Positions 1-64,000 of a stretch of 64,000 bases of DNA are shown one piece after another. The notes beneath the pieces are model-generated. The model was not told the origin of the DNA. It did not search any database and saw only the letters and a list, made by a program, of their open reading frames with translations. Numbering within the stretch: the first letter of the stretch is position 1; each line of letters begins with the position of its first letter. The DNA lies in contig JBFMAD010000022.1 of the NCBI GenBank assembly GCA_040755855.1, positions 34,967 through 98,966 on the forward strand, read 5' to 3'. The translations under genes were made by a program, and so were the position numbers. The DNA comes from Planctomycetota bacterium. Its GTDB lineage: Bacteria; Planctomycetota; Brocadiia; JAADGH01.

Positions 1-1383
1 GCGGGCCTCGGCGATATTGGCGACGTGACCGCGCGCGACGGCCTGCATCATGACGTTGCCGATGGCCGTGGCCTCGACAGGCCCGGCGACGACGGGCAGG
101 CCGATGCAGTCGGCGGTGATCTGGCAGAGCAGCGTATTCTGCGCGCCGCCGCCGACGATATGGATCACTTCGCACTTGCAGCCCTGGATCTCCTCCAGCT
201 TCTCCAGCGTCCATCGGTACTTCAGCGCCAGGCTTTCGAGGGCGCAGCGGACCATCGCCCCCTTGTCGGCGGGCGGCTTCTGGCCGGTCTTCCGGCAGAA
301 TGTGCTGATCATCTTCGGCATGTCGCCAATGCCCATGAAGGCCTCGTAGTCCGGCTCGACGAGAGGACCGAAGGGCCTGGCCTTTGCGGCCAGGGCGGTC
401 AGTTTCGCGTAGGGCATTGGCTTGCCCTTGCCCGCCCAGACGCGGCGGCACTCCTGCACGAGCCAGAGGCCCATGATATTTTTCAGGAAGCGGAACGTCC
501 CGCCGACGCCGCCCTCGTTGGTGAAGTTGCATTCGAGGGCCTGGGGCGTGATGATCGCCCTCTTGATCTCCGCCCCCATGAGCGACCATGTGCCGGAACT
601 GATGTAGGCGCACCGGCTCGTCCGCATCGGGACGGCGCCGACAGCGCAGGCGGTGTCGTGGCCGCCGGGTGTGATGACGTTCACCTTCTTCACGCCCGCT
701 TCCTCGGCGATCCACGGCCGCAGTGGACCGATGACCGAGCCAGGCTGCACGATGCGCTCCGTCATGATGTCGAGGGGCAGGCCGAGCTTCTTGAAGATCG
801 TTTTCGACCAGGTCTTGCGGATCGGGTCGTAGAACTGCGTGGTGGTGGCGATGCTGAACTCGGAGACCTTCCAGCCGGTGAGGAGGAAGTTGAACAGGTC
901 GGGCATGAGCAGGAGCGTCTCGGCGACGTCCAGTAGCGGCGATTTATTCACAACCATCGAGAAGAGCTGGTAGATGGTGTTCAGCTTGATGAACTGGATG
1001 CCGGAGTTTTCAAAAATTTCCCTTTTGGAAATTTTTTGGAAGGCCTTTTCCATCATGCCGTCGGTGCGGCGGTCGCGGTAGTGGGACGGGTTGCCGAGGA
1101 GGGTGTCGCCCTTGCCGAGGAGTCCGAAGTCCACGCCCCAGGTGTCCACACCGATGCCTTCGAGGTCGGGTCCGTATTTGGCGGCGCAGGCGCCGATGGC
1201 GTTGAGCATCTCGCGGTAGAGGCGTAGGACGTCCCAGTGCAGACTGCCGCCGACGCGGACGGGGCCGTTGGGGAAGCGATGGATTTCCTCAAGCGAGAGC
1301 CGCTTGCCATCGAACCGGCCGAGGACGCCGCGTCCGCTCTCGGCGCCGAAGTCAATTGCGAGGAATTTCGCAGTCTTGCTCAT
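1..1383 (-). CDS. FGGY-family carbohydrate kinase, rhamnulokinase-like (3' end beyond window edge)
   Basis: Absent from the ORF track because it runs off the edge. Manual reverse translation from ATG (complement of 1381-1383) gives MSKTAKFLAIDFGAESGRGVLG...GVDTWGVDFGLLGKG...TPGGHDTACAVGAV...IHIVGGGAQNTLLCQ, which are typical FGGY kinase motifs. The + ORF 25..936 is its antisense shadow. Confidence 0.7.
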   Translation of the reverse strand, partial: MSKTAKFLAIDFGAESGRGVLGRFDGKRLSLEEIHRFPNGPVRVGGSLHWDVLRLYREMLNAIGACAAKYGPDLEGIGVDTWGVDFGLLGKGDTLLGNPSHYRDRRTDGMMEKAFQKISKREIFENSGIQFIKLNTIYQLFSMVVNKSPLLDVAETLLLMPDLFNFLLTGWKVSEFSIATTTQFYDPIRKTWSKTIFKKLGLPLDIMTERIVQPGSVIGPLRPWIAEEAGVKKVNVITPGGHDTACAVGAVPMRTSRCAYISSGTWSLMGAEIKRAIITPQALECNFTNEGGVGGTFRFLKNIMGLWLVQECRRVWAGKGKPMPYAKLTALAAKARPFGPLVEPDYEAFMGIGDMPKMISTFCRKTGQKPPADKGAMVRCALESLALKYRWTLEKLEEIQGCKCEVIHIVGGGAQNTLLCQITADCIGLPVVAGPVEATAIGNVMMQAVARGHVANIAEAR

Positions 1384-1436
1384 GGCGTTCCCTCTCGTCA
1401 TTCCAGAAAGGATGGCGAGCCAATAGCCCGCCCTGC

Positions 1437-2102
1437 TTATTCATGCAGGGATTCAATGGATTCACTTTCGCCGACCACCATCAGCGTATCCCCCTCTGTG
1501 ATCCGGTAATCGGGACGCGGCATCATCTTGATGTCCTTGGCGTCCTCCGCCTTGGCCGCCGACTGCTTGACGACGATTACATTGATGCCGTAGCGTGTCC
1601 GGAGCTGGAGGTCCATCAGCGTCTTGCCGATGAACGAGGGCGGGGGATCAATTTCCGCGATGGTGACGCCGCCGGGCAGCTCGATGCTGTCAAAAATGGA
1701 CTCCCGGCGGATGCTGTTCGCCACGCGGATGGCGGCGTCGTGTTCTGGAAAGACGATGCGTGTGGCCCCGACGAGTTCGAGAATCTGGCCGTGCAGCTCG
1801 GAGAAGGCGCGCGAGACGATCTCCTTGACGCCAATCTTCTTGAGCAGGGCCGTCGTCAGAACGTTGGCCTCGATGCTCTGGCCGATGCCGACGACGGCCA
1901 CATCCACCTCCGCCACGCCGCAGCCGCGGAGGGCGTCTTCGTCCATGCTGTCGGCCGCGACGGCCCGCGTGACGGTGTCGCTGATTTTCTGGACGACCTC
2001 TTCGTTTTCGTCAATCGCCAGGACATCGGCCCCCTTCTCGGCCAATGTCTCGGCGACCTTGTAGCCAAAGCGCCCCAGACCGATGACTGCGAACTGTCGC
2101 AT
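1437..2102 (-). CDS. trkA: TrkA/KtrA-type K+ uptake peripheral subunit (RCK N+C domains)
   Basis: Internal ATG at 2102 gives MRQFAVIGLGRFGYKVAETLAEKGADVLAIDENEE (Rossmann GxGxxG), 221 aa. It lies directly downstream of trkH. The upstream part of ORF 1437..2468 overlaps trkH and is Arg/His-rich junk. Confidence 0.85.
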   Translation of the reverse strand: MRQFAVIGLGRFGYKVAETLAEKGADVLAIDENEEVVQKISDTVTRAVAADSMDEDALRGCGVAEVDVAVVGIGQSIEANVLTTALLKKIGVKEIVSRAFSELHGQILELVGATRIVFPEHDAAIRVANSIRRESIFDSIELPGGVTIAEIDPPPSFIGKTLMDLQLRTRYGINVIVVKQSAAKAEDAKDIKMMPRPDYRITEGDTLMVVGESESIESLHE

Positions 2103-2116
2103 GGGTGTAGCTCCAA

Positions 2117-3943
2117 CTATCCGACCATTACGTGGGTTTCCGGGTATTTTACCAAATCGGACGAGGGACGGCCACTGAATACAATAGCCAGCGTAAGCGG
2201 GCCGACGCGCCCGAGAAACATGAGCAGGATGATGAGCAACTTGCCCAGGATGGAGAGATAGGGCGTCAGCCCGGTGCTCAATCCGACCGTCCCGAAGGCG
2301 GAGAAGGCCTCGAACATGATGTCGTTGAACGACGTATAGGGGGCGCCGGGGATCGTCGAGGCGGGCGCCAGCAGGAGCATGATGCAAAGCGCCAGGGCGA
2401 AGGATGCGACGACGGTGATGCCGACGGCGCGCCAGATGGTCTCCGTCGGCACGGTGTGCCCCCAGCACGTGACGCGGCCCTTGCCTCGCGCCGCCGTGAG
2501 CATGGTGAGGAAAAGCAGGACCATGGTTGTCGTCTTGATCCCGCCCGCCGTCGAGCCGGGGCTTCCTCCTATGAACATGAGGGCCATGAATCCGAACTGG
2601 GTGGGGGGGCTGAGCGAGCCGATGTCCACCGTATTGAACCCGGCGGTGCGCGTCGTCACCGATTGGAAATAGGCGGGGAGGAGCCTGTCCCGCCAGGGCA
2701 GGCCGCGCAAGACGTGGGTCGGTTCGAAGGCCAGGAAGATCGCCATGCCCCCCATGATGAGGAGGATCGTGGCGGTCAGGACCAGGCGGGAGTGAAGGCT
2801 CAATCGCGCCCGCTTTTTCCGACTTCGGACAGGCAATAGCTCAAAAAGGTTCGTCAAGACGGTGAATCCCAGGCCGCCGAGGATGATAAGGCTGGTAATA
2901 ATCAGGTTGATCGGCGCGTTCAGCCAATAGTCCATGAGGTTGTTGGAAAAGAGAGAGAAGCCCGCGTTGCAGAAGGCCGAAACGGAGTGAAACACCGAGC
3001 AGAACAACGGACTTTCGACGAAGCGCTCCTGATGGCTCCACTGGGTGAACAGAAAGAGGGCGCCGATCGCCTCTATGGTGAAGGTCAACAGGATAATGGC
3101 CTTGACCGCGCTGCGCACCTCGGCGAAGGAGCGGGCTGCGACCGCCTCCTGCACGACTTGCAGGTGGCGCATCCTAAGCCGCCGTCCCACACCCGTCGCA
3201 AAAAACGCGGCGATGGTCATAATGCCCAGACCGCCCGTCTGGATGAGGCCCAGGATCACCCAATGGCCGAAACGGGAGAAATACTCCGGCGTGTCCCGCA
3301 CGATCAGCCCCGTCACGCATGTCGCGGAGGTGGCCGTGAACAGCGCGTCCACAAAGGGGGTCCCCTCTCCATCCGCCGTGGCCCGTGGGAACATCAGAAG
3401 CGCCGTCCCGACCAGAATTACTCCCAGAAAGCTCAGCACGATGGCAAGGGCGGGCCTTGCGTAGAGAAACGCCAGCATCCTGGGCGGCAGCGGCAGCCGG
3501 ACTTCCCCGCCCGACGTGGGAAAGACCTCCATCACGGCAAAGTACAAGACGCAGAATTTGAGCGTGTCAATCGTGCTGGGCAGGAACGCGGACTCGACCC
3601 GGAGGGCCGAACACGCCGATACGATCAGCAGAAACAGGATTACCGCCAGCCTGCCGATCGGATGGCCCATGGATTCGCCGCGGACGCGCGCCGCGGACAC
3701 GCTGTGCACCGCCTTGCCCACGGCGATCAGAACGGCCAGGACTTGGAGGCCCATCAGACACAGCGCCGTCGTCCGGTGCAGGTAGAACCCCAACTCGATG
3801 ACCACCGACAACGCGGCCGCGCAGATGACCACCGAGCCGACCACCCGCAGCCGGTGAATCCAGGACCGCCCTTCAGTCATTTCTGACTCTGGGAACACGC
3901 GTCGCACCTGCCTTGTCAAGAACCGAAAGACGTAAAGGCGCAT
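2117..3943 (-). CDS. trkH: TrkH/KtrB-family K+ transporter membrane subunit with N-terminal TM extension
   Basis: 608-aa polytopic protein with TrkH-like segments (TATSATCVTGL, CNAGFSLFSNNL, TRTAGFNTVD, GGSPGSTAGGIKTTT, FGTVGLSTG). An alternative ATG at 3880 (MTEGRSW) is possible. TATAAT on the minus strand at 3954-3959. Confidence 0.85.
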   Translation of the reverse strand: MRLYVFRFLTRQVRRVFPESEMTEGRSWIHRLRVVGSVVICAAALSVVIELGFYLHRTTALCLMGLQVLAVLIAVGKAVHSVSAARVRGESMGHPIGRLAVILFLLIVSACSALRVESAFLPSTIDTLKFCVLYFAVMEVFPTSGGEVRLPLPPRMLAFLYARPALAIVLSFLGVILVGTALLMFPRATADGEGTPFVDALFTATSATCVTGLIVRDTPEYFSRFGHWVILGLIQTGGLGIMTIAAFFATGVGRRLRMRHLQVVQEAVAARSFAEVRSAVKAIILLTFTIEAIGALFLFTQWSHQERFVESPLFCSVFHSVSAFCNAGFSLFSNNLMDYWLNAPINLIITSLIILGGLGFTVLTNLFELLPVRSRKKRARLSLHSRLVLTATILLIMGGMAIFLAFEPTHVLRGLPWRDRLLPAYFQSVTTRTAGFNTVDIGSLSPPTQFGFMALMFIGGSPGSTAGGIKTTTMVLLFLTMLTAARGKGRVTCWGHTVPTETIWRAVGITVVASFALALCIMLLLAPASTIPGAPYTSFNDIMFEAFSAFGTVGLSTGLTPYLSILGKLLIILLMFLGRVGPLTLAIVFSGRPSSDLVKYPETHVMVG

Positions 3944-4075
3944 GGAAAGGAAAATTATACAAGGAAAGCGGCCTTTCGTCCAAGCCTTTTTCGTTGAGCA
4001 TCAGACCCCAATCCTTATAATACCCAGCAGTTAACGGCAATGGCTCATTTTCCCTTTTCAGCGAGGACCGTGGCG

Positions 4076-4852
4076 ATGGATAAAAAAACAATACTCGTCA
4101 TCGGGGCGCACATGGACGACTGCGAAATAGGCGCCGGCGGCCTCATCGCCAAGGCCGTAAAAGCAGGGCACCGCGTCGTGCTCGTCAACGTGGCCAGCGA
4201 CTATTCCACATGGCAGACGACGCAAGGACGTGAAAAGGAGATTCGAGAACGCCTCCTGAAGATGGCGGAGGAAATCGGAGTCGAGAAAAGGTTTCTCGGT
4301 TATGGCTATCAAGCCGTCCCGCGCGACCTGGATGCAATCAAGCGGCTCGCCGAGGTTGTACTCGACGTGCGCCCAGACATCACCGTGTTTCACAACCCAT
4401 ACGAGCCGTCCCCCTCCGACCATGCCACCGTCGGCTATATTGCCGAACGCGCCGTGCGCGACGCCACGCGCCTGCTCAACAGGTATCCCGTCTTCTCCCA
4501 GGAGATGTACTGCTACGAGGTTTATCCGCGCATTTCTCTCTTTCAGCCGGACGTGTTCATAGACATCAGCGACGTCATCGCCGAGGTGGTACAGTGGCCG
4601 GCGGTCGCTGACAGAATCTATGCGGAAAGCCCGCACAGCAAGCAGCCGATTTCAAGTTGGATTCGCGCCACCGTGAAACTCCCGCCCGACGAAAAGACGG
4701 AGATCCCTCTCTGGGTGCACGGTCACATGAAATACTGCACCGCCGCCTTCCGCGGCTGCCAGTGCGGGGCGCGGTTCGCCGAGGCATATATGTCCCTCGA
4801 CAAGCGCCCCCTGGGATGGGGACTGCTGCAACAGATCGCTCGACCTCAGTAA
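4076..4852 (+). CDS. PIG-L/LmbE-family deacetylase
   Basis: MDKKTILVIGAHMDDCEIGAGGLIAK..HRVVLV is the PIG-L signature (AHxDD). ATG 4076 has GAGGA 8 nt upstream; the longest ORF starts at 4040. Confidence 0.7.
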   Translation: MDKKTILVIGAHMDDCEIGAGGLIAKAVKAGHRVVLVNVASDYSTWQTTQGREKEIRERLLKMAEEIGVEKRFLGYGYQAVPRDLDAIKRLAEVVLDVRPDITVFHNPYEPSPSDHATVGYIAERAVRDATRLLNRYPVFSQEMYCYEVYPRISLFQPDVFIDISDVIAEVVQWPAVADRIYAESPHSKQPISSWIRATVKLPPDEKTEIPLWVHGHMKYCTAAFRGCQCGARFAEAYMSLDKRPLGWGLLQQIARPQ

Positions 4853-4874
4853 TCTCACATTAGGAGAACCAACC

Positions 4875-6077
4875 ATGCCCGACGCCATGTCCTCCCGCGA
4901 ACGCATGTTGGCCGCCATCGAGGGCCGCAAGCCGGACCACACCCCCTGCTCCTTCATGATCTTCAACGGGCTGCGGCAAACGTGCAAGGACCAACTCGAA
5001 TTTGTCGAAAAACAAGTCAAGATGGGTCTTGATACCTTCGTCGGCTTCCCCGTCCGCGATACGAAGCGCGACCGATCCAGGACCGAGCAGGGCGACCTCC
5101 ACGGCCTGCCCGTCCGCTTCGCGCCCGAGGTCAAGATCACCGAATGGCGCGAGGACAGGCCCGGCGAGCGATACCCGATTCTTCATCGCACCTACGAAAC
5201 CCCCGCCGGCGCCCTCGCCACCTCCGTCAACAAGACCGAGGACTGGGTCCAGGGCGACCGCGTGCCGATCTTCGACGACTTCGTCATCCCCCGCGCCCGC
5301 AAGCGCCTCGTCACCGGCCCGGAGGACCTGCCCGCGCTGAAGTATCTGCTGACCATGCCTTCCGACGAGGACATCGCGGGCTTGCGCAAGACATCAAAGC
5401 CGGCCAAGGCCCTTGCGAAGAAACTCGACCTCCTCACCATCGGCGAATGGGGCGTTCTGTTCGATGCGGCATGTTGGCTTTGCGGCATGGAAGAAATCAC
5501 CCTCGCGGCCCTCGACAATCCTTCATTTGTCGAGGAACTGTTCGGTATCATCGAAGAATGGAATCGGCGGCGGATGGAGGTCATTCTCGACGAAGGTGTG
5601 GATCTGTTCATTCGCCGCGCGTGGTATGAAACCACCGACTTCTGGTCGCCCGCGCTCTATGAACGATTCATCCTGCCTCGGTTGAAGAGGGATGTCCGGA
5701 CGGCCCACCAGGCCGGGGCGAAGCTCGGCCTCATCACCACCAGCGCCTACACGCCCCTTCTGGACCTCTATTTGGAATCCGGGATTGACGTCCTGATCGG
5801 CCTCGATCCCGTCCAGGACACCCGCGTGGATTTTGCTTTGACGAAACAAAAGCTCGGTGGGAAGGTCGGCCTGTGGGGCGGCGTCAACGGATTCGTCACC
5901 ATGGAGACCGGGACGCCCGATGAGGTCCGCGAGGCCGTGCGCGAGGCGATGCGCATCCTCGCCCCAGGCGGCGGGTTCATCCTCTCGCCCGTGGACAATG
6001 TGACGAAAAACGACAACCGCACCCGGGCCAACGTCCGCGCCCTGATCGCCGAGTGGAGGAATCTCAAGATGAAGTAG
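4875..6077 (+). CDS. uroporphyrinogen decarboxylase (URO-D) family protein, MtaA/CmuA-like
   Basis: 400 aa. N-terminus SSRERMLAAIEGRKPDHTPC and overall layout are typical of URO-D-like TIM-barrel proteins. AGGAG RBS before the ATG. Confidence 0.55.
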   Translation: MPDAMSSRERMLAAIEGRKPDHTPCSFMIFNGLRQTCKDQLEFVEKQVKMGLDTFVGFPVRDTKRDRSRTEQGDLHGLPVRFAPEVKITEWREDRPGERYPILHRTYETPAGALATSVNKTEDWVQGDRVPIFDDFVIPRARKRLVTGPEDLPALKYLLTMPSDEDIAGLRKTSKPAKALAKKLDLLTIGEWGVLFDAACWLCGMEEITLAALDNPSFVEELFGIIEEWNRRRMEVILDEGVDLFIRRAWYETTDFWSPALYERFILPRLKRDVRTAHQAGAKLGLITTSAYTPLLDLYLESGIDVLIGLDPVQDTRVDFALTKQKLGGKVGLWGGVNGFVTMETGTPDEVREAVREAMRILAPGGGFILSPVDNVTKNDNRTRANVRALIAEWRNLKMK

Positions 6078-6092
6078 CGAGCCGCAGCGGGG

Positions 6093-6473
6093 CTATGCGG
6101 GCTGCTTCTCCTGCGTGAGTTTGGCGATAGCATCAATCAGTTCTGCGACCTGATATGGTTTCTTCAGGTACACATGGCGCGGGGGAATGCAATCAGTCTT
6201 CACGTGATCGAGCGACATGCCGCTGGCCGTGATGACGCCCAGTTCGGGAAGGTTCTCTTTGATGAACCGCCGGACCTCATTTCCGTCCACCCCCGGCATG
6301 TGCGTATCCACCACGGCCAGGTCGAAGCGTTCGGTTTGAAGAAGCTCGATCGCCCTCTGGCCGTTCTCGGCGGCTACGGCCTCGTGCCGAAGGCGTTTGA
6401 CTATCCGGCAAGTAATCTCTCGAACGTCCTGTTCGTCGTCCACCACCAGGATACGAAGTCTCTCCTGTTGCAT
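6093..6473 (-). CDS. single-domain response regulator (CheY-like receiver)
   Basis: RILVVDDEQDVREI...DLAVVDTHMPGVDGNEV...LKKP: acidic pocket DD, phospho-acceptor D and conserved K. No output domain and no adjacent kinase. Confidence 0.85.
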   Translation of the reverse strand: MQQERLRILVVDDEQDVREITCRIVKRLRHEAVAAENGQRAIELLQTERFDLAVVDTHMPGVDGNEVRRFIKENLPELGVITASGMSLDHVKTDCIPPRHVYLKKPYQVAELIDAIAKLTQEKQPA

Positions 6474-6833
6474 GCATAGACTCCCGGCTAACGTAATACA
6501 ACGATGAAAACGACTCTAAGAATGGAAACCTGCTGGTGGGCGCTTCCCTGCACTTAGCAACCAAGCTAAGGATTCCTACTAAAATGTATGCAACCATATT
6601 TCTCCCGCCAAATCAAGAAAATTTTTCCACTCGCGCAATGCCTTGCCTCGGTCACGGGGGCCTTTCCCGATCCTCCCACAAACGGATTCCCAGAAACTGC
6701 GGGCAATACACCGCAAAATCCCATACAATTCACTTGACATACTGCGCGCTTTCAGAAATGACAATGCTAAAAGACTTGCCCAGCATCGCTGAGGCGTTGG
6801 GATGAGGGATGACTTCTTGAGTAGGAGACTATA

Positions 6834-7106
6834 ATGGGCGAACCACTGACCCCGGAGCAGATCCAGCAGATCAACGAGGCCCTCTTCGCGGGCCGACGGA
6901 TCGAGGCCATCAAGCTCTACCGCGACTTCACCGGCCAGGGCCTCAAGGAGGCCCACGACTTCATCGAGGTCGTCCACAAGGAACTCTGTGAAAAGTGCCC
7001 CGAGAAGTTCGCCCCCGGCGCCGACAAGGCGAAAGGCTGCCTCGGCGTCCTCGCCTGCCTGCTCCTGCCGGCGGGGGCGGTGCTGTTCGTAACGTGCTGC
7101 CTGTAG
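6834..7106 (+). CDS. small membrane-anchored protein with ribosomal L7/L12 C-terminal-like domain
   Basis: RIEAIKLYRDFTGQGLKEAHDFIE matches the L7/L12 CTD core (K.AIK.VR..TGLGLKEAKDLVE). The C-terminus CLGVLACLLLPAGAVLFVTCCL is hydrophobic. AGGAG RBS. Confidence 0.6.
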   Translation: MGEPLTPEQIQQINEALFAGRRIEAIKLYRDFTGQGLKEAHDFIEVVHKELCEKCPEKFAPGADKAKGCLGVLACLLLPAGAVLFVTCCL

Positions 7107-7139
7107 GTCCGTGCCAAACACGAGAGGGGGAGTACGCCA

Positions 7140-7889
7140 ATGGCGAAAGTCGAGATACCGAGGAATGAAGCGCCGCAAGGGACAGACCGGGAGCGCTTGC
7201 GGAGGGGATGTCGAAGGATCGGGTGTGTATTGCTTGTTCTGCTCCTCCTCGACTGTACGGTGGGTGAGATGATGCTGCCCTGGATCGGTAGGGCGCGTGA
7301 AAGGGCCCGGCAGGCCCAGTGCAGACGTAATCTTCAACAGATCGGCGCGGCCCTCGCGATGTATGCCAACGACTACAACGGCCATCTGCCGGTGGCCTTT
7401 GAGGAGGGCGTGGGTCGGGGCGAGACCGATCCCATGCGGTCGCTCGCGCTGCTCTATCCGAAGTACATCTCCGACCGGATGGGCTTCGTCTGCCCGAGCG
7501 CCAACGACAACATCGCCGATCTCCAGCCCGGCGACGCCTTCAATCCCCAGCCCGTGTCAGGCGAGGCGGGTGGGGGCGGCAAGGTGTGCAGCTATGGCTA
7601 CGACGACACGAAGGACATGGTCAACCCGACCTCAAAGGAAACAAACGAGGTAGCCGTCGCCGCCGATGCACCTGTGCGAGAGGCAGGAGGAACTAATCCC
7701 GAGGTAAACTCCTATAACCACCATGCAAAAGGCCAGAATGTTCTCTATCTCGGCGGGCATGTCGAGTGGCGCGAGACGCCGAACTGCGGCATGGATGGCG
7801 ACAACATCTTCCAATCCGACAACCTCCTTCCCGCCCCCAGCGACTCGCGGGTGGTGCAGGTGAACGAGATGGGAGGCAAACGGGAGTAA
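7140..7889 (+). CDS. DUF1559-like (type II pseudopilin-like, H-X9-DG type) protein with degenerate N-terminal signal
   Basis: ARERARQAQCRRNLQQIGAALAMYANDYNGHLP and the C-terminal HHAKGQNVLYLGGHVEW resemble DUF1559 proteins. The canonical GFTLIELLVV prepilin motif is replaced by GCVLLVLLLLDCTV. Confidence 0.55.
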   Translation: MAKVEIPRNEAPQGTDRERLRRGCRRIGCVLLVLLLLDCTVGEMMLPWIGRARERARQAQCRRNLQQIGAALAMYANDYNGHLPVAFEEGVGRGETDPMRSLALLYPKYISDRMGFVCPSANDNIADLQPGDAFNPQPVSGEAGGGGKVCSYGYDDTKDMVNPTSKETNEVAVAADAPVREAGGTNPEVNSYNHHAKGQNVLYLGGHVEWRETPNCGMDGDNIFQSDNLLPAPSDSRVVQVNEMGGKRE

Positions 7890-7894
7890 GAAGA

Positions 7895-8815
7895 ATGCGC
7901 GTAAGCGTCACATGCTCTATCTTTCTCTCATCGGTTTTGTGGAGCAGTATGGCAACGTCCCAGGAAATGATCCGTGATCCACGTTTCCAGCGCGGCTTCA
8001 TCGTCTGCGCCCCGAAGGAGGGCAAGCGGGTGGTCGAGGGCGCGCTGCAGTGGGACGCCGCGGCGGGCGAGCCGATCTGGGACCTGGCCCAGTGGCACAG
8101 CAAACATTCCATCGCCGGGGTAGAGCCGGAGCGATTGCCATCGGGCGCGGTTCGGTACTCGAACGCGGCCAAGGCCGTCGTCGTCGGCCCGCCGGAGAGC
8201 GAGGAGGCCGACCTGATCCTCGCCGTCAACGCAAGCCGGGAGTACGGCGACCGCGCCCGGCAGAAGGGCGAGGGCTGGCCGCACCTCCTCGTGTCGCAGC
8301 GCTTCGAGACGCACCCCGCCATCCCCGACCTCAAGGAACTGATCTTCCACGCCTCCGTTCGCCTGCGGCGGTCGGAATTTCACAAAACCGAAGATTACAC
8401 CCCCAACATGCACGCCGCGCAGTTCCAGTTCTTCATTACCATCCAGAACTTGAACAAGGAATCATCCGGTTTCGGCGACTTCCTCTACTTCGGGGTCCCC
8501 TTCTACGACAGCCGTTGGCGCGCCACGCGGCCCTTCGCCGCGCCCGACGCCTGGGGCAAGTTCATCTACACCCCAGCGGGCGATGTGTATACAAAGGAGA
8601 GTACGCACGACGGGCAGTGGGTCACGATCGAGAAGGACCTCCTTCCCCTCATTCACGACGGCCTCAAGACCGCGTGGGAGAAGGGGTCGCTGAAGGACTC
8701 CCACGATCCGGCCGACTATCGGCTCGGCGGCATGAACGTCGGCTGGGAGGTCCCCGGCATCTTCGACGTCGAGATGCAGTTGCGCGACCTATCGCTCCGC
8801 GCCGTCGCGCGGTAG
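7895..8815 (+). CDS. hypothetical secreted protein
   Basis: In-frame ATG at 7895, just after the stop of the previous gene. N-terminus MRVSVTCSIFLSSVLWSSMATSQE is signal-like. Normal amino-acid composition; no family recognised. Confidence 0.5.
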   Translation: MRVSVTCSIFLSSVLWSSMATSQEMIRDPRFQRGFIVCAPKEGKRVVEGALQWDAAAGEPIWDLAQWHSKHSIAGVEPERLPSGAVRYSNAAKAVVVGPPESEEADLILAVNASREYGDRARQKGEGWPHLLVSQRFETHPAIPDLKELIFHASVRLRRSEFHKTEDYTPNMHAAQFQFFITIQNLNKESSGFGDFLYFGVPFYDSRWRATRPFAAPDAWGKFIYTPAGDVYTKESTHDGQWVTIEKDLLPLIHDGLKTAWEKGSLKDSHDPADYRLGGMNVGWEVPGIFDVEMQLRDLSLRAVAR

Positions 8816-8837
8816 GCGGTTGCGCCCTCCTGGACCA

Positions 8838-9920
8838 ATAAGTCATACCTACATAACATACCTAATTCCAGCATGTTAATACTATAAACATGACGACTAT
8901 ACGAGGCGTGGGCGATTCTCTCGGAAGCGATGCCGTGGAAAACGCACCGGAAGTGAGGGAGGCAAAAGGCTTTTCTGCAAAAGGATTGAGTGACTTCACA
9001 ACAGTCGTGTGAAGATGGCAGACTGTCTCCGCAGGAAGACTTTTCGCGGTTGCGAAGGACGCGATTTACTCCGGCAGCACTGCGCTGCGCAGGCCATTCA
9101 ATCGCTTGAGCAGCCGGCGATACTTCGGCCAGATTTCCTTCCCATACGCCCGCTCCATCCGGCTGGTGAAATCGTCGCCGCCGATGAAGATCGACGTCGT
9201 GTAAACCGGATTGCGCTGGCCCACGCCCTCCGCCACCCGCTCGGCGACAAACTCCCGATACACCCGCTGCCGCTTGTGGTCCTGTTTGCCGAGATTCAGA
9301 TAGATCTCGTGCGGCTCGACCAGATCATCCGGTTCGCCCCGCGCGTATCGCCGGTAACTTGTCCACTCGTAGTTGCCCGGATTTTTTGCAATTGCGGCGC
9401 GAACGGGATTGAGGTCCATATAGCGCTTGACCTCCAGAAGATAATCCTCGCTATCCACGATGGCGCTGTGGAAGCGGCCCTGCCAGACGTGGCCCGTGTG
9501 GTCGTATCGGTTGTTGAAATACATCGCATAAGCCGTGTTGATGGCGTGCATGATCTTGGAGATCGAGCCGCCGGTGGTGGTTTCGAGCAGGATGTGGACG
9601 TGGTTTGGCATGAGCGTGTAGGCGTAGAGCTTGAACTCAAACTTGGCGCGGTATCGCCGAAGGAGACTCTTGTAGCGTTTGAAGTCCTCCTCGTCGAGAA
9701 AGACCCGCTCGCGGTTGTTGCCGCGTGTCGTAACATGGAACACGCCGCCGGCGAACGAAATCCTGTAACCCATTGACATGGCGCTTCCTTTCCTGCTGGG
9801 ACCGGGCGTCTGTTAGCCAGTTTTTTCCAGATTATATGTATAACATACTTCGATCCTAAAGTCAATAACCATATCGCAACATTCCCTATATATGTCAGTT
9901 AAGTAGGTCTGAGCTATATA
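8838..9920. mobile_element. AT-rich island carrying a RAYT (IS200/IS605-like Y1 transposase) gene, bounded by a 14-bp imperfect inverted repeat
   Basis: Local GC drop on both flanks of the gene. CATACCTACATAAC at 8844-8857 versus the reverse complement of 9898-9911 (CAGACCTACTTAAC) matches at 12/14. Confidence 0.55.
9066..9779 (-). CDS. REP-associated tyrosine transposase (RAYT, transposase IS200-like Y1 HUH family)
   Basis: FHVTTRGNNRERVF...YAYTLMPNHVHILLET (HUH motif)...GHVWQGRFHS...RYMDLNPVRA (catalytic Tyr region). GGAAAGGAAG RBS. Confidence 0.85.
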   Translation of the reverse strand: MSMGYRISFAGGVFHVTTRGNNRERVFLDEEDFKRYKSLLRRYRAKFEFKLYAYTLMPNHVHILLETTTGGSISKIMHAINTAYAMYFNNRYDHTGHVWQGRFHSAIVDSEDYLLEVKRYMDLNPVRAAIAKNPGNYEWTSYRRYARGEPDDLVEPHEIYLNLGKQDHKRQRVYREFVAERVAEGVGQRNPVYTTSIFIGGDDFTSRMERAYGKEIWPKYRRLLKRLNGLRSAVLPE

Positions 9921-9930
9921 CAATCCCGTG

Positions 9931-10881
9931 CTACCGGAGGAACGGGCGCGAGGCATTGAAGAACGCTGCGGCGAGGAGGGCGCTGGCCCCGAAGGTCGCC
10001 AGCCAACCGATGAGGACCTGGACGAGGGTCCTGCGGTTGACGAGATGAAAGCCGTGCACCATGCCCACGCCGACGACGGCCCCGACGATGGCCTGGGAGA
10101 TGGAGACAGGCACGCCGATTTGGGTATAGATGTGCAGCGTGGCCGCCTCGGCGAGCAGGGCGACCAGCCCCGAAAATGGGTCGAGGGGGGTAATGCTTTT
10201 CCCGACCGTTTCCATCACCCGACGACTGTAGGTGACGACGCCGATGGCGATGCTGATCCCGCCGACGACGACCGCCGTCCGGGGCGACAGGAACCCCGCC
10301 CCCACATAGATTCCCGTCACATTGGCCAGGTTGTTCGCGCCGACGTTGTAGGCGGCGTAGCAGCCGATGAGGATGGACCCGTAGCGGATCGTCTGATGGA
10401 ATGCCTGGAGGTTGGTGACGCGCCGCACCCAGAGCCATCGAAGGACGATGTACAGGACGAAGGCGAGGATCGCCGAGCCGAAGGGCGTGAGAGCCCAGCA
10501 GAGTACGACTTTGGCGAGCCTGGCGTAATCGAGCCTTGATCCCTGGGCGATACTGACGCCCATGATGGCGCCGACAATGGCCTGCGACGAGGAGGCGGGC
10601 AGGCGGAACCAGGTGAGGACGTGGATGGTGACGGCGGCCCCCAGCGCCGCGAGCACGGCGTGGGCGAGCGTCACCTGCGACAGGCCGCCGACAGTGTGCA
10701 GGCACTTTTCCCCCTCGATGAATGCGCCCGCCATGACAAAGATCGCCGTCAGAACGACCGCCTGGCGATACCGGACGATGCCGGCCCCCACGGGGGGGCC
10801 GAAGACGTTCGCCGCCCCGTTGCTGCCGAGTCCCCAGCCGAGGTAGGCGCCGGGCAGAATGGCGAGAATCTTGCCGATCAT
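9931..10881 (-). CDS. inorganic phosphate transporter, PiT family
   Basis: From the internal ATG at 10881: MIGKILAILPGAYLGWGLGSNGAANVFGPPVGAG; second half YNVGANNLANVTG. This is the duplicated PiT signature (G.NDxAN-like). The start overlaps the upstream DUF47 gene by 4 nt. Confidence 0.8.
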   Translation of the reverse strand: MIGKILAILPGAYLGWGLGSNGAANVFGPPVGAGIVRYRQAVVLTAIFVMAGAFIEGEKCLHTVGGLSQVTLAHAVLAALGAAVTIHVLTWFRLPASSSQAIVGAIMGVSIAQGSRLDYARLAKVVLCWALTPFGSAILAFVLYIVLRWLWVRRVTNLQAFHQTIRYGSILIGCYAAYNVGANNLANVTGIYVGAGFLSPRTAVVVGGISIAIGVVTYSRRVMETVGKSITPLDPFSGLVALLAEAATLHIYTQIGVPVSISQAIVGAVVGVGMVHGFHLVNRRTLVQVLIGWLATFGASALLAAAFFNASRPFLR

Positions 10882-11519
10882 ACGCTTGTCATTACGGTGA
10901 GCATTTCGAGGACGTCGGCGGCGTCTTCCGTGGCGTCCACAATGTCGTCTATCTGCTCGATCAGTTCGTGGAGCTGCATCTTTTGGGCCAGGGACAGGTC
11001 GGCGGCAAAGACCCGGCGCACGACGGCCTCGAGCTCGTCGTCCACCCGGTGCTCGATGACGGTGCATTCACGGATCAGCTCGAGGACCTTCGACATGTCC
11101 TCAAACATCGCGTCAAAGGCGTTTCTTAGCGACTTGATGGATGGGATGGCGTTCTCGGCGGTCTGGGTGAGCGACTTCTTGAATTCGTCGGGGATCTCGA
11201 CCCGTGTGAGGAAGATGGTCTCGACGACGCGCTCGGCGGCGTCGGCGATTCGGTCGGCGCGCTTGACAAAGTCCAGGAGCGGCTCGCGCATCATGGGGAG
11301 AAAGGCGCCCTCGAACAGCTTTCGAGCCACCGCCCGCCGCAGTTCGTCGGCCTCCGTTTCGACCTCATTGACCTCGCCGTTGATCTTCTGTGCCTGCTGG
11401 ATATTACCCGCGCAGTAGGCCTCGATAGACTCGATGGCGAGCTTGACGCACTTCTTCGCTTTGTTCAGGTGTTCGTGGATCAAATCCCGAACTTCTTTTT
11501 CTCGTGAACCCAGCCGCAT
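10878..11519 (-). CDS. DUF47 / PhoU-like phosphate transport regulator (Pit accessory protein)
   Basis: 213-aa helical protein. ETEADELRRAVARKLFEGAFLPMMREPLLDFVKRADRIADAAE is typical of the TIGR00153/DUF47 family. Translationally coupled to the PiT gene. Confidence 0.75.
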   Translation of the reverse strand: MRLGSREKEVRDLIHEHLNKAKKCVKLAIESIEAYCAGNIQQAQKINGEVNEVETEADELRRAVARKLFEGAFLPMMREPLLDFVKRADRIADAAERVVETIFLTRVEIPDEFKKSLTQTAENAIPSIKSLRNAFDAMFEDMSKVLELIRECTVIEHRVDDELEAVVRRVFAADLSLAQKMQLHELIEQIDDIVDATEDAADVLEMLTVMTSV

Positions 11520-11535
11520 GGCCGTCTCCTCCGTT

Positions 11536-12933
11536 CTATTTCTTCTCTTCCTGGATCTGCTGGAGCCGCTCCTGGGCCTTCTCCTTCAGCTCGTCGTCGG
11601 GCGCAGCCTTGAGGACCTCCTTCAACAATCCGATGGCGCGATCTCGCCGGCCGGCCTCGGCGTGTTCGTTCGCAGCGGACATCTGGAAGTATGCCTTCAT
11701 GCGCGGCTCCGTCTGCAGCGCGGCGGCCTGCTCCCACTTCTTTGCCGCCTCGGCATGGTCGCCGTTTCGCTGGTGCATGGCCGCGAGGTTAACCAGGGCC
11801 CCCGTGGCCGCGCGGGGGTTGCGTTTCATCATCTCGGCAATCTTCTCGCGGTGGCGAAGCGCCATCTCCGCCCGCCCCGTCCGGCTGTAGATCTCGGCCA
11901 GCATGTGCCGAGCGGGCGCATTTTGGTCGTGGAGCTGAACCAGCCTTTCGAGTGGGGCCACGGCCCTCTCGAAGTCCCCCAGCCGGTAAAGGGTTTGCGC
12001 ATAGAGGAACAGGAGCGCCGGATTGTCCGGCACATTCTTTACCCCTTTTTCGAGGACCTTTGCGGCCTCCTGCGCCTTGCCCGTGGCGGAATACATCGTC
12101 GCAAGCAATTGGTAGGGCATGAGGGCGGCGGGGCAACTGTCCGTCAGCTCCTGCAAGACGCGCTCGAGGACCGGCCGAACCTTCTCGATGGCTTCCTCGC
12201 CTCCGAAGTCGAAGCCGCCGTAGTAGATCTTCTGGATTTCTTCATGCAGGCGCCCTATCTGCCTCCGGTCCACCGTGGGTCGGCAGGCCAGTTCGAGGCC
12301 CTGCTTCAGGATGCTACCGGCCTTCTCGAACTGGTTTGCGATGACGTAGTGATGGGCCAGTTCGGTGTAGTTTGTGATCACATCGGGCCGGGTTCGGATC
12401 GCCTCCTGGTAGTAGGTCTCCATCCTGGACGGCAAGACGACATGCGCTTCACGGGCATGGCTCTCGCCCACTTCGGCTTGGTGCTGCAGCGGAAGATGGC
12501 CGTCCTCCGTGAGCAGGAGTTCATACTTGCCGGCGCGGAGGTTCGTAAGCGTCGCAGGCGTCCGCAGGCCGGTGGGCATGCCGTCGAGGGAGACGGTTGC
12601 GCCGGGCGGGTCGCTCGTCACCGTCAGGCTGTATCTCTTCTCCGGCAGGAGGCGGATATCCAGAGCGGTTTCTCCCGATCGTCCGACCTCGAACGCGGTC
12701 CGGTGGGTCTGAAAGCCGTGCCTGACGAGCTTCAGGCTGTGTTCGCCCCGCGCAAGGGCGGCGGCTTGGAGGGGCGTGACGCCGAGGTAGGCCCCGTCCA
12801 CGAAGACGGTAGCCCCGGGCGGTTGGGATTGGATGGCGACGGAGGGGGGGGCGGACGGCCCGGGCCGGAGGTGGACGACGCCCACGGCTGCGGCTGTGGC
12901 GAGACCAGCGAGCACGAGCACCGGGAGGAACAC
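11536..12933 (-). CDS. membrane-anchored PEGA-domain + TPR-repeat protein
   Basis: Two PEGA domains (QSQPPGATVFVDGAYLGVTP; VTSDPPGATVSLDGMPTGLRTP) followed by TPR-like repeats. The longest ORF reaches 13071, but that N-terminus is translated repeat DNA; GTG at 12933 precedes the TM helix FLPVLVLAGLATAAAVGVV. Confidence 0.7.
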   Translation of the reverse strand: MFLPVLVLAGLATAAAVGVVHLRPGPSAPPSVAIQSQPPGATVFVDGAYLGVTPLQAAALARGEHSLKLVRHGFQTHRTAFEVGRSGETALDIRLLPEKRYSLTVTSDPPGATVSLDGMPTGLRTPATLTNLRAGKYELLLTEDGHLPLQHQAEVGESHAREAHVVLPSRMETYYQEAIRTRPDVITNYTELAHHYVIANQFEKAGSILKQGLELACRPTVDRRQIGRLHEEIQKIYYGGFDFGGEEAIEKVRPVLERVLQELTDSCPAALMPYQLLATMYSATGKAQEAAKVLEKGVKNVPDNPALLFLYAQTLYRLGDFERAVAPLERLVQLHDQNAPARHMLAEIYSRTGRAEMALRHREKIAEMMKRNPRAATGALVNLAAMHQRNGDHAEAAKKWEQAAALQTEPRMKAYFQMSAANEHAEAGRRDRAIGLLKEVLKAAPDDELKEKAQERLQQIQEEKK

Positions 12934-12940
12934 GCGGCCG

Positions 12941-13077
12941 CATTCGAGTGCGGAGTGCGGAGCGCGGAATGCGGAGTACACCCACAGATGAGCACGGATA
13001 AACGCAGATTGATCCCGCGTCCGCGCGGGACTGACCTCTGACCTCTGACCCCTGTGTCCATCCGCGTTCATCTGTGG
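12941..13077. repeat. composite intergenic element: heptamer tract, imperfect long hairpin, heptamer tract
   Basis: (GTGCGGA-type)x5 at 12941-12978; inverted repeat CCACAGATGAGCACGG (12982-12997) versus CCGCGTTCATCTGTGG (13062-13077); (CTGACCT)x3 at 13031-13054. Confidence 0.7.
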
Positions 13078-13121
13078 TTTCTTCGCGCCTTTGCGTGAGG
13101 TCTTTTCTTCTCAAGGTCCGA

Positions 13122-15896
13122 TCATGTGTGGATGTCGTATATGCACTTACAGGAGGTCGGGGGGGCGGCGAAGGGCGATTCCTTTTTTTCCTCCGCGCCG
13201 CTCGATATTCGCACGCGGGAAACCATGATGCCGTTGTTGTATGTCCAGATGGCCACGCGGCCGCCGTCGAGCGGTTCAGGGTCGTCGCATTCGAGAACAA
13301 GTTCGTTGTCCACATAGAACGAGAGATGTGTTCCGCTGCGTTTAGCCTTGATATGGAACCACTGCCGGTGTATGTTCAGCTCCGAGGGGATCCGCTTGAA
13401 CCGTTCGGCCAGGACCTTGTCGCCCTTCATGATCCGGCTGCGCGTGTTCAACCATCCGCCGAAGATGAAGCTGTATCCCGAGGTCAGGTCCTTCCCGTCG
13501 GCGCAGATCGTGACATTCATGTCGCTGACATATTCGTATTTCCGCCCGCGGTCCTGATCCATCTTGGGGCCGACGAAGAACTCGACGGTGATGTCGCCCT
13601 TCATCTCCTTCTTGTTCCAGATGGCGGCAAGGCGGTCGCTGCGCCCGCTGAAGAAGGACCATCGCTCGTCGCACTGCCACCGGTTGCTCACCTCCCACGT
13701 GCCCCCCGCCACGCGCCAGTCGGAGATGGCCTCCTGGAAGAGGTAGTTGTAGACGTGGTCGCTGAATATATCTATGTTCTTCTTATTGATGTCGGCCTTC
13801 AGGGTGCAGTAACCCAGGCCCTGTCCGGGCAGGGGTCGCTCGTCGCGGTGCTTGACAATAAGCCTTCGACCGATGAGGCCGGCGATGTACCGCCCCCTGC
13901 GCTCGAACCGCAGGCCGGCCACGTCCCCGGGCGGGCCGATCTCGCCGCGGGCCACAACCTGGTCCTGGCGCCACAGGTCGCATTTCATCACGTTTTTCTC
14001 CACATGCACCACCAGCGAGTATCCGCTCAGGAAGTCCTGCCCGTCGCCCGCCAGGATCATGCGAAGCTGCGCGTCGGGGGCCGGGGCGGGGATGTAGCGA
14101 ATCTCGAAATCCACGTCCCCGGGGAAGTCCGCCCGATTCCAGTTCGTCTGGAAAACCACGTCGCCGAGCATGTCGTTGCGGACATCCTGCCAGTCGCTTT
14201 TGACGCTGGCCCAGTCCGCCATCGTGCTCTCGCGCGAGAACGCCTCGTGGAGCGTCGGCATGGCCGAGCGCTCGCCGCGGAAGTCCACCTTCACCTCGCC
14301 GAACAGGGCGGACGGCGTGCTCTCGGCCAAAAGGCCGACGCTCCCGCCCTCCAGGTCCGTGTCCCACTCCTCGAAGAGCGGCTCGCCGTCAACGGAGAGG
14401 ATCATGTGGCCGTCGTGGATCGTCGCGGTCACCTGATAGCGCCCCGCGCCGCCCTCCGGCGGGTCGTCCCGGTGGAGCACGGTCTCCCGGCCCTCCACCA
14501 CCTTCACCAGCGTCCGCTCCGCGTCGCGTCCCTTCCGCCATTTGAAGGCGTAGTAGTTCAGCTCGTCGAGGTAGTAGAAGCAAATCCCCGCCGCGCCCTT
14601 GGCCCATGGGCCGATCCGGACAGAGTAGGAGTAGTCCCGCCAGTGCGGCTCGCCGCTGATCGCCTTCGCCGGCCCCCCTTCCGCGTTCACGGCAAAGGAG
14701 TCCTGTCCGTCGCTTTCGGTGAGGACCTTCCACTCGCCCCCCATCTCCGTCCATCGCCCCGCCGAGTACTGGGTGAAGTTGTCCTCATAGCCGCGCACAT
14801 CCGCCACGCGCACGTCATCGAAGCTGGCGCCCTCGCCGCCGGCGCTGTAGAGGCCCACCGTCCCGTAGCACAGGTTCGGGTCTTCCACCTCGATCACGGC
14901 GTGGTCGTCAATGAACGCGGTCACGTGGGTATTGAATACGCGGATTCGGAGGGCGTACCACTGCCCCGGGGTGTAGCCGCCCGTTTGCTCGACCAGGACG
15001 GTCTCATGGTCCCCATACCTCTTGACCAGTTGCATCTTCGGGAACTTCGATCCGTGCGCCCCCCACTTGAAGAGATAGTAGTTTGCCGGGTCGCGGTAGT
15101 AGAAGACGACGCCCACCGGCTCGGTCCCCAGCGGCTTGACGGCAGCCTCGTATGCGTAGTTGTCCCAGAACCAGTGCTTGAACGGCGAGGCGACGACGAT
15201 CCCCTCCCCCTCGCCCTTTTGTCTGCTCAGCGTGAAGGCATTGCTGCTCAGGCCCGGGTTGTCGAGGCTGCTGATCTCCCATTTGCCCGATAGGGGCAGC
15301 CAGTCCCCCAGCTTGTCGTCCTCGGCCTTCATGAAGTCGTCCGTGAAGTAACGGCTGCCGATCATCTGGATCGCCGGCTTCTCATAGGCAACCGACCCGT
15401 CTATCGCCCCGAAAAGGACCTCTCCCTCCGCGAACGTGCCGTCGTAGGCCGTCGCCACGATCGTGTCGTCCACCACGACGGCTATCGAGGCGTCCCGGCG
15501 CTTCACCACCACCTTGCGCGGCTGCCCCGTCCCGATGCCGGCCTCGGTCCTGGTCCCGATATGGACCTCAATCCCGTTCTCCACCCGTCCGATCTCGATG
15601 GCGGACTCCTTCAGGTCCACAAAGTAGTAGTTCGACGGCGTTTCCGGCGGCCCCTGGAGGTTGAAGACCACGCGACCGTGCGGCCCGCCGGCCTTGCCGG
15701 CGCCCGTCGCCGTGAACCTCAGATTGAAGCTCCTCGCCTTCTCACCCTCCAACTTCTGGTAGTGGAAGGCGTTCCACTCCGCCTTATTGCCGGCGCGCAG
15801 GGGGACGGGCTTCGCGCAGCCGAGGCAGAGGGCGAGCATGGCGGCCAGAAGCAGGGACAAACGGACGGAATGAAAGCGTGTGGACTTCAGGCTCAT
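13122..15896 (-). CDS. large lipoprotein built of tandem concanavalin-A-like (DUF1080/LamG-like) modules
   Basis: Lipobox LALCLGC. About five modules of roughly 170 aa each carry the (D/E)xxNYYxFKW ... G.VGL ... F(D/G)(D/E)V(K/R)V pattern. Alternative ATG at 15911. Confidence 0.65.
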
Positions 15897-16111
15897 GGAT
15901 TGTCTCCACATGGTTCTACACGAAAACCGGCCTTATTGTTTCAATTTTACCCTGTGATCGCGCATCTGTCAAGGAGCGCCATTCCGAAGGGCATGACCCC
16001 AGCAAGAACTTTTTCCTTGCACTTGGCGCGCCAATTCGGTTTACTAAAGTATTCGCCATATGCAGCGCCGGAGGATGCCGGACGCAGCCTCGGCAAGTTC
16101 AGGAGAAGGAC

Positions 16112-17428
16112 GTGAACATCATCAAAGAGACGGACAAGGAAATCTGGCAGGCCATCGCCAACGAACAAAAGCGACAGGAGAACTACCTGGTCCTCATCGC
16201 CTCGGAAAACTACTGCAGCGCAGCAGTCCAGGCGACGCAGGGATCGTGCCTCACCGACAAGTACGCCGAGGGCTACCCCGGCAAGCGCTGGTACACCGGC
16301 TGCGAGAACAGCGACGCCGTCGAAAGCCTCGCTGTCGCGCGCTCCAGGGAACTCTTCGGCGCAGAGCACGCCAACGTCCAGCCCCACTGCGGCTGCTCCG
16401 CCAACATGGCAGTTTACCTCGCCGTCCTCGAACCGGGCGATCGCATCCTCTCCATGGACCTCGCCCACGGCGGCCACCTCTCCCACGGACTCCAGAAAAA
16501 CCTGTCCGGCCGGCTCTACGAGATCTACCACTACGGCGTGGACCGCGACACCGAGATGATTGACTACGACGAACTCAAACGCATCGCCCGCGAGTGCCGG
16601 CCCCAGTTGATCATCGCCGGCGCCAGCGCCTACCCGCGCAAACTCGACTTCGCGCAGTTCAAGGCCGCCGCCGATGAGGTCGGCGCCAAGCTGATGGTGG
16701 ACCTCGCCCACATCGCCGGCCTCGTCGCCGCAGGCGTCCACCCCGACCCTGTCCCCCATGCCGACTTCGTGACCTCGACGACCCACAAGACCCTCCGCGG
16801 CCCGCGCGGCGGGTTCATCCTCTGCAAAAAGGAATATGCACACCTCATTGACGAGGAGATGTTCCCCGGCCTGCAAGGCGGCCCCCTAATGCACGTCATC
16901 GCCGCCAAGGCCGTATGCTTCAAGGAGGCCATGCGCCCCGAGTTCAAGACATACGCCGCACAGATCATCAAAAACTCCAGGGCCATGGCCAAGACCATGG
17001 AGGAGCGCGGGCATCGCATCGTCTCCGGCGGGACGGACAACCATCTCTTCCTCGTGGACCTGACCGAAAAGGGCATGACCGGAAAACAGGCTGTGGCGCA
17101 ACTCTACGATGTGGGCATCTCCGCCAACAAAAACCTCATCCCCTTCGACAAGGAAAGCGCCTTTGAAACCAGCGGCTTCCGCATCGGCACCCCCGCCGTC
17201 ACCACCCGCGGCATGAAGGAAGATGAGATGAAAGAGATCGCCGCGCTGATTGACGAAACGCTGGCCGACGGCCCGTCCGACGACATCCGCCGCCGCGTGG
17301 CGGACCTCTGCGCCGCCTTCCCCGTCCGACCGCAGCAGATCGAGGAAAAGGGGTCAGACCCCTTTTGCCCTCAAGGCCCGAAGGGTGCTTCGCACAAAAG
17401 GGGTCTGACCCCTTTTCCTTCCGCGTGA
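16112..17428 (+). CDS. glyA: serine hydroxymethyltransferase
   Basis: GTG 16112 after AGGAGAAGG: [33 protein letters not shown]...[14 protein letters not shown] (PLP lysine). The last ~25 codons ([28 protein letters not shown]) are translated palindromic repeat. Confidence 0.9.
17346..17416. repeat. REPIN-like doublet of AAAAGGGGTCWGACCCCTTTT palindromes
   Basis: 17346-17366 (..TCAGA..) and 17396-17416 (..TCTGA..) are reverse complements of each other with a 29-nt spacer. Located at the glyA/gpsA junction. Confidence 0.8.
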
Positions 17429-17433
17429 GACCC

Positions 17434-18435
17434 GTGAGCGGCGCAAAACACATCACGGTCCTCGGCGACGGCGGATGGGGCACAGCCCTCGCCATCCTCC
17501 TGACCAAAAAGGGCAACCGCGTCACGCTCTGGGGCAACTTTCCCGACTATGTCGAGCGCCTCAGAACGACCCGCGAGAATGAAAAATTTCTGCCGGGCAT
17601 CCGGCTCCCCAAGGAACTGACGCTCACCGCCTCCATCGAGGACGCCCTGCGCGACGTCGCCCTGGCCGTCGCCGCCGTCCCCGTCATCTACCTGCGCGCC
17701 ACAATGGAGAAGATCGCGCCGCGCTATCCAAAAGCCGTCCCCATAGTCAGCGTCGCCAAAGGCATCGAGAACGAGTCCCTTCTCTTAGCCAGCCAGGTCA
17801 TCGCGGGTGTCATCGGCGGCGTCCCCATCGCCACGCTGCTCGGCCCGAGCCACGCGGAGGAGGTCGCCCGCGGCCTGCCCACGTCCGTCGTTGCCTCGTC
17901 GGCCGACATGGCCCTGGCCGAGGTCGTCCAGGCAACATTCATGACCGACCGCTTCCGCGTCTATACGAATCCCGACACGCTCGGGGCGGAGCTTGGTGCC
18001 GCGCTCAAGAACGTCATCGCCATCGCCTCGGGCATCTGCGACGGTCTCGGCTTCGGCGACAACGCAAAGGCCGCCCTCATCACCCGCGGCCTGGCCGAGA
18101 TCGCCCGCCTCGGCGTCGCCATGGGCGCCGACCCGCGCACCTTCGCCGGCCTGACGGGGCTCGGCGACCTTATCACCACCTGTGTCAGCCCCTACGGGCG
18201 CAATCACGCTGTCGGCCAGGCCATCGGCAAAGGCAAGACGCTCAAGCAGGTCCTCGACGGCATGGAGCAGGTGGCGGAAGGCATCTGGACCACCAAGTCC
18301 GCCTGCGCCCTGGCCCGGAGGCGCGGCGTCGAGATGCCCATCGCCGAGCAGGTGCACGAGGTACTCTTCCGCGACAAGCCGCCCCTCCAGGCCGTGAGCG
18401 ACCTCATGCTCCGCGGCGCGAAGGCGGAAGACTGA
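17434..18435 (+). CDS. gpsA: NAD(P)H-dependent glycerol-3-phosphate dehydrogenase
   Basis: HITVLGDGGWGTALAILL...LGPSHAEEV...ALKNVIAIASGI...TGLGDLITTC. GTG starts at 17425 or 17434; the longest ORF (17365) begins inside the repeat. Confidence 0.9.
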   Translation: MSGAKHITVLGDGGWGTALAILLTKKGNRVTLWGNFPDYVERLRTTRENEKFLPGIRLPKELTLTASIEDALRDVALAVAAVPVIYLRATMEKIAPRYPKAVPIVSVAKGIENESLLLASQVIAGVIGGVPIATLLGPSHAEEVARGLPTSVVASSADMALAEVVQATFMTDRFRVYTNPDTLGAELGAALKNVIAIASGICDGLGFGDNAKAALITRGLAEIARLGVAMGADPRTFAGLTGLGDLITTCVSPYGRNHAVGQAIGKGKTLKQVLDGMEQVAEGIWTTKSACALARRRGVEMPIAEQVHEVLFRDKPPLQAVSDLMLRGAKAED

Positions 18436-18440
18436 TCCGA

Positions 18441-18550
18441 GTTCGGAGTGCGGAGTGCGGAATGCGGAATGCGGAATGCGGAGTTCCGGTCACTTCACTC
18501 TTCACTTTCCACTCTCCACTTTCCACTCGCCACTCTCCATCCCACTTCGC
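18441..18550. repeat. paired heptanucleotide tracts (RTGCGGA)x7 then (CACTYTC)x8
   Basis: gttcgga gtgcgga gtgcgga atgcgga atgcgga atgcgga gttccgg, then tcacttc actcttc actttcc actctcc actttcc actcgcc actctcc. Confidence 0.85.
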
Positions 18551-18673
18551 ATACTCTGCGAGGGATTTCTTGTTAGCCAAGCGTATTTCGTTCCGCAAAA
18601 AGGCCCTTTTACCATATGCCTGAGTAACAATCGCTTCTCGCGCCCAAATTTTCACTTTTGCGATGTTTCGGCT

Positions 18674-18692
18674 GAGACCTCCCGGAGGTCTC
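18674..18692. repeat. GAGACCTCC-C-GGAGGTCTC palindrome (same core as 32209-32241)
   Basis: Perfect 9-bp arms. A partial extra copy CCGGGAGGTT lies at 18699-18708. Confidence 0.6.
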
Positions 18693-18754
18693 GGATTGCC
18701 GGGAGGTTGAAACGCCGTCGTGGAGGATACATGCACCCGCGGCTATCGGCATAC

Positions 18755-18783
18755 TTGACTCTCAGATGAGGGCAACGTATCAT
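18755..18783 (+). promoter_or_regulatory. putative sigma70 promoter of the RND efflux operon
   Basis: TTGACT (18755-18760), 17-nt spacer, TATCAT (18778-18783), about 60 nt upstream of the adaptor gene ATG. Confidence 0.4.
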
Positions 18784-18841
18784 AAAGAAATGGCATCTCG
18801 TTGTTCCGGGCAATGATCTTGTTTTGCTGAACGGTTCATCC

Positions 18842-20143
18842 ATGAGAAAGATCGCTTTGATTCTGCTCATAGCGGCCCTGGCCGTTGCCGTGGTCTATCC
18901 CGCCTTCTCGCCGAAGCGTTCCAGCGGCTCCTTGGGGGGAAGGGGCGGCGCGGCCGTTGCTTACGTTCGCATCGCGCCGGTGGAGCGACAGTCTATTCGG
19001 CAATGGATCGGCGCGACCGGCGATGTCGCGGCGCAGGCGAGCGTCTCGGTCTTTTCGGAGGTGGAGGGCGAGCTGAAGAAACTCCTCGTGGACGAAGGCG
19101 ACGCGGTGACGCAGGGCCAGGTGATCGCGCAGATTGACCCGGAGGAGCTTGAGGCCGCCCACGAGCGCTACAAGGCCGCTTTGGGGGTCATGAGTGCGCG
19201 CGCGGCGCAGATCAACGCCCCGCCTCGCCCCGAGGAACTCCAGAAGGCTAAGACGCAACTCGATGAGGCAAACGTCCGCAAGCAGAGGGCCGAGGCCGAC
19301 TACACACGGCAGAAGGAGTTGTTCCAGCGAAACATCTCCAGCCGAGAACTCCTCGACGCGGCGGAGATGTCCTTCGCCGTGGCGACGGCCCAGTTCAACG
19401 TGGCCAAGGCGGACCTCGACCTGGTCGAGAAAGGCGCGCGCGAGGAGGAACGCAACGTCCTCGCCGCGCAGGTGAAGGAGGCAGACACGCAGGTCCACCT
19501 GGCCGAGCTGCGCCTCCGAAAGGCGACCATCAAGGCCCCGATCGCGGGCATCGTGGACAAGCGTTACTTCGATCAGGGCGCATACGTGGATACCGACAAG
19601 CCTATCTTCCGGATCGTGGACATCCGCACCGTGAAGGTCCTGGCCAACATCCCTGAACGCGACGTCGCCGGCACGCAGGCCGGGATGAACGTCGAGGTCG
19701 AGGTGGACGCCTACCCCGGCCGCGTGTTTGCCGGCGAGGTCCGCCGGATCAGCCCCACCGTCGCCGCCGACAGCCGCACGGCGGAGATCGAGGTGGCGAT
19801 CCCCAACAAGGAGATGCAGCTCAAGCCCGGCATGTTTGCCCGCGTCCGAATCATCGTCGGCGAGAAGAAGGACACGTTGGTCGTCGCCACCGACGCCGTG
19901 GTCAAATCGCCCGAGGGGACCCATCTCTTCATCGTCAAGGACGGCAAGGCGAGCCGCCGCCCCGTCAAGATCGGCCTCACGCAGGACAGCCTCACGGAGG
20001 TCCTGGAGGGCGTCCAGGAGCAAGAGCAGGTGGTCACCTTCGGCCTGCTCATGCTCAAGGACGGCATGGACGTGGTGGTCAAGGGACCCGAGACAACAGC
20101 CCCTGCGCCAAGCGAAGGGGAAAAGAGCGAGTCACGCCCATGA
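18842..20143 (+). CDS. efflux RND transporter periplasmic adaptor subunit (HlyD/MFP family)
   Basis: N-terminal TM MRKIALILLIAALAVAVVY, coiled-coil middle, beta-barrel C-terminus (IKAPIAGIVDKRYFDQGAYV). The stop overlaps the start of the RND pump (ATGA). The track ORF start at 18824 is TTG. Confidence 0.85.
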   Translation: MRKIALILLIAALAVAVVYPAFSPKRSSGSLGGRGGAAVAYVRIAPVERQSIRQWIGATGDVAAQASVSVFSEVEGELKKLLVDEGDAVTQGQVIAQIDPEELEAAHERYKAALGVMSARAAQINAPPRPEELQKAKTQLDEANVRKQRAEADYTRQKELFQRNISSRELLDAAEMSFAVATAQFNVAKADLDLVEKGAREEERNVLAAQVKEADTQVHLAELRLRKATIKAPIAGIVDKRYFDQGAYVDTDKPIFRIVDIRTVKVLANIPERDVAGTQAGMNVEVEVDAYPGRVFAGEVRRISPTVAADSRTAEIEVAIPNKEMQLKPGMFARVRIIVGEKKDTLVVATDAVVKSPEGTHLFIVKDGKASRRPVKIGLTQDSLTEVLEGVQEQEQVVTFGLLMLKDGMDVVVKGPETTAPAPSEGEKSESRP

Positions 20144-23100
20144 ACCTGCCGCGGTTCTCTGTCGGCCATCCCATCACCGTGACGATGTCCTACCTGGGCA
20201 TCCTAATGATCGGGGGCGTGTTGCTCATGCGCCTGCCTGTGGACCTTCTCCCCGACGTGGAGCGCAAGTCCGTCGCCGTGATCACGGAGTACGAGGGCGC
20301 AGGGCCGGAAGAGATCGAGACGCTCATCACCGAACCGATCGAGCGCGAGGTGAGCACGGTGTCGAACGTCATCGAGGTGGTCAGCGACTCCCGCGAGGAC
20401 CAGTCGCGCATAGACATCAAGTTCGCCTGGGGCGCCGACATGAACGAGGCCCTGAACGAGGTGCGCGAGAAGGTCGCGATCGCAAAACGCCAGGCCTCCT
20501 TCCCCGATGACGCCGAGGAGCCGGTGGTCTATAAGTTCGAATGGTCCATGATCCCCATCCTGCGCTTCGGCCTGTCGGGGACCATGCCGCTCGACAAGAT
20601 CCGCGATTACGCCGACGACGAGATCCAGTACCGCCTTGAGCAGTTAGAGGGCGTGGCGTCGGTGTCAATACAGGGCGGATTGGAGCGCGAAATCCTGGTC
20701 GAGGTCCGGCGCGACGCCCTCGAGGCCATCGGCATGACCCCCGCCCAGTTGATTGACGTGCTCCGTGCGGAGAACCTCGATCTGCCGGGGGGCTTTGTGG
20801 AAAGCGGAAACACCGAGTTCCTCCTCCGCACCAAGGGCCAGTTCGCCGCGGTGAGGGAGATGGAGGACATCGTGATCGCCGAGCGGTCCGGCGTGCCGGT
20901 CCGCCTCCGCAACGTCGCCCGCGTCCTGGATACGTTCAAGGAGGTCCGCTACTACACGCGCATGAAGGAGGGGGCGGGGGTCTCCGTGTCGGTTTACAAA
21001 CAATCCGGCGAGAATACGCCCCGCGTGGCCGCCCGCGTTCGGAAGCGACTTGAACAGATTCGGGCCGACCTCCCGCCCGGCATCGAGATGGAACTCGAGT
21101 TTGACGAGTCCGAGTTCATCCGCAGTTCCATCTCCCAGGTGAACTCCACCGCCACCCAGGGCGGGGCGCTGGCCATCCTTGTCCTGCTTTTCTTCCTTCG
21201 CAGCCTTACGAGCACGCTCATCATCGCCGTCTCGATCCCGCTCTCGATTGTGGCTACGTTCATCCTGATGGGGCTTGCCGGCATCTCGCTCAACATGGTC
21301 TCCCTCGGCGGGCTTGTCCTCGGCATCGGAATGTTGGTGGATAACTCCATCGTCGTCCTCGAAAACATCTTCCGCCACCGCGAATCCGGCGAAGCGCCCC
21401 TGGACGCGGCCGTCCAGGGCAGCGACGAGGTCCGGATGGCCATCTCCGCCTCCACCCTCACCACCCTCTGCGTCTTTGTGCCCCTGTTGCTTCTCTCAGG
21501 TTCGATGGCGGCGGCCTTCTTCCGCGAGATGGCTATCACCGTCTCCTTCTCCCTCATCGCCTCGCTCGTCGTCGCTCTCACGCTCGTCCCCATGCTGGCG
21601 GCCATCCTGCTGCGGAGGATGCGCGCCGACGAGCAGCGCGGGTGGATGTTCCACTCCATCGGCCGGATACTCACCGCCGTCGAGAACCGCTACGCCGCCG
21701 CGGTGGGCCGATTGATGCCCTGGCGCATTCCCCTCCTCGGCCTCGCCGTCATCGCGCTGGTATGCTCCGTCCTTGCCATGCCCCGGCTCGGCACGGAGTT
21801 CATCCCGACCGTGGACGAGGGGCGAATCTCATTGAATCTCGAAATGCCTGTCGGCACAAGACTCGAGATCACCGACCGTGTCATGCGTGAGATCGAGGAG
21901 ACCATCAAGGCCGAGGTCCCTGAGACCCGAAGCATGTTCTCCCAGGCCGGCACCGGCGGCGGCTTCCATGGTCGCGCCAGCACCGGCACCAACACGGGAA
22001 CGATGCGAATCAACCTCGTCCCGCGCGTCGAGCGCGAGCGCGGCATCGCCGAGATCGTCTCTGCCCTGCGCAAGCGCCTCGTCGGCATCCCCGGGGCGAA
22101 GATCTGGATCTCCGAGCGCGGGTCCCTCCTCGCCCGCGTCATCAGCGGCGGCTGGAACGAGCAACTCCAGATTGACGTGCGCGGCCACGACCTGTCGCGC
22201 ACCGTGGCCGTCTCGCAGAGGATCGCCGACGCCATCAAGGCCGTGCCCGGCGTGCAAAGCCCCCGCCTCAGCCAGGAACTCGGCAAGCCGGAACTGGTGA
22301 TCCATGTGGATCGCCGAAAGGCCTCGGCCCTGGGCGTGAATGTGTCCGACGTGGCGAACGTCGTACGCACCTGCTTCGTCGGCACAGTTGCCACGCAATA
22401 CCGCGAGGGGGGCGACGAATACGACGTCCGCATCCGCCTCCGCGAGGAGGACCGCCTCCGTCCCCTCGACATCACCCAGGTGATGGTCACATCCGGCAGC
22501 GGCGCCAAGATACCGCTACGCAACATCATGCGCGTTGATCAAATGGCCGGGCCGGTGAAGATTGACCGGAAGAACCGCGAGCGCATCGTCACCGTCTCCG
22601 CCTCCATCGAGGGCCGCGACCTCGGCAGCGTCATGGTTGAAATCCGCAAGGCCATCGCCGACATCCCCACCGGCGAGGGCGTCCACATCTCCTTCGCCGG
22701 CGACACGGAGGAGGCCCAGAAGTCAAACCGCGACCTCGCCGTCGCCCTCACCCTGGCTGTTGCGCTCGTCTATATGGTCATGGCCTCCCAGTTCGAATCG
22801 CTCCTCCACCCATTCGTCATCATGTTCACCATCCCCTTCTCCCTCATCGGAGTCATCCTTACCCTCTTCTATACCGACACTTACGCCAGCGTCATGGTCG
22901 GCATCGGCGGGATCCTCCTCTGCGGCATCGTCGTCAACAACGCCATCGTCCTCATTGACTACACGAACCAGATCCGGGCGCGCGGCGTGGCGATGCGCGA
23001 GGCCGTCATGGAAGGGGCGAGGACCCGCCTGCGACCGATCCTTATGACCACGCTCACTACCGTGCTCGCCCTTGTGCCGCTCTCCCTCGGCATCGGCGAG

Positions 23101-23265
23101 GGGGCGGAGCTGCAGGCTCCGCTCGCCCGCGTCGTCGTCGGCGGACTCACCGTCTCCACACTCTTCACACTCTTCTTCATCCCTCTCCTCTACACCCTTG
23201 CCGAGGACCTCCGCGCCTGGGTCGTCCGCCTCGTCCGTTCGCCGCAGCGTGATGGGAAGGGGTGA
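20140..23265 (+). CDS. efflux RND transporter permease subunit (AcrB/AcrD/AcrF family)
   Basis: 1041 aa with 12-TM/2-loop AcrB architecture (GLVLGIGMLVDNSIVVLENI; GILLCGIVVNNAIVLIDY). Confidence 0.9.
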   Translation: MNLPRFSVGHPITVTMSYLGILMIGGVLLMRLPVDLLPDVERKSVAVITEYEGAGPEEIETLITEPIEREVSTVSNVIEVVSDSREDQSRIDIKFAWGADMNEALNEVREKVAIAKRQASFPDDAEEPVVYKFEWSMIPILRFGLSGTMPLDKIRDYADDEIQYRLEQLEGVASVSIQGGLEREILVEVRRDALEAIGMTPAQLIDVLRAENLDLPGGFVESGNTEFLLRTKGQFAAVREMEDIVIAERSGVPVRLRNVARVLDTFKEVRYYTRMKEGAGVSVSVYKQSGENTPRVAARVRKRLEQIRADLPPGIEMELEFDESEFIRSSISQVNSTATQGGALAILVLLFFLRSLTSTLIIAVSIPLSIVATFILMGLAGISLNMVSLGGLVLGIGMLVDNSIVVLENIFRHRESGEAPLDAAVQGSDEVRMAISASTLTTLCVFVPLLLLSGSMAAAFFREMAITVSFSLIASLVVALTLVPMLAAILLRRMRADEQRGWMFHSIGRILTAVENRYAAAVGRLMPWRIPLLGLAVIALVCSVLAMPRLGTEFIPTVDEGRISLNLEMPVGTRLEITDRVMREIEETIKAEVPETRSMFSQAGTGGGFHGRASTGTNTGTMRINLVPRVERERGIAEIVSALRKRLVGIPGAKIWISERGSLLARVISGGWNEQLQIDVRGHDLSRTVAVSQRIADAIKAVPGVQSPRLSQELGKPELVIHVDRRKASALGVNVSDVANVVRTCFVGTVATQYREGGDEYDVRIRLREEDRLRPLDITQVMVTSGSGAKIPLRNIMRVDQMAGPVKIDRKNRERIVTVSASIEGRDLGSVMVEIRKAIADIPTGEGVHISFAGDTEEAQKSNRDLAVALTLAVALVYMVMASQFESLLHPFVIMFTIPFSLIGVILTLFYTDTYASVMVGIGGILLCGIVVNNAIVLIDYTNQIRARGVAMREAVMEGARTRLRPILMTTLTTVLALVPLSLGIGEGAELQAPLARVVVGGLTVSTLFTLFFIPLLYTLAEDLRAWVVRLVRSPQRDGKG

Positions 23266-23280
23266 GAGGGCGCCTTTTCC

Positions 23281-23425
23281 GATTGCGGAATGCGGAATGA
23301 AAAAGCAGACGCAGATGGAGGCAGATGAACACAGCAAAATTATCTGTGAGAATCAGCGTGAATCTGCGTCAACTCCTGATCTTAAATCCGAAATCCGCAA
23401 TCCCCAATCCCCAATCCGAAATCCG
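23281..23425. repeat. composite element: GGAATGC heptamers, GACGCAGAT...ATCTGCGTC hairpin, (AATCCSM)x6 heptamers
   Basis: Left gattgcg gaatgcg gaatg. The central inverted repeat lies within 23306-23372. Right aaatccg aaatccg caatccc caatccc caatccg aaatccg, roughly the reverse complement of the left type. Confidence 0.8.
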
Positions 23426-23545
23426 TAGACCTTCTTCCTTGACGCCGCTCCGTCCGCCTGCTATTCTGTTGTTCGACCCTTTGATCCTTCAACCGGGCGG
23501 GGGACATGAACCGGAAGCTGCCAGACTTCTGATGATTTTTATTTT

Positions 23546-23601
23546 AAATTTGCGATTTGAATCCAGACTCCGCACTCCCCACTTTCCACTCCCCACACTC
23601 C
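23546..23601. repeat. heptamer tract (GATTTG-type then TCCNCAC-type)
   Basis: aaatttg cgatttg aatccag actccgc actcccc actttcc actcccc acactcc. TCCGCAC is the exact reverse complement of the GTGCGGA units at 18448. Confidence 0.75.
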
Positions 23602-23602
23602 T

Positions 23603-23620
23603 TGAACTCCGGCGAGTTCA
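23603..23620. repeat. TGAACTC-YGGC-GAGTTCA hairpin, copy 1
   Basis: Same 18-mer (one loop difference) as at 56659-56676. Downstream of the sulfatase-like gene on the minus strand. Confidence 0.7.
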
Positions 23621-23651
23621 GCTACCGGGCATCGCCCTTCTGTCACAGGAA

Positions 23652-25091
23652 CTATTTCGGCTCGTCCACGAGGCGGCTGTTCAGGATGTGCTGGGAGTAG
23701 AACTTGTATATCACACTGCGCGGCGGCTGCGGCACGTAGCCGGTCATGTCGCCCGGGTCGCCCGCCTCGTAGAGGCGAACCAACTGTGGCTGCGCTTCGT
23801 GGGTCTTGAGGAATTCGACCACGCCCTCGTGGAGCCGCGCGACTTCTTTGGGATGATCCTGGGCCACATTCGTCAGTTGCTGGGGATCGGCCTGGGAGTC
23901 ATAAAGCTCGCGTGCAACGGGATTGGGGCGATCCACTAAGAGCCATCGCCCGTCGCGCGCGGCGATGGAGTGGTCCGGCGACTTGGGGTTCGGCACGACC
24001 TTTGCCGAGATGGCGACGTCGCGGATCTTGCACGACTTCCCATGCAGCAGCGGCAGGAACGATCTGCCCTGCATCCGCTCGGGTATCTGGATGCCCGCCA
24101 TGTCGAGCAGCGTGGGGGCGAGGTCGGCGGGCTGGACAAGGTCGTTGAACCGTCGGCCATTGGCCGCGGCCTGGGGCATGCGGATCATCAGGACCGTCCG
24201 ACACACCTCATCATACAGGGGAGTCTTCGTCAGAATCTTGCCGTGCTCGTTAAGGTACGTGCCGTGATCGGAGATCCAGATGACGCACGTGTTGTCGGAC
24301 AGGCCCAGCACATCGAGGGTCTCCATGATGCGGCCGAGGCATCGGTCCACGAAGGTGACCGTGCCGGCGTAGCGGGCGACGACATTCTTGATGTCCGCCT
24401 CGGTCAGTTTGGCCGGGTCGGGCACATGGGATAGAAGCACATCGCCATCGTAGCCGGGATCGTAGAGATCGGTGTAGTGCTGGGGCGGGAGGTTCGGCTC
24501 GTGCGGGTCGAAGGCGTCCACCCAGAGGAGGAACTTCTCGTGCTTTGCGTTTCGCTCCAGCCAGTTGACGACGCGCTGGCAGGTCTGGTGGGTGACCCAG
24601 TCCTCCTCCATCTGTCGGTCGCGGATGTTGCGCAGGTATTGGGCGATGCTGGTATTGATGAACCGCGCCTCGGACTTGGACGTGTCCTTGAAGGGCAGGA
24701 CGACGGAATCGGAGGTCATGCCGTAGCGGTCAATTTCCTGGCCGCGGATGAAGTCCCATGCGTTGAAGGGCCAGTCGAAGTTGCCGCCGCCGTTGACGAG
24801 GTGAGGCGTGTCGCAGATCAACTGAGTCACGTAGCCGTTCCGGCTCAGGATGTCGGGGAGCGTCACCGCATCATAGCGTAGCGGAAGCCAGGCATGGAAC
24901 GGCTCGCCGAAGCGTCCGGTCAGAAGGTCCGTGCGGTTGGGGATTGTGGGGAAGCTGCCGACGTAGGCTTTGTCGAAGACGGCGGCGGTCCGGGCGAACT
25001 CGGCGGCGTGGGGCGTGCGGACCCACGTGTTGCCGTAGGCGCTCAGGTAGTCGGGGCGCAGGGTGTCGTTCATGATGACGACAAAATTCAT
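23652..25091 (-). CDS. sulfatase-like alkaline-phosphatase-superfamily enzyme with Thr in place of the formylglycine Cys/Ser; no signal peptide
   Basis: MNFVVIMNDTLRPDYLSAYG...GSFPTIPNRTDLLTGRFG aligns to the sulfatase DDxG...C-x-P-x-R-xxxLTG motif but reads T-I-P-N-R. ISDHG near the C-terminal half. AAGGAG RBS. 15 bp downstream of the sugar transferase gene. Confidence 0.7.
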   Translation of the reverse strand: MNFVVIMNDTLRPDYLSAYGNTWVRTPHAAEFARTAAVFDKAYVGSFPTIPNRTDLLTGRFGEPFHAWLPLRYDAVTLPDILSRNGYVTQLICDTPHLVNGGGNFDWPFNAWDFIRGQEIDRYGMTSDSVVLPFKDTSKSEARFINTSIAQYLRNIRDRQMEEDWVTHQTCQRVVNWLERNAKHEKFLLWVDAFDPHEPNLPPQHYTDLYDPGYDGDVLLSHVPDPAKLTEADIKNVVARYAGTVTFVDRCLGRIMETLDVLGLSDNTCVIWISDHGTYLNEHGKILTKTPLYDEVCRTVLMIRMPQAAANGRRFNDLVQPADLAPTLLDMAGIQIPERMQGRSFLPLLHGKSCKIRDVAISAKVVPNPKSPDHSIAARDGRWLLVDRPNPVARELYDSQADPQQLTNVAQDHPKEVARLHEGVVEFLKTHEAQPQLVRLYEAGDPGDMTGYVPQPPRSVIYKFYSQHILNSRLVDEPK

Positions 25092-25106
25092 CGAGTCTCC
25101 TTCTCT

Positions 25107-26522
25107 TCAGTAGCTTCCTTTGCCCCGGATCACCGCGGGGATGGTCCAGAGGAGGACCTTTATGTCCAGCCAGAGGGACCATTGGTCAATGTAACGCAGG
25201 TCGAGCCTCATCCACTGGCTGAAGGCCAGGTCGCTCCGGCCGCTGACCTGCCACAGGCATGTTATGCCCGGCTTCATGCTGAGGCGGCGGCGCTGCCAGC
25301 GCTCGTAGCCCTCCACTTCGTGCATGGGCACGGGACGCGGGCCGACAATGGACATGTCGCCCTTGAGCACGTTCCACAACTGCGGCATCTCGTCAAGGCT
25401 GAACCGCCGCAGATAGCGGCCGACGGTCGTCACGCGCGGATCGTCCTTCGCCTTGAAGGATGGGCCGTCGGAGGTCTTGAGCGCGGCGACGCGGGCCTTC
25501 TCTTCCTCCGCGTGGTCAACCATTGACCGGAATTTGTATGTGATGAACTCCCGTCCATGAAGCCCCGCCCGCTTCTGGCGGAAGAGGATGGGGCCGCGCG
25601 ACGTGGCCTTGATGAGAACAGCGATCAGCGCGAGGAAGGGCGCGAGCAGGGCCAGAAGCACCAGCGACAGGGCCACGTCCATGAGCCGCTTGATGAGCAG
25701 CGGCCCGGCGTGGCGCGGGGCGGAACTGTAGGTCAGGAACGGCAGGCCGTCCAATTGTTCGACATACGTCTTCGACAGGATAACATTGAAGAAATCGGCC
25801 TGGAGGTGGATGTCCACGCCCACTTCTTCGCAGATGCGAATGACCTCCTCCGACTCCGTCAGGTCGGCGAGCGGGTCGGCGAAGACCACGTCGTCAACGA
25901 CGTTCTTGTCAATGGTCGTCTGCAGGTCGCCGATGGTTCCGAGGACGGGCACGCCATCGAGGTCCTCGTTGGCGAGGCGCGTGCGCGTGGCGATGCCGGC
26001 GATGTGGAAGACGCCGGCGGCGTGCTCGGCGAGGCGCTTGGCCATCTCCTCGGCCTTCTCCGCGCTGCCGACGATGAGAAGACGGCGCACCGCCTTCTCC
26101 CTTTGCGTCGCCAGCCTTAGAGCCACTCGGTGGGCGATGTGGAAGCAGACAAGGCAGAGCGCGAAGAACAGGCCCACCATCATCCGACTCACGGTGAGGG
26201 GCTTGAAGACAAAATTGAAAAGCGCCATGAACACGCCGCAGAGGATGAGGGGTTTGACGACGGACATAAACACATCCTGGCGCTCCCCGTGCAGCCACTT
26301 GGTGCCGCTGCAGTAGGAAAAGGCCAGGAGCCAAAGGGGAATGGCCAGAGCAGGGATCCAGATGTAGTATCGGAACGGCAGGATGACGCGCCACTCCACG
26401 TCCGTCACGATGCGCGGCATCGCCACGCGGAGATAGTAGGACCCCGCGAAGGCGCAGATGATGATGAGGGCGTCCACCACCATCACCTGCATCTGGATCA
26501 ACCGGTCGCGTTCTCGCAGCAT
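25107..26522 (-). CDS. polyprenyl-phosphate sugar phosphotransferase (WbaP/EPS sugar transferase family)
   Basis: N-terminal TM block, central Rossmann-like region, C-terminus ILFRQKRAGLHGREFITYKFRSM...DDPRVTTVGRYLRRFSLDEMPQLWNVLKGDMSIVGPRP. GTG at 26528 is the alternative start. Confidence 0.85.
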   Translation of the reverse strand: MLRERDRLIQMQVMVVDALIIICAFAGSYYLRVAMPRIVTDVEWRVILPFRYYIWIPALAIPLWLLAFSYCSGTKWLHGERQDVFMSVVKPLILCGVFMALFNFVFKPLTVSRMMVGLFFALCLVCFHIAHRVALRLATQREKAVRRLLIVGSAEKAEEMAKRLAEHAAGVFHIAGIATRTRLANEDLDGVPVLGTIGDLQTTIDKNVVDDVVFADPLADLTESEEVIRICEEVGVDIHLQADFFNVILSKTYVEQLDGLPFLTYSSAPRHAGPLLIKRLMDVALSLVLLALLAPFLALIAVLIKATSRGPILFRQKRAGLHGREFITYKFRSMVDHAEEEKARVAALKTSDGPSFKAKDDPRVTTVGRYLRRFSLDEMPQLWNVLKGDMSIVGPRPVPMHEVEGYERWQRRRLSMKPGITCLWQVSGRSDLAFSQWMRLDLRYIDQWSLWLDIKVLLWTIPAVIRGKGSY

Positions 26523-26549
26523 AAACACCTCGCTCTGGGACGAGCGGGT

Positions 26550-27389
26550 CTATTTTGCCAGGATGTCCCGATGCTTCTTCTTCAGGAACTTCACCGCCGT
26601 GCGCAGCGTCAGCTCGGGGAAGGCGCAGCCGTACATGCACAGCACCCAGAGTCCGTCGAACCCGCCGTCCTTCACGGCCTGGATGCAGGCGTCCACGTCA
26701 ATCTCGCCCTGGCCGATGGGCAGGTGCAGGCCGGGGACCTGGATGCCGTCGGCGATGTGGATGGATCCCATCGTCCCCTTCAGCGCATGGATCATGCCGA
26801 CCGGGTCGCCATTCGTGATGACGTTTGCATGGCAGAAGTCGAGGCAGACGCGGACGGACTTCGAGCCGACGTCCTTGATCAGCTTCGGCGCCTTTTCAGG
26901 AGTGCTGGCGATGAGGCCGGGGTGGAGCTCGATGCCGAGAACCATGCCGGCGGCTTCCAGGTGCTCCGCGCTCTCCTTCAGGGCGGCGACGAGGCGGCCC
27001 CAGACGGCCTTTTCGTCGGCCCCGTCGGGCAGGCGGCCCTCCGCCGTGCAGAGGTGCACCGCGCCGAGGGCCTTTGCAAGCTCGATGTTGTGCTTGATGA
27101 AGGCCACGGCGTCGGCGCGGCCCTGTTTCTCGTCCGGGTCCTGATAGGCCGTAAAGCCCTTGCCGCCCGGGGCGGGCGAGGCGATGATGCCCCGGATCGG
27201 CAGGCCGGCGGCCTCGGCGGCCATGCGGCAGAGATCGAGGTTCTTCGGGCCGAACTTGCCCTGCGTCAGGTAGGGGATGTGCGGCGGGAAGAGGTCCAGC
27301 CCCCCTGCGCCTGCCTTGGCGATGCGCTCAAAGATTGCCTCGATGGACCCGGCCGGGAACATGTGATTACTGGCCAACAGCATGGACAT
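26550..27389 (-). CDS. sugar phosphate isomerase/epimerase (xylose isomerase-like TIM barrel)
   Basis: 279 aa with GLDLFPPH, LGIELHPG and CLDFCHANV motifs typical of AP-endonuclease-2/xylose-isomerase-like barrels. First gene of the 27389-23652 minus-strand operon. Confidence 0.65.
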   Translation of the reverse strand: MSMLLASNHMFPAGSIEAIFERIAKAGAGGLDLFPPHIPYLTQGKFGPKNLDLCRMAAEAAGLPIRGIIASPAPGGKGFTAYQDPDEKQGRADAVAFIKHNIELAKALGAVHLCTAEGRLPDGADEKAVWGRLVAALKESAEHLEAAGMVLGIELHPGLIASTPEKAPKLIKDVGSKSVRVCLDFCHANVITNGDPVGMIHALKGTMGSIHIADGIQVPGLHLPIGQGEIDVDACIQAVKDGGFDGLWVLCMYGCAFPELTLRTAVKFLKKKHRDILAK

Positions 27390-27419
27390 TCCTCCTCAGA
27401 AAAGTTGCTGACATGCAAC

Positions 27420-27512
27420 GTGTGCCACGCTCAAGCCTTGCTTGAGCGTGCATCTGCGAAGGGGCTCCAAGCCCGCCGAAGACACGCTCAAACCAGTTTG
27501 AGCGTGGCACAC
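27420..27512. repeat. REPIN-like element with GTGTGCCACG...CGTGGCACAC termini and two internal hairpins
   Basis: CACGCTCAAGC-ctt-GCTTGAGCGTG (27427-27451) and CACGCTCAAA-ccag-TTTGAGCGTG (27483-27506). Confidence 0.75.
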
Positions 27513-27655
27513 AACCCAGACAACGGTTGGCTACCATACCCTGTAGGGCGGGGAAAGTCAACGGTGCGGCCGGCTGCTTATCCACAAAAACAGTTGCAAC
27601 CGGCCCGCGCCTTTGTATAATCAAGCCTTTGGGTGTGGGACAGGAGAATGCATCG

Positions 27656-28186
27656 GTGCGCAAGGCGTTGGTCGTGATTGACATGGTGAAGGGGTTTTTC
27701 GTGGAGGGGAGTGCCCTGTACTGCGGCAAGAAGGCCCGCAAGATCATCCCATTCGTGAAGGCGAAACTTGAGGAATACGAGAAGCACGGCTACTTCGTCG
27801 TCTTCGTGTGCGACAACCACGATCCTGACGATGAGGAGTTCAACGCCTTCGCCCCGCACTGCGTCAGAGGCACGGAGGAGACGGAGGTCATTGACGAGCT
27901 GAAGGACTTCGCCAAGCGCCACCGCGTCCTGCCCAAGAGACGATACAGCGCCTTCTTCGACACGGACCTGGGGGGCGTTTTGGAAGAGGCCAAACCCGAC
28001 CTGGTCGAGGTCGTCGGCGTGTGCACGAATATCTGCGTCCTGTTCACCGTGGAGGACCTGCGCAACCGGGACTATCCCGTGCGCGTCTATGCCGAGGGCG
28101 TCGCGTCGTTCGATCGGGAGGCGCACGAGTTCGCCCTGAAACAGATGGGATCCGTCCTCGCGGTGGAGGTCGTCCGCGAGAAATGA
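27656..28186 (+). CDS. isochorismatase-family cysteine hydrolase (nicotinamidase-like)
   Basis: GTG 27656 after CAGGAGA: RKALVVIDMVKGF...KRRYSAFFDTDL...VVGVCTNICV, i.e. the Asp-Lys-Cys triad context. Confidence 0.75.
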   Translation: MRKALVVIDMVKGFFVEGSALYCGKKARKIIPFVKAKLEEYEKHGYFVVFVCDNHDPDDEEFNAFAPHCVRGTEETEVIDELKDFAKRHRVLPKRRYSAFFDTDLGGVLEEAKPDLVEVVGVCTNICVLFTVEDLRNRDYPVRVYAEGVASFDREAHEFALKQMGSVLAVEVVREK

Positions 28187-28208
28187 CTCTTTTTCCGGAG
28201 AAAGAACC

Positions 28209-29318
28209 ATGTCGGTAATTCGTGTCGGGTGTGTCGGCGTCGGGGGCATGGGGGGCAACCATGTGAAGGCGGTGTCGGACATCAAGAACGCGGAGCTGGT
28301 CGCCGTCTGCGACATCATTGAGGCCACGGCGAAGCGCGTCGGCGAGCAGTACAGCGTGCCGTTCTACACCGATCACCGCGCGATGCTGAAAAAGGAAAAG
28401 CTGGACGCCATCACCATCGCCACGCCGCATCCGCAGCACAGGCCGGTGGCGGTGGCCGCGCTGAACGCGAAGAAGCATGTCTTCACCGAGAAGCCCATGG
28501 CCTCGACGGTGAGCGACTGCGACCTGATGATCGCCGCGGCGAAGAAGAACCGCAAGCGCCTGTGCGTCATGTATCAGCAGCGGACCAAGGCCGTCAACCA
28601 CGAGGCCCGGCGGATCATCAAAAGCGGCGAGATCGGGACGCTGATCCGCGTCAACATGGTGTCCTCAAGTATGCGCACACAGGCTTATTACGACAGCGGA
28701 GGTTGGCGCGGCACGTGGGACGGCGAGGGCGGCGGGGTGCTGCTCAACCAGGCCCCCCACCAGATTGACCTGCTCCTGTGGCTGACGGGCCCGCCGAAGC
28801 GCGTGATGGGGCATGTCAGCACCTTCGGCCATGAGATCGAGGTGGAGGACACGGCCTCGGCCCTGATGGAATACCCCAACGGCGCGCATGGGTGCATCCA
28901 GGTCAGCACCGTTGAGGCGCCCGGCATGAGTCGGTACGAGATCGTCGGCACGAAGGGGAGGATCGTCCTCGAGGGCAGCCGCCTCCGCATGAACGTGCTG
29001 GAGCAACCGTCGGACCAGTTCATCAAGACGAACAAGGAGATGTGGGGATCGGTCAAGGGGGAGTGGAAGGACATCGAGGTCAAGCCGGACGCCGCCACCC
29101 ATGTGGAGGGCGTGACGGCCATGATCCAGGACTTCATTGACTCGCTCATCGAGAAGCGCGCCTCGCTCTGTCCCGCCGAGGAGGGGCGCATGTCGGTGGA
29201 GCTGGCGAACGCGATGATCATGTCGAGCGTAACCGGCAAGCCGGTGGACCTGCCCATTGACGCAAAGAAGTACGACGGAATTCTGAAGAAGCTGATCCGG
29301 CAAAAAGGATTGATGTAG
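28209..29318 (+). CDS. Gfo/Idh/MocA family oxidoreductase
   Basis: IRVGCVGVGGMGGNHV...VFTEKPMA...GGVLLNQAPHQIDLL. Confidence 0.85.
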   Translation: MSVIRVGCVGVGGMGGNHVKAVSDIKNAELVAVCDIIEATAKRVGEQYSVPFYTDHRAMLKKEKLDAITIATPHPQHRPVAVAALNAKKHVFTEKPMASTVSDCDLMIAAAKKNRKRLCVMYQQRTKAVNHEARRIIKSGEIGTLIRVNMVSSSMRTQAYYDSGGWRGTWDGEGGGVLLNQAPHQIDLLLWLTGPPKRVMGHVSTFGHEIEVEDTASALMEYPNGAHGCIQVSTVEAPGMSRYEIVGTKGRIVLEGSRLRMNVLEQPSDQFIKTNKEMWGSVKGEWKDIEVKPDAATHVEGVTAMIQDFIDSLIEKRASLCPAEEGRMSVELANAMIMSSVTGKPVDLPIDAKKYDGILKKLIRQKGLM

Positions 29319-29349
29319 GATAAAGAAAAGGCCCACTCAGGGAGCAAGT

Positions 29350-32202
29350 ATGAAAGCTGCTGCGATGCGAAAGGTGACGGTCGCCCTCCTGGCGGCGGGC
29401 ATTGGGATGTTGATAATCGGTCAGCCGGCGCACGGCCACACAGGCGTGCACGCGCGGTGCGTCCGCACGGACAAGCCGGTCACCCTCGACGGCAAGCTGA
29501 CCGAATGGCAGAAGGCCGAGACCATCGAGATTGATCACGCGAAGACGTCCTTCGGCGTGACGTCCTCCGACGCCGACGCGAGCTACATGCTCGGCACGAT
29601 GTGGGATGAAAACAACCTGTATGTGGCCATCTTTGTCAAGGACAGCAAGATTGTCACCGACCAGAAGGGGGAGGACCTATACAAGGCCGACTGCATCGAG
29701 ATCGCCATTGACCTTGACAACCAGAGCGAGGGCAGCTACCAGAAGGACGATTACCAGTTCGTCTTCTGTCCATCCGGTCCGGACAAGAGGCCCCAGAAGT
29801 GGATGTACCGCAATCCTGTCACGGGCAATCAGGAGCCGAAGGACGTCCAGGTCGCTTCCGTTCTCAAAGACGATGGATACGTCCTGGAGATCGCCATTCC
29901 CTGGAAGGCCCTCGGCGAGTTCAGACCCGCCGCGGGGACCGTTATCGGCTTTCAGCACGATATTCGAGATTACGACGCAAACGAGGAGGCTGCCGGCCTG
30001 TGCTGGTCGCCCTCAAAGGACCCGATGGCCAACCCGCTCGAATGGGGCGATCTGATCCTGGTGGACCGCCCCGGCGCGCCCATTGACGACGCCCTTGCCA
30101 AGCTCAAGCCGATCAACGCCCGCTACCGGCGGATGCTCACCGGCCTCGTGGCCGAGGACGACAACGAGGTCGCCGTCGAGATCGCTGACAAGCCCGTCGG
30201 CAATCTCTCCCTCGGCATCGGCTGGAATTGGCGCTACCTGAGCAACGACTTCCCCGACTGGAGCAAGGAGGAGTGGGACGCCTTTCTCGGTATGTTGGCC
30301 TGGACCAGACCACACTGGGTTCGTTACGGCCTGCACTTGCGCGATTGGGAGCCGAAGAACGATGATAACGACTCGAAGCATTTCGCTTGGGAAAACTTTT
30401 CCTTCGACTCCGACGCGATGAAGATGCACTACAGGATGTTGGACTTCTGCGAGGCCCAGGGCATCGCCGTCCTCATCTGCAACTGGAAGGCCGGCGAGTG
30501 GCTGGCCGAAACCGCGCACAGCAAGGACCTGAAGGACACCGACGACAAGCCCGATACCGACGCGCCGTACGACCCGAATGAATTCATCGAGAGCATCGCC
30601 GCGCTGGTCCATCAGCTCAAGGTCGTGAAGAAGTATCAATGCGTCAAACAGATCTCCCTCTGGAACGAGCCGAACGGCAAATGGTCCTACAACTCCCCAA
30701 ATGCGAACTACCCCGACGCCTTCTGGGCCATGTATCCGCCCCTCGATGCGAAGCTCAAGGATATGGACCTGCGCGACCAGATCCAGATTCTCGGTCCGGA
30801 CTCGTCCATGGGGAAGTACTCCGAGCTGGAGACCATCCTGCCCCTGCTCGACAAAGCCGGCGATGTGATTGATGTGGTCTGCGACCACGACTACAAGGGC
30901 TTCATGGACTGCGAGAAGGGCAAGAAGGGCGTGCCGCTCTCCGAAGGAATCGCCGCCTATGCGAAGTTTACTGAGGCCCTCCGCGCCCGCAAGCGCCCCC
31001 TGCCGTTCGGCGTCGCGGAGTTCGGCAACTACGGCAACAGCGCCGGACCGGTGGATACGGACGAGGAGGTCTTCGCCGGCTCGATCTCGACGGCGGAGCT
31101 CGTCACACGCGGCGCCGCGGCGGGGGTGAACGGTTTCCTGCGCTGGGAGTTCCGGGTCTATGACAACTCGTGGCGAAACTTCGGCGCGCTCACGTCCGTC
31201 AGCAAGGATCGCCTCTTCACGCCGTATCCCCCGGTGTATTTCCCCCACGCGCTCCTCTCACGCCACATCGAACGGGGGTCCGACGTCCTGGATGTGAAGA
31301 CGGCCGGGGGCAAGGACGAGAACGGCGTCCCCCGCGTGCATGCCTCGGCGTTTAAGTGGGGGCTGAACAAGTTCAGCATCGTCCTCATCAACGACGGCCT
31401 GAAGCCGAAGGTGGTCCACGTCAGCGCCATGCCCCTGGCCTTCATGCGATTTCAACTGTCGCACCTGTCCTACGACCGCAGCCTGCCCGAGACGATCCTG
31501 CGCAACGCGAACGTGCCGGTCCATCAGGGCAGTTTCGACGTCGGCCTGAAGCCGCGGAGCATCAACGTCATTACGACCATCGAGGATGGGATCGAGCCGC
31601 AGGATTTCATGGCCCCTGTCCGCCTCTCTCCGCCCCGGCTCGAGCCGTCCTACGAACAAGGTGAGGAGAACGGCCGCCCCATCGAGCGGGTCCGCTTCGG
31701 CTTCGAGCAGGGCGGGCAGTGGGCGGTGTGGCAAAGCTCGCCCGGCCGCACGACCCTGCGTAGCGCCGACGAGATGCCCCGGTCCGGCAAACGGTCGGGT
31801 CGGCTGGCCTATGAGTTCGTTTCGGAAAAGCCGCTCAAGGCGATGGAACATGCATTTGTCAGGACCAATATCCTGCTGGGCGGGCGGCCGGTACGCATGT
31901 CCCTGTGGGTGTTCGGCAACGAGAGCGGCCACATTCTGCACGTGAACTTCATTGACGCGAACGGCGAGACCTATCAGGTGAAAAAGGAAATCCCCATTGA
32001 CTTCGCCGGCTGGCGGAAGGTCGAGATTGACCTGAGCGCCATGCCCGCCGATTGCGGCCGATGGGGCGGGGATGAGAACGGCAAACTCGACCTGCCCATC
32101 CGGGCCTTCGCTGTCAGCTTCGGCGAGAAGGCGCACGAGTTCGCCGGCACAGGGACGATCTTCCTCGATGACATCGAGATCGTTGCCGAGGCCAAGCCAT
32201 AG
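29350..32202 (+). CDS. secreted multidomain glycoside hydrolase: CBM9/DOMON-like N-domain, clan GH-A TIM barrel, C-terminal carbohydrate-binding-like domain
   Basis: Signal peptide; VTLDGKLTEWQKAE...NLYVAIFVKD...CIEIAIDLDN...EIAIPWKALG (CBM9-like); ISLWNEPNG (acid/base NEP motif) and GVAEFGNYG (candidate nucleophile). Confidence 0.55.
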   Translation: MKAAAMRKVTVALLAAGIGMLIIGQPAHGHTGVHARCVRTDKPVTLDGKLTEWQKAETIEIDHAKTSFGVTSSDADASYMLGTMWDENNLYVAIFVKDSKIVTDQKGEDLYKADCIEIAIDLDNQSEGSYQKDDYQFVFCPSGPDKRPQKWMYRNPVTGNQEPKDVQVASVLKDDGYVLEIAIPWKALGEFRPAAGTVIGFQHDIRDYDANEEAAGLCWSPSKDPMANPLEWGDLILVDRPGAPIDDALAKLKPINARYRRMLTGLVAEDDNEVAVEIADKPVGNLSLGIGWNWRYLSNDFPDWSKEEWDAFLGMLAWTRPHWVRYGLHLRDWEPKNDDNDSKHFAWENFSFDSDAMKMHYRMLDFCEAQGIAVLICNWKAGEWLAETAHSKDLKDTDDKPDTDAPYDPNEFIESIAALVHQLKVVKKYQCVKQISLWNEPNGKWSYNSPNANYPDAFWAMYPPLDAKLKDMDLRDQIQILGPDSSMGKYSELETILPLLDKAGDVIDVVCDHDYKGFMDCEKGKKGVPLSEGIAAYAKFTEALRARKRPLPFGVAEFGNYGNSAGPVDTDEEVFAGSISTAELVTRGAAAGVNGFLRWEFRVYDNSWRNFGALTSVSKDRLFTPYPPVYFPHALLSRHIERGSDVLDVKTAGGKDENGVPRVHASAFKWGLNKFSIVLINDGLKPKVVHVSAMPLAFMRFQLSHLSYDRSLPETILRNANVPVHQGSFDVGLKPRSINVITTIEDGIEPQDFMAPVRLSPPRLEPSYEQGEENGRPIERVRFGFEQGGQWAVWQSSPGRTTLRSADEMPRSGKRSGRLAYEFVSEKPLKAMEHAFVRTNILLGGRPVRMSLWVFGNESGHILHVNFIDANGETYQVKKEIPIDFAGWRKVEIDLSAMPADCGRWGGDENGKLDLPIRAFAVSFGEKAHEFAGTGTIFLDDIEIVAEAKP

Positions 32203-32208
32203 GGTTTC

Positions 32209-32241
32209 AACCTCCCGGAGGTTCAGAACCTCCGGGAGGTT
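32209..32241. repeat. AACCTCCCGGAGGTT / AACCTCCGGGAGGTT inverted pair (15-bp stem, 3-nt loop) just after the GH gene stop
   Basis: The two 15-mers are exact reverse complements. Possible terminator or REP, though no clear U-tract follows. Confidence 0.65.
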
Positions 32242-32263
32242 TGCCTTGTTGCCATGACGCTGG

Positions 32264-32335
32264 GTGCCACGGCTTGCTTGCAAGCCGTGGGCTGTGACGC
32301 CCCACATCACGGGCTGCAAGCAACCCGTGGCACAC
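32264..32335. repeat. second member of the GTGCCACG...CGTGGCACAC REPIN-like family
   Basis: CCACGGCTTGC-tt-GCAAGCCGTGG (32267-32290) and CACGGGCTGCAAGCAACCCGTG (32308-32329). Same termini as 27420-27512. Confidence 0.7.
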
Positions 32336-32388
32336 CGCGTGCTATCCTATGCGGATTCTTGCCATGGTGTGCTGAGAAAGGAAATCGA

Positions 32389-33327
32389 GTGACACTGCTC
32401 ATAGGCGCGCTGACGATCGGCCTGATTCTCTCGCTCCTGGCGCTGGGGGTCTATATCAGCTTCCGCATCTTCAACTTCCCCGACATCACCGCTGACGGGT
32501 CATTCGCCCTCGGCGGGGCCGTGGCGGCGATCCTTGTTGTGAGCGGTTGGGGCCCTTTTCTCGCCACCGGCGTGGCGATCCTCGCGGGCATGGCCGCGGG
32601 CGCGGCGACGGGCGTCCTGCACACAAAGTTCAGCATTCACGGACTTCTCGCCGGCATTCTCGTCATGACCGCGCTCTACTCCGTGAACCTGCACGTGATG
32701 GGCAAGAGCAACGTGCCCCTCCTCTCGGAGACCACCCTCGCCACCCGCGCGGCGTCGGCGGGCGAATGGATCGAGGGCGGCAAGGAGGCCCTGATCATCG
32801 CCGGTTGGGAGGTGTTGGTCTCGGACCTGTCGGTTCTGATCTGCACGTCGGCGATGATCGTTCTCGCGTGCATCGTCCTCTACATCTTCTTCCGGACGAA
32901 CCTCGGCACGTCCATGCGGGCAACGGGCGACAACCCGCAGATGATCCGCGCCCTCGGCGTGAACGTGGGCAACATGATCGTCGTCGGCCTTGCACTGGCC
33001 AACGGACTCATCGCCCTCTCGGGGGCGCTGCTCGCGCAGTATCAGGGCTTTGCCGACGTGCAGATGGGCATCGGCATGGTGGTGCTGGGGCTGGCGAGCG
33101 TCATCATCGGCGAGGCGCTCGTCGGCCACATGACCCTCGGCCTCACCATCACCGGGGCGGTGATGGGGGCGGTGCTCTTTCGTCTCTTGGTGGCCATCGC
33201 GCTTCGCTGGGGCCTGGACCCGAACGACCTGAAGCTGGTGACGGCCCTCTTCGTCTTCGCCGCGCTCGTGTTGCCGGGAATCTTGAAGAGATTCACAAAG
33301 AAGAAAATCGGGGTGGCAAATGCTTGA
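32389..33327 (+). CDS. ABC transporter permease (COG4120-type, branched-chain/BMP-like fold)
   Basis: GTG 32389 after AAAGGA: TLLIGALTIGLILSLLALGVYISFRIFNFPDITADGSFALGG. The upstream part of ORF 32254 is repeat DNA. Overlaps the ATPase gene by 8 nt. Confidence 0.75.
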   Translation: MTLLIGALTIGLILSLLALGVYISFRIFNFPDITADGSFALGGAVAAILVVSGWGPFLATGVAILAGMAAGAATGVLHTKFSIHGLLAGILVMTALYSVNLHVMGKSNVPLLSETTLATRAASAGEWIEGGKEALIIAGWEVLVSDLSVLICTSAMIVLACIVLYIFFRTNLGTSMRATGDNPQMIRALGVNVGNMIVVGLALANGLIALSGALLAQYQGFADVQMGIGMVVLGLASVIIGEALVGHMTLGLTITGAVMGAVLFRLLVAIALRWGLDPNDLKLVTALFVFAALVLPGILKRFTKKKIGVANA

Positions 33328-34132
33328 GATTCGCGGCGCATCCAAGACGTTCAATCCCGGCACGCCGAACGAGGTGCGGGCGCTGCAGGGGCTTGATTTG
33401 ACCGTCGAGGAGAGCCAGTTCGTCACCGTCATCGGGACCAACGGGTCAGGCAAGTCCACACTCCTCAACGCCGTGGCCGGGACGTTCCTCCTCGATACGG
33501 GCAGCATCGTCCTCGACGGCCGCAACGTCACGCGCTGGTCGGAACACCGCCGGGCGTCGCTGATCGGCCGCGTGTTCCAGAACCCCTTCGCGGGCACCGC
33601 GCCGGGCATGTCGATCGCCGAAAATCTGGCCCTCGCCGCCCGGCGCGGCATGCGCCGCGGCCTCGGCTGGGCGCTCAGGGGGAGTGTGATGGGCGACATC
33701 GGCGACCGGGTGAAAGCCCTCAACATGGCCCTGGAGGACCGCCTCGACCAGCCCATCGGCACCCTCTCCGGCGGCCAGCGCCAGGCGCTTACGCTCCTCA
33801 TGGCGACGTGGCTCAAGCCGCGCCTCCTGCTCCTCGACGAGCACACCGCCGCGCTCGACCCGAAGACCGCCGACCAGGTGGTCCGCCTGAGCGAGGAAAT
33901 CATCTCGCGCGACAAGCTGACGACGCTGATGGTCACTCACTCCATGCAGCAGGCGGCATCGCTCGGCGACCGGCTGATCATGATGCACCGCGGCCGGATC
34001 ATTCACGACTTTGCCGGCGCGGAGAAAAAGCGCATCCGGGTGAGCGACCTGCTCGAACGTTTCGAGGAGGTCCGCCGCCTCGACCAGCTCGACGAGTCGG
34101 CGGCGGAGATGCTGCGGGCGAGCTACGTGTGA
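33320..34132 (+). CDS. ABC transporter ATP-binding protein (COG1101-type)
   Basis: Walker A GTNGSGKST, signature LSGGQRQ, Walker B LLLLDEHTAALD. Confidence 0.9.
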   Translation: MLEIRGASKTFNPGTPNEVRALQGLDLTVEESQFVTVIGTNGSGKSTLLNAVAGTFLLDTGSIVLDGRNVTRWSEHRRASLIGRVFQNPFAGTAPGMSIAENLALAARRGMRRGLGWALRGSVMGDIGDRVKALNMALEDRLDQPIGTLSGGQRQALTLLMATWLKPRLLLLDEHTAALDPKTADQVVRLSEEIISRDKLTTLMVTHSMQQAASLGDRLIMMHRGRIIHDFAGAEKKRIRVSDLLERFEEVRRLDQLDESAAEMLRASYV

Positions 34133-34142
34133 GGGGTGCTCC

Positions 34143-35198
34143 TCAGCGATTTGTCTCCGAGCCGTTTAACTCGTTCACCTTCCGCATCGTCTCCAGCGAC
34201 GCCATGATGAGCACCTTGGCGCCTTCGCGGAGGGTCTCTGTTCCCTTGGGGTGAAGGTCCGGAGCGCCCCCGTCTTCGAGGCAGAGCACGGAGAGGTCGA
34301 GGTCATCCTCTAACTTGTCCACCGTCCACCCGATGAGCTGCGAGCCGGGCCTGATGACCACTTCACTCAGATTGACGAGTTGGTCTCCAATATAGAAGGA
34401 GTGCTTCACGTCCATGCGCATGGCTGCGGCGGCGAAGATGGGAGCAGCGAGGGCGGACGTGCTGAAGGCGGTATGGATGCCGAAGCCCTTCTCCACGCGC
34501 CGAGCCAGGTCGGGGTCGAACATGCGGAGGACGATCTTGATGTCGGGGTTTACCTCGCGGGCATCGAGGGCGATATCCACGTTGGCAAGCTCGTTGTCGG
34601 TGCAGGGGATGATGGCGTCGGCCCGCTGCACCCCGGCCTCAAGGAGGGCGGCCGTCCGCCGGGCGTCGGCGATCAGGACGGGGATGCCCTGGCTTTTCGC
34701 CTTCTCGATGAACCGGCACTGGGGGTCGGCCTCCAGGGCCACGATGTCCCGCCCGAACTTGAGGAGCTCCATGGCGACGCGGAAGCCCACCTTGCCCAGG
34801 CCGCAGAGGATGACGTGATTGGAGTAGGTCGATGCCATAGCCACCTGCCATTTCTGTCCGCGTTGTCGTTTGTCCATCAGGGCCACGCCGAATCGAATCA
34901 GCCCGTCGCCGATGGCGGCGAGGCCGATGATCGGGATGACAAAGAAAAGAATTTGCAGGTACCACTTCTCTGGGAAGGGCAGGCAGGTCTCGAGAAAGAC
35001 CATCATGAACGCCGCATGCAGGGCCTCGTTGAACGGAGGGTGTTGGCCTGTGTCGGGGAAGGTGTACACGAAATGGAAGAGCAGCCCGCCGCCGATGACC
35101 ACGGCAAACAAGACGATCATCGGGTTCCGAAATTCGTGAAACAGCACGCGCGCGTCGCGCAGTTGGGCGCGAACGGCGCGGCGCAGGCATCGCTTCAT
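34143..35198 (-). CDS. two-TM membrane protein with RCK (TrkA-N/TrkA-C) domains; K+-channel-like but without a GYG selectivity filter
   Basis: HVILCGLGKVGFRVAMELL (Rossmann) after two TM helices. The pore-loop position reads FMMVFLETCLPFPEKW instead of TxGYGD. ATG at 35198 (MKRCLRR). Confidence 0.65.
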   Translation of the reverse strand: MKRCLRRAVRAQLRDARVLFHEFRNPMIVLFAVVIGGGLLFHFVYTFPDTGQHPPFNEALHAAFMMVFLETCLPFPEKWYLQILFFVIPIIGLAAIGDGLIRFGVALMDKRQRGQKWQVAMASTYSNHVILCGLGKVGFRVAMELLKFGRDIVALEADPQCRFIEKAKSQGIPVLIADARRTAALLEAGVQRADAIIPCTDNELANVDIALDAREVNPDIKIVLRMFDPDLARRVEKGFGIHTAFSTSALAAPIFAAAAMRMDVKHSFYIGDQLVNLSEVVIRPGSQLIGWTVDKLEDDLDLSVLCLEDGGAPDLHPKGTETLREGAKVLIMASLETMRKVNELNGSETNR

Positions 35199-35385
35199 TC
35201 CGGCGCACCTCAACCATTCGAGGGGGAACCGATAGCCATTATATCCCCTCGCGCGCAGGATGCAAGGCATTGTATCGCGTTGCTTTCCTTTGTCCTTGCC
35301 GCGGCCGGGGCCATGTGGTATACTTCAGTCGAGGAATGTCGTGCGGACAGGTGAAGGGTTTGCGGCCTATTGGGAAAGGGGTGCG

Positions 35386-35625
35386 ATGGGAAACCTGCTG
35401 ATTCCACTCGTCCTCGCCAGCCTCATCGGAGGGGTGCTGACCGGCATGATGGCCTATGCCCGCAACCGCGACCACGTCCTGTGGGCTATCCTCGGCGCGG
35501 CGCTCCTCGGCGCGCCGTTGATCCTCTTGCTCGCCTCCGCAGCCCTCTGTCCCAACTGCAAGATGCCCATTCCGCGCAGGTTCCACAAGGAGGGCCTGTG
35601 CCCTTACTGTGACAAGGAGTTCTGA
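35386..35625 (+). CDS. small two-TM protein with C-terminal zinc-ribbon (CPNC...CPYC)
   Basis: MGNLLIPLVLASLIGGVLTGMMAY...WAILGAALLGAPLILLLASAALCPNCKMPIPRRFHKEGLCPYCDKEF. In-frame ATG inside ORF 35260..35625. Confidence 0.45.
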   Translation: MGNLLIPLVLASLIGGVLTGMMAYARNRDHVLWAILGAALLGAPLILLLASAALCPNCKMPIPRRFHKEGLCPYCDKEF

Positions 35626-35631
35626 GGGAGA

Positions 35632-35680
35632 GGAAATAGAATTACGAATATCGAACAAGGAATATCGAATGTCGAAGTTA
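35632..35680. repeat. heptamer tract (GAATNTC-type)x7
   Basis: ggaaata gaattac gaatatc gaacaag gaatatc gaatgtc gaagtta. Fills the gap between two convergent genes. Confidence 0.75.
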
Positions 35681-36634
35681 AAGCTTGACCTGCTCCTCGA
35701 CCCACGGGTAGGTCCGCTTGATCCCCTCGACGAGGGGGAACTTGGCCTGCCAGCCGGTCCGATGGATTTTTGCATTGCTGAAATTTCGTGACAGCACGCC
35801 CACCGGCCCCTCGACGTGCTTGATGCGAATCTTCTTGCCGGCGACCTGGGCGACGACCCGTACCAGCTCGTCCACCGTGACATACTCCGGATTGCCGATG
35901 TTTGCCGGGCTTTTGAGATCGGACTGCATCAGGCGGTAGATTCCGTCCACCATGTCGTCAACGTAGGTGTAGGAACGAACCGCCGTGCCGTCGCCCCAGA
36001 CCTCGATCTCCCCCTCGTCCCCCCGGACCTCGGCGACCTTCCGGCACATCGCGGCCGGCGCCTTCTCGCGCCCCCCCGTCCACGTGCCGTACGGCCCGTA
36101 GCAGTTCTGGAATCGGGCAATGCGCGTCTCGATGCCGGTGCGCCGCCCGTAGGCCTCGACCACGCGCTCGGAGTAGAGTTTCTCCCAGCCGTACTCGTTG
36201 TGCGGCATGGCAGGGTAGGCCTCGGCCTCGGTCAGCTCCGGCTCGCCCGGCTTCATGTCGCGATAGACGCATACCGACGACGAGTAGAAGTAGCGCGGGC
36301 ACTTCGCCTCCGCGGCGGCGTGGATCATGTTGATGTTGATGAGGACATTGTGCCGCATGATCTCCGTCTCGGCGGCGTTGATGAACCCCATGCCGCCCAT
36401 GTCGGCGGCCAGTTGATAGACCTCGTCGAATCGCTTTCCGCCGGGGGGGGCCAGCGCCTTCCGGCAGTCCTCAAGCTCCCGCAGATCGAGGAGCGCAAAC
36501 TCGTCCGCCGAGAGCCGGCGGAACTCGTGTTCCTTGATGTCCACCCCGCGGACCCAGTATCCGCGCCCCTTCAGAAATTCAACCAGATGGCCGCCGATAA
36601 AGCCGCCCGCTCCACACACCAATGCCGTTTTCAT
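35678..36634 (-). CDS. NAD-dependent epimerase, GDP-mannose 3,5-epimerase-like
   Basis: ALVCGAGGFIGGHL...LAADMGGMGFI...YSSSVCVY...YGWEKL...ARFQNCYGPYGTWTGGREKAPAAMCRK closely mirrors GME-family motifs. Confidence 0.75.
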   Translation of the reverse strand: MKTALVCGAGGFIGGHLVEFLKGRGYWVRGVDIKEHEFRRLSADEFALLDLRELEDCRKALAPPGGKRFDEVYQLAADMGGMGFINAAETEIMRHNVLININMIHAAAEAKCPRYFYSSSVCVYRDMKPGEPELTEAEAYPAMPHNEYGWEKLYSERVVEAYGRRTGIETRIARFQNCYGPYGTWTGGREKAPAAMCRKVAEVRGDEGEIEVWGDGTAVRSYTYVDDMVDGIYRLMQSDLKSPANIGNPEYVTVDELVRVVAQVAGKKIRIKHVEGPVGVLSRNFSNAKIHRTGWQAKFPLVEGIKRTYPWVEEQVKL

Positions 36635-36902
36635 GCCGCTCCGTCTTTACTTCTATCTTTTTCGAGGTTCGCCACACAGCGCATGGAAAGCAGATATGCC
36701 CGAACGCCCGCATGTCGGCAGTAGGATACGCAGCCTGGGCGACGATGTCAAATGAATAATGAATTCGCGGCGGGGCCGAGGAAGTGGCTTTTACTTTCCG
36801 GACGAGTTCAGATGAGGATCCCTATTCCCGCCGAGGCGGACTGCGCGGTCTGCGTGCATTTGCCGAATTAGAAGAGCCTTCCACACATCCTGCCGCTTCC
36901 AT

Positions 36903-36937
36903 AATGCGGAATGTGGAGTGTGGAATGCGGAATGAAG
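36903..36937. repeat. heptamer tract (AATGYGG)x5
   Basis: aatgcgg aatgtgg agtgtgg aatgcgg aatgaag. Confidence 0.75.
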
Positions 36938-36955
36938 AAAAGAATCTTGAGGCCG

Positions 36956-39499
36956 CTACGCAACCCAGACATATCGCGCAAAGGCATTCGCCGGCGTCAC
37001 CGCCCCCGTCCACGTCGGACCCACCACCCTCAGTGTGTTCCCCACGCCCGCCACCGTGCCGCCATCGCCGATCGCCCCAGTAAAGTTACCGATCACTGTC
37101 ACATCCCCAAAAATCCCCGACAGAAGCGTCCCGCTCAGATCTCCTACGATCTGCATCCGCACCATCTGCGACGATCCGGTTACGTCCACTGTCCCCCCAA
37201 CCTCCCCCCGAGCGAAGAACCGGCCCGCCAGGTCCGCGCCAAACGTCGCCGTCGAGCCCGCCTCAACGCTCGGCGCGCCAAGTCCGGCCAGGATAAGGAC
37301 CTTCGACACGTTCCCGCCCAGCGTCACCGCCGATCCGCCCGCGATCCCGCCGATCACCCTGAACAGCCCCGTCGTCCCCGCCACGTTCACCGTCGCGCCG
37401 TCCATGTCCCCCGTCACCATAATCCGATTCGCATTGCCCCCTATGCCTATGGAGGTATTGCTGACGCCGCCCAAATTCACGAACCTGGTCAGGTCGCCGG
37501 TCACGTTGACGTTGAGGCTGTTCGCTGCGCCGACGATCTGGAGGAAGTTCAGGTCCCCGCCGATCGTGATGTCGGTGTTCTGTACGACGCCGAGGCGGTT
37601 GATGAACCTGATAGCACCCAGCGATTCCCCGCCCGACGTCTCGACCGTGCCGAGGACGAGCGTATTCCCGCCGGCCTTGGGGTTCATATCCCTGGCCATG
37701 AGCATGGAGCGGTTGGTGCTGCCGAATATCTGAATAGAGCCGATGTCCTGGTTCGGATCGTCCAACGGCGACAGGCCGTTAGTCGTGGCTACCCACGCCT
37801 CGCCATCGCCCTTGTACATCAAAAGTATGTAATCGCCATCCAGATCGTAGAACCGGACCTTAGGATTGACCTTGTTCAGGACCAGCGGCGTCATGCCGAT
37901 ACCCGTCAGCGACAGATCAACTATCCCCTCATCGGGGTCGTTGCTTTCGATGCGCAAGGTGTCGGCTTTGATGCCTCCGGACGTCGGATCGAAGGTGACG
38001 GTCACCGTTTCGGAATCGCCCGCCGCAATGGTTCCGCCCAAGAAGCCGCTCACGCTGAATCCCACACTGCCGAGCACGCTGACAGAGGCGATGTTCAGGT
38101 CTGCGCTGCCATCGTTCGTGATTGTGACCGTTCCAGTCTGCGCAGCGCCGCCTGCACCGTCCGCCAACGTATAGCCGAAGCCCATGGCTAGGTCATCTGG
38201 CAGTCCAACAGAATCGGTGACGGTGATCTCCGCCCCCCCTTCATACCGCGACAAGGCGAAGTCTTCGCCAGTGCCGGTGCTTGCGTATCCCGCCACCACG
38301 ATCATGCCGTTGGCATCGATTTGCAGGCCACGACCATAGGCGTTGCTGCCAATAGCAGTTGTGATCTTGCCGTCGCCGCCAAAGGAGGTATCTAAGCTAC
38401 CGTCGGTGTTGTAGCGCGCTAAGGCGAAGTATCCCGATGCTTCGCCGGCAAGCAAGATTTTTCCGTCAGACTGAACGGCGAGAGCGTAACTAATGTCACT
38501 TCCCCCTGCAAAGTCTGTGGTCACTATGCCATTCACACCGAATGTGGTATCCAGACTGCCGTCGGTGTTGTATCGGGCCAAGGCGAAATTTGCGGGACCG
38601 CCGGGGGACGCCCCTCCCCCCACCACGATCATGCCATTCGGCTCGATTGCCACCGCCCGGGCAACCGCATTGGTATCGGGGACGGTTATGACCTTACCAT
38701 CGTCACTGAACGAAGTGTCCAAGCTCCCGTCTGTGTTGTACCTGACCACAAAAAAGTGGTCGCCGGCGCCGCTCCAAGCTCCGCCCACCACAACGATTTT
38801 TCCATCCTCCTGGAGCGCCATTGCGTTTCCCCAATCGTTGCCAAGACCGTAAATCGCAGTGACGACCTTTCCGTCCCCATCAAAGGTCGTATCCAGTGTG
38901 CCGTCGCTATTATAGCGGGCCACAGCGGGTTTGAACTTGCCGGCATCATTGCCATAGCCCACCGCCACAATTTTTCCATCGCTTTGGACGGCCAGAGCCA
39001 TAATACCATCGTCTCCAGATCCGAAATCGGTGCTCACCTTTCCCCCGGTCCCGAAGGTCGTGTCCAGACTCCCGTCGGCGTTGTATCGAACGAGCGCAAA
39101 GTCGCGGTTGCCCAGCACCACATCTCCTCCGGCCACAATCTTGCCATCGGGCTGCAAGGCAATAGCACGAGCCTCATCCCAGGCTGCCGGGAAGTTCGTG
39201 GTCACCTTTCCCCCTGTGCCGAATGTCGCGTCCAACGTGCCGTCGGCGTTGTACCGAGCCAGCGCAAAGTCGCGGTTGCCTCCGGTTATTGCATGGCCCG
39301 CGACGATGATCTTGCCGTCCGGCTGGATGGCCATGTCCCAGCCCTGGTCGTTGGCTCCAGCAAAATCGGTTGTGACCAAGCCGCCAATGCCGAAGGTTAG
39401 GTCCAGGTCCCCCGCCGCCGGTGCGATGCGCGGTTCTAATTCCTCAAGGAGAAGTCGCCAATGTATCCGACGTCTTGTGCTTACCACCATTCCCGCCAT
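36956..39499 (-). CDS. large secreted protein: LEELEPR N-terminal motif, 7 delta-60 repeats, choice-of-anchor-D-like domain, beta-helix-like C-terminus
   Basis: ATG 39499 with GGGAGGG RBS. MAGMVVSTRRRIHWRLLLEELEPRIAP; repeats ...QPDGKI(V)VAG...DFALARYN(A/T)DGSLDTTFG.GG x7; then VTITNDGSADLNI...TLRIESNDPDEG. Confidence 0.75.
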   Translation of the reverse strand: MAGMVVSTRRRIHWRLLLEELEPRIAPAAGDLDLTFGIGGLVTTDFAGANDQGWDMAIQPDGKIIVAGHAITGGNRDFALARYNADGTLDATFGTGGKVTTNFPAAWDEARAIALQPDGKIVAGGDVVLGNRDFALVRYNADGSLDTTFGTGGKVSTDFGSGDDGIMALAVQSDGKIVAVGYGNDAGKFKPAVARYNSDGTLDTTFDGDGKVVTAIYGLGNDWGNAMALQEDGKIVVVGGAWSGAGDHFFVVRYNTDGSLDTSFSDDGKVITVPDTNAVARAVAIEPNGMIVVGGGASPGGPANFALARYNTDGSLDTTFGVNGIVTTDFAGGSDISYALAVQSDGKILLAGEASGYFALARYNTDGSLDTSFGGDGKITTAIGSNAYGRGLQIDANGMIVVAGYASTGTGEDFALSRYEGGAEITVTDSVGLPDDLAMGFGYTLADGAGGAAQTGTVTITNDGSADLNIASVSVLGSVGFSVSGFLGGTIAAGDSETVTVTFDPTSGGIKADTLRIESNDPDEGIVDLSLTGIGMTPLVLNKVNPKVRFYDLDGDYILLMYKGDGEAWVATTNGLSPLDDPNQDIGSIQIFGSTNRSMLMARDMNPKAGGNTLVLGTVETSGGESLGAIRFINRLGVVQNTDITIGGDLNFLQIVGAANSLNVNVTGDLTRFVNLGGVSNTSIGIGGNANRIMVTGDMDGATVNVAGTTGLFRVIGGIAGGSAVTLGGNVSKVLILAGLGAPSVEAGSTATFGADLAGRFFARGEVGGTVDVTGSSQMVRMQIVGDLSGTLLSGIFGDVTVIGNFTGAIGDGGTVAGVGNTLRVVGPTWTGAVTPANAFARYVWVA

Positions 39500-39803
39500 G
39501 TTATTCCCTCCCAATGCTAAAGTGGCTCGTGTTCGCAAGCGTCGAGATCGGCTTAAAAAGAAAAACCCGGCTGTCCGTCACACAACGAACTACCGGGTTG
39601 GAAATGCGCGGGATGTGCATTATGTCGCTTGTCCCCCTCCTGAAAATGCGCTACGGATGCGGTCTGTGTATTCCGAGGATGCAATCGTTTCTTTCCCCAT
39701 TCATGCCTTTACAGGCCAATGGCGCAATACGTCCTGATGCGATTCACGATATAGTGTACCCCCCCTGACGGTTTGTCAAGAAGAAACCAAAGTTTTTTTT
39801 CGG

Positions 39804-39832
39804 CATCTATCTGCGTGAATCAGCGTCCGCAT
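39804..39832. repeat. half-copy of the ATCTGCGT...CATCT element seen at 12982-13020 and 23340-23372
   Basis: atctatctgcgtgaatcagcgtccgcatc aligns with the reverse complement of 12985-13016 (atcaatctgcgtttatccgtgctcatc). Confidence 0.5.
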
Positions 39833-39882
39833 CTTGTCGTCTTTCCCACCCTTTATGCGCTTTGTGGTGAAAGAGAGACAGG

Positions 39883-40653
39883 TTATATGTGAATCCCCAT
39901 CCCCGCCGCGGCGGCGAGGTCCGCGCCGGTGACGCGGACGGCGGCGTCGCCGGCGAGATAGACGCACGCGGCGGCGACGTCCTCCACCGTGTTGTATTCG
40001 CCCATAGGCAGGTCGGCCTTGTGCTTCTCCAGCCATTCGCGATCGTGGCCCTCGCCCGCCTGGATCTCGAACTCCTTCTCGGTCAGAATCCACCCGACGG
40101 TGATCCAGTTGACGCGAATCCGATCCGGCGCGAGAATGCGCGCCATGCGCATCGTCATCGCGTGCAACGCGCTCTTGCTGGTGCAGTAGGCGAAGAGGGG
40201 CGGATAGAACCCGAAGGCGTTGCCGGAGCCGATGTTGATGATCGAGCCGCCGCCGCGCCGGCGCATGAGCGGGACGGCGGCCCGGCTGCAGAGGAACGGC
40301 CCGCGCACGTTGATGTCGAAGATTTGGTCCCAGAGGTCCGCGTCGGTCTCCTCCAATGTCGCCCGCGGAAAGACCCCCGCGTTGTTGACGAGGATGTCCA
40401 AGCCCCCGAATTCGTCCGCCGCGCGGCGGCAGACGGCCTCGCAGTCCTCGGGCTTCAGCACATCGGTCTGATGGAAGACGGCCTCGCCGCCGACCTTGCA
40501 CGCAGCCGTCGCGACCTCCTCGCCGCGCTCCCTGCGCCGTCCGCTTACGACGATCTTCGCCCCTTCGGCGGCAAAGGCCGCGACGATGCCCGCGCCGATG
40601 CCGCTGGTCGAGCCGGTGACCACGGCTACCTTGCCGTTCAGTCGTTTTTCCAT
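39883..40653 (-). CDS. SDR-family oxidoreductase
   Basis: GKVAVVTGSTSGIGAGI (TGxxxGxG), NNAG, YCTSKSA (YxxxK). GGAGG RBS. Confidence 0.85.
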   Translation of the reverse strand: MEKRLNGKVAVVTGSTSGIGAGIVAAFAAEGAKIVVSGRRRERGEEVATAACKVGGEAVFHQTDVLKPEDCEAVCRRAADEFGGLDILVNNAGVFPRATLEETDADLWDQIFDINVRGPFLCSRAAVPLMRRRGGGSIINIGSGNAFGFYPPLFAYCTSKSALHAMTMRMARILAPDRIRVNWITVGWILTEKEFEIQAGEGHDREWLEKHKADLPMGEYNTVEDVAAACVYLAGDAAVRVTGADLAAAAGMGIHI

Positions 40654-40679
40654 GTCAATACCTCCGCTACGGCAACCCG

Positions 40680-41795
40680 TCATTCATCCTTCATACCGAA
40701 GTTCTTCTTCACGAACAGAAAGATGTCCTTGAACTGCGCCTCGGGGCCGTCATAGTCCGTGTTCATGCGATGGATGCATTCGATCCCGATGGCGTCCATC
40801 TCCTTCTTCAGGTGCCGGCCGAAGTTGGCGTGATGGATGTTACCGGGGACGTCCTGCGCCTTCTGGTGGAAGACGAAAACCGGCGGGTCGTCCTTTGTCA
40901 GGTGGGTGATGGGCGAGGCGTCCTTCATCCTCGCCGAGAGGTCCTCCGTCACCTGCGCCGTGTCCCAGTCCCAGTCCTGCGGGACGGCGAAGAGCTGCTT
41001 GAGCGCGCCGTCGTTGTAGGCGGGGCCGGGGACGATCTTCTTGATCTCGCGCGGGTCATAGGTGCACTGCGCCTGCAGGCCGACGGCGCACGCGAGTCGC
41101 GTGGACTGCCGGGCCACGGGGTCGTCGCTCTTAGGGTCGGCCATATCGTCGTGGAATGCCAGCCAGAAGGAGATGCCCGCTCCGGCGGAACCGCCGTAGG
41201 CGGCGATGCGTTTCGGGTCTATGTTCCACTCCGCGGCCTTGCTGCGGAGGAACTGGATCGCCCGCGCGCTGTCGTGCATCTGGGCCGGATAGGGGGCCTG
41301 ATCGGACAGGCGGTAGTTGGCCGCGGCGAATGAGATGCCGGACTCGAGGCACCACTTGTGAAGGAACATGTTCACGCCTTTCTTGTCCCCGCCTCGGAAG
41401 CCGCCGCCGTGAAAGAAAACAAGCACAGGCGTCGGCGTATCCGACTTCGCCTTCCAGAAGTCGAGGACGTTGCGCTCATGGGGACCGTACGGAACATCCG
41501 CAAAATCCGGCGTGGGGCGTTGGGGCTGGTCCATTCCTTTTCTCCCTTCTGGGCGCTGGCCGCGGGCCTGGCGGAACGCCTTGTCTTCCTCGATCGTGAT
41601 GAATCCGTCCTTGTTCGCGTCAATCCGGTCGAACATGCGCTTAAATTGCTCGGGGAACTCATCGCGCGAGAGTTTTCCGTCGTTGTCGCGGTCATTCCTC
41701 TTGAAGAACTGCTCCGCCTGCTGCGCGTGGCAGGGCAAGGCAAGGGACGCGAGCACCCACATGGCCAAGAGCCACCCTTGCATGTGACGAACCAT
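40680..41795 (-). CDS. secreted alpha/beta hydrolase (esterase) with N-terminal EF-hand pair
   Basis: ATG 41795 with AGGAGG RBS; signal peptide; DRDNDGKLSRDEF and DANKDGFITIEE EF-hand loops; HGGGF oxyanion motif and GGSAGAG nucleophile elbow. Confidence 0.75.
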   Translation of the reverse strand: MVRHMQGWLLAMWVLASLALPCHAQQAEQFFKRNDRDNDGKLSRDEFPEQFKRMFDRIDANKDGFITIEEDKAFRQARGQRPEGRKGMDQPQRPTPDFADVPYGPHERNVLDFWKAKSDTPTPVLVFFHGGGFRGGDKKGVNMFLHKWCLESGISFAAANYRLSDQAPYPAQMHDSARAIQFLRSKAAEWNIDPKRIAAYGGSAGAGISFWLAFHDDMADPKSDDPVARQSTRLACAVGLQAQCTYDPREIKKIVPGPAYNDGALKQLFAVPQDWDWDTAQVTEDLSARMKDASPITHLTKDDPPVFVFHQKAQDVPGNIHHANFGRHLKKEMDAIGIECIHRMNTDYDGPEAQFKDIFLFVKKNFGMKDE

Positions 41796-41808
41796 GACCG
41801 CCTCCTTT

Positions 41809-43638
41809 CTATCCCTTGAAGAAATCCCACAGCACCGCGCCGTCGGCGTCCTTCGGCACAGGGATGCCGAGGGCTGAAGCCAACGTCGGGGCGACGCTGG
41901 TGATCCGCGTCGGCCTCTCCCGCCGGTAGCCCCGCCGGACGCCCGGCCCGGCGATGACGAAGTAGGAGTCGTCGGAATGCTCGCCCGAATTGAGGCGCGG
42001 CCAGTCCCATGTCCCCCGCGCCTTCGGGTCGGGGTGCATCTTGAAAAACTCCTCCTTCGTCGGCTTCTCCGCATGGGCCGGGATGACGAAGATGTCCCCC
42101 GCGAAATCGCCCGCTACGCCGAGCTGCGCCGCGTCCTCGATGGGCAGGACGGCCTGGAAGACATGCCGTCCCTTCTCGTCCTTCATATCCAGCAGCGCGT
42201 CAATGAGCTGCGCCTTGATCGACTGGTATTCCTCGCTGCCCGGCTCGACGACGCCGTCGGGGAACCGCCCCTTCGTGTTGATGTAAATGTAATGATGGAT
42301 GGCGAAGGCCCTTGTGGGTTTCCCCTCCCCCACGAGACCCAATTGGCGCAGGATCGGGTGCAGCGGCGCATGCCCCCCGCCGCTGTAGTTCGTCGCCCCG
42401 CCGTGGTCGGAGACCATTGCAACCACGCCGTCCTTCCCCGCCGCCTCCATGACGGTGCGGACGATGGAGTCGCCGATGCCCATGAGGCGATCCCAGTAGG
42501 CCCACCCCTCCTCCGCGCGGGCGGGATCGTAAAGGGCGTGCTCCTCGTCTATCATGTACATGGTCAGGTGGTTCGTCCAGTCGGGACCGTGCCACTTGAA
42601 CATAAAGAGGTCCCACTCCTCATTATTCAGGACATACTCGGCGGCCTTGCGATACCAGTTGCCCATGTACTCCTGCTCCTGGAAGTAGGTCTCGATGTCC
42701 GAGGCGTTGCCGATGACCACCTGCTGGCGGGAGCACTGGATGATGTAAGGCCCGCAGTGTTCGATGAGCCTCGGCGCGAGGTTGGCCGGATGGGAGAAAC
42801 CTGCTGCCGGGTAGATCTCGCTCAGGTAGAGGTGCACTTCCATCCCATCGGGCGAGAGTTTGAGCAGCTTGCCGCTCACGTGGGCGTCCACCGGTCCCCC
42901 GTCGGCGGTGAAGGTGTGCCGCGCCCAGTCGGACCACTCGCCCAGCCGCACGGTGAAGAGCGGCGTCCTGGCATCCTTCGATGCAAGGACCGAGACGGCC
43001 TCGTACCCAGATGGTCCCTTCTCGCTCCGCCCGAACAGCGACGAGACTGCCTTGTATCTGCACGGCAGCATCCTCCGCCAGCGGGGGTTAGCCTCGGTGG
43101 GCATGATGGGCATCTCAAACTCGATCACGCCGCCGGTCTCCACGGGCTGGATGTGGGTCACGTGGTCGCCGTCGGGGATGTCGGGGTTGGTGGTGTAGGC
43201 CCGGGCCTCCTGCAGGGCGCGGATGGCGTAGTGCGGCCGGCCGTCCTCGCCGACGTGGATGATGTTGTCCTCGAAGCGCAGGGGGTAGGACTGAGTCCAG
43301 TCGAAGATGACCGACCGCTTCCCCGCACGGTGCGCCGCGCCCCAGAGCTGCTCGGCCTTGCAGTAGGTGGAGGGGAAGGCCTGGACCATCCGGCCCATCG
43401 GCGCGCCCGGCTCGGGCATCGCCATATTGCAGCCGTGCGCGGAGGGCGTCGCGCCGGTGGCCAGGCAGGCCCAGTTCGTCGCCGTCTCCATGGGATAGCA
43501 GGGCCATGTCTGGGTGACGCTGCCCCTCTCTATCAGCTTCTTCACCGTCGGCATCACGCCGCGCCGGACGAACTTTTCCAGGAACCACAATGAGATCGAG
43601 TCGAACCCGACGACCGCAAGTCGCTTAGCCTTTGCCAT
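41809..43638 (-). CDS. alkaline-phosphatase-superfamily protein, nucleotide pyrophosphatase/phosphodiesterase (NPP)-like
   Basis: LAVVGFDSIS (metal Asp), YPMETATNWACLATGATPSAHG (Thr nucleophile context), VSDHGG. ATG at 43638; GTG at 43650 is the track start. Confidence 0.65.
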   Translation of the reverse strand: MAKAKRLAVVGFDSISLWFLEKFVRRGVMPTVKKLIERGSVTQTWPCYPMETATNWACLATGATPSAHGCNMAMPEPGAPMGRMVQAFPSTYCKAEQLWGAAHRAGKRSVIFDWTQSYPLRFEDNIIHVGEDGRPHYAIRALQEARAYTTNPDIPDGDHVTHIQPVETGGVIEFEMPIMPTEANPRWRRMLPCRYKAVSSLFGRSEKGPSGYEAVSVLASKDARTPLFTVRLGEWSDWARHTFTADGGPVDAHVSGKLLKLSPDGMEVHLYLSEIYPAAGFSHPANLAPRLIEHCGPYIIQCSRQQVVIGNASDIETYFQEQEYMGNWYRKAAEYVLNNEEWDLFMFKWHGPDWTNHLTMYMIDEEHALYDPARAEEGWAYWDRLMGIGDSIVRTVMEAAGKDGVVAMVSDHGGATNYSGGGHAPLHPILRQLGLVGEGKPTRAFAIHHYIYINTKGRFPDGVVEPGSEEYQSIKAQLIDALLDMKDEKGRHVFQAVLPIEDAAQLGVAGDFAGDIFVIPAHAEKPTKEEFFKMHPDPKARGTWDWPRLNSGEHSDDSYFVIAGPGVRRGYRRERPTRITSVAPTLASALGIPVPKDADGAVLWDFFKG

Positions 43639-43895
43639 GCTCAAACTCACTCCTTACTCTGTCAGTATTCCTTGACGCCGTCGATGCCTGCAGCCCAAGC
43701 GCGCTTTAATATCATTGCGAGGCCCGCGCCTCGTCGTCGCCCGAAACGGAGACTCCGAGCAATGACAAGTACACAAGATAACATCATGTTACGAAGTGCC
43801 GTTTCAATATGAAAGCCCCTTCCCATCCCTTGGGAGAGCGTGGAGATGCCGCTTCGACCATCCGTCGGGCAAATTGTCCAGCCCATCTGATCATG

Positions 43896-44563
43896 GCTAT
43901 ATGTTAGCACTACCATATCGCTACAGAAACCCCCGAACCCACAATAGGGAGGGCCCGATTGTTGCGGGAGATGGGGGAGTCTGTGGCGCCGCGTTCTCCG
44001 GGCCTCGCGGCAGCAACGGCGCCGCCCGGCCTCGACCATGCTGGATAGGTATTGACCTTGATATGTTGGCATAAACATATCACCGTACCCCCCCCGGCCT
44101 CTTCGCCCACGCCGCGCTTGCGCCGGCCGATGAGGGGACCCGGTGCGCCGTCTTTTTTGGACCACGCGGCGGCGAGGGGGCCTCCATGCTTCAGCCCTGC
44201 AAGGCTGGCATCCATGCCGATATATTGGCAAGAACATACCACTGCACAAATAACCATTATCTCTCCCGACTGCCGTCCCACCCCGCGAGATCGCGTATGG
44301 CCGCGACGCCGCCCGCCCTGGGGATCGTCGCTGCGAGGATACCGAGATACTTCGACTGCGACGGACAGCAGCGACGCCGATATGTTAGAACGAACATATC
44401 AGTGCAGTAACGCCAAGGAACCTTCCGTGCCCAGCCCGCATCCCGCGAGACCGGGAGCGACCGATGCGGCGCGCTCTCGGAGCTTCGTCGCTGCGACGAT
44501 ACCGACATATGCCAGCCATGCGGGGCCGGTATTGACGCCGATATGCTGATGCGAACATATCAG
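43896..44563. repeat. phased array of five ATATGTT-N6-AACATAT palindromes, period 159-162 bp, in a diverged tandem repeat
   Basis: Sites at 43899-43918, 44061-44080, 44220-44239, 44380-44399 and 44541-44560. Shared blocks one period apart: GGTATTGAC at 44049/44529; CGTCGCTGCGAsGATACCGAsATA at 44326/44486. Confidence 0.8.
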
Positions 44564-44577
44564 CCCAGAAACACCCA

Positions 44578-45216
44578 TCAGAGGGTCCCCTTTCCGCGCG
44601 GTTTCCCGTAACGCCCCGCCCGAAGCTTGTCTTTCAACTGTCTGACGCCGTCTCTGATGATCTGCAGCGCGTGGACCGATGGGTTGTTCCCGATGTGGTC
44701 CCGCTCGCCGCCCAGGGTCCAGAGGACCTCTCCTGTCTTCACATCCACACAGCGCGACTCGAAGGCCACGACGGATTGATTCCAAGGCATCCAGCCGCTT
44801 GTGTGGAACTTAGTTGCGCGGCCGACCACCACCGCGTCTACTTCGAGGACCGTCCCGAACGCACCGACATCGCTCCCATCGAAGCGTCCGGTCTGGGAGA
44901 GATTATGTTTGGCCAGGCGCTTATACACCTCACCCCGCCCCACGACGGTGTACCGCCCAGTCGAGGCGAGAAATTCCGCCAACCTGTTTGGTATGAGATC
45001 GCTTCCACCCGTTAGCTCGATGGCCCTATTCTCCTTGGTCGCCTTGGCCATGTAGTCGTCTGGTTTCCACTCGAAGTCAAGAACGGCGATCTTCTTTATC
45101 CTCTCCTGGTCCACGCTCCCCGGCGGCGCCACCGTCACCTGGGCCAGACATCCCGACACGAGAAACATCGACAATAGACAAAATGAATTTCTTTCGGCTG
45201 CTCCCCGGTTTGCCAT
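44578..45216 (-). CDS. lipoprotein, CsgG/LpoB-like fold family
   Basis: MANRGAAERNSFCLLSMFLVSGC (lipobox), IAVLDFEWK..., LEVDAVVVGRATKF...RCVDVKTGEVLW. Paralog of 52921..53532. The track start at 45234 is TTG. Confidence 0.6.
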   Translation of the reverse strand: MANRGAAERNSFCLLSMFLVSGCLAQVTVAPPGSVDQERIKKIAVLDFEWKPDDYMAKATKENRAIELTGGSDLIPNRLAEFLASTGRYTVVGRGEVYKRLAKHNLSQTGRFDGSDVGAFGTVLEVDAVVVGRATKFHTSGWMPWNQSVVAFESRCVDVKTGEVLWTLGGERDHIGNNPSVHALQIIRDGVRQLKDKLRAGRYGKPRGKGTL

Positions 45217-45344
45217 TTCCAGCCCTCGCTTCAACCGTATTTCCTTCCGAACCCGTACGCTACCATCCTACAAAAAATCCGACCCATGCCAAGAGAAAAT
45301 AGGCTTGAGAGGAGGATGGAAGTCTTTTTGCCGTCGAAATGCCA

Positions 45345-45374
45345 TTGACGCGGCGCGGATTGGTTTGGTATGAT
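45345..45374 (+). promoter_or_regulatory. putative sigma70 promoter upstream of lpxD
   Basis: TTGACG (45345-45350), 18-nt spacer, TGgTATGAT extended -10 (TATGAT at 45369-45374). Confidence 0.4.
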
Positions 45375-45426
45375 GCGTTCACGCGCAGGCCGCCACATCC
45401 GCACATTCTGCTCGGAGGGAGAGGCG

Positions 45427-46446
45427 ATGGAATTCACCGTATCGCAACTCGCCAAGAAGGTCCAGGGCGAACTCATCGGACCCAGCCTCACCATCATCAC
45501 AGGCGTCGGCAGCCTGCGCGGGGCCCGCGAGGGCGATATTGCCTTTGTGAAAGACGACCGCCACGTCGAGGCCGCCGCCGACTGCCGCGCCTCTGCGTTG
45601 ATCGCCCATCGAAAGATCGAGGCGTTCAAGGGCCCTCAGATCATCTCCGAGAACCCGCACCTGGCCTTTGTTGCCGTTGCAAACCTGTTCCTCGCCGGGA
45701 AAGCCCAGCCCCCCCCCGGCATCCACAAAACCGCCGTCATCGCCCCAACGGCTACCATGGGGCGGAACGTCGCCATCGGCGCCCATGTCGCCGTCGGCGA
45801 ACATTCGGTCGTCGGCTCCAACGCCGTTGTTCATCCCAACGTTACTATCGGGGATTACGTCAAGATCTCCTCCGACGCCCTCATCTATCCCGGCGTCGTG
45901 ATCCGGGAGGGGACGCGCATCGGCAAGCGGGTGATCATCCACGCCAACAGCGTGATCGGCGACGATGGGTTCGGCTACATCCAGCACGAGCGAAAGCATG
46001 TCAAGATCCCTCAGATCGGCACGGTCAAGATCGGCGACGACGTCGAGATCGGCACGTGCGTCACGATAGACCGCGCGGCCCTGGACGCGACGGTCATCGG
46101 CGACGGCGTCAAGATAGACAACCACAGTCACATCGCCCACAACGTGGAGATCGGCGAGAATTCCATGTTGATCGCCTTTGCCAAAATCGCCGGGGGCGCC
46201 AGGATCGGCAGGAACGTCATCATCGCCGAGGATGTGGGCATCACCGACAACATCACCATCGGCGACGGCTGCCTCATTGGCGGGGGGTCGAAGGTCTACA
46301 AGTCCGTCAAGGCCGGCGAGGTCGTCTGGGGCTGCCCCGCCAAGCCGATGCAGCTCGAAAAGCAAATTCAGGCCATCCTCAAGAAACTCCCCGAGATGCG
46401 CGAGACCCTCCGGCGACTGGCCAAGGGGCCGAACGCGGCGGAGTGA
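45427..46446 (+). CDS. lpxD: UDP-3-O-(3-hydroxyacyl)glucosamine N-acyltransferase
   Basis: MEFTVSQLAKKVQGELIG...GDIAFV... followed by a long left-handed beta-helix hexapeptide region (IGAHVAVGEHSVVGSNAVVHPNVTIGDYV...). Confidence 0.85.
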   Translation: MEFTVSQLAKKVQGELIGPSLTIITGVGSLRGAREGDIAFVKDDRHVEAAADCRASALIAHRKIEAFKGPQIISENPHLAFVAVANLFLAGKAQPPPGIHKTAVIAPTATMGRNVAIGAHVAVGEHSVVGSNAVVHPNVTIGDYVKISSDALIYPGVVIREGTRIGKRVIIHANSVIGDDGFGYIQHERKHVKIPQIGTVKIGDDVEIGTCVTIDRAALDATVIGDGVKIDNHSHIAHNVEIGENSMLIAFAKIAGGARIGRNVIIAEDVGITDNITIGDGCLIGGGSKVYKSVKAGEVVWGCPAKPMQLEKQIQAILKKLPEMRETLRRLAKGPNAAE

Positions 46447-46452
46447 CCGGCT

Positions 46453-46866
46453 ATGAAGTCGCACACGGAGTACCTCTGGTTCAACACCAAGACGAAGCGG
46501 GAGTTCATCAACATCACGGAGAAGGTCGAGGACGCGCTGGCGAAGAGCGGCGTCCAGGAAGGCATGGCTCTGGTGTCGGCCATGCACATCACCGCCGGAG
46601 TGTATGTAAACGACGATGAGCCGGGGCTCTTCCAGGACATCGAGGACTGGCTGCAGCAACTCGCCCCCGAGGGTCCCAACTACCGCCACCACCGCACGGG
46701 CGAGGTGAACGGCGATGCGCACCTGAAGAGCCTGCTGGTGCATCATCAGGTGGTCGTGCCGGTCACGGAGGGTCGGCTGGACCTGGGGCCGTGGCAGCAG
46801 ATTTTCTACGCGGAATTCGACGGCCGCCGCCGGAAACGGGCCATCATCAAGATCATCGGGGAGTGA
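46453..46866 (+). CDS. yjbQ: YjbQ/UPF0047 family protein (secondary thiamine-phosphate synthase-like)
   Basis: [40 protein letters not shown]...GDAHLKSLL...[22 protein letters not shown]. Confidence 0.8.
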
Positions 46867-46869
46867 CCC

Positions 46870-47673
46870 ATGTACGGAAGCCTGCACGAGCATCCCGAGG
46901 CGCTGCAAGTTTATTTCAAGGCCCACTTCGGTCTGCGGCCCGAGGAGATGCCCGAGACGGTGGTCGTCACGCCGCTGCAGTTCAGCTCAGTGCTCGGCGC
47001 GAACCTGCCCGATGCGCTGGGTAAGCGCGGCGCGACTGTCAGCGCGCTCAAGACGGCGATGAGCGGATTTGGAGACTCATATCTTGCGCGGAAGGGGGAC
47101 CGGTCGGCCTTGTTCAGCATCGGCGGCGTGGGCGGGGCGCTGGCGCTGGGGCATGCGCTGCTCCTGATCCATGCGCCCCGTGCGGAAAAGGTGCTGTTCT
47201 ACGGCACAGCCGGGGCGGTGGCCGACCACATGGGGCTGTGCGACCTGAACGTGCCGGACCGATGCATCCGCGGCGACCGGGTGACGGAGGATGTGGTCCC
47301 CATGAGCGCGCCCGCCGAGGGGGATGCGGCGCTCTGCGCGGAGGTGCGGGACCGACTCGGGGTGCTGCTCAATGGGAGCGTCGGCGTGCACGACGATCTG
47401 CACTACACGGTGAGCAGCATCTTTGTGGAGACGGACGAGATGCTGCACGCGCTGCGCGCAGGGAACGTAAACACGATAGACATGGAGCTGAGTGTTTACT
47501 ATACGATCCTGCGCCGGGCGGGCAAACGGGCGGCCGGCATCCTGAAGGCAATTGATCTGCCGCTGAAGCGCCTGGCGACGTTCGATGCGGTGAAGAAGAA
47601 CGTCTCCCCGGAGATCCGGGACGGCGTCAACCGAGCCGTGCTGTCCGTTTTGTGCGATTTGTGCGGCATTTGA
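46870..47673 (+). CDS. phosphorylase-superfamily (PNP/UDP_1-like) protein
   Basis: SIGGVGGALALGHALLL...VLFYGTAGAV...NTIDMELSVYY resembles nucleoside phosphorylase/nucleosidase family patterns. Weaker call. Confidence 0.45.
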   Translation: MYGSLHEHPEALQVYFKAHFGLRPEEMPETVVVTPLQFSSVLGANLPDALGKRGATVSALKTAMSGFGDSYLARKGDRSALFSIGGVGGALALGHALLLIHAPRAEKVLFYGTAGAVADHMGLCDLNVPDRCIRGDRVTEDVVPMSAPAEGDAALCAEVRDRLGVLLNGSVGVHDDLHYTVSSIFVETDEMLHALRAGNVNTIDMELSVYYTILRRAGKRAAGILKAIDLPLKRLATFDAVKKNVSPEIRDGVNRAVLSVLCDLCGI

Positions 47674-47695
47674 AAAATCCCGGCCAAGGCGCGGC

Positions 47696-47726
47696 TTGAC
47701 ATTCCGCTCACAGTTCGTTATATAAT
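47696..47726 (+). promoter_or_regulatory. putative sigma70 promoter of purF
   Basis: TTGACA (47696-47701), 17-nt spacer, TATATAAT (47719-47726), about 80 nt upstream of the purF ATG. Confidence 0.45.
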
Positions 47727-47805
47727 GGTTGGGAAGCCCACCACAGGTTCCGTGAAGGATCTGTTTCTGTCTGTTTTTCAGGTTCGATTTTCGAGAGGCC
47801 ATGCC

Positions 47806-49134
47806 ATGCAAGACAACTGCGGTGTTTTCGGGATTTGCTCGGCCCAAAACTGCCTGATGGATTTGTACTACGGCACGTTCTACCTCCAGCACCGGGGGCA
47901 GCAGTACTGCGGGCTGTCCACCTACGACGGCAAGGAGATCAAGCTCCGAACGCACAAGGGGCTGATACGGGCGACGTTTACGGACGACCTGGATGGTCTG
48001 GAGGGCTACGTCGGCATCGGGCACGTGAGCCTGAACGTGCGCCAGCCGATCAAACTGCATTCAAGGATGGGGGAGTTCAGCGTGTGCTTCTCGGGGAACA
48101 TCGTGAACCTGAACGCGATCGTGGCTGAGTTCAAATCGAGGGGCCATTCGCTCGCCAATGCCGATGAAATCGAGGTTATGGGGAAGCTCATTGCGAGCGG
48201 AAAGGACTTCGTGTCCGGCATCGAGCGTGCGCGCAGGAAGATTAAGGGATCGTATTCGCTGCTCGTTCTGACCCGGGATGGAATCTATGCCGCGCGCAGC
48301 CCCATGGGGCACCGCCCATTGATCCTCGGCCGGCGGGGGCATACGGTGGCCGTGGCGTCGGAGTCATGTGCGTTCAATAATCTGGGCATTTCGATTGTCC
48401 GGGACGTCAAGCCGGGCGAGATCGTTCGACTGCATGGGGAGATTGACCTGCTGCGGAGCGAACAGATCGAGACACTGAAGACCTGCCGCGCGAGGCGGAT
48501 TCAGTACTGCGCCTTCGAGTGGGTTTACATCGCAAACGCCGCGTCCGTCATTGACGGGGAGTGCGTGGACGTGGTGCGACAGCGCATCGGGGCGTCGCTT
48601 GCCCGGCGGTATCCTGTGGAGGCGGACCTCGTCGCCGCCGTGCCCAATTCGGGGATCGGCCACGGCATCGGCTACGCCCAGGAATCGGGAATTCCGTACG
48701 ATCGGGTATTCCTGCGGTACGACTATGCAGACCGAAGCTACACTCAGAGCACCCAGCAGGAGCGCGAGCGGGAGGCGCAGATCAAATTGATCCCCATCAC
48801 GGAGAAGATCAGGGGCAAGCGGGTGGTGCTGTTGGACGATTCCATCGTGAGGGGCACGCAGATGAAGATGGACATGGCGCGCAAGCTCAAGAACGCCGGG
48901 GTGAAGGAGATCCACGTCCGAATTGCCTGCCCGCCGTTGGTTGCGCCGTGCCGCTACGGACGGTCCACGCGCGGCAAGGATGAGCTGCTGGCGAACCGGA
49001 TGCCGGTGGAGAAAATCCCCAAGTACCTGGGGGTGAACAGCGTGGGGTACAATACGATTGACGACCTCGTGAAGGCCATCGGCCACAGAGAGAAGGACCT
49101 CTGCCTCTCCTGCTGGACGGGCAAGTATTATTGA
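47806..49134 (+). CDS. purF: amidophosphoribosyltransferase
   Basis: MQDNCGVFGI (Ntn Cys), YLQHRGQQYCG, PRTase loop VVLLDDSIVRGTQ. GAGAGG RBS. Confidence 0.85.
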   Translation: MQDNCGVFGICSAQNCLMDLYYGTFYLQHRGQQYCGLSTYDGKEIKLRTHKGLIRATFTDDLDGLEGYVGIGHVSLNVRQPIKLHSRMGEFSVCFSGNIVNLNAIVAEFKSRGHSLANADEIEVMGKLIASGKDFVSGIERARRKIKGSYSLLVLTRDGIYAARSPMGHRPLILGRRGHTVAVASESCAFNNLGISIVRDVKPGEIVRLHGEIDLLRSEQIETLKTCRARRIQYCAFEWVYIANAASVIDGECVDVVRQRIGASLARRYPVEADLVAAVPNSGIGHGIGYAQESGIPYDRVFLRYDYADRSYTQSTQQEREREAQIKLIPITEKIRGKRVVLLDDSIVRGTQMKMDMARKLKNAGVKEIHVRIACPPLVAPCRYGRSTRGKDELLANRMPVEKIPKYLGVNSVGYNTIDDLVKAIGHREKDLCLSCWTGKYY

Positions 49135-49337
49135 GGTCGGCTGACTTTGCGCTCGTCCACCTGGCCCGTGCTGTTGCACTTCGCGCAGGGGACGGGGATG
49201 GTCCCCTGGCCGAGGCAGGTGGTGCAGTCCATGGTTGTCACGCCGACGCCGCCCATGTCAATCTTCCCCGTGCCGCGACAGGAGGGGCACTCCATGTTCA
49301 AGGTTCCCTTTCCCTTGCATTTTTCGCACTTTGCCAT
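49128..49337 (-). CDS. stand-alone DnaJ-type cysteine-rich zinc-finger mini-protein
   Basis: Four CxxCxGxG units in 69 aa: CEKCKGKG, CPSCRGTG, CTTCLGQG, CAKCNSTG. Lies 30 bp downstream of the FAD oxidoreductase gene. Confidence 0.6.
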   Translation of the reverse strand: MAKCEKCKGKGTLNMECPSCRGTGKIDMGGVGVTTMDCTTCLGQGTIPVPCAKCNSTGQVDERKVSRPQ

Positions 49338-49367
49338 CTTCGTCTCCGTCCGACGTGCTCCGATGGA

Positions 49368-50834
49368 TCAGCCAATGGCCTTTCGAAGGTCTTTTGTCCC
49401 GCCGACGAACAGATGCGACCCCTCGCCGCGCAACAGCACCTCATCGAGGGAGATGCCCAGCTCCCGCGCGAGGATCGCGGCCACCCGCGAGCGACAGAAC
49501 CCGCCCTGGCATCGCCCCATGCCCGCGCGGGTGCGGAACTTGACGCCGTTCAGCGTGCTCGCTCCGATGCCCTCGTGAACCGCGTCAATGACCTCCTTTT
49601 CCGTGACCAACTCGCAGCGGCAGATGATATGGGCATGGCGCGGATCCTGGCGGATCAGCTTGTCGCGCTCCTTGCGCGAGCAGTCGGCGAATCGGGGCAT
49701 CCGCTTCCGCCTTGGATTGAAGCCTTTTTTCTTCTTCAGTTCGGTCCGTTCGCCGAGGATGGCGACGATCATGCCGGCGATGGCGGGGGCGGCGGTGAGG
49801 CCGGGGGACTGGATGCCCGCGCAGTTGATGAACCCCTCCACCGCCGTGGGACCGATGATGAAGTCGTCCGTGTCGCTGGCCGGTCGGACGCCGGCGAAGG
49901 CGGAGATCACGTCATTCTCCCGCAGCTCCGGCAGGAATCTTCGGGCCAGATCAAACAGCCTGCGCCGCACGGGGGCCGTGGTTGATGTATCCTCTCGATC
50001 CTCGACGACATCGGCATTCGGGCCGACGAGATTGTTCCCGTCCACAGTCCGGAAGACGCAGGTCCCCTTTGAATGTTCCGTTGGGATGGGGAAGACGTTG
50101 CGCGACACCCACTGCGCCTGCTTGTCGAGGATATAGTACTCCCCCTTGCGAGGGATGATTTTGAAATCGGCCGCGCCCGCCATCTCGGCGATTTTGTCGG
50201 CGTAAACGCCGGCGGCGTTGATCGCAAAGCGGGTGCGGATATCGCCGCGGTTCGTTCGCACGGCCTGCACCTTGCCGCCCTCGACGAGGATTCCCGTGGC
50301 CTCGGTGTTCACATGGATGCGCGCCCCGTTGGCCGCTGCGTTGTCGGCGAGGGCAAAGACGAGGCGCTGGGGGCAGACGATCCGCAGCGAGGGCGCGCTG
50401 ATGGCGGCGACGGCGCGGACGTGGGGTTCCATCCGTCGGATGTCGTCGCGGCCGATGATCTGCGCATCGGTTGCGCCGTTCTTCCTGCCGTTTTCGAGCA
50501 TTGGGTCGAGGAGGGGGACTTCCTCGGGGGAGGTCGCCACGATGAGCGAGCCGACCGTCTTGAGGGGGACGGAGAGTTCCTCGGCGATCTTTGGGAAGAG
50601 ACGGTTTCCCTCGACGCAGAGCTTCGCCTTCAGCGTTCCATGGTCGGTATTGACGCCTGAGTGGATTGTGCCGCCGTTGCCTTTGCTGGCCCCTTCGCAG
50701 ACGTCGGGTCCCTTCTCGACAAGGACGATGTCGAGCTGATAACGGGCCAGCTCGCGGGCGATGAAACACCCGCACACGCCGCCGCCGATGACGACGACAT
50801 CCGCCGAGGGGGGAAGTTCCTTCTGCGCGTTCAT
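49368..50834 (-). CDS. FAD-dependent oxidoreductase (GlpA/LhgO-like) with C-terminal BFD-like [2Fe-2S] domain
   Basis: DVVVIGGGVCGCFIARELA (GxGxxG)...; C-terminus ICRCELVTEKEVIDAV...RAGMGRCQGGFC. Confidence 0.75.
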   Translation of the reverse strand: MNAQKELPPSADVVVIGGGVCGCFIARELARYQLDIVLVEKGPDVCEGASKGNGGTIHSGVNTDHGTLKAKLCVEGNRLFPKIAEELSVPLKTVGSLIVATSPEEVPLLDPMLENGRKNGATDAQIIGRDDIRRMEPHVRAVAAISAPSLRIVCPQRLVFALADNAAANGARIHVNTEATGILVEGGKVQAVRTNRGDIRTRFAINAAGVYADKIAEMAGAADFKIIPRKGEYYILDKQAQWVSRNVFPIPTEHSKGTCVFRTVDGNNLVGPNADVVEDREDTSTTAPVRRRLFDLARRFLPELRENDVISAFAGVRPASDTDDFIIGPTAVEGFINCAGIQSPGLTAAPAIAGMIVAILGERTELKKKKGFNPRRKRMPRFADCSRKERDKLIRQDPRHAHIICRCELVTEKEVIDAVHEGIGASTLNGVKFRTRAGMGRCQGGFCRSRVAAILARELGISLDEVLLRGEGSHLFVGGTKDLRKAIG

Positions 50835-50909
50835 CTTACTACTGCTCCAACTTTATGCGCTGCAATCGCCGTCTTGAGCGCTCGATGTCTCCCGATCACT
50901 GTCACCCTT

Positions 50910-50939
50910 ATTCCCGCTTTCGCGCATGCGCGTCAAGTT
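50910..50939. repeat. left 30-bp inverted repeat flanking the AbrB-like mini-gene
   Basis: ATTCCCGCTTTCGCGCATGCGCGTCAAGTT. The reverse complement of 51292-51321 is ATTCCCGCTTTCGCGCATATGCGTCAAGTT (28/30). Confidence 0.8.
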
Positions 50940-50945
50940 GGGATG

Positions 50946-51137
50946 TTAGTTTCTGATGGGTCTTGGCTTGCGCGGCTTGCGACGGCGCAAGATGAGGGTG
51001 TTTTTGTCCTCGATGGCCCACTCGAATTCTTCCCCCTTCTCGATCCATAACGCCTCGGCCAATGCCACCGGCAGGTTGACATAGAACGACCGGTTCGTGG
51101 GCCGCTCCACCTTCTGAATCTTGACGCGATAGCCCAT
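50946..51137 (-). CDS. AbrB/MazE/SpoVT-like small DNA-binding protein (63 aa)
   Basis: MGYRVKIQKVERPTNRSFYVNLPVALAEALWIEKGEEFEWAIEDKNTLILRRR, a swapped-hairpin-type pattern. GGAGGAAC RBS. In-frame start inside ORF 50946..51428. Confidence 0.55.
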   Translation of the reverse strand: MGYRVKIQKVERPTNRSFYVNLPVALAEALWIEKGEEFEWAIEDKNTLILRRRKPRKPRPIRN

Positions 51138-51214
51138 ATGGGTTCCTCCACTCTCAGCATACCCGATTGGCGCGCCGACGAAAAGCCTTTTTTCCTTGTT
51201 TTTAACGCCCATCT

Positions 51215-51236
51215 GATATAGTATATTTACTATATC
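51215..51236. promoter_or_regulatory. perfect 9-4-9 palindrome (candidate operator) upstream of the AbrB-like gene
   Basis: GATATAGTA-TATT-TACTATATC in an AT-rich stretch about 80 bp upstream of the 51137 start. Confidence 0.5.
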
Positions 51237-51291
51237 CAAGATCCACCAAAAAAAGAAAGGAAAAACATGGCCACATCCGAACTCTATCCTT

Positions 51292-51321
51292 AACTTGACG
51301 CATATGCGCGAAAGCGGGAAT
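51292..51321. repeat. right 30-bp inverted repeat flanking the AbrB-like mini-gene
   Basis: AACTTGACGCATATGCGCGAAAGCGGGAAT, inverted partner of 50910-50939. Confidence 0.8.
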
Positions 51322-51433
51322 CCATGCATTCTCACCACGAAGAACACGAAGGTCACGAAGAAAAGTGGCGGAGCCGGACAAAGCGCCCGTCCCCAGGCAG
51401 AGCCCGGGGACGAGAGAATCAATCTCACATACG

Positions 51434-52291
51434 CTACACGTCAACCTCCATCCCGTCATACGCGATTGTGATGCCTTTCGCCGCCATGATCGGGGCGATC
51501 TCGTCGTGCACCGGACCGAAGTGCGGGCCCGTGTGCGAGACGCAGAAGGCCGCCCCGTCCTTGAGCAGACCCTCCTTGCGGAAGAGGGCGTATGCCTTTT
51601 CCACTTTTGCGAAATTGCTGTGTTGCTCCATGTCCACCCCCAGGGCGAAAGTGCCCTCGAGGACCACCAGATCATACCGGTCCTTCCGGATCGCGGCGAG
51701 GGTCTCGTCCAGAAACCAGCCCGTGTCGAGGGCGTAGAGCAGCGTCTTGCCCCCGCAGCGGATGATGTAGTTGAGCGGGGGCGCGCCGTCGCGGTCGCTG
51801 TGGTTGGCCAGAAGGGGCGTGACGCGCATGTCGCCCGCGTCGAAATCGGCGAACGGCTCGACGAGGTGCGACGAGATGGCGTGCCGCCTCCCATCGCCCA
51901 CCATGGCCTTGAGCTGCTTGTGGACCGCCGCGTTGCCGTAGATGTGGAGAGTGCGGAGCGTCGAGAACCTCGGTCCCCACGCCCCAGGCGGGGGCGGCAG
52001 CTCCTGGCCCTCCTTCATCCAGCGCCAGGCCAGGAGGAAGGGGCAGAAGTGGTCCTCGTGGGAATGGGTGATGAAGAGATGCTCAACGTCGAAGATCGGC
52101 ACATTGAACCGGCGAATCTGGGCGAAGGCCTCGGGCGGGAAGTCAATCAGCGCATCGGGGGCGAGGAAGGCATGGGAGTTAGTGCGGATGTTCCTGCCGC
52201 CCAGCCGCCGGGCCTTCTCACAGACATCACATTGACACCACAGGGCCGGGAACTGCTCGCCGGCCGCCGTGCCGAGGAATTGGAACTTCAT
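51434..52291 (-). CDS. MBL-fold metallo-hydrolase (PhnP-like)
   Basis: MKFQFLGTAAGEQFP...CDVCEKA...LFITHSHEDHF (HxHxDH). ATG 52291 has GGAG 8 nt upstream; the longest ORF starts at 52303. Confidence 0.75.
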   Translation of the reverse strand: MKFQFLGTAAGEQFPALWCQCDVCEKARRLGGRNIRTNSHAFLAPDALIDFPPEAFAQIRRFNVPIFDVEHLFITHSHEDHFCPFLLAWRWMKEGQELPPPPGAWGPRFSTLRTLHIYGNAAVHKQLKAMVGDGRRHAISSHLVEPFADFDAGDMRVTPLLANHSDRDGAPPLNYIIRCGGKTLLYALDTGWFLDETLAAIRKDRYDLVVLEGTFALGVDMEQHSNFAKVEKAYALFRKEGLLKDGAAFCVSHTGPHFGPVHDEIAPIMAAKGITIAYDGMEVDV

Positions 52292-52319
52292 CCTGGTCTC
52301 CATTCAGAACCGCGAAAGG

Positions 52320-52432
52320 GATTTTCGATTTGCGATTGCCGATTTTCGATTGACGGCCCTTCTCCTCTTGCGATCTTCGTGCCGATCTTTTCCCAATCCA
52401 CCATCGCCAATCGCAAATCCAAAATCCAATTA
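52320..52432. repeat. inverted pair of heptamer tracts (GATTKNC)x5 ... (CMAATCS)x5
   Basis: Left gattttc gatttgc gattgcc gattttc gattgac. Right ccaatcc accatcg ccaatcg caaatcc aaaatcc, whose reverse complement reads gattttg gatttgc gattggc... Confidence 0.75.
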
Positions 52433-52691
52433 TAGCCCGTTTGACGTTGCGGTCAAGGTAAGAGTCTCCACGGGGTGTTTTTTCTAAGGTCAGACCTTCT
52501 TAACTAACTGTAAAAACATCATTTAAGGCGTAACTTATTACAGATTTGCCAATGTTATCCCGTTTTCCTTGCGCATTCGAACGGATTGTCAGAGTTGCAC
52601 ACATATGTCCTTGTATTATAATAAGTTACCTATTACCTATACCTGTTATATGTATTTGCCTGTAAAAGGTGCGCCTGCGTCAAGAATCGTG

Positions 52692-52719
52692 TTGACACCG
52701 GCCGGTGGGGAACGATAAT
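52692..52719 (+). promoter_or_regulatory. putative sigma70 promoter upstream of the 52921 lipoprotein gene
   Basis: TTGACA (52692-52697), 16-nt spacer, GATAAT (52714-52719). The predicted ~200-nt leader contains the 52753-52834 hairpin element. Confidence 0.4.
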
Positions 52720-52752
52720 AAGGGCCGGGATGATTGTTGAAAAGGCCCCTGC

Positions 52753-52834
52753 GTTGTCATCCTGAACGAAGTGAAGGATCTCAACCTGGCGAAGGGTCGA
52801 GATTCTTCCCCCGCCTCATGGCGAGAATGACAAC
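52753..52834. repeat. REPIN-like hairpin of the widespread GTTGTCATYCT...AAGRATCTC type
   Basis: gttgtcatcctgaacgaagtgaaggatctcaacc versus the reverse complement of the right arm, gttgtcattctcgccatgaggcgggggaagaatctcgaccc. Confidence 0.65.
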
Positions 52835-52920
52835 ATTGGCCAGAATGGATTTTTCAACAGCCCTCCGGATGTCGGGGGCAGTGGACGCATGGTTCCGGCA
52901 CAGGTTCGAGGGATGAATGC

Positions 52921-53532
52921 ATGAAACGCATGGTGATGTTCCTGGCGCTCGCCGTCTGCACGGGCTGCGGTGGCGCGGCCCGGTCCAATGTCCAGATCAA
53001 CCCGCGATTTGAAGCCTATCAAATCCATCGCGTCGCCGTCCTGCCGTTTGAGGGGGTGCCGGCGGAGCGGGAGATCGTGGACCACGGGTGGTGGTTCGAG
53101 GGGCACCATTTCAACAACGGCGAGCTCGTCAGCGACATGCTCTCCACGGAGATGATGGCCATCCCCTCGTTCGAGTTCCTTGAGCGCTCGCAGATTCAGA
53201 AGATCCTCCAGGAGAAGGACCTCTCCATGACCAACCTCGCCGCCGAGAAGAGCAGCGCGGAGATCGGCCAGCTCCTCGGGGTGGACGCCATTGTCATGGG
53301 GAAGGTGACGAAGTTCCTTCGCACGTGGAGCCCGCCGCTGCACTACGGCTACGGCCTGTGCTTCTCGGCGCGGATGGTGGACACGAAGACGGGGACGGTC
53401 TTGTGGTCGGCCATGGTGGATCGCGGGGGCGGAGGGCTGGACGTTGTGGGTGCGGCGCGGGAGGAGTGCGCCGGCATCGCCCGCGAGCTCAAGGCCCGGC
53501 TGTCCCACGGTCCCGCAACAGGAACCAAGTAG
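52921..53532 (+). CDS. lipoprotein, CsgG/LpoB-like fold family (paralog of 44578..45216)
   Basis: MKRMVMFLALAVCTGC (lipobox), VAVLPFEGV..., LLGVDAIVMGKVTKF...ARMVDTKTGTVLW. Confidence 0.6.
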   Translation: MKRMVMFLALAVCTGCGGAARSNVQINPRFEAYQIHRVAVLPFEGVPAEREIVDHGWWFEGHHFNNGELVSDMLSTEMMAIPSFEFLERSQIQKILQEKDLSMTNLAAEKSSAEIGQLLGVDAIVMGKVTKFLRTWSPPLHYGYGLCFSARMVDTKTGTVLWSAMVDRGGGGLDVVGAAREECAGIARELKARLSHGPATGTK

Positions 53533-53592
53533 CAGACCTCACGATCCTGCCTTCGCGGACCGCGGTTACGCCCACTATCTTTTCACTCCTTC

Positions 53593-54414
53593 TTATCTCT
53601 CGCGCAGCGCCTTGCGGATGGCGAGGGCGTCCTGGACCAGGGCCTTCACCGCCCGTAGGGGCAGCATGGACGCGGAGTCGGACAGGGCCTTCTCCGGTCG
53701 CTCGTGGGTCTCGAGGAAAAGCCCGTCGCACCCCGCGGCGACGGCGGCGCGGGCCAGGGGCGCGACCATCTCGCGCTGGCCCCCCGATGCGCGGCCCAGT
53801 CCGCCGGGGAGCTGGACGCTGTGCGTCGCGTCATAGATCACGGGGTAGCCGAACCCCTTCATGATCGGGATCGCGCGCATGTCGCTGACGAGGTTGTTGT
53901 AGCCGAAGGACGCGCCCCGCTCCGTGACGAGGATATTCTTCGCCCCCGCCTTCTCCGCCTTCTCGACGACGTTGGCCATGTCCCACGGGGCGAGGAACTG
54001 GGCCTTCTTCAGGTTCACCGCCCGGCCTGCCCTTGCCGCGGCCATCACCAAGTCCGTCTGGCGGCAGAGGAACGCGGGGACCTGGAGGACGTCAACCACC
54101 CCTCCGGCCGCCTCGGCCTCGTCCGGGCTATGGACATCGGTGAGGACGGGGACGCCAATCTCCCTTTTCACATCTTCGAGGATATCCAGCCCCTCGCCGA
54201 GTCCGACGCCGCGGAACGACCCGACGGAGGAGCGGTTGGCCTTGTCGTAGGACGCCTTGAAGACGAAGAGGACGTCGAGCCGGGCAAGGGTCTTCTTCAG
54301 TTTCTCGGCGATGCGCAGGGCCATGTCGCGCCCCTCGATGACGCACGGCCCGGCGATGACGAGGAGTCGCCCGCGCAGGCTCTCCCCGGTGATTTGGATT
54401 GTCTTGGACGGCAT
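53593..54414 (-). CDS. kdsA: 3-deoxy-8-phosphooctulonate synthase
   Basis: LLVIAGPCVIE...FKASYDKANRSS...LTDVH...VLQVPAFLCRQTDL...DATHSVQLPGG. Confidence 0.9.
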   Translation of the reverse strand: MPSKTIQITGESLRGRLLVIAGPCVIEGRDMALRIAEKLKKTLARLDVLFVFKASYDKANRSSVGSFRGVGLGEGLDILEDVKREIGVPVLTDVHSPDEAEAAGGVVDVLQVPAFLCRQTDLVMAAARAGRAVNLKKAQFLAPWDMANVVEKAEKAGAKNILVTERGASFGYNNLVSDMRAIPIMKGFGYPVIYDATHSVQLPGGLGRASGGQREMVAPLARAAVAAGCDGLFLETHERPEKALSDSASMLPLRAVKALVQDALAIRKALRER

Positions 54415-54439
54415 GTCAGTTCCCTCCGTTTATATTGGA

Positions 54440-55729
54440 TCACGGCGTGTAGGAATCGGATGCGTGATCTACCCGGCGCGTGATGTCCGCCCCGAGCTTG
54501 CGAAGTTTGAGCTCCAGCCCCTCGTAGCCCCGGTCAATGTGATAGACGCGCTTGACGGTCGTCTCGCCCTTCGCCGCCAGGCCCGCCACGACCAGCGCCG
54601 CCCCGGCGCGCAGGTCGGAGGCCATGACATCCGCCCCGGAAAGCGACTTGACGCCGATGACGATCGCGCTGCCCCCCTCCTTGCGGATGTCCGCCCCCAG
54701 CCGGGCCAGCTCCTGGACGTGCATGAACCGGTCGGGATAGACCTTGTCGGTGATGATGCTGGTTCCATCAACCAGACACAAGAGCGTCATGAGCTGCGGC
54801 TGCATGTCGGTCGGGATGCCGGGATAGGGGAGCGTGGCGAAGTCCACGGGCTTGAGTTTTCGCGTCACGCGGACGCGGCACCCGCTGTTCTTGTGGGTGA
54901 TGGAGACGCCCATGCGGGTGAGGAGGTCGGTGACGGCGCCGAGATGCTCCATCCGCGCCCCGGTGATCTCGATGTCCCCGCCGGTGATGGCGGCGGCGGT
55001 CATGAAGGTCCCGGCCTCGATGCGGTCGGGGATGATGTCGTGGCTTGCGCCGTGGAGTTTGGGGACGCCCTTGATCTCGAGGCGTTTCGTCCCCACGCCG
55101 TCAATCTCGGCGCCCATGCCGATGAGGAATCGGCAGAGGTCCTGGACCTCCGGCTCGCAGGCGGCGTCCTCGATGATGGTCTTGCCCTTGGCCATGACGG
55201 CGGCGCTGAGGACGTTGGCCGTGCCGAGGACGGTGGAGCCGGCGGACCCGCCGAGGTAGATCTCGGCCCCCTTCAACTGATCCGTGCTGGCGTGGAGGTA
55301 GCCGTGCTTGATCTCGATCTTCGCCCCGAGGGCGCGCAGGCCCTTCAGGTGCAGGTCAATGGGCCGCACGCCGATGACGCACCCGCCGGGATACGACACG
55401 ACGGCGCGCCGGCGCTTCGCCAGAAGCGGGCCGAGGACGCAGATCGAGGCGCGCATCTTGCGCACCAGCTCGTAGGGGGCCTTGCACTGCTTCGCGTCCG
55501 TGACCTCCGTTTCCAGGATGTGCTTTTCGGGCCGGTTCACCTGGACCCCCAGGACCTGCAGGATGTCAACGAGGGAGTTCACGTCCATCAGGGTTGATAC
55601 ATTCTCGAGGACGCACTTGCCGTCGGCGAGGATCGTCGCGGCCATGATGGGGAGGGCGGCGTTTTTCGAGCCGCCGACGGACACGGTTCCTTTCAGCCTT
55701 GCCCCGCCTTTGATGATGAATTTGTCCAT
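54440..55729 (-). CDS. murA: UDP-N-acetylglucosamine 1-carboxyvinyltransferase
   Basis: MDKFIIKGGARLKGTVSVGGSKNAALPIMAA...GGCVIGVRPIDLHL...TDMQPQL. Confidence 0.9.
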   Translation of the reverse strand: MDKFIIKGGARLKGTVSVGGSKNAALPIMAATILADGKCVLENVSTLMDVNSLVDILQVLGVQVNRPEKHILETEVTDAKQCKAPYELVRKMRASICVLGPLLAKRRRAVVSYPGGCVIGVRPIDLHLKGLRALGAKIEIKHGYLHASTDQLKGAEIYLGGSAGSTVLGTANVLSAAVMAKGKTIIEDAACEPEVQDLCRFLIGMGAEIDGVGTKRLEIKGVPKLHGASHDIIPDRIEAGTFMTAAAITGGDIEITGARMEHLGAVTDLLTRMGVSITHKNSGCRVRVTRKLKPVDFATLPYPGIPTDMQPQLMTLLCLVDGTSIITDKVYPDRFMHVQELARLGADIRKEGGSAIVIGVKSLSGADVMASDLRAGAALVVAGLAAKGETTVKRVYHIDRGYEGLELKLRKLGADITRRVDHASDSYTP

Positions 55730-55745
55730 GCTGTTTTGCTCCTGT

Positions 55746-56648
55746 CTATTCCGGTTTGCGGGTCGCCACAACGACCCGTTCGATCTTTGAGTAATCGGAA
55801 ATCACCTTCTGAACGGCAAAGGCATGTTCGGCGAGAATGGATTCGACCGCGGCCCGCTGGCCCTGGCCCATCTCGAGGGCAAGGACGCCGTCGGGCTTGA
55901 GGCGGGGCCGGCCCTCGGGCGCGATGCGCCGAAAGAAGGCGAGACCGTCCGCGCCCGCCCGGAGGGCGATCGGCGGCTCGTGCAGCCGGATTTCCGGCTG
56001 GAGTCCCTCGTAGTCCGCATCGGCGACGTAGGGGGGATTGCTGACGATCAGGTCGGCCGGGGACGCATCGGCGAGTGGGGCGAAGAGGTCGCCGCACAGG
56101 AATGTGATTCGGCCCTCGACGCCGTGGCGCTGGGCGTTTCGTTGAGCAACGTCCAGGGCTTCCCTTGAGATGTCAGTGGCATAGACCTTCGCGTCGGGGA
56201 TGGTCTTGGCCAGGACGACGGCGATGTTGCCCGATCCCGTCCCCAGATCCACGATAATCGGCTGGGGGTTCCCGGCGACGGCCTCGATGGCGGCGTTCAC
56301 CAGGAACTCCGTCTCGGGCCGGGGGATGAGGACGGAGGGCGCGACCTCGAGATTGAGGCCGAAGAACTCGCATCGGCCGATGAGGTATTTTGTCGGCGTG
56401 CGCTCGGTGCGTCGGCGGATCAGTTCGCGGTAGGCGTCCACCTCGTCCGGGACGAGGGGCTTGTCGAAGTGGGTGTAGAGGAAGACGCGGTCGCGGCGGA
56501 GGACGTGGGCGAGGAGGACCTCTGCGTCGAGGCGGGGGTTGTCAATGCCCTTCTCGGCGAGGAAGTCCGCGGCGGTCTTCACCAGCTCGAGGGAGGTCCA
56601 GGGCGCTGTTCGCCTGGGGGGTTGTGATTTTGTCATCTGTTGCGCCAT
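55746..56648 (-). CDS. prmC: peptide chain release factor N5-glutamine methyltransferase
   Basis: VDLGTGSGNIAV (SAM motif) and IVSNPPYV (NPPY). Downstream of prfA. The upstream GTG 56681 would translate through a hairpin repeat. Confidence 0.85.
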   Translation of the reverse strand: MAQQMTKSQPPRRTAPWTSLELVKTAADFLAEKGIDNPRLDAEVLLAHVLRRDRVFLYTHFDKPLVPDEVDAYRELIRRRTERTPTKYLIGRCEFFGLNLEVAPSVLIPRPETEFLVNAAIEAVAGNPQPIIVDLGTGSGNIAVVLAKTIPDAKVYATDISREALDVAQRNAQRHGVEGRITFLCGDLFAPLADASPADLIVSNPPYVADADYEGLQPEIRLHEPPIALRAGADGLAFFRRIAPEGRPRLKPDGVLALEMGQGQRAAVESILAEHAFAVQKVISDYSKIERVVVATRKPE

Positions 56649-56658
56649 TGTCTTCGTT

Positions 56659-56676
56659 TGAACTCTGGCGAGTTCA
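56659..56676. repeat. TGAACTC-YGGC-GAGTTCA hairpin, copy 2
   Basis: Lies between the prfA stop and the prmC ATG. Confidence 0.7.
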
Positions 56677-56687
56677 GCCACAATACC

Positions 56688-57776
56688 TCACGCCGCGCCG
56701 AGCCGCTTTAGGCGTTCCTCTTTGGCGTAGTCGGCCAGGGCCCGGATGATGGGGTTCAGCTCCCCCATCAGGACGTCTTTGAGGGCGTGCACCGTGAATT
56801 TGATGCGATGATCGGTGACGCGGTTGTCCGGGAAGTTGTAGGTTCGGATCTTCTCGCTTCGGTCGCCGGTGCCGATCTGGATGCGCCGGGTCGCGTCGCG
56901 CTTGCTTCGCTCCTCTTCCTCCTTCTGTGCCAGGAGTCTGGCGCGGAGGACGCGCATGGCCTTGGCCAGGTTGCGGGTCTGGGATTTTTCGTCCTGGCAC
57001 TGCACGATCATCCCCGTTGGGAGGTGCGTCAGCCGAATCGCCAGGCTGAGCTTGTTCACGCTCTGCCCGCCGGGGCCGGAGGATTTCACCCGCTCGATGC
57101 GCAGGTCGCTGTCGGCGATCTCTATCTCCACCGGCGGCGCCTCGGGCAGCACCGCCACCGTGGCGGCGGAGGTATGAATCCGCCCGCCCTGCTCGGTGAC
57201 GGGGACGCGCTGGACGCGATGGGTCCCGCTTTCATGTTGAAGGGACTGGAAGGCGCCTTTCCCCTCGACGGCGAAGATGACCTCCTTGAACCCCCCAAGT
57301 TCCGTCGGGCTGCTGTCCATGATCTCAATCTTCCAGCCGCGCTTCTCGGCGTAGCGGGAGTACATGCGGAACAGGTCCGCCGCAAAGAGGGCTGCCTCGT
57401 CGCCGCCGGTGCCGGCGCGAATCTCGACGATCACGTCCTTGTCCTCCGCGGGGTCCTCGGCGACGAAGATGTCAATAAGCTGGTCGTGGAGTTCCTTCAG
57501 TTTGCCGTCGAGTTGGGCCGCTTCTTCTTTAGCCAGCTCGCGCAGCTCCGCATCGGCCTCCTGGTCCTGGAGGATGGACTCCGCCTCGGTCTTTTGCTTT
57601 TGGATGGAGAGGAATTGCTCGAACTTCAGGACCGTCTTGGCGAGTGCGCCGTGTTCGCGCGAATACATTGTGGAGAGGGCCGGATTCGAGGCGGTTGCGG
57701 GTTCGCTGAGGAGCTTCTCTAAATCGTGGTATCGGTGTCGGGTTTGCTCAAGCTTATTCAGAAGGCCTTGATTCAC
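56688..57776 (-). CDS. prfA: peptide chain release factor 1
   Basis: [10 protein letters not shown] (GGQ) and [23 protein letters not shown] (RF1 PxT region). GTG start overlapping the rpmE 3' end by 23 nt. Confidence 0.9.
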
Positions 57777-58065
57777 CGGAGCCCTCCGCGGCAGGGGCCG
57801 GTCCCTTGGCCTGCGGCGCTGCCTTGCCTTCGGGCGCCGCGCCGGCCTGGGCCTCCTGCTGCCGCTTCGACCAGGCGTACTTCTTCTCGAACTTCTGCAC
57901 GCGCCCCATCGTGTCCACCAGCTTTTGTTTGCCGGTGTAGAAGGGGTGACACTTGGAGCAGATTTCCACGTTGATCTTCGGCTTGGTCGAGCGGGTCTTG
58001 AACTTCTCGCCGCAGCCGCACGTGACCGTGCACTCGACGTACTCGGGGTGTATGCCTTTCTTCAT
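57754..58065 (-). CDS. rpmE: 50S ribosomal protein L31 (Zn-binding type) with Ala/Pro/Gln-rich C-terminal extension
   Basis: [22 protein letters not shown]...[28 protein letters not shown], then a ~35-aa low-complexity tail. Confidence 0.85.
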
Positions 58066-58199
58066 TGCCTCTCATCTCCCTTGCGCGCCTATCCCGCAAT
58101 CAAAATTGTATTGTATCAGACCCCTTTTTGCGTTTCAACTGAAAAACGATCCGACCGACAAGATTCTATTTGCTTTTTCAAAATCCCGTGGGAGAATGA

Positions 58200-58439
58200 A
58201 TGTGGATACAACGGCTACGGGGATGGTGTCACGTGGCAGAGAAAAAGAAACGCTTTGGTGAAATCGCCGTCCGGGCGGGATTCGTGACCGACCAGGATGT
58301 GCACCGGGCCCTCGCGCGGCAGAAGGAGATCGCCTCCAACGGAGGCAATCACAAACTCATCGGCATCATCATGCTCGAATTGGGTATGCTGTCGAATGCC
58401 CAGCTCATCCATATCCTGAAGGAACTGGAAGTCCAGTAG
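58200..58439 (+). CDS. stand-alone MshEN/T2SSE_N-like domain protein (candidate c-di-GMP receptor)
   Basis: RFGEIAVRAGFVTDQDVHRALARQ fits RLGxxLLxxGLLxxxxLxxxLxxQ position by position. A second degenerate copy is LIGIIMLELGMLSNAQLIHILKEL. Confidence 0.5.
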   Translation: MWIQRLRGWCHVAEKKKRFGEIAVRAGFVTDQDVHRALARQKEIASNGGNHKLIGIIMLELGMLSNAQLIHILKELEVQ

Positions 58440-58443
58440 TCCC

Positions 58444-59373
58444 TTACCCGCTCCGGCGCAGTTCCCGCAGGATCGCCTCGCCCCCCTCCGCGAGGAGGCG
58501 ACGGGCGAGTCGTTCCCCCACCCTCGCCGCCTCCGGCGCCGGGCCGCGCTCCTCCCCCGCGACACGCCTTGATCCGTCCGTCGAGCAGACCATCCCCCGC
58601 AGCGTCAGCGCATCGCCCTCGATCTCGGCAACGGCCCCGATGGGGACCTGACACCCGCCGCGCAGCTCCGCCAGGAAGGCCCGCTCCGCCGCCGCGCAGG
58701 CCGCAGTCGCGGCGTCGTTCACGACGGAACAACATTCCGCCGCAAAGGCGTCGTTCCGGCGCGTCTCCAAGCCCAGCGCACCCTGCCCCACAGCGGGGAG
58801 CATAATGTCATAGGGCAATACCTTCCCCGAGACGGATTCCTCGCCTAAGCGGAGTAACCCGGCTCGGGCGACGACGATCGCGTCGTAGTCCCCGGCCTTC
58901 AGTTTCCTAAGCCGCGTATCGAGATTGCCACGGATGTCCCGCACCTCTAAGTCCGGTCGGCGGGCCAGTAGCTGCGCCCTGCGCCGTAGGCTGCTCGTCC
59001 CCACCACGGCCCCGGATGGAAGTTCGGACAGCCGCAAACCGCCCCGCGAGATGAGGACGTCGCGCGGGTCCTCCCGCTTCGACACGGCGGCGAGCACCAG
59101 CCCGTCGGGCAGGGACGTCGGCAGGTCCTTCAGGCTGTGGACAGCGAGATCAATCCGCCCGTCGAGGAGGGCGTCCTCGATCTCCTTGGTGAAAACTCCC
59201 CGGCCCCCGACCTGGGCCAGAGGGACATGGCGGACCTTATCACCCGTTGTCGAGATGTGTTTGATAGTGATCTTCACATCGGGAAACGCCTCGGCGATGG
59301 CGCGGCGGACGATCTCCGTCTGGGCGAGGGCCAGTTTGCTTGCGCGCGTGCCGATGGTGAGGGACTTTTTCAT
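58444..59373 (-). CDS. hemC: hydroxymethylbilane synthase (porphobilinogen deaminase)
   Basis: LTIGTRASKLALAQTE...HSLKDLP...RGNLDTRL...QGALG...GGCQVPIG. The start overlaps the hemA stop. Confidence 0.9.
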   Translation of the reverse strand: MKKSLTIGTRASKLALAQTEIVRRAIAEAFPDVKITIKHISTTGDKVRHVPLAQVGGRGVFTKEIEDALLDGRIDLAVHSLKDLPTSLPDGLVLAAVSKREDPRDVLISRGGLRLSELPSGAVVGTSSLRRRAQLLARRPDLEVRDIRGNLDTRLRKLKAGDYDAIVVARAGLLRLGEESVSGKVLPYDIMLPAVGQGALGLETRRNDAFAAECCSVVNDAATAACAAAERAFLAELRGGCQVPIGAVAEIEGDALTLRGMVCSTDGSRRVAGEERGPAPEAARVGERLARRLLAEGGEAILRELRRSG

Positions 59374-60638
59374 CACTCCCCCAGCCCGAATAGCCGCTTG
59401 AGGGCGTCCACATACCCCGTGGCCCGGCCGTTGCGCGCCTCCTGGGTGAGCGTCTCCACGGGACCGTGGAGGATCTTGTGGATGATCCGGTCGGCCATGA
59501 GGGCGATCTGCTCCCGGTCCTTCTCGTCCAAGTGCTCCAGCTTGGGCAGGAGCTTGTCCATCTCCGCCTGCATGATACCGTGCATGGCGTCGGAGAGTTG
59601 GGCGATGGTGGGGTCAACCGACATGCCCTCGGCGATCCGCACGAATTTTTCGGCGGCCGCGGCGACGATCTTCTCGCAGCGCTGGACCTCGCGCTCCCGC
59701 TCGGCGCGGTTCTCCCCGACGATCCCCTCCAGGTCGTCCATGTCGTAAAGATATACGTTCTCGATCCCGTTGACCTCTGGGTTCACGTCGCGCGGGACGG
59801 CGATGTCTATGAGGAACATGGGCCGGTTCTTCCGCGCTCGCATGGCGGCCCGGACGGCGGCCGGCTCGATGATGTGGCCCGGGGCGGAGGTGGAGGTGAT
59901 CACGATGTCCGCCCGCGGCAGGTAGTCGGCCAGGAGGTCGAGGGCGACCGGCTTCCCGCCGTAGTCGTCGGCCAGGGCCTTTGCCTTCTCGACGCTCCGG
60001 TTGGCGACGATGACGTTTGCTACGCCCCGTTCGACGAGATGGCGCAGCGTCGCCTCGCCCGTCTGGCCCGCGCCCACGATCATCACGGTCTTGTCGGCGA
60101 AGTCCTGGAAGATGCGCTCGGCGAAGTCCACGGCTACGGAGCTGACGGAGACCTTCCTTTCGCTGATGGCGGTGGAGGAGCGGGCCTCCTTGGCGACGCC
60201 CAGCGCCTGCTCGAAGAGCCGGTTGAGCGTCTTGCCCGTGGCGCCGCAGTCGGCGGCCAGGTGGTAGGCCCGCGCCGCCTGCCCCTTGATCTCGGTCTCG
60301 CCGATGACCATCGAGTCGAGGCTGCAGACCACGCGGAAGAGGTGCTCGACGGCCTCGCGTCCGTGGTGGATATAGAGGTGCGGCAGGAGATCGTCCGGCT
60401 TCACACCGCGCAGCTCGGCGACCCGACGGGCGAGGTCCGGCCCGGCGAGGGCGCACTCCGGGTGATAGACATATATCTCCACCCGGTTGCAGGTGGAGAG
60501 GAGGACGGCCTCCGTGTTCGGCTGCTGGGAGCGAATCTCCGCCAGGACGGACGGGATCTCCTCCTCGGAAAAGGCGAACCGTTCCCGCAGGTCCACAGGC
60601 GCAGTCTTGTGATTCAGTCCGATTACCGTGAGATTCAT
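59373..60638 (-). CDS. hemA: glutamyl-tRNA reductase
   Basis: ATG 60638: MNLTVIGLNHKTAPVDLRERFAF...LSTCNRVEIY...VMIVGAGQTGE. Confidence 0.9.
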   Translation of the reverse strand: MNLTVIGLNHKTAPVDLRERFAFSEEEIPSVLAEIRSQQPNTEAVLLSTCNRVEIYVYHPECALAGPDLARRVAELRGVKPDDLLPHLYIHHGREAVEHLFRVVCSLDSMVIGETEIKGQAARAYHLAADCGATGKTLNRLFEQALGVAKEARSSTAISERKVSVSSVAVDFAERIFQDFADKTVMIVGAGQTGEATLRHLVERGVANVIVANRSVEKAKALADDYGGKPVALDLLADYLPRADIVITSTSAPGHIIEPAAVRAAMRARKNRPMFLIDIAVPRDVNPEVNGIENVYLYDMDDLEGIVGENRAEREREVQRCEKIVAAAAEKFVRIAEGMSVDPTIAQLSDAMHGIMQAEMDKLLPKLEHLDEKDREQIALMADRIIHKILHGPVETLTQEARNGRATGYVDALKRLFGLGE

Positions 60639-61504
60639 CTTGGTTCGATGGTTTCGCTTGATGGGGGTCGGGAGTCTGCGACCGTCTCGGGCCGTGAATG
60701 AAATCGGCCGAAGACAAAACTGCCGAGAAAGACCACAATCACGAGGACAAAGCCGGCGATGGTCAAGCAAGCCACCTTCCGCCCGTGGGTGATGTCGGCC
60801 AGCCGCACGTGCACGAGCGCGCAGTAGATGGCCCACGCCACGACGCCGACGACGATGATCGCGTCAGGCGGCCAGCCGAGGGCGACCGCGCTCCCGCTCT
60901 TGGCCCAGACGATGCCGAGGATCAGGCCCAGGGTGTATAAGGGGAACCCGATCAGCGTGGACCTCTTCGCGGTGCGATCCAGCGTCTCCAGCGACGGCAG
61001 CCGGGCGATGAGCGGCGCGAAGAGCTTAGACTTCAGCCGTCGCTCCTGGGTGAGATACAGGATGCTTGCGGCGAAGCCCACGGCGAAGAAGGCAAAGCCG
61101 AGGAAGATGGGGATCGCGTGGAGGGCCGACCAGAGGGCGTTCAATCCCTCCGGGGCCTGGTCACCCCGGCGGGCCAGGGCCGCCGCCCCCGCCGAGAAGA
61201 CGACCAGCAGGGGCAGGAGATATGCGCTCAAGGCAGTGAGTTTGTAGTAGCACGCGACGAACAGCCCCACCAGGGCGATGCACCAGAGAAAGAAGAGCAC
61301 CGTCTCGGACAGTCTGCCGACGGGTATCCCGCCGTACCGGACGGCGTGGACGATGAGGACCAGCGTATGGGCGGCGAAGCCGCAGATGAATAGGGCGCGG
61401 ATGAGGCCCTGCCGGAGGCGCTGCGGATGCCGTACGCCCGCGACGGCCAGGGCCGTGCCCACCGCGTAGAAGATCGCTGCGAGGATGGGCAGGATCAGGT
61501 CCAT
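60635..61504 (-). CDS. cytochrome c assembly family protein (CcsA/HemX-like) upstream of hemA
   Basis: 8-TM protein with the FAAHTLVLI...WSALHAIPIFLGFAFFAV...FPLYTLGLILGIVWA pattern. Position matches hemX of hemAXC operons. Confidence 0.65.
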   Translation of the reverse strand: MDLILPILAAIFYAVGTALAVAGVRHPQRLRQGLIRALFICGFAAHTLVLIVHAVRYGGIPVGRLSETVLFFLWCIALVGLFVACYYKLTALSAYLLPLLVVFSAGAAALARRGDQAPEGLNALWSALHAIPIFLGFAFFAVGFAASILYLTQERRLKSKLFAPLIARLPSLETLDRTAKRSTLIGFPLYTLGLILGIVWAKSGSAVALGWPPDAIIVVGVVAWAIYCALVHVRLADITHGRKVACLTIAGFVLVIVVFLGSFVFGRFHSRPETVADSRPPSSETIEPR

Positions 61505-61759
61505 CGGCAACCTCCCAGGAAAGTTCGTAAGGCCAAGAGATGATTATACGTTACGACTGCCCCCGATGCAACGGGAATCCTGCCGGTTCCACGCCCTTTG
61601 CGCGCCTTGCGAGAGACGCCTTGTCTGTCATTCCCGCCCTGCGCAGACGCAGGGGGAGTTTTTCCGTGCACTAAGTGTCCGAATGAGGTATAATTTGTTT
61701 TAGGCATGTCCTGCAATGCGGACCTGCCGCGAGACCAAAGACTTCTCGGGAGGCGGATC

Positions 61760-61996
61760 ATGACGGTTACAGATCGAATCGAGATCAACCCTCGCGTTCT
61801 CATGGGCAAGCCCATCATCCGAGGCACACGCATCCCCGTTGAGCTGATCCTCCGCAAACTCAGCGAGGGGGCGTCGGAGTCCGATCTCCTGGACGCCTAT
61901 CCGAACCTGCGCCGCGAGGATATCCAGGCCGCCATGGGATACGCCGCCGATACGTTGGCCCATGAGGAAACATTGATCCTTAAACCGACCGAGTAA
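61760..61996 (+). CDS. DUF433 domain protein (putative antitoxin)
   Basis: GGAGG RBS; IEINPRVLMGKPIIRGTRIPVELILRKLSEGASESDLLDAYPNLRREDIQAAMGYA. Confidence 0.75.
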   Translation: MTVTDRIEINPRVLMGKPIIRGTRIPVELILRKLSEGASESDLLDAYPNLRREDIQAAMGYAADTLAHEETLILKPTE

Positions 61997-62002
61997 CCCC
62001 GA

Positions 62003-62356
62003 ATGCGCTTCCTCGCCGACGAGAGCTGCGACTTCGCCGTGGTTCGGGCCTTGCGAGACGCCGGCCACAACATCCTTGCCATCTGCGAAACCAAACCGAG
62101 AGCCGACGACGAGGAGGTCATCCGTCTCGCTCTCGACGACCAACGCATCGTGCTTACCGAAGACAAGGATTTTGGCCAGTTGATCTATGCCCATGGGAAG
62201 ATGACGCTTGGCGTTATCCTGTTGCGATTCCCCGCTTCCGCCCGCCCCCTGCTGCCGGATGCCGTCAGCGAAATGATTAACCGGCAAGGCGAGAATCTGA
62301 AGGGGGCCTTCGTTGTGGTCCAGCCCGGCAGGACCCGCATCAGCCGAACTTTGTGA
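62003..62356 (+). CDS. DUF5615 PIN-like nuclease (putative toxin)
   Basis: MRFLADESCDFAVVRALRDAGHNIL...DEEVIRLALDDQRIVLTEDKDFGQL. Lies 6 nt after the DUF433 gene. Confidence 0.7.
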   Translation: MRFLADESCDFAVVRALRDAGHNILAICETKPRADDEEVIRLALDDQRIVLTEDKDFGQLIYAHGKMTLGVILLRFPASARPLLPDAVSEMINRQGENLKGAFVVVQPGRTRISRTL

Positions 62357-62374
62357 GCGCCCCTTCCCGGTGAA

Positions 62375-63460
62375 TCAGGATGACAGGGAGATCATCTTCA
62401 GGCAGACCGGCATGGATACGTTCGTCACGAGGCCCGTGGGCTTGAGCCCGCCGGTCGCCCCATCAATGCGGAAGGAGACGATGTTGTCCGTGTTCTGATT
62501 GGCGACGAGGAGGAACGTCCCCGTCGGGTCAATCATGAAGTTGCGGGGGTGATCGCCCTGCGTCGGCTCGCAGCCGACGAGCGCGAGCCTGCCGGAGGAC
62601 TCGTCAATCGTGAAGATGGCGATGCTATTGTGTCCCCGGTTGGATCCGTAGAGGAATTTCCCGTTCGGATGGACGTGCACGTCGGCGCAGTAGCTCGTCC
62701 CCGTGAAATCGGCCGGCAGGGTGGAGATCGTCTGCAGCTCCTGCAGCGCGCCGCATGTCTCATCGTACCGGAAGGCGACCATCGTGTTGCCCAGTTCGTT
62801 GATTACATAGGCGTAGCGCCGGTTGGGATGGAAGGCGAAGTGCCGCGGCCCGGCGCCGGGGTGCACCTGGGCCCAGGGCGGATCGTTCGGGAGGAGCCTG
62901 CCCTGTTTGAGGTCAAGCCGATAGATCATGATCTTGTCCAGCCCGAGGTCCGGGGCGAAGGCGTAGCGGTTGGACGGGTCCGGGAGGATGGAGTGGGCGT
63001 GCGGGCCGGTCTGCCGCTTGGGATCAATGCTCGATCCCTCGTGTTGCACGAGGGCGGTGGCCTCGCCCAGTCGTCCGTCGCTCCCGATGGGGAGCATGGC
63101 CACGCTGCCCGACGAGTAGTTCGCCGCCAGGACGAACCTGCCCGTCTGCTCCACGCTTAGGTGGCAGGTGGATGCGCCGTGGGCGGACTGGCGGTTGAGG
63201 AAGGTCAGCTCGCCCGTCTTCGGGGCGATGGAGAAGGCGCTCACCGCGCCGCCCTCGCTTGGGCCTTTGCCGCGGGCCTCGTTCACGGCGCAGAGATAGC
63301 GCCGCGTGGGATGGACGGCGAGGAAGGAGGGATTGTCCAGGCCCGTCGCCTTGCTTGTCATCTCCAGGGCGGCTGTATCGGGGTTGAAGCGATAGACATA
63401 GATTCCTTCCGATCCGCGTTTTGTGTATGTGCCGACGTAGATGAGACGCTGCTCCGGCAT
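62375..63460 (-). CDS. pgl: 6-phosphogluconolactonase-type lactonase (7-bladed beta-propeller)
   Basis: LIYVGTYTKRGSEGIYVYRF...NPSFLAVHP...YLCAVNE...HAHSILPDPSNRYAFAPDLGLDKI...PRHFAFHPN. AAGGAG RBS. Confidence 0.75.
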   Translation of the reverse strand: MPEQRLIYVGTYTKRGSEGIYVYRFNPDTAALEMTSKATGLDNPSFLAVHPTRRYLCAVNEARGKGPSEGGAVSAFSIAPKTGELTFLNRQSAHGASTCHLSVEQTGRFVLAANYSSGSVAMLPIGSDGRLGEATALVQHEGSSIDPKRQTGPHAHSILPDPSNRYAFAPDLGLDKIMIYRLDLKQGRLLPNDPPWAQVHPGAGPRHFAFHPNRRYAYVINELGNTMVAFRYDETCGALQELQTISTLPADFTGTSYCADVHVHPNGKFLYGSNRGHNSIAIFTIDESSGRLALVGCEPTQGDHPRNFMIDPTGTFLLVANQNTDNIVSFRIDGATGGLKPTGLVTNVSMPVCLKMISLSS

Positions 63461-63648
63461 GGCTCATTCTCCTTTATGCTTGGTGCGTGTGAAGGTCAAT
63501 CCCCCTGCACTCATAGCACATGGCGCGCATTTGTCAAGTTGTTTTCCGGCGGGAAAGAAGATGCCTCTTCCGGTATTGACAATCCGCGAGGCCGCCGGTA
63601 GAGTGATTCCTCCAGAACGGCCATGCGACACGGAAAGGAAGTCTTGTA

Positions 63649-64000
63649 ATGACGCCGGGTTCCGGGAAGCCGAGAATTCTCCTCACCGGCGCGCTCGGTT
63701 GTCTGGGAAGCGCGGTGCGGCAGGTCGCGGGGAGCGATCATGAATTGGTGTGCATGGACATCGGGCCGTCGGACGATCCGTCCGTCCGCCAGGGCGACTT
63801 CACCGATGCCGCGCGGATGCGCGATCTGTTAGCGGGATGCGACGCCGTCATCCACACCGCCTCCCTGCACGGCGGCCACCGGCTGACGCACACCCCGACC
63901 CAATTTGCGGAAGCGAACGTCGGGGGGCTTGTGACCATGCTCGATCTCTGTCGCGAGCTGGGGGTGCGCCGGTTTGTCTTCTCCTCCACCATTGAAATCC
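63649..64000 (+). CDS. NAD-dependent epimerase/dehydratase family protein (5' part only, runs off window)
   Basis: Manual translation: MTPGSGKPRILLTGALGCLGSAVRQ...DAVIHTASLHGGH...RRFVFSSTIEI. Absent from the ORF track because no stop lies in the window. Confidence 0.7.
   Translation, partial: MTPGSGKPRILLTGALGCLGSAVRQVAGSDHELVCMDIGPSDDPSVRQGDFTDAARMRDLLAGCDAVIHTASLHGGHRLTHTPTQFAEANVGGLVTMLDLCRELGVRRFVFSSTIEI

Follow-up and report, generated by a model that had tools for sequence, protein, structure and literature searches.

The window analysed here, a 64-kb stretch of a Planctomycetota genome (contig JBFMAD010000022.1), is mostly ordinary chromosome, with lpxD, a purF-like gene, aroA, prfA, hemA/hemC, an RND efflux pump, a sulfatase and others. 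On crude gene calls its largest gap is, as a first-pass annotation made from the sequence alone had claimed, the spacer between the start of an AlkP-superfamily/NPP-like phosphodiesterase gene and the stop of a CsgG-like lipoprotein gene, both on the minus strand. This spacer carries five copies of a palindrome, one in each unit of a diverged tandem repeat, and the features of the region are as follows.

41809..43638, minus strand: AlkP-superfamily / NPP-like phosphodiesterase gene (PF01663); lies downstream of the array in its own reading direction; 260 bp separate box 1 from the start codon
43850..44610, unstranded: diverged five-fold tandem repeat with a ~160-bp unit (families D1-D3, spacing 159-162 bp); its last unit enters the 3' end of the lipoprotein gene
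43898..43919, unstranded: ModE-type box 1, TATATGTT-agcact-ACCATATC; two mismatches, the most degenerate copy
44052..44057, plus strand: TTGACC hexamer, possible -35, 17 nt upstream of the ACATAT in the right arm of box 2; from sequence reading
44060..44081, unstranded: ModE-type box 2, GATATGTT-ggcata-AACATATC; exact
44219..44240, unstranded: ModE-type box 3, GATATATT-ggcaag-AACATACC; two mismatches, both transitions
44325..44339, unstranded: second, GC-rich palindrome, TCGTCGC-T-GCGAGGA, inside unit 3->4 (D3, I6)
44379..44400, unstranded: ModE-type box 4, GATATGTT-agaacg-AACATATC; exact
44485..44499, unstranded: second, GC-rich palindrome, TCGTCGC-T-GCGACGA, one period after the 44325 copy (D3, I6)
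44532..44537, plus strand: TTGACG hexamer, possible -35, placed relative to box 5 as TTGACC is to box 2; from sequence reading
44540..44561, unstranded: ModE-type box 5, GATATGCT-gatgcg-AACATATC; one mismatch; its end is 17 nt from the lipoprotein stop codon
44578..45234, minus strand: CsgG-like lipoprotein gene; its stop abuts unit 5; lower GC3 (0.73); an orphan in the protein database

Conserved arms in a diverged tandem repeat

A pattern search for ATATGTT-N6-AACATAT places the five copies at 43899, 44061, 44220, 44380 and 44541, with 1, 0, 2, 0 and 1 mismatches and a spacing of 162, 159, 160 and 161 bp; scored as the 22-mer GATATGTT-N6-AACATATC, boxes 1-5 carry 2, 0, 2, 0 and 1. These positions, this spacing and the 6-nt centres (agcact, ggcata, ggcaag, agaacg and gatgcg) are those first described, and they were recovered by direct reading of 43400-44900, by a repeat finder and by the pattern search. 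No sixth 22-mer with up to three mismatches was found in the 64-kb window (chance expectation 0.02).

The ~160-bp units stand head-to-tail. In the repeat finder output and in the five-unit alignment that the first-pass annotation had proposed, they show homology over their full length yet are diverged, with a mean column identity of 66%, and Tandem Repeats Finder does not call the array because its units are too diverged. The arms are the most conserved part: mean pairwise identity is 0.875 over the 16 arm columns, against 0.44 in the columns outside arms and centre and 0.42 in the 6-nt centre. The arms are thus conserved as had been claimed, but only two of the five copies are exact. An AT mutation bias does not explain this conservation, since the non-arm columns with an AT consensus are less conserved (0.36) than the non-arm columns taken together. 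None of 100,000 composition-matched resamplings of the other columns reached the arm value (P < 1e-5), and the arms therefore appear to have been kept by selection rather than by base composition. Fixed arms around a free centre would be the signature of selection for binding by a symmetric dimer at every copy, and because the half-sites of every copy are individually maintained, each site presumably binds a regulator dimer. Alignment and resampling also agree with the earlier proposal of an old tandem duplication in which the palindrome was kept while the rest decayed, and we read the array as a probable old five-fold duplication of a ~160-bp non-coding unit. The near-constant period may mean that few indels have occurred since the array arose, and the two mismatches each in boxes 1 and 3 may reflect decay.

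Two details of the earlier description had to be corrected. The copies of GGTATTGAC, given there as one period apart, begin at 44048 and 44528 and are three periods apart. The sites had also been placed on one face of the helix; with 10.5 bp to the turn, each site is rotated by 0.14-0.43 turn relative to the next, and same-face phasing is therefore not established.

The array region also contains other dyads. The GC-rich palindrome TCGTCGC-T-GCGA(G/C)GA, followed by GATACCGA(G/C)ATA, occurs in units 3->4 and 4->5 and is absent from the others; it might bind another protein or be a remnant. A further palindrome, TAACAT-C-ATGTTA at 43779-43791, lies between box 1 and the AlkP-family start; it has the AACAT/ATGTT half-sites of the boxes in reversed order and does not follow the period of the array.

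The stretch is non-coding, since its ORFs, with a GC3 of 0.53-0.70 where neighbouring genes have 0.85-0.89, lack both the strong GC3 signal of this genome and, for the eight array ORFs searched, any Pfam match at E<=1. No frame-conserved peptide was found among the array ORFs, in line with the earlier view that the array does not encode a repeat protein, and the decaying pseudogene that had been named as the counter-case finds no coding signature here. Both of these readings were rejected on the low GC3, the lack of Pfam matches and the lack of any plasmid DNA match of note, blastn of the array against plasmids having returned nothing relevant. A small-ORF reading was dropped as well, because ORFs from the ATG inside each box share only box-encoded residues. 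ARAGORN found no tRNA or tmRNA in the window.

The palindrome resembles ModE operators

All five copies are dyads of ~22-24 bp in which 8 bp separate the TATGT and ACATA half-sites. In the MG1655 sequence itself, the E. coli modA operator reads CGTTATAT-TGTCGCCT-ACATAACG, with an N8 centre, and in this frame the window consensus is CGATATGT-TnnnnnnA-ACATATC(A/G). The published E. coli ModE consensus is ATCGNTATATA-N6-TATATANCGAT (PMC545781). In M. acetivorans the ModE motif is RTTATGT-N8-RCATAAY, which is needed for binding by EMSA (PMC12327845), and the window site differs from it at one position per half-site. The array thus has the dyad frame of the operators of E. coli ModE, Rhodobacter capsulatus MopA/MopB, M. 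acetivorans ModE and the C. jejuni ModE-like regulators; the last of these lack the metal-binding (Mop) domain and control mod and tup (PMC3417520). Since frame and half-sites are shared with known ModE sites, the palindrome would be a member of a known operator class, and we regard the five copies as putative ModE-family operators, or Mo-boxes, a known kind of site. The dimeric DNA-binding protein that the first-pass annotation had offered as one reading is thereby supported and can be given a family, that of the ModE regulators.

Known ModE operators lie at mod, tup, anf, vnf and moa promoters, mostly single or paired and overlapping the promoter of a Mo/W-related operon. There is precedent for several in one intergenic region: the M. 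acetivorans vnf-anf intergenic region has four ModE motifs (PMC12327845), and Rhodobacterales modA promoters have two boxes 44-47 bp apart. At seven such loci (L120, L125, L156, L160, L162, L171 and L184) the box 44-47 bp upstream is a weaker one that overlaps a conserved TAACGCTTG, and paired Mo-boxes are therefore common there. The present array differs from these in having five sites at a regular ~160-bp period derived from tandem duplication, in having no Mo/W gene within 64 kb and in lacking a recognisable promoter overlap in most units. We found no description of a five-fold 160-bp ModE-site array in the literature. The earlier statement that no such element had been described thus fails for the site, which is of a described operator type, and stands for the array: a five-fold 160-bp array uncoupled from Mo/W genes is new, and so far known only in this genome.

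The same site at regulator and transport loci of other genomes

The exact 22-mer was scanned for in 185,579 species genomes, giving at least 120 loci, of which those listed comprise 57 high-GC and 63 low-GC ones. Among the matches listed, half are high-GC, mostly from Rhodobacterales and Rhizobiales, and at the high-GC loci the site lies 10-18 nt upstream of the start codon of a gene whose product begins like ModA. By tblastn, a homologue of modA, tupA or modE-N starts within 400 bp of the site at 47 of the 57 high-GC loci listed (modA at 40, modE-N at 38) and at 2 of the 63 low-GC loci listed; most low-GC matches are chance or fall in coding sequence.

One of the loci comes from the same MAG as the window's closest relatives (84-87% aa identity). 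At this locus (L133) the exact 22-mer stands ~30 nt after the stop of a gene for a 116-aa ModE N-domain protein (TIGR00637, E 4.6e-24; PF00126) and ~90 nt before a tupA-like gene (NF041772, E 5.5e-75; PF12849). Three further loci (L235, L236 and L237) encode regulator homologues that are 72% identical, and have the gene order and box position of L133 with 0-1 mismatch in the box; L235 shares its sample of origin with another relative of the window's AlkP gene. The array palindrome is therefore the same sequence as an intergenic site at modE/mod/tup loci of related genomes. Beyond the box, alignment of the array units with the tupA operator regions showed no homology.

At three of these modE-N/tupA loci the box sits in a larger dyad, with a T-run ~10 nt upstream and an A-run ~10 nt downstream (L133 3000-3060, L235 975-1035, L237 530-590), which could also serve the regulator gene as a bidirectional terminator. 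Of the downstream part of this dyad, only a weak echo (CAGAAAC) is seen in the array units.

More distant homologues of the regulator (45-55% identity) lie inside mobA/mobB-modABC-moeA or fdh-fdhD-moeA-moaA clusters. Among them are ModE-N-only regulators of about 112 aa (L240 and L241-L243), found in mobA/mobB-modABC-MOSC-moeA and fdh-fdhD-mobB-moeA-moaA clusters with no TATGT-N8-ACATA box within 5 kb. Box specificity is therefore clade-limited, and these distant regulators presumably recognise some other operator. On a Clostridiales contig (L005, 3225-3260), a small gene pair is preceded by a TTGACA-like hexamer and then a near-identical palindrome, AATATGTTCTTGAGAACATATT; this is probably an unrelated operator whose likeness to the box is coincidental.

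A lineage-specific array away from Mo and W genes

The 64-kb window contains no modE, no mod/tup gene and no Mo/W-enzyme gene, and the regulator's presence in this genome is therefore assumed from relatives. No Mo/W transport, cofactor or enzyme gene has its promoter at the array; the flanking AlkP-family and lipoprotein genes have no known link to Mo or W, and no regulator, recombinase, partition or cas gene was found in the window near the array.

Closest to the window is a Planctomycetota MAG (JAADGH01), with 87% aa identity in the AlkP-family protein and 84% in LpxD. AlkP-family homologues are widespread, and the ATG and Shine-Dalgarno sequence of the window's gene are conserved with one relative locus (L001), which confirms the start. 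In this MAG and three further relatives, neither array, box nor lipoprotein gene was found at the AlkP-gene loci (L001-L003, L233) or lpxD locus (L055), where synteny with the window extends only over genes downstream of the AlkP gene. The check for conservation in relatives that the first-pass annotation had called for therefore has a split outcome: the palindrome recurs at modE-tupA loci, and array, spacing and synteny do not at the AlkP and lpxD loci. Exact-protein look-ups with the window's proteins returned no other assembly. Two-site pattern scans of genome, metagenome and viral contigs gave only unrelated AT-rich tandem repeats and repeat proteins, with the proviso that exact-pattern scans could not find diverged arrays; one candidate similar array (L008) was rejected as an ordinary high-identity tandem repeat.

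A word-indexed protein search found no homologue of the lipoprotein outside the window. Because array and lipoprotein are absent from the relatives' loci and the latter has no outside homologue, both appear to be lineage-specific, at a synteny breakpoint. Inside the window, a second CsgG-like lipoprotein gene (52921-53532, plus strand) encodes a protein 26% identical to the array-adjacent one; the 618 bp before it (52304-52920) are free of genes and of ModE boxes. The last ~11 codons of the array-adjacent gene (RYGKPRGKGTL, 44578-44610) fall outside the region alignable with this paralogue and align with what follows the box in the other units; array DNA may have supplied the 3' end of the gene. 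Farther along, an 870-bp gap (60837-61705) is followed by an adjacent DUF433 / DUF5615 gene pair (61706-62356, plus strand), a typical toxin-antitoxin-like module.

An array that is unique to this genome, placed at a synteny breakpoint beside an orphan gene of low GC3 and with two degenerate boxes (1 and 3), might be a relic, that is, a tandemly duplicated fragment of a ModE-regulated promoter region with no present function. We consider this quite unlikely. Neutral decay would have eroded the arms along with the rest, and their identity of 0.875 against 0.44 speaks otherwise; a free centre with fixed arms is the pattern of selection, not a sign of recent origin. A functionless relic is accordingly disfavoured by arm conservation, though less so for the degenerate boxes 1 and 3.

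The lack of a nearby Mo/W gene makes a different role a real possibility, in which the five operators titrate a ModE-type regulator and set the threshold or steepness of mod/tup derepression with no adjacent transcript controlled. The model for such a sink is the E. coli datA locus, a cluster of DnaA boxes in about 1 kb that titrates DnaA. Like the array, datA gathers about five sites of a single regulator into some 1 kb of non-coding DNA, at a distance from regulated genes; it serves a different protein, and its sites are neither palindromic nor evenly spaced. Five selected sites with no Mo/W gene within 64 kb, sites conserved one by one in a way that suggests additive benefit, and an array in which no promoter is called would all suit such a sink. 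Against it, the array is absent from relatives and was found nowhere else in the collections scanned, and we know of no natural ModE decoy, so that we hold this role to be unlikely. A broader version, a natural transcription-factor sink or phased nucleoprotein array that would act in regulator buffering or as a Mo/W-switchable roadblock between the two genes, seems to us improbable to the same degree.

Promoters, hairpins and recombination sites

A promoter and terminator scan of the array called nothing: no sigma-70-like promoter was reported, and the TTGAC hexamers were not called. The boxes could still belong to a tandem series of five plus-strand promoters repressed by Mo/W (TTGAC-N17-ACATAT), in which the operator would cover spacer and -10 and each promoter would drive a short non-coding or antisense transcript, the last one entering the lipoprotein gene in antisense. 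TTGACC or TTGACG does precede ACATAT by 17 nt in units 2 and 5, and a stem followed by a T6 run (44153-44158) lies ~70 nt after box 2. Known operators offer parallels, since that of E. coli modA has a -10-like hexamer inside the box and the Rhodobacterales box stands, as described above, just upstream of the modA start codon. The possible -35 is missing from the other three units, however, and no T-run occurs in the other four, which makes tandem promoters a weaker alternative; the inter-box segments are also without shared structure (z-scores near 0) and have no Rfam match. We therefore rate such promoters as rather doubtful. Tandem sRNA gene arrays with one regulated promoter per unit, such as NsiR1 and PrrF1/2, likewise repeat a unit in which the regulator site keeps its place, but the present array has no conserved promoter, terminator or RNA structure per unit.

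The first-pass annotation had offered a tandem family of structured RNAs as its second reading. This was rejected, together with an sRNA family, for want of an Rfam match and of a promoter or terminator per unit. An Rfam scan of 42000-46500 at E<=10 gave no match in the array and only two chance matches outside it, and in four of the five units shuffled sequences fold as well as the inter-box segment. In the alignment fold the box hairpin is the only shared structure, and its changes are not compensatory. This leaves the hairpins themselves as 8-9 bp stem-loops in a minus-strand lipoprotein-AlkP transcript or in single-stranded DNA, for instance with a role in processing or stability. The two flanking genes share the minus strand, with no terminator between them, and three transitions in boxes 3 and 5 would give G.U pairs on that strand. 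A bias of three transitions towards one strand is nevertheless expected by chance in about a quarter of cases, the two mismatches of box 1 are true ones whichever strand is read, none of the five arm substitutions is matched by a compensatory change, and at modE-tupA and modA loci this sequence serves as an intergenic operator. We see little likelihood that the palindromes act as hairpins.

Recombinase sites, the other half of the dimeric-protein proposal in the earlier annotation, fared worse. Inverted arms around a 6-bp centre have the geometry of tyrosine recombinase core sites, one that is common to many dimeric regulators. However, a Pfam scan of roughly 45 window ORFs found no recombinase gene and a single transposase gene, of the IS200-like Y1 type, at a distance of 35 kb. 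What separates the sites is homologous non-coding DNA repeated in the same direction, with no cassettes or invertible segments, the arm order GTT-N6-AAC is the reverse of that in attC and dif, and the sequence is already accounted for by the ModE box. Site-specific recombination of this or another kind is thus highly improbable. The Y1 transposase gene itself (PF01797; 9066-9779, minus strand) encodes 237 aa, longer than a typical TnpA and possibly RAYT-like, and no palindromes matching it were seen near the array.

Other classes of repeat were also rejected. CRISPR arrays have short identical repeats, unrelated spacers of 21-72 bp and usually cas genes; the 'spacers' here are about 138 bp and mutually homologous, and the window has no cas domains. 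Centromere and MITE readings fail on spacer homology and missing partner genes. The F-plasmid sopC-type centromere, with tandem units of one short inverted repeat each, resembles the array in its head-to-tail units with one palindromic protein-binding site per unit, but has a period of 43 bp, near-identical units and adjacent parA/parB-type genes. Also dropped, on geometry, arm order or missing partner genes, were attC, dif, shufflon, MITE ends with target duplications, REP/RAYT, parS, the sigma-54 promoter, and CRP/FNR, Zur, Fur and LexA boxes.

A model for metal-dependent occupancy of the spacer

The reading that we prefer, with a probability of roughly 0.55, is that the array consists of candidate ModE-family operators on an old tandem duplication and serves Mo/W-dependent control of transcription across the spacer. 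The regulator would be of the ModE family, a molybdate/tungstate-responsive protein with a LysR-type winged helix, and in this planctomycete clade probably the short 116-aa form, which has the ModE N-terminal domain only. When Mo or W is sufficient, regulator dimers would occupy up to five sites over 0.65 kb, from the lipoprotein stop to the AlkP-family start, and this occupancy would repress or roadblock transcription crossing the spacer, namely read-through or the output of local promoters toward the AlkP-family gene on the minus strand. As the most economical function we infer a Mo/W-dependent occupancy that blocks minus-strand transcription into this gene. As a side effect, the array could sequester a sizeable share of a low-abundance regulator. 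It would probably have grown by unequal recombination between neighbouring boxes.

Two features set the locus apart, namely five apparently selected operators in a 160-bp tandem array and the lack of any Mo/W gene within 64 kb. An apparently unclassifiable repeat thereby becomes a testable object, with a named regulator family, a 22-bp site, and molybdate and tungstate as candidate ligands. Even if the array were a relic, it would still be a clean example for recognising orphan operator arrays. If it acts as a sink, the free regulator concentration would be buffered, and this would shape the threshold of tungstate and molybdate uptake. More broadly, the comparison extends the ModE box to Planctomycetota, where it appears to be paired with a Mop-less ModE-N regulator and a gene for a tupA-like (tungstate-type) binding protein. 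If functional, the array would offer a rare natural example either of tandem duplication multiplying an operator, which would place unrelated genes, such as that for the AlkP-family enzyme, under metal control, or of a decoy array for a bacterial metal regulator.
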